Shown here piece after piece: positions 1 to 55,055 of a stretch of DNA of 55,055 nt. A program made the translations under genes and the position numbers. Within the stretch, counting starts at the first letter, position 1; the number at the start of each line of letters is the position of its first letter. Origin of the DNA: Bigelowiella natans CCMP2755 (taxonomy: Eukaryota > Protista > Cercozoa); contig ADNK01003515.1 in NCBI GenBank assembly GCA_000320545.1, forward strand, positions 1 to 55,055, in the 5' to 3' direction. Below the pieces are notes generated by a model. The model ran no database searches. It was not told where the DNA came from and saw nothing but the letters and a program-made list of their open reading frames with translations.

Positions 1-1854
1 CATTGGGGTCATCTTCAAAAAAAAAGGGGGGTCCGCCGCCACCGCCCCCCCCCCCCCCTTTTTCCTCTCTCTCCCAAATCAACATTTCATGCGAATGGCC
101 ACTTTGTGTGACAAGTGGCATTCGCATGTCAAATCATTGAACAGCACAGCGTTTGAATGCGGGGTCATTTCAGAATGATTTCACGTGGAACACACCCCTC
201 CCCCCCCCGTTCACCCCTTTGCAGTGCCTCAAATCCAGCGGCATCTCCTTTGAGATCCTGAAATGAAGCAACGTGTCAAGTTTGTTCAACAAATGATTGA
301 TGATCTGCAAGTTGCAAAACAAAATGTGAAAGAAGCTGAGGCAGCCCATCTGCCTGCGCATGGATGCAATGGCATCAAGCAACACGACACAATGATCTGA
401 AGCAAAAGGATGGATTGACTGTCCAATGACACCTGATGAATGAAATTGAATCACAGTGCAGCTGAGGCAGCTTCACTGCCTGTGGCTGCGCACAGACCAT
501 CACAGATGTGAAAGACCCAACTGTCTCTCGTCAGTGACCTTTTTTTTTCTCCATCCTCCAGTGTGACGACCTTCACATGCCTGCAGATCATGACAACAAT
601 GACAAACGTCAAATGCACCTCCTCAAACTTTGTGGAGGTGTGCAAAATTTTCAGCTGAGGTGGCTCCGCTGCCTGTGGCTTGTGGACTGTGATTTTGGGA
701 TGTGTTGCAGATGCATGCAAAATCTGCAACTGTGCCCCAAAACCAGATCACCTGCAACTTCTGAGTGAAGCACTGCGGCTGTGATGGGGTTGTGTTTGAC
801 ACGACCCCGGAAAGAAAATTCAAGTCAAGGTGGCTTGACCACCTTCAGTTTCTGTGTTTTGAACTTTGCACACACGCCATGGATGCACACACGTTCTGCA
901 GCTTGGACCTCGATGCGAGGTCCCAGCTCCTTTTCTCCCCCCCTGCCCCCACCGACACCGCACCCCCATTGTCCTTGGGTGCGATGTGGGTCCCCTCTGT
1001 TTTCCGCGCCAAGCGAATGAGTGTTCGTTTGTTTGCTGTCGCTCGGACACAGTCGTGGCTCTTTGGTGGAACACCAAAGACGTTCTTTTCCTTTTCAGGG
1101 AGATGTCTCCAGAACATCTCCCGAGTCCTTTTTTTTCAATTTTTTTTTTTTCGGGACGTTGCTGACCTTCCCTCGAGGAAGCGTTGGGCCTTTCCCCCCC
1201 CCTGTCTCTTCCTGATTGACAGGAGAGAGAAAAAGGGAAGCGTGGTCGTGGGATCTTGATCCCAGCTCAACCACCATGGGGTTGATGAGCCCAGCAGCTC
1301 TCAACCCAGAGCAGAGCACGCAGTTTTTCACAACGACTGCATGCATGTGCGTGCATGCACGCAATGCTTTCGTTGTTTTTGTCTGCTCTGGCTGGAGGCC
1401 TCTCTGTTTGTGCACGACAGGTTTTTGAACGATGTTGATCATCATTCATTTTTCCCTGCCATCGCGCAATGTTGCAGCAAGCACTTGGTGTGCAAACTGC
1501 ACTTTGCAATTTGCAGTGCAAATCGAGAGAAAGGGCAGCGGGTTGGAATGCTTTGCATCCAGACCGCGCAGTGCATGCTTGCACCAGCAGCAGCAACGCC
1601 AGATCAATCTGCGGGCGTTCATCAGCTGCGACAAGCAACACGCACACAGTTGAGAATGCAGCCGAAGTGCAATGTGCGACTTCGATGAACTGCCGCGACA
1701 ATGCGTGCAGTGGCTGCTGACCAATGAGGGCCAACCTCTCATGTGTCATCGGGCTGTCACGCCCTCTGTTGATGTTCAGTGCTGCTGGCGCGCACGCTGC
1801 TTCAGGCGATTTCGCCTTGATGAATGTGTTGACATCATCATGCATGTGCATTCC
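1..1854. other. TpA-free, TG/CA-rich hypermutated block (probable degraded repeat/TE or adjacent gene; continues left of the window)
   Basis: Line-by-line reading found no TA dinucleotide before 1855. ORFs lying wholly inside the block lack Tyr and are Cys/His-rich. TA returns gradually over 1855-2520. Confidence 0.8.
88..128. repeat. Near-perfect inverted repeat/hairpin
   Basis: CATGCGAATGGCCACTT-tgtgtgac-AAGTGGCATTCGCATG; the arms are complementary apart from a 1-nt indel. Confidence 0.7.
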
Positions 1855-2532
1855 TACGTCATCATCATCACAGATCTGAGACAGCTGCTTGCCTAGCTGT
1901 TCTCCCCTGCCTTCCTACCTCCACCTGACCATGCTGCCAGTTGCCTGCATTCCGCACCGCCAACAACCCTGCTTCGGCAACACATCTTGAAAACTGGAAC
2001 GAGACAGAACACAAAACTGGCATCACATCGATCCCGTGCACGTGTGCGTTGCTCCTGGCCATGCATGCGTGCGCACGTGTCATGGCCCCGCTCGTCACAT
2101 GGTCCAATGTTGCACGGTTATTATTTGGGCAAGCCAGATGTGCACGACAAGTGATGACTTCGTCACCAGGTGAAGGTTGATGGTGAGATGTGAGGTGACC
2201 AACTCTGTTGCAAAACGGCAGTGCAATGTCAGGTTTCTTTTTTGACCACGCACCAAAAAGATTTCATCACTTGCTTGCTACATTGCATCCGTCTCACGTG
2301 TGTTCTAGCATCAGCTCGTCATGGCTGCCAGACATGTTTGATTTCAACATGACACAAATGAAATGTGACACATGCATTGCATGTGTACCACATTGCTGTG
2401 TCTATTGTACAATGATTAACGTTTTTCGTGGTGTTGACAATTGCAAATGCAAATGGATCAGGTCAAGGGCTAAAGTCAGGGGCAGATCTCACGTCACGAC
2501 ACTGATTGTCGACGGCGTTTTTGCTCATCCAC

Positions 2533-3660
2533 CTATTTATATTCGCATATCCGCCTATTTTCATCCGCCAACATGCTGAACAATGACCGAACTTGAGGAT
2601 GCTCAGTTTCAAATTGACGACAAGCTCTGGCCCAAGTGTTCCACAAGTAGCGTGAGTTGTTAGATCTGTCAATGTCTAGACCCGAATTAGGCCAAGGCTT
2701 GCCGGCGCCTGCATAATGTATGACTCTCCAACTTTCGCGATGTCTAAACACAGTGTCCTCAATGTTGTAAAATTCTCCAACCGAACGGTTAGCGAGAGTG
2801 GTAATCGAATTTCCAGCCACTGCAAGAGTCTCTATGGAGTAGAACCATGGAAGGACGTACACCATGTCATTCCAAAGAAGGTTCAACACACCTTGATCAA
2901 ATGGGCCTGGAAACGATGTATAAAGTTCGCATTCGTGCACCATTCTGCACGCAACAGCGTGAAGTTCAGACAATTCAGCTAGAGAAGGCTTAAAAACTAG
3001 GAAATCGCCGTTTATTGATGGATTCAACATGTTTAACTCGCCAGTTGTTTGGAGGAATATATCCACGGCTCCAGCGGGGATATTAGGACTTAATAACTGA
3101 TCATCAAAGGAGCCGACGACAAGGTTATCGGCTCCAATCCAAACAATTCTATCGCATTGAAGCAGACGCCACGCATTAAATTTGAGCCAATATGTGTTAT
3201 TCAAGATGTGCGGCATCGTGATGTATTCATCCCAGACGTCGAATGACGTTTTCATTTTGTCGATGATGGATTTGCTTTCCTTGTCGGTGAGAAGGATTAG
3301 ATGGGGTAACAGCTTCGAGTGCTGACGTATTGAATCGCCAAGAATTAGGGCCGACAGAGCGTACTCTTCCTTGAGGCCAACATGCATGGTCACAACGCAA
3401 TATGGATGCTTTCCGATGTCCGAATTAGGAACAGTGTATGCATCAAAGTCGATGCTTCCACAGACAGCATCCTTTGTCGCATTCGGAAATTTCGAACAAA
3501 ACCGTGGCGGAACTGGCACCGTTACCGGTTCATAATGCTCACCATGGCTACCATGGCTAAAGTAAGAAGTCCATTCAAGACAAATTAAGGTGATCACCAA
3601 TGTAATTGTGACCGCCAAGAGCCTCCTGTTGGTGGCGATTGTCTGCATGAACGAGGGCAT
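2533..3660 (-). CDS. Glycosyltransferase family 8 (glycogenin-like), type II membrane protein, intronless
   Basis: 375-aa ORF with an N-terminal TM (LLAVTITLVITLICLEW) and GT8 motifs YALSALILGDSIR, KFNAWRLLQCDRIVWIGADNLV (DxD position reads GAD), FLVFKPS, DQGVLN and VIHYAGAGKPW. Confidence 0.85.
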   Translation of the reverse strand: MPSFMQTIATNRRLLAVTITLVITLICLEWTSYFSHGSHGEHYEPVTVPVPPRFCSKFPNATKDAVCGSIDFDAYTVPNSDIGKHPYCVVTMHVGLKEEYALSALILGDSIRQHSKLLPHLILLTDKESKSIIDKMKTSFDVWDEYITMPHILNNTYWLKFNAWRLLQCDRIVWIGADNLVVGSFDDQLLSPNIPAGAVDIFLQTTGELNMLNPSINGDFLVFKPSLAELSELHAVACRMVHECELYTSFPGPFDQGVLNLLWNDMVYVLPWFYSIETLAVAGNSITTLANRSVGEFYNIEDTVFRHRESWRVIHYAGAGKPWPNSGLDIDRSNNSRYLWNTWARACRQFETEHPQVRSLFSMLADENRRICEYK

Positions 3661-3740
3661 CGACCCATGACTAAAGCACTTAATCTATGAAGATCTAATT
3701 TTACGTCAACGAGAAATGGTGCTACGTATCCCAGCTCTCT

Positions 3741-3830
3741 CTCTCCAGAGACCTTTGGACGAATCTCCGGACACTCTCCCAGTGAGTGGGGGGACACATC
3801 TCCGGACATCTCTGGACTCTCCGGACAAAC
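3741..3830. promoter_or_regulatory. Cluster of TCTCCGGACA-like motifs upstream of the GT8 gene
   Basis: TCTCCGGACA occurs 3 times, with variants TCTCCAGAGA and TCTCTGGACT, about 80-170 bp upstream of the GT8 ATG. Confidence 0.3.
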
Positions 3831-4047
3831 TCTCATAATCCTCAGGGAGGGGAGTAATTAATCATCCTGAGGAAAAACTTCTACGTAAGAAATCGAGCAA
3901 TGATGATGTTTCTGCCTTCCATCTTAGTTAGTTAGTTACTCTGTTCGCATCCTCGACTTCCCAGTTATGTTTTTGCATCTTAGTACAACCTCCGTGAAAA
4001 AAGAGTCACGAAATCCTTATTTGCTGCAGTAATGTCGATAATAATCG

Positions 4048-4080
<33 letters not shown>

Positions 4081-4606
4081 TTGCAAGCACCGCCTTCGGG
4101 GCTTATTGAACGCCTGTCGCACGAATCACGCCCCCACCGCAGCACAAGCAGCCCCAAATCGTATTTCTTAAGCACAATAATAGCATGGAATCTCCCTGAG
4201 CAATATACCGCCGACCGATGGAACCGGACCAAATACCTTTCGACGAAGTGGTACTACTGTGCCTCCTAATATTAGTATTGTTAAACTACTTTGCCACGTG
4301 CCGACAGCTGAATTGAAACGAATCAGGTTAGTCGGGGTTCTGCGAGTCCGGAAGGACCAAGGATGAGCAAGAAGTTGCCGCACACACTGCGCGGAAAACG
4401 CGAAACGAAAAGACTTGCGAGTGCGGCTGTTCGTCCTAATGACGCCAAGCTAGAGGATGGAAATCGCAGCAGCATCGAAGGAAATATACAAAAACTGTAG
4501 TCACTGCTTGAAGATATTCGAGTATTATCGACTAGGTTACAGGTGACTCGCTCATTAAGAAAAAAATGATTTGTTTTACATTAAACTCTGTTACTGCAAC
4601 GACAGG

Positions 4607-5420
4607 TATCTCCTGAACAGTTCGGAATCAAATGCGTTCTCTTTGTCTTCGATTTGGAGAGGTAGCTTGAGAGCTAAAATGAGAGTGACGATTAGAGAGC
4701 CTGTGTTATTATGTTTCTTTGCCATCATTTACCACATCGGGATCACGTCGTCGCATCTCGCTCTGATATGTATTAGAATACTGAGCATCCACATTGCATC
4801 TCGTTCTGATATGTATTAGAATACTGAGCATCCACATTACATCCGCATTTTATGATAATAATATTCGCAGTGGGAAGCGGCAAAAAGAGGTTGATTTTTT
4901 GGTTGGAAGCATATTTTTCATTGAGTACCTTCTATGGTTTTGGGTCGCAGAGTCCCGGTAACCAACTCCTTCCAATTTTAAACGAGGAATGCGTTCTTCG
5001 GAACTATTCATATTACTCATCGAAAAGCTTATCCTGGACCTCATCTCTCTTTCTCTTCTTTCTCGTTTTATCTGTCATGTTTCAAGACTACGATATCTAG
5101 CTTCGTAGTACGGAATCATAGACCTGATGTCCTGCATTTCTGTCTAAATTTACTCCGGCAAGGAATTCGACGTGAAAGTCGCGCTTTCTGCAGAGCGTAG
5201 CAATCAAAGTAGAAGAGTTATAACACATCAAAAATAAGCATAGGCGGAGAAGCAATTGGGATGTAGTGAATACTGTATGGTGATGACGATCATGATGAAG
5301 GTAGTGGAGTGGAAAGGTCAGGCCACGTTTAAGGTTTAAGTGCACGAGCACCTGCGGTTGCAGCCTGCTTATCTTACCAAAGAAGAAATCCTCGGTCTCC
5401 AAAAACCTGAAGTTCAGAGA
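4607..5420 (+). pseudogene. Possible ion-transport (voltage-sensor-like) gene fragments
   Basis: Putative exons translate to EVDFLVGSIFFIEYLLWFWVAESR (S2-like) and YGIIDLMSCISV (S3-like). No complete model could be assembled and stops flank the second peptide. Confidence 0.25.
4753..4843 (+). repeat. Tandem duplication, 43-bp unit x2
   Basis: GCATCTCGYTCTGATATGTATTAGAATACTGAGCATCCACATT occurs twice, followed by a partial third unit. Confidence 0.85.
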
Positions 5421-5789
5421 GGTAGTGCCGTATAAGTGAATCTATACTGCTGCTACCGCGAACAGCAGCCGCGTTATGGAATGCTGGAAAGAACTTGAAA
5501 TGGGTGCTGGTGGGATCGTTAGATGGAATGGGCGGCTTCTTCATGCGTCCAAACAGCCAACACGACGGTGCGATGAAGAAGAAGAAGAAGAAGAAGAAGA
5601 AGAAGAAGAGGAAGAATACAGAAATTCTCCAAAAGAATTGAAATTTTTCATCTGATAGAAACACTCAACATCCATCATCGTAATCGTTATCACTACCATT
5701 GCTGTTGTCGTAGCATACGAGCATCGTGTTCCTTTTTCTCGGCAATTTAGGTGTGTCAAACCTCATACGTAAATATTTAATATACAACA

Positions 5790-5845
<56 letters not shown>
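5790..5845. repeat. Compound (CA)n(TA)n microsatellite
   Basis: Read directly; similar arrangement at about 15066-15136. Confidence 0.9.
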
Positions 5846-7629
5846 GTATGGAATGACAATATGTAGGAGTATTCTCATGGAGATGGAGCATCAATAGCAT
5901 CGCTGTTTATGAAGAGGGCGAAAGTAAATATAATGTGAGAAATTCTGAAATAAGGAAAATGCAAATGATATTTACTGCTGACAAACTCGAATAATGTCAA
6001 TAAGAAGCTTTGTAAACAAGTAAATCCTGCGTCCACGTAGCTCACTGGCTCGGTGTGCGTAGCGCAGCGCAGCACATGTGATAGCGCCATGTGTCTCTCT
6101 GGAGGCGTAAAGCAGCTGAGATATTATTACATCCTTTACAAAATGTTATATGCATGTAGACATAAGCTAGACTAGTAGAAAAGCTACAATATATTAATAC
6201 ATATAGATTATAGCCTTCGTGCAATGCAACACATTGCACATTTAGACACACATATGGGCGTGGGTATGCATGCGCACAGGACAATGGTCAGGCTACGAGG
6301 TTGAAGTACCCGGCAGCTACACTCTGAAGCAGGAAAGGATTCAACAATCATGTTGTCCTGTTGCGTGTGGGTTTGGCGCGGTGATTAAAATAATGTAAAC
6401 TCTGGCTCCGTCTATAATCTATAGGTCTTTGTTTGAGGCACAGTGCAACAGTGAAAATATTGTGTGCAACGATTAAAATACTTCTATGCAAATATTGTCT
6501 CAGTCTCTGTATTCAAGCACTACTCGCAGTAGGCGAGCATGCATTTGTGCGATAGCAAATGCACTAGGCAGCTTTATATTGCTATAGACACTTCTGTTTA
6601 CATTACACTAACATGTGTTATTCACATTCTATATCACGCACGCGTGCGCGTGTATGTAACACATGGCCGGAAATCCATTTAAATATTAAAAAAATGCTTT
6701 ACTTTGTGCTCATTCTGCAACTGTTAACCAAGCGAGCCATGATCGATCACGAAGAGAAGACGTGCATTTGTACATTGAAATGAGGTGCGTGGAGCCAGAA
6801 GAGCGCCTTGCTGCGACAAGAGAGAAAGCCCCCTTAATTACATGCATCGCTGAGGAAGTGCACAGTAGAACATCTATCCGATTTTCTCATCTGCTCTAGC
6901 TAGCTAGTGCTGCATGCATGTGCGTCCAATTGTTTGTCGCCAATGAATCGAATAATGCCCTACGTTTCGTGTGCTGCCAGGCTAACAGGCATCACTACTG
7001 ATCAAGTACACAAGATCTGCAGTGGCAGTGACACAGTTCTAGAATGAATGCATCTGTTGTTGCCAATAAGACCAATTCGTGCTATTTGCATCTTCATGGA
7101 CTGGTTTGCTCAAACTTTGTTCAGGATATACTGCGATCATTTGGGCGATGTGGAGAGCACCACTCGGCTAGCCTAGCTAGATAGAGCTGTGTGAATCACG
7201 TTTGAACGCTCACAAACTACGTTGCATCTAGCAAAGCTGATCATGCTCCAAAGTTGCACATGCAGCAAGATCCATTTTTGTGCGACTTATTATTCTGGCA
7301 CATAGTGGAAACAATGAGTTTTCACAGAATAACTAGCATTCAATTACCTTTCATGGCAGCAATTAAAGTCGCATGTCAGTTTCATATTTATATTACTACT
7401 TTGCTAAAATTATCCTGATCATTCTTTTGCTGCTGCTAGTGCTGCTACTATATTTGTGAGGGAGAGATTTCATATTGTTGCTATGCAACTCTAGGACGAC
7501 GCTGTTGTCGTTGTTGTCGCATTAGCACGTATCTCAGGTTGAACAAAGTGCTACTCACTTTTGCCGCGAAAGATGAAAGTAAAGTTTTGCTAACGTCGAT
7601 AGCAACAATTGCTGCAATCATGCACACAG

Positions 7630-8251
7630 TTAATACAGCCTGAACAACACAAAGACCACATCAATACCAATAACGATGCATAAATAAACTCTGAAATCAC
7701 CTTCCAATTTACCCCCAAAAACATGATTAAAATAATTTAGTTGGTGTGTACTACTACTATGTACCTTTGGATTAGAGAGGCATCTTTTGATATGCACTCT
7801 TGTAAGAATTTTTTGCACACGTCTCCACCTAGGGTTGGTAACTACGGTTAGTGTTATTGCTACTACTGTTACGATTATTGTTGATAGATATTCATAAAAA
7901 CGACGTAGTAGAGAGGATGGTGCTGATACTAATAGTAGTACCTTCTCTCCCTTTCCTCCGGTGTGACTCTAGCATCCACGGCTGCAGTAGCAATTATACT
8001 ACTAGTAGCAGTATTACTGGTGGTAGAAGTGCTTGTACTTCTCATTGCTAACAAACAAACAGGTAGGAGGAGGAGGAGAAGAAGAAGAAGGAAAAAAACA
8101 ACAACTCTCAGTATTATTATTCCAGTGGGTAGGATCAAGGAGTTGAAAGTGGTAGGTATGATAAAGGGAGAAGAATCATCAGAGGAATCACCAATGTATT
8201 GTAAAGATAATGCTAACAACATCTCTCTCACTTTCTCTCGACAAGCACACC

Positions 8252-8285
<34 letters not shown>

Positions 8286-9112
8286 AATGACGATGCAGCA
8301 GCAGCTACAATTACTTTCGAGCCACCACCCCTGCTACTATCACTACCAGTATTGCGACGACTACTACTTCTACTACTTTTGTTTGAGGTACTGCTGCTGC
8401 TGCTGCTTGTCCTCCTTATACCCGCCTCCTCTATGATTAAACATTGATTGAGACAATGATGATCAACACTCAGAAAGAAGAAAAAAAATGGATAACATTA
8501 AGAATATATAAATATCTTATCACTGCAAAAGAAGCAGCAGCATGCGAATCATGATGATGATGATCATCTTTTCGATCGTGGTGGAATATACAACGACGGC
8601 GATATGACATACTACCATCCTGCGTGGTGGCAAACACTTGATTTTTAATGAACCCCCTCACCATATGAGAAATCTACCAACAACACACACACACACACAC
8701 ACACATTAAAGAGTATGGGCAGATTATATCATATATACATACGATGAAGGAGGAGGACAATATGGCGCTGGAGGAGGAGGAGGAGGAAAGAGGGGGAGGA
8801 TGGTGTACCACTACTACCACTGCTGCTGCTACTACTACTACTACTACTACTACTTGGTAATCAAGTTGAGATTGGGCCTTAAAACGCATTGGAGAAACAT
8901 ATCCTAACAGACGACGTAGCAGCCTTTCGGTGTTCTAACGATACGAGTACAACGATGACGATGATGATGATGACAATGATGATGATGATCATGTGAGAAA
9001 CTTTGGATCCTATTCTCCAACAACATCATATTCTCCAACAACATCAATCATCAATTAAGCTAGTGATGACCCTCATAATTCATTATTTATCTGATCGATA
9101 TTTATCTGATCG

Positions 9113-9153
<41 letters not shown>

Positions 9154-10502
9154 TTGTCTTTTCCCTTTTCGCCTTATATACCCCCCCTTTCACTGCTATT
9201 CCAGAAGCAGCAGAAGACAACAACTATTCTCATCATCATCATCTCACATAATCACGAAGTACATCATCGTCTTTCTACTGCTGCTGCTGCTGCTGCTGTT
9301 ACCAGTTGGTATATAATCCGTCGTAGGGCAGCACCGTCAGGAGAAGAAAGAAGGGTTTTGATAACATCTGATCAAGACCAACACCGTCAGAAGAAGAAAG
9401 AAGGGTTTTGATAACATCTGATCATTCGTTGTGTATAAATAGTAGGAAGTAACAGTAGTAATGACATTAATAATAATAATAATAATAATATAATAATAGT
9501 AACGACCAACAACAAATAAATCATGAGTGAAGAAATCGAACGTAAAGCTTGGCTATAGTTGATAGATCAGATGATAATCATCTTCACCATGATGATTCTC
9601 TTGATAATATATCGGGAACATACTGATTATTACCTGTGAGGTGTTGTTGTTGTTGTTGTTGTCTCCTATTCTCCTCCTCCCCTTTCTCAGTATTATCTCC
9701 CACACTTGTTCCTTCCTGCATTGTCGTATCCATTCTCTCCGTTCTTTGCGCTTCTACTACTAATTATGATGGCAGAGAAGAAGGAGTGGGAGGAAGAGGA
9801 GGAAATATGATTATTGATGATTCTCTCTCGCTTTCGCTACAACCAATAGTAACTAGTGCTACTAATTCTTTACTTCTGGTACTACTACTTACTTCCGGCG
9901 GCCTCTTCCAGTATGCTGCTGCTGCTGCTATCTTCTCTATTATTATTATCCGAAAAGAGGCCTTTCAATCTACGTATCATCATATAAAAGAAACTCGAAT
10001 CAATCAATCAATGATGATGCTGATGATGCTGATGATGATTGTTGTCCATAACATAGCCCCTCCTCCTCCTCCTCCTCCTTCTGATTTGTTGTTCTTACTA
10101 AAGAGTGATACATACATACATACATACATACATACATACAGCGGTGAAGAATGAGGAGGCAACCAAAGACAACAATATGCTAACATACTAACACCGCACA
10201 ATCACCTATCAATGTTCAGATCTCCCTCTTTTGTAAGGACTAGACTAATCAAAGAATCCTGTCCTGAATGATGATATTGATGATGATGATGATGACGATG
10301 ATGATGATGATAGCGTGATGATGATGATGATGATGATGTTAATGTTATTTTTTTTTAAATCAAAATCAATAGATTATGCGAAGAAATTGCTATACTTTTT
10401 ATCAGAATATGAAATGTATTAATGACAGTGATATGAGGAGAGAGAGGGGAGTGGGAAGGGTTGGTGTACAATTATTCTGCATACATACATGTACTACTGA
10501 AC

Positions 10503-10534
<32 letters not shown>

Positions 10535-10650
10535 CGATGACCTTTCTTTGTTGTCGGAGTCAAAGCTCTCCTCAGCGCATGGGGATATGCGAGTTCTGTG
10601 GCAATATTATATGATATTTACGTTACATTTGTTATATGATATATGATAAT

Positions 10651-10687
<37 letters not shown>

Positions 10688-11019
10688 TAAAGAAGAATGA
10701 GAGGTAAATAAAAATACCATGAAGCAGTAGATGATGATACATGAGTCATGTTGTTATTATTATTATGGTGATGATGATGATGATGAAGATGATGATGATA
10801 ACAATGGGGAGAGAGACCATAAGTCAGAAGCTGCTGCTACTGCTACTACTACGACTAGTACCTAAAGCATTGAAAGGTGGGGTCATTCTTCCCGCAAAGC
10901 CATCAAGTGTGATTACACTTCGGATTATGAATAACATCCACTCCGGCAAGGTGAATCTGATCATAAATGATGATGATCACGAATGCCAATGTAATTGTGA
11001 TGATGCTGTTGTTGTTGTC

Positions 11020-11056
<37 letters not shown>

Positions 11057-11287
11057 GTATGCCAGTATGCATAGGTAGTAATGTTTTTGTTTTGTTGTTG
11101 TTGTTGTAATATGCAAAGGAGGCAATGAACCACCGGTATTGAAAGCTGAGCTCTGTGAGACGCGTAGTGATCTCCGAGAAAGTTCTTTTTCTCTTTTTCT
11201 TCTTTTCACCATCTATAGTGTTAGTGTAGTGTGTGAGTAAGTAATGATCATAATATGTTTGAAACCTATTACAGACAAACCATTGTT

Positions 11288-11333
<46 letters not shown>

Positions 11334-12382
11334 GCTTGTTATAATTACTACCGTTTTGAAGTTGTGATTGGGAGGAATACAATGTTTCTTCTTGCTTTTC
11401 ATTATCATTACTATCAGCGTCCAGAGAGGTCTTAAAGGCCGTTAGAAATTCATCTTCAGTAACATCCTTCCACACGCCTACTCATGGTAAACAGCAAGAA
11501 TACAAGGTGTCACCATATAAAACTGAATAATAGTATGATTCATGATTCATATGATCATCTTACATCTTACATGATGAGAAAACAACAACTGTAAGAGTAC
11601 TACTTACTTAGTACAACGTAAGATATTCATAGTACTTCATAGTAGTGTTGTCGTAGTCGTGGCGTGTTGTTGAAGCACTATTTGAATAATGTCTTTTCTC
11701 TCTCTCTTCTACTAACGACAGCAATGAGCACACAGCAAGCCATAGCAGCAGCACCTTGTCCTAATCCATCCTGAGGGTTTCCGTACTTATCCGCCCATAT
11801 CTATCATCATCATCATCATCATCATGATCATCATTTTAGAATCATTAAGTACAAGTGATGTAAGCACCAGTACGAACGTACTTACCGCAGGTTGTGATGG
11901 TAAAAGACCTAAAGTGCGGTAGTCTTCTATAAGACCTATTGTTGTGTTATTATTATTATTAGTATTATTATAATTATTCAATTATTATTACAGAAAACCA
12001 AGTGTGCTAGTAGTCTCCTTTATGAGACGACCTTGTACTTGATTGGTTGTTATGTTATTACAACATAAGAAGAAGGAGAAGAAGAAGAAGAAGTTTAGTA
12101 GATAGTGGGTAGATTAGTAAGTAGTAGTAGTAGTATTAGTAGTGGTGGTGGTAGTAGTAGTGCTACTTATTCACAAGGTGCTGTAGTGAGTACTACTTAA
12201 CTATTATTATTATTATTGTTGTTGTTATTGTTGTTGTTGTTATGCTCATCTGTCTTTCTGTCACTCCTACTACTACATCTCCACTCTATTACTACTACTA
12301 GTACTACTACTAAAAACCACCTTCCCAATCTTCATCCAACGTATGCACAATAGACCCAGCCATTGCCTAGAAGTACCAATCG

Positions 12383-12418
<36 letters not shown>

Positions 12419-12733
12419 GCACAATAACACTCACAAGTAACCCCATCTAATGGCTACATTCTTACCTCTTTCTGCTCTTGAGTAACACGTGTCACCTTGG
12501 CATCAATGAAATAGTGATGATATATATATTGAGGAGATTGAGGAAAATAATAAATAACAGCCTCCTCTCTTCCTTCTACTCTTTCGTGTACCATCATGTT
12601 GTTGTTGTTGTTGTTGTTGTTGTTGTATGTGTATTAATATTCTCAATACATCATCTTCCTCACATCATCACCATCACCTCCAACAGCAAATAGAGCAGCA
12701 GGGACATCACTACTACTACTACTACTACAACCA

Positions 12734-12767
<34 letters not shown>

Positions 12768-13148
12768 GTAATACTACAACCAATCCAAAGTCCAAGAGAA
12801 CAAGCTTTCCGTCGTTGTCGTATAGCATATTTCCGTAGTGTGGGTCAGCATGAACGATACCTAATATGGATGGATAGTCATGATAAGGATGTTCTTGTTC
12901 TTCTTGTTCTTTCTTCCTACCTACCTGTACTTAAAAGCTGTGAGAAACAGATATCAATCCCCATTTGCACCATTTTCCTCTGATCTTTTGCTGGTAAATC
13001 AGTCAACTTCCTGCCATCAATCCATTCTGACCATAGATAATGATGATGATGATGATCATGATCATGATGGCGATGATGATGATGAGGCCGAATAATCCAT
13101 GCCTCCTTCCGAAGAAAGAACCCTTTGGTTTGATGTAGTGACGTAGTG

Positions 13149-13179
<31 letters not shown>

Positions 13180-14113
13180 CAGTGGTAGTAGTAGTAGTAG
13201 TGGTAGTAGTAGTATCCCCCTAGTGCTAGTACTATTAAGTGGTGGTAGCAGTAGTAGTGGTAGTAGTAGTATCCCCCTAGTACTAGTACTATTAAGTGGT
13301 GGCGAGTAGTAGAAGTAGTAGAAGTAGTAGAAGTAGTAGAAGTAGTAGTAGTACCTAGAGTTAAGACCCTTTCAGTAACATACTGAGGAAGAGATCTTGG
13401 AACACGTAGGAAAGCTATATGAGAATGGGCCTAGATTGAACAAATAATAATAATAATAATAATAATCAAAATAATAAATAACGGAGTGGTGGAGAAAGGA
13501 AGTAGGAAAAGAGTCGTTAGTCATATGGTGAGTAGCACTGTTTGAGTAGAGAGTGATAGAAAGAGATCGAAAATAAGAGAGAGAGATAGAGAAAGAGAGT
13601 GAGGGGGGGGAGGAGTGGAGTACCAAGGTAATGTTGATTTACACCATCACCACTACCAGCAGCAAGCGTATTATTTGTGGTGGTGGTGGTACTACTAGTA
13701 AATAGTAGTAGTAGTAGAATAATGAATAGATGGGTGTGAATAGATGATTGAATGCATGGATCAGTACGACGAGAGATCGAACATCAATAATAATAATAAT
13801 AATATCTAATTGTGCCAGTTTTTGGTTCATTACTAATCCTACTACTAGTAGTAGTACTAGTCTCTTCGCTATTATCTTTGGAAACACATCATCCATCCAT
13901 CCGTGATCTATGCCTATTATCATCTAACCCTATCTATCTCTTTCTTCTTGCTTTACCACTCACTCACTTATCTATGCTATCCTCACCGCTGCAAACTCCT
14001 TGGCGTTGTGAGCTTCTTGACGAAAATCAAGCTCTTCTAGCAGCCCACTACCCACTTCATTAAATAATAATTCGTAATCTCGATCAGCACCAGCAAATAT
14101 CCTGATCAGTATG

Positions 14114-14152
<39 letters not shown>

Positions 14153-14271
14153 CATTAGATAGATAAGATAATACTGCTACATCAATCACTACTTGGTATA
14201 TATTCTTAGGATGAGCCTCACAATGTAGCTGTCAATGGCAACCTAAACATAATAAAATAACAAACCTTATC

Positions 14272-14304
<33 letters not shown>

Positions 14305-14680
14305 GATGATGATACTACCTGATCTACAAGTCCCGGTCTTCTAACCTTAATAGCGACAACTCTATCGTCGGCATCATCATCATCATTATCTTCATTTACG
14401 CGTTGTTTGAACAACGTTGCTTTATAAACTTGAGCGAGAGAGGCTGCAGCTACTGGTGCTGCTGTTATTTTCTCAAAAACATTCAGGCCTATTTCTTCAT
14501 CTATGATACGTTTGGCAATTTTGTCACTGAACGGAGCAGTTCTATCCTGCAGCTTCTCTAAAGCCTGGGCTGCTTCTTCGCCGATTAGATCAGGCCTTGT
14601 TGCTGCAGTTTGACCCAGCTTAATAAATAGGACACCAATACTAGTAATAGCATCACGAAGGATCTTGCCACGATATCTGC

Positions 14681-14715
<35 letters not shown>

Positions 14716-15082
14716 AATGATGATGATATAAATAATGAGGCGTAAGAAGAAGAGGTACTCATAACTATAATTCATATAGACGAATGAAACCGGCAAGCAG
14801 GCTAAAATTGATGCTAAAATTGATGAAGATGGTATAGTGTATAATGATGATAATGATGGCAATCAAAGGGGATGTGTTGTTTGTATCAATTTTACTACAC
14901 GTAGTTGTACTTTACTTGAAGGTACTCGCTACTCTGTTTTATGTTACTACACGTAGTAGTAGTAGTAGTAGTAGTAGTAGTACTTCAAGGTCGCTACTCT
15001 GTATGAATGTTACTACACGTGGTACGGAGTAGTAGTTTTCTTGAAGGTTGCCACTCCGTTAAAATACACACACACACACACG

Positions 15083-15140
<58 letters not shown>

Positions 15141-15838
15141 TGTTACTAGTTCATAGTTCGTAGTGGTACTTTTCTTGAAGGTCGTTACTCTGACACTCTT
15201 CTGCACTCGGCTCAAAGTCGCATTGTGGCGCTCTCTAAGCAATCACGGTAAGTAGTACCACACACAAAAATAACTTATCAAACAAAACATCCAGTCTACT
15301 TCATGAAAGAAGATATATTTTGTTCTTTCTAGGCATTACTACCACCACTATACACGCTACTAATGTTTGTTACTAATGTTTCTTCTTGTTTCTCTTACCC
15401 GTACAGTAGTTTCTAGACCGCCACCTTCGGAGTCTAACTTCCAAACGGCTGCTACACGTGCAAATGTGCCAAGTATTTTTGCCAAACGTGAAGCTACAAG
15501 CAATGGTCTTTTACTGAAGTGATCATCCAGCTTGATCATTTTTTGTTCGAAAGTAAGCTCTTTAGCCAAGAGAATCGGCTCAAGCGGTGAGCGTATTTCT
15601 CCCCCCTCTTGTAGCATTTGAGGAGGAGGAGGAGGAGGAGCAGGGATTGTAGCAGTGGTATCTGATCAGGGCCCCCGCATCAGTGTCAAATGATGATGAT
15701 GATGTGCAATCATGAAATATTATTGAGGATAGTCGTGTAGTATAATATGCGATTACTAGCACCACAGAGAAAGAAAGAGCCTTTTGCAGATAGATAATAA
15801 TAGCCGTGGAATATTATATAGTACTTGCTAAACTCCTC

Positions 15839-15872
<34 letters not shown>

Positions 15873-15996
15873 CATGGGATCTCGAATTAACTGTCCTTCT
15901 CTGAATTCTTGGGCAATTTTTTGGAAATGCTGGATTAGCAGGCATCGAGTGTCTAAAGTTGAAACCACGTAGTTTCCTAAGAGAACGATATATCAT
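7630..15996 (-). CDS. ABC1/UbiB atypical kinase (ABC1K family, probably plastid-targeted), many exons with microsatellite-rich introns
   Basis: Spliced exons give FIKLGQTAATRPDL, APVAAASLAQVYKA, VAIKVRRP, LLEELDFRQEA, LTLEWIDG, GIVHADPHYGNMLYDNDGKLVLLDFGL and FTLPEWMLFIIRSVITLDGFA...LAYPHALRRALT. The core at 10205-15617 is firm. The 5' end (transit-like Ser-rich peptide) and the 3' exons at 7630-10000 are uncertain. Confidence 0.88.
9332..9424 (+). repeat. Intronic tandem duplication, 50-bp unit
   Basis: CACCGTCAGRAGAAGAAAGAAGGGTTTTGATAACATCTGATCA occurs twice. Confidence 0.85.
13201..13302 (+). repeat. Intronic tandem duplication, 57-bp unit
   Basis: GTAGTATCCCCCTAGTRCTAGTACTATTAAGTGGTGG occurs twice. 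Confidence 0.8.
14895..15195 (-). repeat. Degenerate tandem repeat (about 4 copies) in the ABC1K gene
   Basis: CAGAGTARCGACCTTCAAG...ACTAC-like units recur on the minus strand. Confidence 0.55.
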
Positions 15997-17912
15997 ATAT
16001 AATTAGTAACACATCCTAAAATGCATCTAAATCGGATAAATAGGACGGAGGAACAAATGATGCGAGAGGGGAAGTGCGTTTCACCTAAAACGGGCTGCTG
16101 CTGTGCAGTCTTTTGTAAAACGACGACCCCCTACTACTACTCTACTCCTAGGAGGGAGACTAAGAATATGATGATGCACATAAATTATTATCGCATAATC
16201 AGGACCCTGTCTATCGACCGATAAATAATCGTAATTCTTTGAGATGGGAGAGCACAATCAAGAGTGTAGAATAACAACCACCAACCTGAAAGCTGCCCCC
16301 CCTGTGGTCATAATCATCGCCATTAGGAGGAGCATCCATTGAACTAAACATGCCTTCCAGGCTGTCATTTATCGGATCGGGAAAGATGTTTCTGGTTACG
16401 ACTCTTTCCGATGCTGATTTCGACGAGCAATAGAGTAATAAAAGCACGATGATGATGATTCAGTGGTTTCTGCTGCAAGGTGGGTGCGACAACCCTAGGA
16501 TCATATAATCAGCGTAGTAGTATTGTGAAATAATGTGTAAATACACTTATCAAAGCTAGCTTCTGAAAGTGTATATCACCCACACGGAAAACTAATCTGA
16601 GTAAAGACCCCTTAAATTCAAAAGTAGCATCTACTCGAAATGAAATCTCCCAGTTAACTGATACGTCCATTGTTCACCAAAAACGTATTTAATTGTTAAA
16701 TTTGTTTGTTTGGGGGAAAATATTGAAGATTGTGATAATCAGGGAAACTGCACGAGAACCACCTTCCTCATCTCTGACGTTTTGATCAGAGGGGTAGGCG
16801 GCCCTCCATCAAACGACGTGTCAGGACACATCCCGAAGATTGTAGGGTCTTTTCAAACTGATTGCAATGTTTTTCCAATATATTTTTAGTTGATTTACCT
16901 TAAAACTAATGTCGTACACAATGAATAAAAGTGATCTCTTCATTCTATCTTTCTTAATATTATTCTTAAATTCTCTTCTTTTCCTTGGAGATCCCCAGAA
17001 AGTCTCTCATGCTGTGGTGGATGAAGCTTGGATTTAGTACCAAAGAGGTAAAAAGAAAGAATCGGGGAAAATCATTAACCAGAGCATAAATGCCAGCTTT
17101 TTGTTATTACGACTTATACTCGTAGAGTATACGAAGAATTATCAGGGAAATTATCAGGGAAATTCTGCACAGTGGCAAATGTGACGTACTAAGCTCATGC
17201 TTTGTCACAGGCTCCTTTTCTTATTTTTTTCTCTTGGTTGAAAATGTGCTTGACAAATTTATTTGCAATTATTTTCCTTCTCGACAAAATATTTTTCGGC
17301 TAGGGTTCGGACAGCGAGGGTATGCTACTTCTACGCGCGATTTTATTGTTGAAAATCTGCCGCCCTGCCTACTAATTAATCGGCCCTAAAAGTTTGAAAC
17401 GGCAGATTTCATGCTGCGTCTTCATGAATTGAGGTTTTTTTGTTCAAAATAGGACTACATGAGATCCCGAGATATTATTTTTGGACAATAATAATTATTG
17501 GTTGGTGGTACTTAGATCTAGGAGAGGATGCTCCCTCTTTCTCTCTCTTTCTTTCTTTCTCATTACAGGTTGAGACAGTCAAAGAAAAGGAGGAAAATGG
17601 GTTCTGAACAAACACATACGACAACTTATCCGTCGAAAGAATTTTTATCATGAGTCAATCTGTCGAAATTTTCCAGTTAAAGTGGAGTCGTTATATTTTT
17701 AAATGCTGCAATTTGTCTTTAATGACGTATAGAAGATATGCAAGGCTTTTTTGTTATATCGTACGTGATGATGTACATTATGTGTCTTAAGGATTCCTGA
17801 GCCACTCCTCCAGTGTAAGGTGCTTCGCACATCAACTCCTCCTCCTCGCCAACTCGCTACCACAAGGAGGAGTGCCGAGGCCTCCTGGTGCTCCGCGCTA
17901 CATACCATTCCA

Positions 17913-18251
17913 ATGCAAAGGCGCTACATATTTAAAAAAACGTTGGATACTAGAAGATGGAGCTTGCGGGTTCTAGCAATGTTTCTCCTAGCTAGCATAG
18001 GCATACTGCTCACGGGGCAGCTTAGCGCGACGCCTCCAGCTGCATTTCCGTTAAAATTTAAGGTACATAGAATGTATTCTACAACATATTTCCTCTGTGT
18101 TTTATGCTAATTATGAAAGGATGGGGTATAGACCTACTACCTCAAATATGAATCGGCATCGCTGCACTGCCTATGGACCTATGTCCGATCCAAACCCCTA
18201 GATGTGTGTATTTGGGAGGGAGAGACAGAGTGGAGAAATAAGGGGGGGATG

Positions 18252-18283
<32 letters not shown>

Positions 18284-18940
18284 TATAATAACAATAAAGA
18301 GGATAAGGAAGCCAAAATATTTATCGATTGATGTCTGTGACAATACAAGATTTAATCACCTTTTTTTATCTCTTAGGTTAGTGCATCTAGGATGTCTTCA
18401 ACTCCGCCTGCAGTTACAAGTTCAACGAATCGTATTCAAAGATTTTCTCGCTTCTGGAGAGAAAGAAGGGTAGCAAGAGAAAACAAGGTGAGTGTGAAAT
18501 ACGCAATGTCTGTGAATTTTCTGAGAGTAGCATTAACAAACAGGAAAGGAATTTTGCAATGAATGTGGTCCTCTCGGGGAAAACAATTGCAATCGCCGCA
18601 GACGAAGTTACGGCAGATGGGGATCGTATTCCACTTACCAACTTTCAGAAATGGTCGGTCGATGCAGACGATGACGAAACAGAACGATTGGCTAAGTTTG
18701 AAGCTTTACTTGAGAACCGGCACCTTACTGCTAGGGAGAAATTAAGTATCATGATGCAAGTCAATGACGTCCTACGACTTCTTCGAGGAAAACCAACCGT
18801 AGAAGAGGCCTGCGAAACCTTAACTGGAATGCAGGAAAACATCCAGATTCGTGATGGGGGAGAAATTCGTCGCCAGGCCGCCGCTGAATCTAATAATGAA
18901 GAAGTAGCAACGGTTAAGGAAGCCCACGCTTCTGTTAGAA

Positions 18941-18945
<5 letters not shown>
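17913..18945 (+). CDS. Hypothetical multi-exon protein with N-terminal hydrophobic anchor (possibly plastid-targeted)
   Basis: Exon 1 has a hydrophobic stretch (VLAMFLLASIGILLTG) ending at a GT donor. The last exon is a 128-aa ORF of natural composition after an AG acceptor. No family recognised. Confidence 0.5.
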
Positions 18946-19011
<66 letters not shown>

Positions 19012-19804
19012 GAAGAATATGAAAATATGAAGAATTTAATGAACATGATCAAGCCTTCGCGCTAAATTACAATTTTAATCTCTTACACCGTCAAGAAAAT
19101 AGTCATCATCTATATGGATGATTATACAGACACATAGCACAACTTAAACGATGATATACCAGTCGGGGATACACTAGAATGATGAGCATCCTCATTGCAC
19201 ATAAAAAGTGAATGGGAAAAGGAAATCAAGAATCACGAAACATAGCAAATTGCACGTTAAGCTTTTTATAAACTACATTGATTTCGTATCATGTGACCTG
19301 GACCTATGAACTGGAATCTGTATCCTAAATTTCATGGTGCAGAATCGAAGGATCAGCGCAAAATGACGATGAATTTTGCATTGTGTGCAACACAGTCATG
19401 TCTCATGAAAAAGGCTAAGCTATGCAACTAAGCTCTGAAAACAAAGGAGGAGGTGTTCAAGTGACATGGGCAATGCAGTGATGAGAAGCAAAACAATGCA
19501 ATGATGAGAAAAACAATGCAATGATTGTGCCAGCAAGAAACATGCTTGACGTGCTGACCACGTCTGGGTGTGCATTGCACGCGTGCACACAGCTAGACAG
19601 ACTAGACCGTGCATGAGAACATGAGAACGTGAACGCAGCGAGGCACACAAACATGCACCATGTCCATGTTTGCGTTCACAGTCTGCAGAGTCCAGCAGTG
19701 TGCAATGTGTGAAACGCGTGCGCGGCGCCACTGTGGCTAGCTGGAATGTGGCAACTCCATTCATTTGCAGAATTGCAAACTGTGAATCGAAGTGCACACC
19801 GCAC

Positions 19805-19820
19805 GCTTGGTTGTCCACTT
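19805..19820 (+). repeat. Left terminal inverted repeat
   Basis: Exact reverse complement of 28259-28274. Confidence 0.75.
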
Positions 19821-20240
19821 CAGAGGCAAAAATGGTCACGATCGACGCAAAATGTGATGCCTGAGAGCGCTGTCAAAAGGCAAAGTTGCGATTGCGCGAA
19901 ACGACATGGCGGGGAAAAATCGCGAACGCAGCGCAGCATGAGAATGAACACGTGCAAATGGGGCAGCGAATCAAACATGTGCATGGCAGATGCGAGAGCA
20001 AACGGAGGCAAGTCAGCAAATTGCAAAGTGAAGCGCGTTTTGAAATGCACGAAAGAGAATTTGTGTTCACAAATGTCACGTTGATTGATTTTGCATTGAA
20101 AAGTGCGTGCAGTTGAGATTGAAACAATGTGGCCAAAAAAGGAAAAATGGACTGCAGATGGAGCTTTTGCTCATCAGGAAAGCGATGAGACACGTGGAAA
20201 TGGGTCATGATGGGCCATCATGGACCTTTTTTTTTTTTTT

Positions 20241-23200
20241 TCACTTTGTCCAAAGATCTTCTGCATCGCGAGCAATCTTTTCGTGCGTGTTTTTGCAGTC
20301 TTCAGAACAAAATCGCAAGTTGAACGCGGTGCTCTTTGTGGGCATGCAAGCCTTGTGGCCGATCAAGTTGCACTCAGCACATTGCGCACGCTCTTTGGGC
20401 AAAACGGGCCTCTCACAAAAGTGACACTGCAGAGGATCGGACGTGTGGCGCTTGATGGACTTGCCCACAGTCTTGGCGGTCTTGGGCTTCTTCGCAGGAG
20501 ACACTCTGGCACGCAAAGTGTGTGGGCGTTTCTCACCTGAGAAACGTGTGGATCACGAACGTGCCAGCGTGTGAGCAACAATCAAAGTGAGTTGTTCACC
20601 TTTGCCTTTGGTTGGACTGGCTTGTTTCTTGCCGAGCTCGGCCAGAGGCATTTCGTCGTCGTCGTCGGCATCATCGGGCGACTTCTCCTCAGAACGGCCA
20701 AGGTCGTGCCAGTGATTTCCAAAACGATGAAGGGCACTGCACTTGGTCAAGGTGGCATTGAACTTGGTCTCGAAAAGCTCTTTCTTGGAAGATGTGTGGT
20801 CGGTCGTGACCACCAAGTGCGTGCTTGTGTCGTGGCGTGTGGTTTTGTTCTGGTTCAGTCTTGGTGGTGGCGTGTTGGACACGTGTGTTTGCACGTGCAA
20901 TGCGTGCATGCTTGCGCACTTGCCTTGGGCAGTGCGACAGGCTTTCTGAGTCATGTGCACACCAGGTGGCATGCACGTGTTCAGTTTCCATCGTGTTTTC
21001 TTTTGTGTGCAAGTTTGTGGACACGTGTGAGCCCAATTGCACGGGTGCGCGTTGGCACGCAAAGCTGGAAAGGTGTGCACGTTGCGTGCGTGGCATGGGG
21101 GTTTCCACGTGATGTCACGTGGGTTTGGATGGCGTGTCAGTGTGACGTGACACGTCAGCATCACGTGGGTGATGGTTGTGTTCTTCCAGTGCAGCTTGAT
21201 GATGAAGCACATGGATGGGGAAGCAGCACTGGCAAGTGATGCAGTTGCCCAATCCACGTGCATGTGTGGGGACAAAACAAGTCAGCAAGTTTGCGCATTG
21301 TGGCCCCGCTTGGGCCAGCAAGACGTGGAACGAGTTGGGTTGCAAAAGGGAACTTTTGCAGCACAAGTTGGCGAAGTGATGTCAGGGAAAAGTGTTGCCC
21401 TTTCAATCTGAAAATGGCGTGATGTGATGTGCTCAACTGAACCAGTTGCAGCAAAGTGAAACGCGCGCGCAAAAGTCAAAAGACCCGCGTGCGAGCGGTG
21501 ATGTCCTCTTGGGAGCTTGTTTTGGCATGCGTGCTCAAGCTCCTCACAATGCACTTTCACCATCAGGGTTTCAGTGTTTTGTTTTCAACAAGCATTGACC
21601 ACATCAACGTGCAACAACAAGCATCAGCTGGCAGCGCACCTGTTGGCTGATTGCACTGGCAGCGGCGCCACAAGATGGATCATCCTTTTCAATCATCGAT
21701 TGGACTTTGGCCTTGGTGCAGTTGGCAATCACCCGGTGGTGGTTCAACTGAGTGCACTTGCGTGTGTGGTGCAACAGTGCACACGCGTCGAACCCTCGTC
21801 CACCACGGGCAATCAGGACAGTGGATCTCTCCTCGCAAAAAGCAGAGCACAGGTGTTCCATCACATCGCCTTTTCCATCCACTGTGAAAGACTTGCCTTC
21901 CACGGTGGTGACCTTTGGACTCGAAGTGATGGTGAGGTTCTCGCTCTTCCCCAAGTCCACACGCGCGCAACGCCCGTTCTTCGCGATGATGTGTGCGTCA
22001 ACCATCGGAGCAAAAGAGGTCTCAGGCTTTTGTGGACGTCGATCGTGCTCGCATGCACAGAGCACGTCGACGTCGTCGTGCCCAAAATTGTCGATGATTT
22101 CCCTGAAAGACTTGGAGTTTTCAGGGAGACACCGAACGGTGAGGGTGAAGTTGCCAGTGATGTGGCGATCCGTGTCCAGCTGTTTGCCAGCGTGGATCTT
22201 GTTGACGTGGATGTTGAGAGTCTTGTCATCGAAAGACTTGTGCAAGACTGCCCGATGTCGAAAGCTCCAACAAGAGTGTCAACGAAGACGTGCCAGCGTG
22301 ATCCAACAAAAAACGTGGAGTCACGAGTGCACTGGCATTTTCGCAACTTCAAAAAGAAGTGCACACCCATTGATTTGCCCTTCGATTGCACGACGATCCC
22401 TGGTTCATCGACGACGACTCCGGTGAGGACTTGGAGGTCGATCGCACCTCCCTTGAGTTGAACTCTTCCTGCATCCTCCACCGTGCGTCTTGCTTTGCAT
22501 TGGTCAACACAACTCTGGAAACTGTTCAATGCAACGTCTGGAATGACCCGCTTGTTCTTCTCTGGAGCCATCTTGTTTTTGACAAGGTGGAACTCAATTG
22601 CGAAACTGAGCCACTTGTCGTTCTGGGGAACTTGAAACTTCTCGCACAATGCCCCCCACGATGACAGGTCACGTTTTTTCGTGAAAAGACTTGTGAGGCA
22701 CTTGGACCCTGAAACACAAGTGACATCAGAACCAAGGCTGCAGTGATGCAAACAAAAAAGGTGACTCACGTTGTTTCCTTTGCAGATTGACGATCGTTTG
22801 CTTGGTGGTGTGCTCTTTGATGCTTGCAACTTTCTTGATCTCTGCCGTGTGACCTTTCTCGTCCATCCCGCGAACCTTGCTGATCCACTTGAAGTCCTTG
22901 GGTGCGTCGTGTGCAGCGTCGGGTCCCGGATTGCAAAGTTCCTCCAAGAGGTTCCAGCTGGATGCGCTCCACTCTGCGAGTCCAACCACCAATCCAAGGC
23001 AGGTCGCACCGCAACCGCCTTTGGAATGCGAGCTGGTGAGCTCTTTCCAATCGCCAATGTGTTCTTTGGCAAACCTGGTGGGACCCGTCCTGGAATCCAT
23101 TGCCTTGGCTTCCAGTGTGAGACTCACAGGTGGGAAGTCTTCACCTCGGCGATGGCATCCCACGTTGTGGACTTGGTGCCGACTTTGTCAGCTTCGTTGA

Positions 23201-24716
23201 CAAGGTGACCGTGTTTGCGGATCACCTTGTTGTCCTCTGGGTCACCTGTGTGGAAAACGTTGCAAGTGACTTTGCCACGACGTTCAGGTTTGCAGGTTGC
23301 CAGTGGTTCTTGCAGTGCGACCCGGCGGTGATTCCCGTCAATCACTTCAGCCCAGAAGCCTTTTTGAACTTGGAGTGCACTCTCCGTCACGCATTGCTTT
23401 GGACCTTCCCGTGAACGTTTGAGAGAAGTTTGGTTCTCTTTGTGCACGGGCGCAGAGGGGCGAACAAGTGCGCCAAGCACAACGTGAACAGACCGGTTCT
23501 TCACCATTGACTCTCGAACCTTGCGCACTTCCCCTTGCCTTGGTTTCCGAGAAGCTGTCTTTCCACGTTCCGGACCGACAAGTTGGTCCAGCTTCAGTTC
23601 GCACGTTCCCAGAAAGACTTTGTCGACAAGTGCCTCCACTTCTGCTCCGAGTTTGACTTTGGTGTCCTCTCCTTCGTTGACACTCTTGTCGCATTCTGAA
23701 CCAAAAGACAGTCAACGTTGTTTTGCACGAACGTGAAAAAACCAAGTGACCTTCAATGGTGATTCCTTTTGGAAGAACACCCTGGAGGTTCAAGTCTGGT
23801 TGACTTGGCGCACCTTTGCCCGGAGTTGTCTTGTCCTTCGTCTTCGCCACAGCCACGAATGACGACGACTGTTCAATGAGAGTTTTGACATTGCGAACGT
23901 GCCAGCACACTCGTCATTGCACTTTCAATTGACGAAACTGCAACACCGATTCTGGTTGGTCTTGAGCTGCAAGTTCCTGGTGGAGTTTCTTCAAGTTCCT
24001 CAGGTGTCTCTTGAGTTCCTTGACAACCTCTGACAACAACAACGATCAAGAAGTTTGTTTTGAAGTGTGCGAAGTTGCTGTCAAGTGCCTTGTTTTGTTT
24101 TGCATTGAGACATCTTGGCGCACTCATTGGATCTTGGACTTGCAATGGCGTTGTTTTCAACCCACTTGTCAAGTTTCAGACCCAGTGTTTCTTTCCCATC
24201 GTCCGGGGAAAACACCGACGCGGTGAGTGTGTTCAGCACTTCCTGGTTCGCGACTTGGCGGCGCTCGGTGTTCTTCAGCGCGTGCACGTCATGCTTCTTC
24301 CATTGGGCCCGCTTGCCTTGTTCGGCGGGCTGTTTGACGTGCAGCTGCCAATGGTTGTTCGGACCTGTCATGCCAGAGAGGCACCAGACAGAATCCAAAA
24401 CAGTGCACTTTCCTGAGAGGTGATGCGAACACGGTGCAGTCAGTGATGTGAACGATGTGAGCTGCGAGTTCCAATCGAAAGTGCAAGTCTGTCACCCGAG
24501 CCCCGTCTCACGTTCTGAACACTTCCCAAAACCGAATCCCTCACACTCGTGGTCGAGCTCACCGCATCCTTGCTTTGGCATTGTGAGGTTCGTGAGTGAG
24601 CGCAGTTGGGCGTGTGCAATCGAACGTTTCCGAAGTGTGCTGCGGCGCCCGTGATGCTCCAGAGCACCCTCTTGCAAGGCGCCAAGTGAGTGACCTCCTC
24701 TCACACCTGTGACCAT
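20241..24716 (-). pseudogene. Element-borne gene: ParB/Srx-like domain + degenerate amino-methyltransferase-like domain + C-terminal PHD finger (Tyr converted to Cys/His)
   Basis: WAEVIDGNHRRVAL is the ParB GxHR motif (about 23315-23360). GVVVDEPG (about 22400-22425) lies at a DPPY-like position. VMEHLCSAFCEERSTVLIARGGRGFDACALLHHTRK (about 21755-21865) resembles motif X-I of beta-class N6/N4 MTases. CHFC-x11-CAECNLIGHKAC...FCSEDC is PHD-like (about 20290-20430). Short GT-AG introns at about 20538-20600 and 23869-23922. Confidence 0.55.
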
Positions 24717-27700
24717 GGTGAAATCACGAAAATCGTCACTGACCGAAAAATCAAAGTTTCAAAATCGACTTTTCGGCACGCATTCGCACCTTCTTTTTTG
24801 GCTCATCGTGCAAAAAGCACACTGCATTGTCGTCACTTCAAGTGACACGCAATTGAAAGTGCAACCTCAAGGTCTGCTTTCAACTCAACACCTCACTTCA
24901 ATTCACAATGCAAAAATGACGTTCAAGAAATCACGTTGCGAGTGCACCAGTGTGTTCGCAAATCACGATGCACGTTTGTGAGCAGTGGAAAAAACGAACG
25001 TCGTCAGTCAAGGTTTTCGTGGAAAGGATTCAGGACAAAATTGTCCAAACTGGTGAGGAGTTCAATGGAATCCGAAACGGACGACGTTCACTTGGATGTT
25101 TTTGAAGCCGGAAGCAAATCGTTCCCAACTGAAGGTCTGTTTCACAACACTTGCAACCAAAAAGTGACATTGCAATTGTCAAACAGGTTTCTTTGGCTTC
25201 GAGTTGTTCGAGGTTTTCTGCACCCACTTCGTCCACAGGAGTGAACGTGACAAGTTTGGTCATTTGTCTTCATTGTCACAATTGAAATGGGCACTGAAAC
25301 AAAAGAAACTCAATGCATGCATCCGACACCTCGTTTCAATGGGTCTGCTGGCTTTGAGTGTGGAACACAAGCGGTTGCAATCCAAGTGGAAACACTTGTT
25401 GACGTCACTGCGGTTCAGAGGATTGTCATCAAATGGCACAAAACTGTTGTCCAAGATTGGGATTGGTGGTGGAAAATTTTTCTTCTTGAGGGGATGCAAA
25501 CAACTCCGTGACGATGGACATGGCAACAGCATGCGTGATCGTGTTGAGAACGATGAAGAGATCAGAGAATCAAAACTGAGCTTGATGTGGATTGACAATC
25601 ACGGGAAAACGTTGGCAGTTTGCACAGTTCAAATGCCAAGAGGAAACAACGTGCACAAAAACTGTCAATGGTGTGCAGCAGCAATTGAGAAGCATCCGAA
25701 TGCAACCTGCCCTTTTGTCAAGAAACCACGTTGGCACATTGAACAGGGACATCCCCAGTGTGACTTCATCTCGTTGTTTGGTGACAAATCCAATTGGTTC
25801 ACGCGTTTCATCAACGATGCTGAGTTCAATTTGTCCCGTGTTGCTTTGTGTCTGAAGTGGGACACCAGGCACGTGCCCATCAAAGTGACAGTTGAGACTG
25901 TGAGAAGAAGTGTGGCAGGTGAAAAGAAAAGGAACGCACACATCAGGGCAGTGAAAAACCGGGTCGACGCTCCACCACACGTGCAACCTTGCGAGGTGAG
26001 TGAACACAACGTCTCGGCAAGTGAAGGACTGTTCAAGGTTTCATTGAGCTTGTGCAAACACAGCGTTCCACAAAGTTGCATGATGACTGTGGTTTCAGAC
26101 GTGGCCATTCATGAAAGGATTTCTGAAGGTCATCCAAAGTGTTCCACTCCATTGCGAGTGCACCAGCGTGTTCGCAACGTTGTGTGTCACCACTCAGGCA
26201 CTTTGGTCAAAAAGTTTCCACGTCTTGGAGCCGAGGAACTTGGTCATGCCTGTTCTTGGGTGGTGGCACTCTTGCAAGTTTCTTTCCATGCTCGCATGGA
26301 GAAACTGCAAAGACGTTTTCGTGCCATTGTTTGCGAAACTGCACCCTGGGTGGAAGTGGAGTTCGAAACCAAAGTGCATTGCGCACATTGTGCACTTCTT
26401 TTCGCTCTCAAGAGTGACGTGTTCCAGCAACAAACGTGAAATTGACGAGTTTTTGGACACCAACTGGAACGTTGACAACAAAGAATCGTTTGACAAGTGT
26501 CCAGGTTGCAGCGTCCATCGTCAACACATCCCAGAGAGGGAAGAACTGGATTCATGGTGCTCTTTGCTTCGGTTTTGCACACCGTTGCTGCACAATCACG
26601 TGATCGCATTGAAAGTCGATGATTTTCAAGTGCTTTTCAGTTTGCACAAAAACGTCATGGCAGCTTTTGCCAATTTTGGGCACAAGCAACGTGGAAGGAA
26701 CACACGCATGAACCACCTGGTTCTTGAGATGCACCGAAATGCTTCCACTGATTTCTGGTCGAACTTCAGTGAAAGCCCAAATCGTGGCAACGAAGAACCT
26801 GGAGAACCTGTGTTGTCAATTTGTGGTCGCAAAGTGCTTCGGGACACCCATTCCAAAGGTGTCAAACACGCAAGTGAACATTTCAAGGTCATGAAAACTG
26901 TGTGGAACTGCACCAAAACACTTGGCACTGCCATGGGAGAAGGACACCTTCAACCGAAACAACCAGAAATCAAAAACAACACTCCGAACTTGAGAAAGAC
27001 ATCCGTTTGGTTCACGGAGCGCATCGAACACCTTGTTCAAGTTGTGAAAGACAAGTTGTCGCACGACGATGACGTGGAATTCACTTGCAACAAGTGCCAT
27101 TCAACTGCAAACAACGTTGATGTGCACAAAACAAAACTCAACAAACAACCTGATTGCACGGACAAAACCCGCATCAAGCATCACATCGTTTCTTTCGAGA
27201 AACAAATCGTTGATCTGATCCACTCTGGCCCAGAATGGTTCCAACGCAACATGGCTGGACATCACCCCGGTCGTGAACCAGGTGGTTCCAACACAGACAA
27301 CACGAGTGAACACAAACACGATGGGAGCGACGAACCCAGTTCAAGTGAAGATGCGATGCAACACGATGAAGACGATGATGAAACAAGCGCAGTGCCAATT
27401 GGCGCAGCCTGGCACAATGCTCACAGGGCAACAGAAAGGCAAAGACTCGAAGAACACACATCACGAGATGCGCACACTGCCTCGGTGACGCTGCATGCAT
27501 GAATCAGCTCATTTTCGCACATTGACATTCTTTTCAATCAGGTTCCAACACGCAAATCAATGAGATTGGACAAAGCACCGAAGCCCATGTGCGCCGACCC
27601 TTGCGCTGACACTGATGTTGGAATGGATGACAGCAGTGGAGATGACATTTTCGTGTTGTCTTCCAGTGATGATGATGACAGCAGTTTTTGTGATTGATTG

Positions 27701-27836
27701 GACGAGTCACATCCATGGAAACGCATTCACATTGTGGCATTTTCTCACGATCTTGACATGCCACCTGGAGATTGATGAGACACGTGCACGTCGCTGATCA
27801 TGGTTGAATGTTGCGAACACACTGGTGTGTTCGCAA
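20553..27836. repeat. Five dispersed copies of a 26-bp palindrome, inferred ancestor TTGCGAATATACTAGTATATTCGCAA
   Basis: Copies at 20553-20578, 23891-23916, 24936-24961, 26152-26177 and 27811-27836; most differences are CA/TG/CG at ancestral TA positions. Confidence 0.8.
24916..27502 (+). pseudogene. Degraded RNase H-fold (DDE-like) transposase, DUF6589-like motif order
   Basis: Ordered motifs LRFRGLSSNGTKLLSKIGIG, LMWIDN(H/Y), VVSDVAI(H/Y), VMPVLGWWHS(C/Y)K and NEEPGE, followed by an acidic tail. Intron at 26129-26197 and an apparent 1-nt frameshift near 26120. No Tyr in more than 800 codons. Confidence 0.55.
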
Positions 27837-28258
27837 CACGTCTTTGTCGTGGCTGAATTGGCATGAAAAGGCATCATTTGTGCCCTGCAGTGTCGAGTGT
27901 GCAACGCTGCAATTGCTTTTTGGTCTGACACGATGTGAATCTCATTCGGCACTCGACGCCATGCGCACAATTGTGCTCAGATGGAACAAATGGCGTGACC
28001 GCATGAGGCGTGCACACGTTTCCGCTTTGTGATGAGAACATCGCCGTTGTCATTGCACTTCGCACATTCATCTTGACGTGTTTCACGAGGTGGTTTTCAC
28101 GTTCACACACATTGCAATCTGAGCTCGCGTTTGCGAGTGGGAGTTTCGATTTGCTTTCGACGCACGTGTGGCGATCAAGATCGCGATTGTGCAGTGAAGC
28201 GCGTTTGTGGCCCTCACACGTGGGATCAGCAACTCGCGGCGCGTGGTTCTTGCATCCA

Positions 28259-28274
28259 AAGTGGACAACCAAGC
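28259..28274 (-). repeat. Right terminal inverted repeat
   Basis: Exact reverse complement of 19805-19820. Confidence 0.75.
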
Positions 28275-28576
28275 ACGTGCTGCCACCTGTGCTAGCTGTG
28301 GACACGCCAGCTCGCACACACTGATTGCACAACAATGATGCATCTAGTGCATGGCTGTGGGCGCTGTGCGCACCGGGCGCTGCAGAATGGCCATGCTGGC
28401 ATGGGATGCACCATGCGCAAAAGCAAAGTGTGAATTGAATCGTGCATGCAAGCTAGCACGTGTTAGGTGTGTTTGTGCAACAATGAACATGCGACTGGTC
28501 ATGCATGTCTAGATGCAATTATCGTGGTGTTTGTGCACAGTGCCAGAGTAGATTTGTGCGCACATGTGTGCTCAAT

Positions 28577-31500
28577 TCAAGATGACGATGATTTGACTTG
28601 AGCGGCGAAGGCATGCATCCTGTTTTTTAGGTATGTTCGACATGAATCTGGAGCAAGCTCTACCATTCTCTTCATTTTTTTGCAAGCTGAATTAACATCG
28701 CTCCGAAGCATTAAAGTCCTGCATTACAAAACAGTAGCTTGAATGATGTCGGACTACAATGCAAGATTTTGTGATTCATTTACTTGCTTATGAACTGATA
28801 GACTTTGTGCCTGGGATAAAGGGCTGAAAAAATCTGTAATTTACATGTTAGATTTCTTGCCATTTTAAATTGAGGAAGCTAATTCTTCGATCACCATCGG
28901 TGCCATGTTGAGAATGACATTTAGATTTTCAGGATTTCTTAAAACTCGAAACGCATGTACACAGCAACGGACAAATTCGTCGTATGCAGCTCTGATGCGA
29001 TAATGAATTCAACCTATCAATTTGTTTGATGAACAATCAGATTATTAGCTAAATATCACCTGCCGATCTCTTCTCGAAATTCCTTTGTGACGGCAAATGC
29101 TTGCGCGTCCATGAGAACTGTACTTCCCATCGCGTGGCCAAAATCAATGTGGAATAGGACCTAACAACAAGAAATATTATCAACAAAAAAGAAGTCCGCA
29201 AAGCAGAAATTCTCTGCAAACTGTCACAATTTAGACAATTTATTTTAGAGATAGAGTGGCACACGAAACAATACCCCGTCATTTCTGATCATTATGTTGT
29301 CCGCATGACGATCTCTTATTCCAATGACATAGGCTGCTATGTAACTTCCTGCTCCAGAGGCCACAATTTTCTCCAGCTTAGCAACCATTTTAGAAATATT
29401 TTCAGATTACGTTCATCATTTTTTAAATCTGATAATATATCTAAAATCAGTTTACCTTCCCAGGAACTAATGGTCGTATTTTTTTCATATCAGAAAGGGG
29501 GAAACAATTTTCGACGAATTCCAAAACCCTGTCAATGATGTAGATGAGCCGAGTGAATAAGCATGATGATACTACAACCACCCTTTTCTCCTTCCCGTAG
29601 CAACCGTGTGGTACTCATGGCATGTTATTGGAAATTTTTGATGCATAGCTCCAGAGTCCCTATCACCAAAAAATTAGCCCACTTGTCACTGAAGCAACAA
29701 TATATCGAAACGTCCAACACCTCCAGATGTAGTTGAAAATTTTAAACATTGTCATACCTGATTGGGCATCCGAAATTTTTCAACAATAGTTGTCATTACT
29801 ATTCATATTTACTACTTACTTGCAACGTCTTGTCGAAAATCATCCCCAAATTTAAGAATAACTTTTGAAAGATTTGTATGTTTGATTTGCAACGGAGTAA
29901 GCAAGTCCATTGGCATTGTAGGCTTTTTTGTTGATACAATCGATTTTGCTGAAAGTGAAGATGTAGTTGACACCACATCTTTATCAAAGTTTTCGTCTAA
30001 AAATTCCCGATGGTATTCAATGGAATCAGAAGGATTGAGAGTTTTAACTCGAAGATAGTTTGTGTACCGTATGAAAATGAAAGTAGGAGTGGTTTAGAGT
30101 TCGTTTGGAACACTTTTTCAACGATAATCTAAAGGGTATGAGACAAATAAATTTAAATTGCCAAGTCAAAAAGGTTACTCATAAATTAACTTGCATTTTG
30201 CAACAAAGCTTCTTGGAACGGATGATATATCTTTCCACACGACTGAGACGGTATATTTGTGGATGCTATCTTAGTGCATTCACATCGAAGCTAGCTTTTC
30301 GTTTGAACAGTTTGAACAAAGGCCTCACTTGATATTAGGTCACACCTTTACTACATGTCCTCTTCCGTTTCCATATTTGTTGACTTTGACTGCATGCTTT
30401 GTAAGATATCGAATTTTAAGTAAACAAGCAAATACATATAGTTCCTGCAAAATTAGAAAGTCCTGCTGCGATCTGAAACACTACCCTGCTATTAAATACC
30501 GATTCCATAAGGTGATTCAATGGATATCCATTCAGAAGGACTTCCCCTTTTTCCTGATTCAGCCAAAAACATAAATTTATCTGGACAACTACAGAAACGA
30601 TAGTTTTAAGACCGAATTTGGATGAAGTAACTCTGAGCGGATTGACCCAAATGTTTCTGCATTTTTCACGGAACTTGATGCCAGAAGTAAGGACATCGCC
30701 TGAGCCAATCTATTGGACTTCAAAATTCTCTAAGTAGTGACAGTCATATTAAATTCTAATGTTTGGCGTCGCTAAAAGTTTCCCCACGGGATTACAACCA
30801 TTTTAAGAGCTGCTATGATCTCTTCCTGATGTAGTAAACTAATTTCATAATTGTTTCAACTTTATTGCCGTGTCATCTTTCTTGACCTGTTGGTGCATGA
30901 GCCATGTAGGTATTGATTCTGTTGCAAGACATACAGCGACCATGTTGTGGTAAAGATCATCCTCACTACATTCCTATGTTATTAGGGAAATTTGTAAGTT
31001 CAATTTACAAATATTTCTAGTAATCAATAACAACATAGGAGAGACCTGTATTGCATCAACCAATCCAGATCCCTAAAACATGCAGCATTTTAACTTTTCC
31101 ATTCATGGAAAATAGAACTTTACAGTGCAAAGAATGTACATCTTACCTTCATAAGTGCTCTGAGTAATGTATGGGACGAAAGTGTAGGATTCTCTTTTTC
31201 ATCCTCCTTGATCGATGGCCTTGATAAGATCCTTGTAGATGCGGCATAATCGTCACTACATTTGTTTACGGTTGCCCTATCAGATCAAAATTTCAATCTG
31301 TTTAATTCATTAGTGAAATTTTACAAAAGGTTACTTTGAGGACTGCTCAAATTGATTTAGAATTCTTGCTTTCGAATTTGGCAAGCATTTGTCAATCTGT
31401 CCATGGTTAGGTTTTCTACGACAGCCAGAACAATTAAAGTTTGTTACTTCTCGAATTAAAAGTAGCAAGATGATGTTGACTAAGTCAATTGGAAGAAGAT

Positions 31501-32275
31501 GGCATCTTGTACCCAAAAAGCAAACTACTAAATAGGGCAATCCATTTCCAACAGATATAAACGTTTGATAAATCCTGTTTTTGTAAGCTGAGACCGCCAT
31601 GTATGTCCGCATGATATAAATAACAAAAAGAATTCCGAATTTGAGATTCGATTTCACTAGAGAATCGTAGAATCGTCTGAGTATAGGACAGGTGTGGTCC
31701 AGAATGTTGCTGATCATCTTTGTCTTTTCGTGGTAGTCGTAGATTTCACAGAAGTCTAATCTTGAAGTGTCAAAAAAATAATTCAATATCAGAGCAGCAC
31801 TCGGAAGAAGGATGATCATCCAACTTAGTCCGGTACAAATTTGGGTTGAAAATCGTAAGCTCGTCTTATCAATGTAACGATTATTTTCTTCACTACGCAT
31901 CCTTCTGTTGTAATGTCGCACCTACATAATGAGACATGCTACTCATATGTATGACCAGGTAGCAGCTCTTCACTACTCGGAAAGTTGAAATTTAATTATA
32001 CACCATCGTACATAGTCCCTCCATAGCGATAAGCAAGCAAAGCGTCGCCTCTATTAATGTAGCCTAATGGGTGCGAAAAGAATAATTAACTTCTGTGTTA
32101 CAGAAAGGACAAATGGGTGGACTTTAAAAGGTGTAGCTTGCTGGTATTGAGGTGATTCACATAGAAGGACATATGACTCAAACGACATCATAGATGACTC
32201 TTCCAGATTTCGAGTACGTTTGGAAACGATGAAGCTAGTGAATAGATTAACAACTGAAGTCATAGCCGCTCCCAT
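28577..32275 (-). CDS. Phosphatidylinositol 3-/4-kinase catalytic-domain protein with N-terminal hydrophobic segments
   Basis: Spliced exons give VILKFGDDFRQD, VLEFVEN, ASGAGSYIAAYVIGIRDRHADNIMIRNDG, VLFHIDFGH, YDEFVRCCVHAFRVLR and C-terminal TYLKNRMH, with the stop at 28577. Upstream exons link in frame to the TM-rich ORF at 31331-31921. The start (MGAAMTS, 32275) is tentative. Confidence 0.85.
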
Positions 32276-32710
32276 TTCGCGCTTCGAATTGTTGTAGTAT
32301 CTTAAATTTTTTGTCTGATTTCTTGTCGCATAATGAAAATCTTCGGCTTTATCCAGCATTGAAATTACAATAACCATCTTTTTAGAGAAAAGGAAATAAA
32401 ATATTCAACATGCGACTTATTTGGATGCTACCCGTAAAATTAAAACAGCCTTCATTTCTTTACGAATAGTTCTGCTGGATAAAATTTGATGATGAGGGTT
32501 AAGCAGCTAGCGTTTTTCTGAGGTGGTGTCGAGCAATTTTACAAATTAGACAGTAGTTTTTGGTCTGCGACATGATGAAAATATAGGACATAATGTGAAC
32601 GCAAGGGTTTGGCTTTGAGGTGAGCGAGACAATTCCCAGCTTATATCTTAACTTTTGTTTGAGTGGTGCTGAGGCACAAAAGCACCTCCTCTGCTCATAC
32701 TGCATGTTCG

Positions 32711-35700
32711 ATGGCAGTTAGCAGGCGCACTCGAGGAAGAAGCTCCTCCTCTAGAAACGTAATGCCAAAGACAACGGTTGACCCTGAAGAGAAAAACAAG
32801 TCTTTCGTAAAGATGCGACGGGAGATGTTTACAAGGAGAGCTCACACAGCAGGCGAGGATTCACTAGAATTTACTATTGCCCAAAAAAATTATATACGGC
32901 CAACAGGTACATAAACCATTATTAGTTTACATCCAAATCATGATCAATGTTTTAAAATATGGTCCAATATTTGATACATAATATTTTCAGAATCTAGTAG
33001 ATCAAGGGCGAATAGATTTAAAGCAAGTAGAACAAGAGCAAGTACAACTGGATCAGACAACCGACGCTGCAAGGAACCAGCGGGACGTAAAAACAGCTCT
33101 AGTCGTTCTCCACATCCTGCACTCCCTCCAAAGCTTGAAAACAGTATGAAATTATATAGGCTTAGATTCAAACCCCTTCATTCTATTCCTGTATGCAGCA
33201 TATCTCAAAGAGAAATATTCTTTCAAGCTGGCGCGGGCACGTAGAGCGACTCATCATTCTCCAGTAAGAGTGTCACCACGAAGATCTGAGGAAAGAGGAG
33301 ATTCTATGAGGGTTCTCATTTTTTTAAAAATGATCTAATGGTTCAACCTAATTCTGCTCTCAAACAGAGAGTTCGAAGTACTCCTTTGCTTGCAAGTAAT
33401 AGTTCACATCCACTTAAAATACATGAACCCAAAATGTACGTAGAAGTGCAAGATTATGTGCGTATGCCTGTGCGTGCGTAAGTGTGTAACATAGAAATTG
33501 TTAAATTAGGCTATATGCACCGTCACCAAAGTTGCTATTGCATACCAAATATAGAAGTTGTACCTTTTAAGCACAGATCTAATATTTCAGATAGAATTCG
33601 TGTTGCTGACCTACAAAAATACTTTGAGGAGAAAGCGTAAGTTACTACTAATGCTCAGAATATTCATATTCGATGAAAGGCAAACACTAACTCAGGAATG
33701 AAAAATCTAAAGAAAGAGCTTCCTCACGTGTAAAAATATCTAGTACGTTAAATCAAATCACACCAAAGGAGGGATTCGTTAGATCCATGGCTAAGTCTTT
33801 GCATCTTCCAAACCTGACTGGATATATGCCGAAAGTTGTTGAATCATCGTATAAAACTCGACAAGTTTTAGAGGAGCAAAGCAAAACCCATGAGAAGCTT
33901 CAACCCAATTCTAATGCGAGTAGTGAAGAAATCCGTATTGGAAACCCTAGGATAAGTCAAATAAATCCAAAAAATGGAAACTTAGTAACGTCACTTTCGG
34001 ATATACCTGCTGATTTTGTTCCTCCAACACCGCCACCAGTTCCAATTCGGTTCAAGCGAGGCTCAAACGATTCCATCCCAGTTCCTCCTACGCCACCACC
34101 AAAACCGCCTCCCAGGATCATTCGAGAAACGTCAATTAGCAACCAAGTACCCCCTCCACTACCCCCAAGAAGCCTTCGCAAAATGTTGGACATTATTATC
34201 CCATCAGCTCCGCCTGCATCGCGTGCTAATACTGAAGTGGACAGAAATGAAAGCCGGTTCGCTCACATATCACCAATCCCAGAAGGATGGGTTGGAACCG
34301 ATGAACTTCAAATTCCTATTGTATCACCAGCAAAAGGGAAGGGAGACTTTTTGCTTTCACCAGATAGTGTACAAGGTAGGCAAGGCTCAGTAAAGTCACG
34401 AATATCGAACACGTTTGGGAATGGTGGTGGAGTTAGCGCAGTTGATACTGGTGGAAACAGCCGCGGGGGAGGGCCAGAGGGAGACACAGAGTCCATCAGT
34501 GCATGGGGACTAACATATCAAAGAGGATCTTTACTTGTTGACGATCTCCCAACAGAGGTCGAAAGAAAGAGATCAAACTCTACTGGAACAAAAAATACAG
34601 ATGGTTCTGAAAACGCTTTTCTTCAATGGGGTCTAGAGGTCGTGGATGGTAAACTTTCCACAAAACCAAACAATAGAGAGTCTGATCTTTCGGCACGGCT
34701 GTCACCTCGACCCTCCCTCAGGCACATAATATTCAATAATGAGAGGCCAGAAGTAAATAGTGGAGACGATCCCAATCAAGGCAAACATTTGATTGGTGAT
34801 AGAGCAAGCCATGTCACTCAAGATGATTTTACAATTAAATCGGGAGGAACTATATCAGATTGGGGTTTGAGGCATAATAGATCTGACACAAAGACCTCCG
34901 AGTCATTAGAATCTGAATATATCCAGGCTGCCAAAGAGGCATGGGAAAAGAAGAAGTATGATAAACAAGCTGCAAATATGATGAATCGGGAATCATCAAT
35001 TTTGGACGATGATGAAGATAAGATCAGCATTTCACAGATATCAATAAAAATGCGCAATGTTGTCAACATGACAAGCCAAGTCATAAATGATTATCATCGT
35101 CGTCGAGAAAGCCGCCTTTCCCAGGTGTATGATTTAAAATAAAATTACTCTCACTCATCTTATCTGACAGCCTCAATAGATTGTATACATTGTATATATA
35201 TTAACATATAAATTATAAATACAAACATATATTCAACCCTGTGTCGAATTCGATAAAATAATTCACCAATGTTATTAATACAGTCAGTTATGGGAGGACT
35301 CGATGTGGCACCTAGAAAACGGAAAATAAAGGTTGCTCTTTTATAATATTCATCTTCAAAAAATGACCTCTGGCTCATCAGTACACGAGAATCAAGTTGC
35401 TGGGTAGGGGAGCATTTGGATGCGTATTTCTTGCGAAAGAAACAGAGACAAAAAGACTGATAGCCGTGAAAAGGTCCCATATTATAACTATGATGGTTGC
35501 AGTATGATTTAGATGAGACTTGAAATTGAATATTTTCAGAGTGGAATTAAAGCGCGGGGTTACAAGTGATGTTGAAAGAGAGATAAGAACAGAAGTGATA
35601 TTATCACTTGATAGTCTAAAGTTGTTATGAAACCTAAAACATTTATGTATTGATCAGGTAAATGCCATGAAGCGTCTTCGGAATCCTCACATTGTAGAAA

Positions 35701-37576
35701 TGTTAGATTGCAGTTTCACAGGAAAGAGAATGGAGGTAAATATGATTCTGCGCCAGTAAATTTCATAGCTCAGTTAATGCATCAATATTTATATTGCACA
35801 CATCTGCCGGCAGATATATATGGAATATGTTGATGGAAACTCTCTTGACTATCAATTGAAGGTTGGGAATTCATTCTCTCTGCTGAATTCGAGACTGATT
35901 CATATCAAATTGATGACTTTTGATTTCCAGATATATGGACCATTTCCAGAGATGGTAATTAAGTACTACACAGTTCAGGTTATTACAATAATTTGATGCA
36001 CCCATCCAGAAATGATTTTGGAATTACAGATCCTTCAAGCTCTTGCCTACTGTCATGGTCTGGGAGTCATCCATAGAGACATCAAAGGGAAAAATATTTT
36101 GGTTGCTATCCAACTTTTATATCGTTCATTTTTCCGGTCAGTCTTGATAAATGTAGATGTCTTATTAGGTGACTGCCAAGGGTTTCATCAAGCTTGCAGA
36201 TTTCGGATCTGCAAAAATTGCTTCTGAGGGTCTTGATGGGAGACCAAATAATATTTCCAAGAAATTCAGCTCCAATAAAACATTTAAATACACGCCACAG
36301 TGGGTAGCACCAGAGGTAGAAATATGTTTTGTTTTGTATGAGTATGCTTTCCGTATATACCATTTGTTCTTAGGTTGTAGCAGACAACTCTGTATGGGAT
36401 GAAAAAGTTGATATCTGGTCTCTGGGATGTGTTGTGCAGGAAATGGCAAGGTGATAGTTTTTCCAATGTGTATTCATTCGTAATTATATTATGTTACACA
36501 AGTGCCAAACCACCTTGGTATGAGCTTGGATATGAAAATGAGTTCCAAATCATACACCATATCAACGAGGTAGTTGCTAATAAGAAGAGTACAAATGATT
36601 TTCTATTGCTAAAGACGAGTTTGCATGAAATTGATGTCCTAATCAGCACGGATCAGTACCAGAAATATCAAATGATCTTTCTCCTCTTGGGAGGAAATTT
36701 GCTCTGAGGTTACAAATTCTACGGTTTATATCTCGTGAATCACATGTAAATTTTGTTTAAGAATTTGAATTTTCGAAATTCCACTTAATAGCTGTTTAGG
36801 GAGAGATCCTAAAAAACGGCCGAACGCACCGACACTTTTATGTGATGAGGTACCATGTTGCATTTTTTTAAAAAAGTAAACTATATTTTTGACATTACAT
36901 ACCAAACAGTGGGTACTGGATATATGGACTTCATTAAAAAAAAAGGAAGCTGAAAAGCTTGCACAGGTGTCTGATGATTTTAATTGTAAAAAGTTTCTAG
37001 ACACACACTGTGTATGCGGGCCCTAAATAGAAATCAATATGATAAATTATATGATTTAATTTGGGATGTGTATGTTCTACAAAAAATTAAAAGGAAATAA
37101 ATTTCATGGCAAAAGCCCTGAGTAGAAAAAGAAATCAAGAGAATGAGAGCGACGACGAAGATGCAGTATCAACCACCAGGGTTGCTACAGAACGAGAGAG
37201 TAACGCTATCCGTGAATCTGAGTTCAAGCGCCAGGGAAACAAAAGAGATCTCTTTCGTGGTGTCGGTGAGTCACTCGAGGATCCCACCATCGGTCGGAAA
37301 TCAGAGTTTCAATATGACGAACAGCGGGATAGCGGTCGTGCCTCAAATGGATCTATTGCGTACGAGACCAGGCAAGAACAAGCCATTAGTATGGCAAGTG
37401 TGAGTATTACTCAGGGAGAATCTGTCCTTGGTCCTTCCAGCTTCAGCTTCACACAAGCAGAGTCTATATTAGCAGGAGATTCTCCTTCTTTATTCACATC
37501 TTCTGCAAGAAATCCCCAGCGATCAACTTCGAATTCCCTTACAAAACCCACTCGGAAATGGAGTTCGAACAAATAA
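32711..37576 (+). CDS. STE11/MAP3K-like Ser/Thr protein kinase with long Pro-rich disordered N-terminus
   Basis: [12 protein letters not shown]...[72 protein letters not shown] and RDPKKRP across short introns at 35290-36970; 451-codon exon at 33787-35142. Confidence 0.9.
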
Positions 37577-37619
37577 TCATTTTTAAAATTTTCAAGTTAA
37601 AGAGGCATCCTATGTGCAG

Positions 37620-38260
37620 CACAATGATGAAGTAAACATAAAATGTTCACGTGTGTGGAATGTGTTTGCATGTGCACATGTACAAGCAGTTAATTAAAAG
37701 CATTTTTTAGTGAGTATGCAGGTTTTTGGTTGCTCGCATGAGACTAGTGTGTGCAAAATGCGTTGAGCTGTGTGCATCTGTTCTGCATTAGCGATTTTCC
37801 TCACTGTGTGCCGTTGTTGCAAACTGCAACACTTGCATTTCTGTTGATGCATCGTTCTAGCCATGCTAGTCTGTCTAGCTCTAGCTGTGCTAGTACGTGC
37901 AGCACATTGCTAGATTGACCCTCTTTTTTCCTTCATCCTACTCTCCAGCTCTTCCATTCTAGCTCTCGCCAACTTGTCAACGTTTACTAGTCTAGACGAA
38001 CATGTTGGCATGTTTGTTTGTCCACCATGGAAATGGCACATCATGCAGACATCCATGGTTCTAGAGGCTTGTTCATCATGTTCATCTAGCCATGCATTAC
38101 GACAAGAGGGTTGAGATCTGATGTTCAGTACTAGAGTACTAGAGTACCCAATTCAACGCAATGTAATGGAGAAATTGATCATCATCAAGTTTTTGAATTG
38201 CAGAGTCTAGAGGGCTAGAGAGTCCCGAATAACTAGATGAGCCATCTCACAGTATCTTCA
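37620..38260. other. TA-depleted, CTAG-enriched intergenic patch between convergent gene ends
   Basis: TG/CA-rich; most of the remaining TAs are in CTAG (e.g. CATGCTAGTCTGTCTAGCTCTAGCTGTGCTAG). Confidence 0.7.
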
Positions 38261-38342
38261 GGTGCCGCTCAAAAATGATTGTTCATTTAACGGAACTTTC
38301 TTAATTAATGACCCATGCTACCCGCATGGATGCTAATTGGTG

Positions 38343-39013
38343 CTAGAGGTTATTTCGAGAGTATCCTCCGTACCATTGAAAATATGCATTTACAATTAAA
38401 CCTAAATACATCGCTAAATCACTAATCAAGTTGTACTGTGAAGCAGTTCTTTCGTACAAATCTTTCAAATTTTGGTTTGTATTGAATGCTCGAATCGTGA
38501 GAAAGATCATGAATGCTGATCCTATGCAACACAGTATAATTCCGAGTTTCATTAGAGAGCGAATACGATTGGTTGATGCGATTAAATACGAATTTCGCTC
38601 GTTTCGAATGATATCTTTCTTGGAGGCTGGGGAATGGAACTCTTTTCGTGTGTTCTTCATATCACGTACATCGATGCTTCTATGTTTATTTTTTCTAGGA
38701 CTCAGGTCGCCCTTAGAATCAAATGACATGATTCCATAGCTATCTGTGGCACCATCTGTCGTATAATCTCTAATTTTCTCAGTAATATTGCGTGGTCCCA
38801 GGGACTTCGCTTTACTAGTTTGGCTATCCTTTGTATCGAGTGGAATATTATCTCGATTATTGTTCACTTCCACTTCTACAGTCACATCTTCTCCAATCCC
38901 GACTTGCTTCATGGCAAAGCCTCCTTTTGTTCGAATAGAGTCTGTAGGTGTTGCATCCTCTGTCGGGGCTGTGCCTACCAACATGATCAATTTTGAAATA
39001 GGTGTGGAAATCA

Positions 39014-39044
<31 letters not shown>

Positions 39045-39985
39045 CTTTACCTTGGTGATATTCGTCCCCTCCAACGGCCAAAGATACATCATGAAATTGT
39101 GAGGGATTACCACCGGCCTCCATTTGATCCGAAGGATCCACCATCATTATAACTGTCAACTGTATCAGCAACTTTAATAACCTCTGCAAAGAGAGGACGT
39201 AGTATCCTCCACCGACTATTCCGGTGATCGCAACAGCCATAATTTTTAAACCTCGCCATCTAGCTTCTTCCGTCAATAGGAGAAGTACAAATCCAGATAA
39301 GACCAAGATTGTTGCCAAACAACTACCTAAAGACAATAAAAACCAATAATCAACAGATATTTTTGGGATGACAAACATAAATTTCAGCTATGGAGATATA
39401 CCAACACATGCATAGAATGTGAGCCACTCATGCATTTGTAGATTCTTGTTTTGTGCAGCACTTTGGGCCTCATAATTTGCCCTAGCAGCAATGAAGCATG
39501 TGTACTGCAAAATATCAGTTAAGTAACCCACACACCTTTGTAAGGAAATATAATTCGAATAGCTGTACCACAATGAGATTTGCAATTGTCAGCTCGATGA
39601 GAGTTATGATTGTTTCACCAATTTCCCATCCAAAATACAGAGGTTCATGCAAGCCCTTTCGATGTACAGATGGGTGCAATATAAATCATACAAGACCTCT
39701 GATTAGTCAACACAGTTGAGAATTTCGATACCAGACTCAGGGTTAGGTAATTTGAAGCTACAACGATGGTCAACCTTCAACAAACAATCTGATTTGCAAA
39801 CATCGATAGCGACTTGAAACATGGACATACCAACGAATTAGGTGAAGATGATTTGTTTGTGAACATCGACACTTGAACAACGTGCCGTCCTTTTTGAATT
39901 GATGAACGCCAATGCAGAGTTCTGCTAAACTGATGGAACCTCGGATTCCATCGCTGATTGCCCATCTGATGTCGAAATTCGACAT
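38343..39985 (-). CDS. Seven-transmembrane GPCR-like membrane protein with long TM5-TM6 loop
   Basis: Hydrophobic segments include GWEIGETIITLIELTIANLIV, YWFLLSLGSCLATILVLSGFVLLL, IMAVAITGIVGGGYYVLSL, LGIILCCIGSAFMIFLTI and LAMYLGLIVNAYFQWY, with a polar loop of more than 150 aa before the last two. The first two TMs are less clear. Confidence 0.6.
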
Positions 39986-40157
39986 CACTGGATGGCCTCC
40001 AGACTCGTCTTTGAATTTGAAGGCGCTCAATTCTGTCACGGGGATGTTAGAAGCGGACTCAGCCCCTGCATGCTGAGAGCCGGAAGCACGAGATGAGAAA
40101 TGTTCATGCAAACAAATGATGATGTGCAACAATTAAATCAGTGCTGCAGCACACGCG

Positions 40158-40301
40158 ACACTATGATCATGATCTAATTTCAATCTGCGACATGAATCAT
40201 GTTCATTTTACGTGTCGTAGATAGATCTACACTATGATCATGATCTAATTTCAATCTGCGACATGAATCATGTTCATTTTACGTGTCGCAGATAGATCTA
40301 C
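40158..40301 (+). repeat. 71-bp tandem duplication (plus degenerate third copy to about 40405) in the 7TM/G-alpha divergent promoter
   Basis: ACACTATGATCATGATCTAATTTCAATCTGCGACATG... occurs twice, with a single difference T40218/C40289. Confidence 0.85.
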
Positions 40302-40541
40302 GACATTCCGTCTATGCGGTTTTGTGTAATAAAGCATGTTCATAATCGAATTTCAATCTGCGACATGAAATGAATGAAATCATGTTGATTTTAGTGTCGT
40401 AGAAATGTTATCCCCTCTATTTCCCTCTTCAATCATGGAGTTTTTGCAAAGCCAGGCCGTGCATGGTGACTCTTGAAGGCATTCCATGAAATAGTTCCGA
40501 TCGAAATCTTGACGAAAGTGCTTATCTTGTGTCATTGAGTC

Positions 40542-42429
40542 ATGGGTCTCTGCAGCAGTATTGATCAACCAAACGCTCGTGATGTTTATCGAGCTGATGA
40601 AAGACGCAGAAATCATGAAGTAAATGACTTTCTCAAAAAGGCCAAGCAGAGCGAGGTGCTTACACGTACAGGATGTTTCTATCACGAAACATTGTTGTAT
40701 TTAAATGCGTCTCATAGATATTTATTTTAGAAGTGCGTCTTATAGATATTTATTTTAGAACAAGGAGATAAAGTGCCTTCTTCTTGGAGCCGGTGGGTCA
40801 GGAAAGTCCACAGTGGTACGTGTAATCTGGTAAAATGCAGAGATGATCCAGAATCACCTCTATTTACTTAGTTCAAGCAGCTAACTGGCATTTATGGTAA
40901 AGGATATTCCAATGAAGAGTTGAAGGTATTTCATTGGCTTTAATGATTTTCCCGAAATCCAATGATCAAGAACCTTTTTAGGCACGCACTCCACTTGTTC
41001 ACAATAATGTGATTCAAGCAATTCAAAATTTAATAATACAAGCACAGGCAATTGGATCATTCACTATCGTTATTTTCTAGCCGAAAGAATAATTATTGTT
41101 ATTAGGACTGGTTTGAAAGTGGGGAGATAGTTCACAGCATTCCAAAGGACATGCATGTTGATTGCGAACGCCTACTTGACTTAGAATCAACGGGGTTCTA
41201 CGACAGGTGCAACATTGATTCATTTGAAAGAAAAGCTTACATATATTTATCCCACAGAATCAATGAAGAGTTGGCTTCCAAAATAAAGAGAATGTGGAAT
41301 TGTCAAGCTATTCAGATATGCTTTGCAAGAAGACATGAATTCAATTTACAAGAATCTGCTCGATACTTCATTGAAAAGGTGATACATAAAATGGAAGTCC
41401 GAAACTCGTATAAACGCAATGATTAATCACTTTCATAATAGATCGATGAAATTGCTAAGCCAGATTACGTTGCTAGCGTAGAAGATCACCTAAGAGTGCG
41501 AGTGCCAACGACTGGTGAATGTGTTACGTACGTGAAAATTAAGTGTTCTCAAAAGTATCTATGGATAGGTCTCGTACAACAGTCGTTTTCAATTTTGGGA
41601 AATGACTTCACGTAGGAACAACAGAATCATTTACTTAAGCTAACATCCATTAAATCGGTTTTTATGTTCGACAGGATAATGGATGTTGGAGGTCAACGAA
41701 GTGAGAGGAAAAAGTGGATTCACTGCATGGACAACGTAACCTGTGTAATATTCGTTGCATTCTTAAGTGGCTACAATGAGGTTGCTCTCATAACTATAAT
41801 AGATGTGGTTTTAAACATTAAAAGTCACATACTTTAGTTTCTGTACGAAGACTACAAATCAAATAGAATAGTTGAGGTATTGTCTTGTGCCATTCTAACA
41901 CGTGAACTGAACCAATATGTCACCTAAGCGAAGCAAAACATTGGTATCAGGCATTAAATCTGTTCGAGGAGATCGTTAACTGTGAGTGGTTCATCAATTC
42001 ATCTTTTGTCTTATTCTTGAACAAGCTAGATATATTCAAAGAAAAAATCGCTTCACATCCAATCACGGTAGTGTTAGTAAAATTCCTCAATTTTCGATAC
42101 CACCATTAAGTGCTGAGTGCATACATGCAAAGGAATGTCCAAGGTTTTCAAAGTATGGAGGAAATGTGAAAGACTTTGAGGCTACGACAAATTTTATTAG
42201 ATCTAAATTTGAAAAGCTTAACAAATCAGACAATAAGACGGTAAAAATTTTTTTATGATTGCTTTTGCGATTCCAAACACTTTGTATTTCATCGTCATGT
42301 GTCTCCCAGGTTGCTTGCCACATAACATGTGCTACAAATAAGAAGATGATTTCAGTGGTTTTCGATACCGTAAAAGACCACATTTTGAAAGAGGCCATAA
42401 ACGTTGCAATGCCTGGAATGCTAATGTGA
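40542..42429 (+). CDS. Heterotrimeric G-protein alpha subunit
   Basis: MGLCSS (myristoyl/palmitoyl motif), [40 protein letters not shown] and TCAT; about 13 short introns, one apparently GC-AG near 41048. Confidence 0.95.
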
Positions 42430-42519
42430 TTTAAGTAGCAGATTCCTATCATTGAGTGTGCTGCACGGCGAAACAACAACATACTTGCTCCACTAAATTT
42501 ACGATACCAGTTCATTTCT

Positions 42520-43450
42520 GTGACTCATGTGTGAGTAGTCGATGACCGCTAACCCATGCCAACAGCGTTCCTACCTGCATACAATTGTGCATGATCATGA
42601 TCACATGTGCAGTCTCAGAAATGCAAATTGAACTCGTCAACGATTTGAGTGAATGACAAACAAGTTGCAGCAAGACAGCAGTCGACACCATTGTCAAGCA
42701 GCGCGGCAACTGTGACATCCTAGCTTCTTGCAACCACTAAACCATGCTAGCATGCCAGCATGCTAGCATGCACAGCAATCTAGCAATGGAGCACCATGCG
42801 CGCTGACTTGCAAGCTAAGCCTCTCTGGCTCTAGCACTTCTAGGCATTCTAGCATTGCTAGATTGTGCCTGGTCTAGCTAGCTAGCAGTCTCTGGGTCTA
42901 GCAGTGCCCATCTTGCATGCAAGGTTGCAAACCGATCGATCGATCGATTGAGCTAGCGAAGCTGGCACGGCTAGCCAGCTTGAGAGCACATGCTTCTGTG
43001 GCCCCTTGATGGGCCACACAGCGTGTGCACGTGCGAACATGTGCAGTTCTGTTCGCATGTTCTAGCTTCATCACACACGACCTAGACGACCTGTTGTGCA
43101 CAAAAAACACGTGCAGCAGATGTCATGTGACACACATGAATTCAGCCACATGTGTCTCAGAGAACACATGTGTTTTGATCCGGTGCGCTCCATGGCTAGA
43201 TAGCCCCTCAATGGGCCATGCATGCTGGCATGACGTAGCGAGATGACGAGATCTAGCTAGCTAGCTAGGGATCCAGAGATGTCTAGGTGTGCTGCACTGC
43301 ACTAGTCCATGTCAATCATCATGCATGAAGCAAAATGATGTTGTTACGCCCTACTAGCTTGCTAGCCTAGCGCATGCGAACAATGTCCACTAGTTTAGAA
43401 TGTAGCCGTGCAGCTGCATGCAATGAATGTGCGTGGATGCATGTTGGCGC
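42520..43450. other. TA-depleted, strongly CTAG-enriched intergenic patch between convergent gene ends
   Basis: About 25 CTAG by eye, including CTAGCTAGCTAG runs; few other TAs; abundant TGCA/CATG/CACA. Confidence 0.75.
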
Positions 43451-43698
43451 GTCACTTCAGCCCATTTGTGTTGGTGGTGGTGGTGGTGGTTGGTGACTAT
43501 GACATTCATCGTATCGTGTTTTATTGCGAGAACATATCATCAATGCAAGTAACAAAAACAACATGCCTCATCAAGCGACATCAAGTAGACGAAAACATAT
43601 GTGAGACAAATGAATCAACTCTTGAAATCGAAGTCGACAGCAGTGAGTTGTCAGCGTTGATTCTGTGTGTGAAGTCATTTAGGAATGCTGCTAGAAAT

Positions 43699-44039
43699 TT
43701 ACATTTTCCTGTTTGCCATCTTCTTGATCGCTTCGCTCTTCTTTGCCTGTTTTAAGAGTAAGATTAAATCAAAACTTAATGGCAAGAACGGGGAAAGAGC
43801 GTACCATAGCTTCCTCCATCTTTTTCCTGTTGCGTGCCTCAGCCTCTTTCTTTAGTTCTTGAGCCTTATTATTGAATGTATTTTAATTTAGTGCTGCAGT
43901 CACAGAGACTCCATTCTGGACATATCTCCTCGCAGTACCGTAATGAGCGCAGAGAGGGAGCTCTTGTAGTAGTTAAGGTCACGAATCACCTGTAGGTGGT
44001 GATAAAATTTAGTTCTGATAATGATATTACTGACGATAA

Positions 44040-44075
<36 letters not shown>

Positions 44076-44218
44076 TTGTGTGTAAGTTAGGCGGAATAAC
44101 ATTGAACAGGAATTTTGCGGTGGAGAAACGTAGTGATATCAATACATGACATAATTTCGGGGAGACGACTACAACTTTCTACAACAGATATTCGTTTTGA
44201 TTAACTTCGTTTGCTGTT

Positions 44219-44261
<43 letters not shown>

Positions 44262-45577
44262 TCGCATTTATATTATTCGAAGATCTTCGCGACATCATAT
44301 CAGGCTAAGAATTGTTTATTATTACGGGTTCCATCCTGAGATTAAGAGAGGTGACAAGGTTCTCAAGAGCCTGAAATAAAAAATTAGCAATGAATTACAT
44401 CACATGCTTTTGTCCGCTATTGAAACAATATTCAGAGAAGATTAAATATCTGCTGATTTATATATATTCGTCGATTTTTATTCGTCGAAGTTTCCTCCTT
44501 CTCACTCAATCAAGCTATTTGTTCAGGTTGAGGAGGTATACTTAATATACACATCCCTACTCATCCCTACTCCTCCCCTTCCTCGTCCTCACTTCGTCCT
44601 CCCTTCCTCTCCCTACCTCCTCCTCCTTTCCTCTCCGTTATTACATAATGTTGCTTCTGCTGCTACTGCTATCACCACACAATAATTTGATTCATCGTAT
44701 AAATAACTTTACCTTAGGGTCCTTTGCACCAGTTAATTCAAGCATGCGGAAAAGTCCGATGGAGAAGAATCTAGCCACACGGATGATATGAGATGATAAG
44801 ATGTATGATACTTTTGGTGATTACAAGAGAAATGATGTGAGTGGCAGATGATATATCAAATATTTTACTTATTTAGAAAATATTCGTAACAGTACGAATT
44901 CCTGACGATATGACTTCCTGTTTCAATTCAATTTCGCTTTTATTTGTAAAATAACCGAGAAAATAGCCACTCAACTTATTACTTCATATGATTACTTTGA
45001 ATAAAGGAAGTTTTCTGAGTTTTCTGAGATTCCAGCAAGGATCTTCTCGAACTGATCTCCATCAGCCTTTTAGAAGAGAGCCAGCAGCAGGACAAGTAGT
45101 GGTAGGGGTAGCAGTAGCAGTAGTACATGAAAGACAGCAAAGGTATTTAGTAAATGTAAGGACAGCACAAGTATTTAGTATTATGTGAAGGAATCTTTTC
45201 TCGAAGTGAGTCTTATTCTAATACACCAACCACATCATCCACCTCTACAATCATATGGCGGAGGAGTTACAGATACTATCTGATCAACAAGCAACATCGA
45301 TAGCACTCACGATGATTTGTATTCCTTACGATACATGTAATTTGTTTCTATTAAACCTTCTTCTAACATGCTACTATAACTCATACTAAGTACTTTAGGA
45401 GCGATGTCAGCTGCCGACTTAGACTTGGCCCATTCCTCCAGGCTTGCCTGATGATGACGATGATGATGAGGAGGAGGAGGAGGAGGAGGGGAATTGAGTT
45501 CATGATGGGAATGGGGATGATGATGTAATTGAAGTAGGTGGTAGTGGCATTATAGGGTTATTAGTACTCGTGCTAGT

Positions 45578-45621
<44 letters not shown>

Positions 45622-45753
45622 TATATACACAGCGCACACTCATAAAGTAATAACCTGATCTGCACGGTAAGTTGCAGGGGTCTCTGCCAAAGCTCCAATA
45701 TATCCTTCGAACAACTGCTGTTTCTTGTCTTCTCCGAGCGACTCAAACACCTA

Positions 45754-45785
<32 letters not shown>

Positions 45786-47092
45786 AGTGATGATGGTGAC
45801 AATGACGACGATGATGAATAATTCTCACACAGAAAGTAGTTTAGTAAGACACTCCCATGCGAAGATCACGAAATGCGGTTTGTTTTGGTGTGGCGGCACA
45901 CACTACATCAACAACATTTATTAATAATTGGACTACTTCATCATCATCTACATCAAGAACATTATTAATAATTGGGCTACTTCATCATCATCTACATCAA
46001 GAAAATTCATTAATAATTGGACTACTTCATCATCGTTCCATAGGTGGTGGATTATAGTAAAAATACCAAAAAATAAAAAGCAGTCGCTTTTACATATTAA
46101 GTGACTGTCCTACCTGGTCGAAAACACTGCACACTCCCAGAGCGAAGACTGGGTTGTACTCGTATCTAGTTTTAGGGACGGAGAGGGGTGTCATTTTCAC
46201 TGCAGAGTGCGCACAAAAAATAGGTTACTTTTGTATATTTATTAATCTCATCATTACTTCCTATTGTATCGAACAAAGTGCTGCTCAGTAATGAGTCGTG
46301 AAACGAAAGATGAATAGATCATCGGAAGAGGATGCCTGATAAGTAAAGGGGGGGGGGATAAAATGTCAATCATTGAGGAATCAAAGCGAAATGACTAGTC
46401 CCTTGTTTCGAGAGTTTCTACCTTATATACATTGCATCATCATTTTTATTCAGCATTTGCAGAAGACAGCAACCGAAGTAGCATGAATTAGAAGCATCAT
46501 CAGCAATTGTTATTTAGAAGAGAATAGTTGCATAATATCTTGCAGCATCAGTATTTCTCTCTTAGTAGTAGAAGAAGTAGTAGTAGTAGTAGTAGTAGTA
46601 ATAGTAGATGCGACTATTTATTACTTGAATGATCCATGGAACTTCTGCGTTGTTTCAGAAACTGGTGGTGGCATAAAGTCTGCAGAAAAAGGATATATGG
46701 CAGTAAAGATCGATAACTTCACGGAAGAAGAAGGTATTTCGTGCATTGCATTGAATTGAATTGATTGATTGGTGGTAAATATTGCTAGATTTAGCACTAC
46801 CTGCGTTAACGCGCATGGATCTGCAGTTATCAGCAGAATTGAAAAGAGTAGATGGATTTTTAGAGTTGAGAGGGAGACGATTGCTAATTAGGGATGGGAA
46901 AAAGTTCTGTGTGGCACTTCTTGCTGCGAATCCCGCTCGAGCAGGGCCGACCATGGAACGACCCAAATTAGGATGTGCTTTGCTACTTCCAGCTACAAGC
47001 ATGGTTCCTACGAGGCCCATACATGCAGTAAGGGCTACAGAGGAGAGCAGAAGTGGGGAAGTTGATCTAGTCGGGCGGGTGGTTGCCATCAT
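43699..47092 (-). CDS. THF1: Thylakoid formation 1 / Psb29, with bipartite plastid-targeting presequence
   Basis: PPPVSETTQKF, PMIYSSFVSRLITEQHFVRY, YEYNPVFALGVCSVFDQ, YRADQASLEEWAKS, FLYSKFFSIGLFRMLELTGAKDPKALENL and VIRDLNYYKSSL; N-terminal hydrophobic anchor followed by a Ser/Arg-rich transit-like peptide. Confidence 0.93.
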
Positions 47093-47858
47093 TGTCACAG
47101 AATTATGTAGGCTTGTATTCACTCCGTGCACGCTCTCGAATGGTTCTTTAATTCAGCCGTAAGTGTTCCTAGTCTATGCTCAATTTTCCCTCAATTAACC
47201 ATCAAATATATTAGACGACATGCAAAAATCTATGTCTTAGAAAATAAACACATATATTTAAACGTTCAAACAAATTGGAACGCTTTGAAATTCCAATTCT
47301 ACGAATCCCCGCCAGTCACGAATGTGTTCATGGAACAAAAGGCTATATTAATGCTGCGACTAGAGAATATTGGTCAGGCCAAGTTCCCAGATCATTCATG
47401 CGGCAGTTTAACACGTGCATTCTTGCATTCTCGCCTTTCGGTCGAACTGGCAAGACCTTGGAACAGCGTCCATCTTCTCCTCAAGAGACAATCTTTTCGT
47501 TTTAACTTGCTCAAAATATATGTCTTATATAAAAAATATACTACGTTGCCTCACGCTTGTTATGTGAATTTGCCAATAAAAGTATCTTAGGAATGTAAGT
47601 ATTCCTTTTCTCTTGCTTTTTTCTCTTCATATCTCAGGTGTTGGCCGGTGGAGATGTATATTAATGAGAGATGCAATGCGTTTACAGACATATGTATGTT
47701 GTCGTAGTGCATACGACGAAGAGAACGGTGTACGACTCGAAGTAATGTAGGTTCTTAGTAGCTCATTCGTGTCGTCGTCGTCGTACGATGTGTGTTGGGA
47801 GAATAAATGGTAGGCAAGGCTGTTGGATGTAACATGCAATTAGATCTATTGGGAAGTC

Positions 47859-48122
47859 CTAATAACTAAGTCGTTCTATCAAAACATCATCTAATTCGTA
47901 TACTGCGACAACAAAATGAAATCGTTCATTCGGCACTGAAAATAATTCATCGGGAATGGCGTTCGGCTCGGGTAGTAGCATCAGCGTTGGCCTCTCGTTG
48001 CTGCTGCTGGCCTCTTTTGTTTTGATCAACCATATTTTCCAGGAAAAACCAGGTGAATCCTCGTAGCTTTTTTTTAGATTGAGATCATCACGCTTGTATT
48101 GAAAGGAGAAAGGAGCTGTCAT
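47859..48122 (-). CDS. Hypothetical 87-aa ORF, possibly an exon of a small gene
   Basis: ATG-initiated ORF with globular-looking composition; no recognisable family. Confidence 0.25.
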   Translation of the reverse strand: MTAPFSFQYKRDDLNLKKSYEDSPGFSWKIWLIKTKEASSSNERPTLMLLPEPNAIPDELFSVPNERFHFVVAVYELDDVLIERLSY

Positions 48123-48625
48123 TGATTAATCCAGACAGACATCTTTCCACCACAAGATAAAAGTGTGATTGAAGGACCTTTCATAAGTGTTAACTCTTTT
48201 CCTAACTTCAGGAAATCTTAGGTATTCGTCGATAGTAACCAAACAAAGAAAAGCTACGATGCGACCCATTCGGTTGTTTCCAATGGGTTTTAGGCCAGGG
48301 GGATACGGGTGTTTCCAAGACTAGTACCCCTCTAATATTCTTCCTAGAAATCAATCTTCCCAAACAAATACTTGTCTTTTGTGAAAGTAGCCTTGATAGA
48401 TATCATAATTAATGTCAGTAATGCGTTCCAACGAAATAGGGCGAGATTGACGTCTTTTGGACGGCTGCAGGTATTCATTCCAGCAGGAGGAGCATTATCA
48501 TCATCTTAGCAGACAATTCTGATACAACAAAATACAATGACTAAATACCATCTATCTTGTATTCTCTGTCGTAATTTATTCCGAATCCTACTTTGATTGC
48601 GCGCTGCCTTCCTTCTCAATGGTAG

Positions 48626-49866
48626 GGTTTGGAACGTAGTAGTAGTAGCAGAGGATTGGCGGTTAGGAGGGCTGCTGCTGCTGCCGCTGCTACTACTACT
48701 ACTACTACTACTACTACAATGCCAACAAGTGGATGCTTCATTCGTGGCTCTGCTTTAGGGTTGTTGTCATCATCGTCGTCTTCGTCCTATTCTAGACGGA
48801 ACCAGCACCAGCAGCAACGAGGACTTGCACAGGTGCCAGCACCAACACGCAGCAAATCAATGATGTATGAGTTTTAGCAGAGTAGTAGTAGTATTAGTAG
48901 TAGTAGTAGTAGTAGTATAAAGCAGTCCGCTTACTTCAATAAATTCCTGTTCATATTCTTAGACGTCGTACATAGTATTACACGATGATCGATTATCTAT
49001 TCGTAATACACTAAATATAGCACCAAGAGGAAGCAGCAGCAGCAAATATTAGATTATAACTGTCAATAATGGTGAAAAAAAAGTCTCAACTACTACTACT
49101 ACTACTACTAATACAACAGACTCGTCAAATTGACACAGCAGCAAAAGGCCTGAAAACAGGGATAGGTACTACGAGTAGAAGAAAAAGAAGAGGAGGAAAA
49201 GAACATTGTAGTAGTAACGATGATGCTATTGTAGTGACAGGCAGCGGGTAAATGCATGCATCAAATGCTATGATAATAACGACAACTACTTCTATTCCAG
49301 TTGGACTACCGAACGTAGGAAAGTCAACATTGTTTAATGCGCTTATGGAAGAATCTCAGGTGGTGGTGGTGGTGGTGCAAATGGAAGAATGTTTGACAAA
49401 TACATCATACACGATTATTATATCAAGATAAACGATGTTTTTCTTGTTTTTAAATGATGCTGTTGTACGTGTTGAAAAATTACTAGGCTCAAGCAGCCAA
49501 CTTCCCATTCTGTACAATTGAACCAAACGTTGGTGTTGTGGGTGTACCAGACCCAAAGTAAGTAATAATATTAGGAAATATTGATGATCATGATCATGAT
49601 GATCATCCGGGTTGTTATAACACTCGGAATTCTCTCATTATCATACTATCATTGTATATTGCAACTAGTTGCTACTAACATCACACTTATGTGTGTTAAT
49701 TTCATAATCGTGGTCGTTGTCGGCTTTGATCCATCTTCCTTTCCTCCCTCTTTGCTGACGTACAAATTTACTACTACAAAGGCTTGATGTTTTGGCTGAT
49801 ATGTCAAAGAGTGAGAAGGTAGTGTGAGTAGTAGACCGCATCATATATGGGTGATGGAAGATTATA

Positions 49867-49900
<34 letters not shown>

Positions 49901-51933
49901 CGATACATACGAAGAAGATGTCATTTCTAGCCATCATCTTCGGCATCTTTATCATCATCATCATCTTGAGTTGGATGTGCTACTATTGTTGATTATCGTT
50001 ATCTTCAGTGGGAATACTGTTTTTCTTTCTATTTTTCTTGTTAATGATGAATATGGGGATGATGCTGGTGATAATAGGTGGTCCCGACATCATTAGCGTT
50101 TGTGGATATTGCAGGCCTTGTGGCCGGTGCAAGGTATACTGATAGTAGTAGTAGTAATAGGAGTATTAGTAGTACTATCTTCTCTTTTGAACAAGAAAGA
50201 GCTTTGGTATATTGAGTAATGTTGGTGAATAATTGTAAGTCATCACTCCTCTTGTCACGTTGTATCTGATCATACAAATATACAAAAAAACTGCTGCTTC
50301 CTGCAGCAAAGGAGAAGGTCTAGGAAACAAGTTCTTGGCCAATATCCGTGAATGTGATGCAATTGTACACGTGGTAAAAAGAAGAAGTAGTTGTAGTGAT
50401 GATGATGATGATTCTGCTTACATCTCAATTGTGATAGTATATAATAATCATGCATACTATTCCTGATGATGATGATGAAGGTAGCAAGTGCTAGATCATA
50501 CAACGCAACATTGTTATTATGATTATTATTATTATTATAATTATTATTATTACAGGTGCGGTGCTTTGAAGATGCTAATATCGTGCATGTGGATGGTTCA
50601 GGTTAGTTGTAGTAGTAATAGTAGTAGTAAGGAGTAGCAGTTACATAAGTAATTAGTAAGGAGGATTTAGATTTTGCTTCTTTCTACAGCACTTAGCTGG
50701 TCTATTACCTCTGCGATCAATCTTTTGAATAAATGATGACATTATTCAATGTTTTATTAGAACGAGGCTTATTAGTCACCATCATGAGTATATTTTATGA
50801 CTTTTGTTATCATTATTGTTCTTATTGTCATTAATATAATAATAATAATGATAATAATAATGATAATAATAATAATAATAATAATAACGTATTATCAGTG
50901 GATCCTCTTCGTGATATTGACACCATTAACCTGGAACTCATTCTTTCTGATATTGAGCAAATTGAAAGAACACTACAAAGAGCGAAGAAGGGTACTTATA
51001 GTAGTAGTAGTAGTAGTAGTAGTAGTAGCGGTGGTGGTGATGATGGTAGTGAAACAGGCAGCATAGATAAAAACAGTAGTATTCTGATTCTTCTCTTTCT
51101 TCTTTTACTGATATTATCCTTTTGGGTTGCTCTGCAATCAGGAAAGCAAAGCGATCAACAGAAGTTATTAGCGGTAATGGTGTATAATGTAACCAGAAAG
51201 AGTAGTATTAGTAGTATTGGTAGTATCAGTAGTAGCAGTTGTAGTATTGTGAGATTTGATATCATTATCCACCATGTCAGCCCTCCTCCTCCTCTTTTTC
51301 GTATAAATAAACATTAGTTATTATTTCTATTATCATTTGCACAAAACAGAGCTTGTATGTGTGTACTTGCAGCTCTAATGATGCTGCTGCTAATGCTATT
51401 ACTCAGGGTGCACTTGAGCGCATATTCGAAGCGTTAAATAGTGACAAACCAGCAAGATTTGTGGAATTAGACCCTGACGAAGAACTTGCGGTTAAGTCTT
51501 TAGGGTTACTAACCAAGAAACCGGTAGTAGTATAGTACAAGTAGAAGTAGAAGTAAAATAGTAGTAGTAGTGGTAGTAGTTGTAGTAGTAGTAGTAATAG
51601 TATCCATTGGTAGTAATACTAGCAGTAGTAATAGTAACCAGCAGCAGTAACACTGCTAATTGGATGATATATATCTGGGTACTTCGTTCTACTGATTTGT
51701 TGGGAAGCAGTCTTGACTTTTCTCTAACAACAATTCAATAAAAAATAATTAGGTGATTTATGCTGCAAATGTAATTGATACTGATCTCTCCGCTGGTTTG
51801 TAGTATGCAGTAGCTCTTTGTAGTTTTCGTCTTGTCCTTCTTCTTCTTCTTCTTCATCAACATCATCACCCCCATCCAATATCAAACCACCACGCCTTAA
51901 ATACAACCTGTCATACAAGCAATAGGTGTAACA

Positions 51934-51966
<33 letters not shown>

Positions 51967-52849
51967 CACCAGTAGTAGTAGTAGTTGAATAGGATATTGA
52001 TTCCGTTGCATTTGCAAGAAGTTACGGGAAGAATAAGCAATAAAAAGCACAGTATTCTGGCATGATGAATCCATGAGAATAATACCAATAATGCATGATG
52101 ATAATACATACATACATACATACATACATACTACATACCATAATCAGGAAATGAGATGGTTGATAAAGTGCGGCAATTTGCTGGAAAGGTGCTTGCTCAA
52201 AGACTATTATCGATTGATTCATTCATTATTTCATTGATTATGACGAGTCGCAGTTGTAGTATTCATTTAAGAGGGAAGAAGCCGGCTGCTGCTGCTGCTG
52301 CTGCTGGCATTGACCGTCATCATTGTCATTATCATTCTGCATATTATCATCATCATTATCATCATCATCATCGTCACTATTACATGCTGTTTATTAGGAG
52401 GGTGCTGAGGTTGTTATTATATCTGCACAAGTTGAGTCTGAATTGGTGGATTTGGATCCAGATGAAAGAAAAGAGTTCCTTGATGACCTCGGAGTATGTG
52501 ATATTATTAATTATTTATGTTATTCTTGTTGTGATATCAGAGTATGTGTTGTTATTGAATATTTATGTTATGTTTGCTGTAATATCGACGTCTCAAAAAT
52601 AGCACTGAGCTTGATCATCACTACTGCTGTTAATAATAATACCGCGCCGTACTCTTTAAAAGGTAAAGGAAGGAGAGAGTGGCCTCCCAGCTCTAATCCG
52701 TGCTGCATACAAAATGCTGAATCTACAGGTTGCTTGCTGACTACTTATTCAATTTTTTCTTCCACCCACCACATACCTTGGTGTAATTCTCCTTGTTCAC
52801 TACAAGTGATGAGGGGGGGGAGGCGGTGATAGCAGCTGCATCATTGATT

Positions 52850-52880
<31 letters not shown>

Positions 52881-52933
52881 ATTATTTTTATTGGAACTAT
52901 TATTCATATCTACGCCTGAAGTCCAAAAGAAAT

Positions 52934-52964
<31 letters not shown>

Positions 52965-55055: not shown

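Follow-up and report, generated by a model that had tools for sequence, protein, structure and literature searches.

A TA-free DNA transposon of Bigelowiella natans carrying a transposase gene and a putative ParB-methyltransferase-like accessory gene

The window analysed here is a stretch of 55,055 nt from contig ADNK01003515.1 of Bigelowiella natans CCMP2755. It contained an 8.47-kb element with terminal inverted repeats (TIRs) and two divergent genes, a transposase gene (gene A) on the plus strand and an accessory gene (gene B) on the minus strand (Table 1). The two arms (19805–19832 and 28247–28274) comprised 28 nt and were 86% complementary, with the first 16 nt perfect. Since comparison with other copies assigned the outermost base of each 28-nt arm to a 4-bp target site duplication (TSD), the element proper was delimited to 19806–28273. 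TIRs across the family were 27–28 nt long. At least six further copies or deletion derivatives had the same ends, short MITE-like deletion derivatives exist in the family, and a perfect 4-bp TSD was present in all six copies having both flanks (ACGG, ACAT, CATG, CCAG and CTAG in five other copies). Canonical GT..AG introns were visible in both genes of the least mutated copy. The sequence-only reading had described 16-bp TIRs enclosing two divergent spliced genes and had proposed looking for the TIR pair and for TSDs in other copies; on all these points it was borne out. The family unit was ~7.6 kb, and the window copy was longer because a solo-LTR-like repeat had landed inside it. We consider it very probable that B. 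natans has an autonomous, two-gene family of cut-and-paste DNA transposons, of which the element is a dead copy.

Table 1. Coordinates of the element and its features within the window.
Feature	Position	Strand	Basis or remark
TIR DNA transposon, this copy (CTTGG...CCAAG)	19806–28273		Outer limits set by comparison with other copies
Left TSD copy, CACG	19802–19805		Identical four bases at 28274–28277
Right TSD copy, CACG	28274–28277		Matches left copy
Left TIR, starts CTTGGTTGTCC	19806–19832	+	Same terminus in all copies
Right TIR	28247–28273	-	Terminus common to all copies
TA-free stretch, 8.55 kb, 0 TA dinucleotides	19739–28292		
Accessory last exon, C4HC3 zinc finger (PHD/C1-like)	20241–20536	-	Stop TGA 20241–20243
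Methyltransferase-like exon	20600–22300	-	Boundaries approximate; split by nested repeat
Nested multi-copy repeat, 877 bp, solo-LTR-like	20795–21671		TG...CA ends; 5–6-bp duplication AGATG/AAGATG
Accessory middle exon, holds non-conserved DEPG	22367–22708	-	Splice sites from copy alignment
ParB/DndB-like exon (VIDGNHRR)	22770–23695	-	Sub-threshold HMM matches; invariant G-x-H-R-R
Accessory 5' exons and introns, approximate	23696–24581	-	ORFs; tblastn of C2208 exons
Transposase gene	25065–27502	+	JGI Bigna1 147291 (P0002); 39-protein family; AF2 model of Amorphochlora homologue
Transposase exons	25065–25134, 25187–26128, 26198–27502	+	
Transposase introns	25135–25186, 26129–26197	+	
26-bp palindrome, copy 1	20553–20578		Intron before zinc-finger exon
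26-bp palindrome, copy 2	22321–22346		Intron before methylase-like exon
26-bp palindrome, copy 3	23891–23916		Upstream of ParB exon
26-bp palindrome, copy 4	24936–24961		Spacer between divergent genes
26-bp palindrome, copy 5	26152–26177		Transposase intron 2; intron position common with Amorphochlora
26-bp palindrome, copy 6	27811–27836		Downstream of transposase stop

The gene A product belonged to a family of 39 proteins, none with a Pfam family. Three blocks (WxDN, xDxNI and NEExGE) were conserved across the 39 proteins and retained in the window copy, and the motifs first noted on this strand (DN, SD, GWWH and NEExGE) proved to be conserved blocks of this family. One intron had the same position in Amorphochlora, and there a protein derived from a transcript maps across the site. 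A word-index protein search with the transposase returned only itself or B. natans paralogues (JGI Bigna1 models 147291 and 70429), and Foldseek of the transposase model against the PDB gave helical noise alone. An AF2 model of the intact Amorphochlora homologue P0057 had a pLDDT of 78.7 and a pTM of 0.76. A wide fold search with this model matched the P-element transposase (Z 8.8 over 334 residues), Hermes (Z 8.2 over 301 residues) and retroviral integrase cores (Z about 8.2–8.7), with RAG1, Transib and Tn5 also among the matches; Z values of ~8–9 are graded middling by the fold-search tool (VIA), and the DDE call was made because the match list consisted uniformly of DDE enzymes and aligned lengths exceeded 300 residues. 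In the model, D172 was positioned on strand 1, D334 just after strand 4 and E540/541 at a helix start. The model recovered the RNase H fold anticipated for this gene. Gene A is predicted to encode a DDE transposase of this fold whose second Asp and Glu are separated by a large alpha-helical insertion.

P-element, hAT (Hermes) and RAG1/Transib enzymes likewise have a DDE core of RNase H type that is interrupted by a large alpha-helical domain, and the P-element and hAT enzymes were the best structural matches (>300 aligned residues). The W-H motif of gene A comes after strand 5, the position of CxxH in hAT-type enzymes. None of these enzymes had detectable sequence similarity to gene A. The 4-bp TSD of the B. 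natans element also differs from the TSDs of P and hAT (8 bp) and Transib (5 bp). Sola elements reportedly make 4-bp TSDs.

From the order of its exons, gene B is predicted to encode a protein of ~1000 residues with an N-terminal ParB/DndB-like domain, a beta-class methyltransferase (MTase)-like domain and a C-terminal C4HC3 zinc finger. The candidate start codon was an ATG at 24581–24579 or 24716. Searches were run on separate exons, and Cys and His codons were kept unreverted; naturally less mutated or intact relatives were used instead. Every long ORF of the window, and likewise of the least mutated copy, was scanned against Pfam, NCBIfam and PADLOC; all matches stayed below threshold. Phmmer of single exons against the PDB gave no matches, and a word-index protein search with the Amorphochlora methylase-like ORF and the ParB-like ORF of relative L018 returned only themselves or B. 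natans paralogues. The middle exon was homologous to an Amorphochlora ORF (L013:7126–8361). An apparent intron loss in another copy (C2141, 543-residue open frame) was rejected, as it represented read-through of a TA-free intron.

The pair of genes A and B recurred in Amorphochlora (L013) and three marine or metagenomic relatives, and gene B was syntenic with the transposase in L013, L018 and the metagenomic L014. This conserved pairing indicates that gene B belongs to the element itself rather than having been captured from the host. A clear TSD could not be read at the ends of the L014 element.

The ParB exon matched the Pfam DndB profile (PF14072) with E-values of 1.7e-3 in the window and 1.1e-4 in copy C2208, scoring 17.9–23.2 bits, below the curated threshold of 29.1. 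TIGR03187 (DGQHR) gave an E-value of 0.01 and 15.7 bits against a cut-off of 58.9. Over the 91-Mb genome, the only match of the DndB HMM was a copy of the B. natans transposon. The G, H, R and R of VIDGNHRR were invariant across B. natans, L018 and L014; this DGxHR-type motif followed a beta strand, with the ParB N-terminal helix and strand before it. A ParB profile had no matches in the PDB. The AF2 model of the exon was poor (pLDDT 48.4), which made the fold search uninformative (best Z at most 3.9). Motif and sub-threshold profile matches together weakly suggest a ParB/DndB-like domain.

A profile of six homologues of the MTase-like domain matched the PDB entry 5hek best (E-value 1.5e-4), with M.RsrI and CcrM among the top matches. 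The first seven matches were all beta-class MTases, and the match spanned the motif I region, near the C-terminus. The motif I G-x-G was invariant in the six homologues and aligned to PFMGSGTT of 5hek; the window copy reads RGGRGF. An earlier assignment of IAHGGQGFD to the ExoII motif of a DEDD exonuclease was dropped when the profile matched methylase motif I. The methylase call draws on the C-terminal 80 residues and one aligned invariant Asp, which lies in VFVD-TLV, one exon beyond DEPG. The sequence-only reading had listed DEPG as a degenerate methylase motif, but it is not motif IV: other copies have KKLG, EKPG or EKLG and Amorphochlora has LEHVG. At the actual position, every B. natans copy, even the least mutated, has DTLV, Amorphochlora has DGDAY and L018 has DSPS, so the B. 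natans domain lacks the motif IV pattern (D/S/N)PP(Y/F/W). Only L014 has a near-canonical DGPY, together with AGSG. PF01555 matched the L014 version with an E-value of 0.026 (14.9 bits against a gathering score of 26.7) and gave no matches on B. natans exons. As read from the alignments, the domain retains the AdoMet glycines and lacks the (D/S/N)PP(Y/F) catalytic motif in both chlorarachniophytes.

The zinc finger pattern C-x2-C-x11-C-x2-C-x4-H-x2-C-x12-C-x3-C was present and conserved, its Cys/His pattern being kept in Amorphochlora and L018. Pfam matches of this exon were below cut-off: C1_1 (E-value 2e-4) and PHD (8e-3) in the window, and PHD (1.5e-3) in copy C2208. PHD scored 16.6–18.9 bits against 24, and C1_1 scores were equal or better. 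The minus-strand gene had been read as ParB, degenerate beta-class MTase and PHD finger. ParB-like, beta-class MTase-like and PHD-like parts and the degenerate catalytic motif were recovered, and VIDGNHR and GGRG were both present and conserved; the ParB and PHD calls themselves remained sub-threshold.

Within the TA-free stretch, the dinucleotide rho values were 0.00 for TA, 1.60 for CA and 1.56 for TG. Alignment of four copies revealed 250 dinucleotide sites at which copies differed by TA, TG or CA: at 126 of them CA stood against TG, and at the other 124 TA survived in at least one copy. The Amorphochlora transposase has 22 Tyr residues, and at 10 to 13 of these positions B. natans has Cys or His. 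Host TpA-to-TpG/CpA hypermutation erased every TA of the window copy, converting Tyr codons to Cys or His codons and destroying at least one splice acceptor. Because a TA-to-TG/CA change can never give rise to an in-frame stop, gene finders call long open 'genes' here. The nested repeat was also TA-free; no other copy of the element had it, and it occurred at many other loci. Smaller lesions comprised a window-specific 6-bp extra at 20786, an 11-bp insertion in the MTase-like exon (22233–22243), a frameshifting 14-bp insertion in the ParB exon (23113–23126) and a frameshifting 1-bp insertion in the transposase (near 26121–26123). The nested repeat and frameshifting indels were acquired separately from the hypermutation; the sequence-only reading had noted neither. 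The window copy is dead: it has no TA over 8.5 kb, both its genes are frameshifted and another repeat has inserted into it.

TpA hypermutation of foreign DNA in B. natans was published in 2026 in a preprint that treats viral inserts (10.64898/2026.01.13.699255) and whose Table S6 of low-TpA genes lists both JGI models without annotation. The window copy falls within the thresholds of that study, with zero TA and an excess of CA and TG. Here the target was a DNA transposon family and the erasure complete, extending complete hypermutation from viral inserts to an ordinary DNA transposon and giving an identity to two unannotated genes of the published list.

A 26-bp palindrome occurred six times per element. 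Its pattern had 36 sites in the genome, all on contigs bearing copies, compared with one for a control pattern. Each relative had its own palindrome of 20–30 bp, with 3 to 15 occurrences distributed over introns and spacers. We hypothesize that the ParB-like domain might recognise the palindromes as parS-like sites. Binding would place the other two parts of the protein, methylase-like and zinc-finger, on the DNA or chromatin of the element itself, and in the chlorarachniophyte lineage the gene B protein is probably a binding or reader module rather than an enzyme. We tentatively propose, as a possibility below even odds, a self-recognition system that co-evolves with each transposon lineage: the putative ParB-like domain would load at family-specific parS-like sites and coat the element, recruiting both a DNA-binding module of methylase origin and a chromatin reader with a zinc finger. 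Such a coat may hold off host silencing or hypermutation, or it may assemble the transposition complex. If true, a eukaryotic transposon would be using a bacterial partition-type DNA clamp to separate self from host DNA.

The palindromes could equally well be internal transposase-binding sites or hairpins that aid the splicing of short introns, or they could be relics of small insertions that created introns. Four of the six lie inside introns of 63–69 nt, the Amorphochlora palindrome occupies the same transposase intron, and repeated transposase-binding motifs are common in DNA transposons, all of which suits these explanations. Against them, two of the six are outside introns (in the intergenic spacer and downstream of the transposase), and the surrounding intron sequence differs between sites, so the palindromes are not copies of one insertion. 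They are also spread over the whole element without clustering at its ends, do not resemble the TIR, and occur in relatives that all have a ParB-like gene as well. We regard a role or origin of this kind as possible, though at below even odds.

The initial reading had also suggested a counter-defence or decoy role against the TA-directed attack, a role that found no support and that we disfavour. An active, or recently active, adenine methyltransferase could shield the element's adenines from TpA-directed deamination. Its domain would fit, belonging to the N6A/N4C beta class with near-canonical DGPY and AGSG retained in the most distant relative, and so would the host attack, which hits TpA and for which the preprint suggests an adenine deamination route. 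However, motif IV is lost in the least mutated B. natans copy, in unmutated Amorphochlora and in L018, indicating that the motif was gone before the hypermutation, which therefore did not cause its loss. Reverting TA-to-TG/CA changes in DTLV yields no PP-aromatic motif, and every full-length copy is TA-depleted, the window copy entirely. An active methyltransferase is accordingly improbable. Still more remote is the possibility that the stretch derives from an integrated virus, virophage or transpoviron: B. natans has many viral inserts and transpoviron-like repeats, the preprint names such DNA as the target of hypermutation, and phages and plasmids typically carry ParB-methylase fusions, but the TIRs have 4-bp TSDs at six independent sites with MITE-like deletion derivatives, the transposase fold is of DDE type, spliceosomal introns are common to two genera, and capsid, polymerase and packaging genes are absent among the ORFs.

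The element had first been called an unclassified TIR transposon, a label that should be tempered: its 4-bp TSD and opposite-strand ParB-methylase gene match a published element of Ectocarpus, Sola1-1_Ec32 (Genome Biol 2025, PMC12477816). Both are TIR DNA transposons whose transposase has no Pfam family, with ParB-like and N4C/N6A DNA methyltransferase domains on the opposite strand, in a protein of about 1100 residues in Sola1-1_Ec32. The likeness consists of the 4-bp TSD and the layout of the accessory gene, compared by description, and the opposite-strand gene is a feature of one described Sola1 family, not part of the superfamily definition. Sola has no Pfam model (PMC5751038); the lack of Pfam matches for gene A fits this but proves nothing. 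Sola1-1_Ec32 is 21.5 kb long, compared with 7.6 kb for the element of the rhizarian B. natans, and three features of the latter are not mentioned for it: the loss of motif IV, the zinc finger at the C-terminus and the six palindromes dispersed along the element. Both TA hypermutation (2026) and algal transposons with ParB-methylase accessory genes (Ectocarpus Sola1, 2025) had already been published. Our results extend this recently noticed class to Rhizaria and uncultured marine protists and add two testable features: a catalytic motif lost while the fold is retained, and a lineage-specific palindrome repeated through the introns of the element.

Plavaka PAG2/PAG3 of red algae also combine a transposon-borne PF01555 methylase and ParB-like domains with nearby inverted-repeat arrays, and the encoded protein has been proposed to bind and modify the transposon that carries it (10.1101/2025.02.11.637652). 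There, the two domains belong to different proteins, with SET and 2OG-oxygenase domains as fusion partners, the carriers are EnSpm/Plavaka, Zisupton or Fanzor elements, and the repeats form tandem arrays beside the gene, unlike the palindromes in introns of the B. natans element. Bacterial and phage ParB-methyltransferase fusions and beta-class MTases (DpnA type, M.RsrI, CcrM) share with gene B the order of ParB-like domain and methylase and the beta-class permutation, with motif IV before motif I, and beta-class MTases were its best PDB sequence matches. Gene B differs in that it is a eukaryotic gene split by introns and has an additional zinc finger and, in chlorarachniophytes, a degenerate catalytic motif. 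The methyltransferase-like domain of DIRS1 is likewise part of a mobile-element protein, adenine-methylase-like and judged inactive from its motifs. Unlike gene B, it belongs to another methylase group (PCIF1-related) and sits in a retroelement polyprotein without a ParB domain.

The element within the Bigelowiella natans window, which derives from the nuclear genome of this chlorarachniophyte alga, proved to be a transposon of an already known kind. What the sequence-only reading had observed (terminal inverted repeats (TIRs), introns and conserved motifs) was confirmed. Its structural interpretation largely stood as regards a TIR transposon with divergent spliced genes, a DDE fold and a methylase-like exon, and failed for a proposed DEPG methylase motif. 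The inverted repeat has arms of 28 nt that are 86% complementary, the first 16 nt perfectly so, and every copy begins with CTTGGTTGTCC and ends in the complement of CTTGGTTGTCC. The search for further copies bounded by the same TIR pair was positive, and the tetranucleotide just outside the ends was perfectly duplicated in all six copies with both flanks readable (CACG in the window, ACGG, ACAT, CATG, CCAG and CTAG). The element proper therefore spans 19806–28273, with a 4-bp target duplication; the TIR pair had been recognized correctly, but the outer limits first proposed (19805–28274) were one base too wide on each side. Searching the entire assembly at the DNA level recovered three further full-length copies (contigs C3106, C274 and C2208) and one more divided between contigs C142 and C1576, as well as truncated copies and short deletion derivatives retaining the ends alone (table).

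The long plus-strand open reading frame (ORF; about 790 codons), which encodes the transposase, had no match in Pfam, NCBIfam or PADLOC, and its database protein matches were limited to the JGI Bigna1 models 147291, which is the window copy, and 70429. Searched with a profile, 1.84 billion representative proteins yielded 39 relatives, none of them annotated, including a full-length, unmutated protein of 793 residues from Amorphochlora amoebiformis (P0057) and a protein of 725 residues encoded on metagenomic contigs of 8–10 kb. The transposase motifs noticed in the sequence recurred as the conserved blocks of this family (WxDN, xDxNIY, GWWHxYK and NEExGE). The AlphaFold2 model of P0057 was good (pLDDT 78.7, pTM 0.76). 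Foldseek found nothing with this model, and an alignment-to-all fold search placed DDE enzymes at the top: P-element transposase (Z 8.8 across 334 residues), Hermes hAT (Z 8.2 across 301) and many retroviral integrase cores (Z about 8.2–8.7 across roughly 125–140). The tool itself rates such Z values as middling, and the argument rests on the uniformity of the hit list and the long aligned lengths. RAG1, Transib and Tn5 were also among the hits. In the model, the first strand bears D172, D334 comes directly after the fourth, and E540/541 opens a helix that follows a helical insertion of 170 residues; the predicted architecture is of the P/hAT/RAG1 type.

The same divergent gene pair was found in four other places: in Amorphochlora, on the Logan contig L018, on the JGI metagenome contigs L014–L017, where TIRs of 36 nt lie 8.2 kb apart, and partly on the ENA contig L019. 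In the least mutated B. natans copy (C2208), introns bounded by GT..AG are readily seen, and one splice acceptor is altered from TTAG to TTGG in the window. At the Amorphochlora locus the transcript-derived P0057 maps over introns, one of which sits exactly where B. natans has intron 2. In the Amorphochlora accessory gene (L013, 8315–8902), about 110 residues of the ParB core are missing, the GxHRR motif among them, which makes this an internally deleted copy. Contig L013 stops in an (ATTCC)n satellite (12330–12454) directly after the transposase gene, and the right end of the copy is consequently unassembled.

The minus-strand accessory gene was searched exon by exon, without joining the exons. 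The ParB-like exon of the C2208 copy matched Pfam DndB (E 1.1e-4) and TIGR03187 (DGQHR; E 0.01), both under threshold, and the only candidate found by the DndB model in the 91-Mb genome was a copy of the element. G-x-H-R-R and several upstream positions do not vary among the B. natans sequence and those of two distant relatives. The structure model of this exon was too poor (pLDDT 48), and its fold search gave no meaningful match. For the methylase-like exon, searching the PDB with a profile built from six homologues brought up beta-class DNA methyltransferases first (DpnA type 5hek, E 1.5e-4, followed by others including M.RsrI and CcrM), with matches covering the AdoMet-binding motif I. At the invariant Asp to which the alignment assigns motif IV, the sequence is DGPY (metagenomic element), DSPS (L018), DGDAY (Amorphochlora) or DTLV (B. 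natans); the decay of the catalytic motif is therefore older than the hypermutation described below. The DEPG motif sits in a different exon and is unconserved. The last exon carries a conserved C4HC3 pattern, for which C1 and PHD models scored equally, both below threshold. A counter-defence role for the accessory gene, as had been suggested, is unsupported.

Accessory genes of this type have been published for Ectocarpus and red algae, which is why the kind of transposon counts as known. The Ectocarpus transposon Sola1-1_Ec32 carries an opposite-strand gene for a protein of 1104 residues with ParB-like and N4C/N6A methylase parts, and similar proteins are said to be carried by transposons of green and red algae (PMC12477816); in red algae, accessory genes with ParB and PF01555 lie beside inverted-repeat arrays (10.1101/2025.02.11.637652). 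Membership of the B. natans family in Sola1 would be consistent with the 4-bp duplication and the architecture. The B. natans family differs in its host, which belongs to another eukaryotic supergroup, in the decayed catalytic motif, in the extra zinc finger and in the palindromes dispersed through introns.

No TA dinucleotide occurs across 19739–28292, where CA and TG reach about 1.6 times expectation; the remaining window has 50–130 TA per kb. According to a 2026 preprint, mutation accumulation showed that B. natans changes TpA to TpG or CpA in two viral inserts at a rate about 1000-fold that of the background, and TA-depleted genes and clusters occur across its genome; the 324 low-TpA genes listed (Table S6) include both JGI models of the transposon family, unannotated (10.64898/2026.01.13.699255). 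The comparison of four copies shows the same signature: CA in some copies faces TG in others at 126 aligned dinucleotide sites, and TA is still present in at least one copy at 124 additional sites, together roughly one in three variable columns. The C2208 copy (L004, 1500–8977) is patchy, with about 125 TA left, nearly all in the accessory-gene half, and almost none in the transposase half. Where the intact Amorphochlora transposase has its 22 tyrosines, the B. natans copies carry Cys or His 10–13 times and Tyr 0–1 times. Since TGA can be derived solely from TAA, the change from TA to TG or CA creates no new in-frame stop, and the ORFs therefore remain open and are annotated as genes. The depletion extends about 375 bp past the left end (19429–19805) and just about 20 bp past the right (28274–28450), and the few TA surviving there fall within CTAG. 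Other TA-free stretches of the window are listed in the table.

The window copy is dead, because all its TA are gone, a nested repeat splits the methylase-like exon, insertions of 11 and 14 bp shift the accessory gene, and the transposase is frameshifted. The frameshift stems from a 1-bp insertion near 26121–26123, which the JGI model bridges by an invented intron. The nested repeat is missing from all other copies of the element, while partial copies of it are numerous elsewhere in the genome, its final ~370 bp being the commonest part; it is most simply read as a solo LTR inserted into the accessory gene.

Coordinates of features in and around the element (window positions unless a contig is named)
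Feature	Location	Size	Characteristics
Nested multi-copy repeat	20795–21671	877 bp	TG...CA ends; own 5–6-bp duplication (AGATG); TA-free
MITE-like deletion derivative (L032)	C3601:131787–132642	~0.85 kb	intact ends; own 4-bp duplication
MITE-like deletion derivative (L031)	C2996:86102–87254	~1.15 kb	intact ends; own 4-bp duplication
Seven short insertions unique to the window copy	22233, 22289, 23113, 23853, 24820, 25507, 25616	5–33 bp	some resemble local duplications
Other TA-free stretch	1–1855	1.86 kb	no similarity to the element
Other TA-free stretch	54532–54835	0.3 kb	near the end of the window
CTAG with flanking duplicated tetranucleotide (examples)	19589, 37906, 38127, 42743–42854, 54174		

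A 26-bp palindrome occurs six times per element (four in introns, one between the genes and one past the transposase). A pattern tolerant of TA decay found 36 sites in the genome, all on copy-bearing contigs, versus one for the reversed control. The palindromes of the relatives differ in sequence and share the placement (15 sites in L014, six in L018, at least four in L019 and three in Amorphochlora, whose palindrome measures 22 bp). Given the ParB-like protein encoded on the element, the most economical reading is that the palindromes may be parS-like. Among the 156 CTAG of the window, 15 have a duplicated tetranucleotide on both sides, a strong enrichment: the same test gave mostly ≤1.7% and up to 5.6% (CGCG) for other 4-base palindromes, ATAT/TATA repeats aside. 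These duplication-flanked CTAG are compatible with scars left by excision of an element whose ends are CT...AG and whose target duplication is 4 bp.
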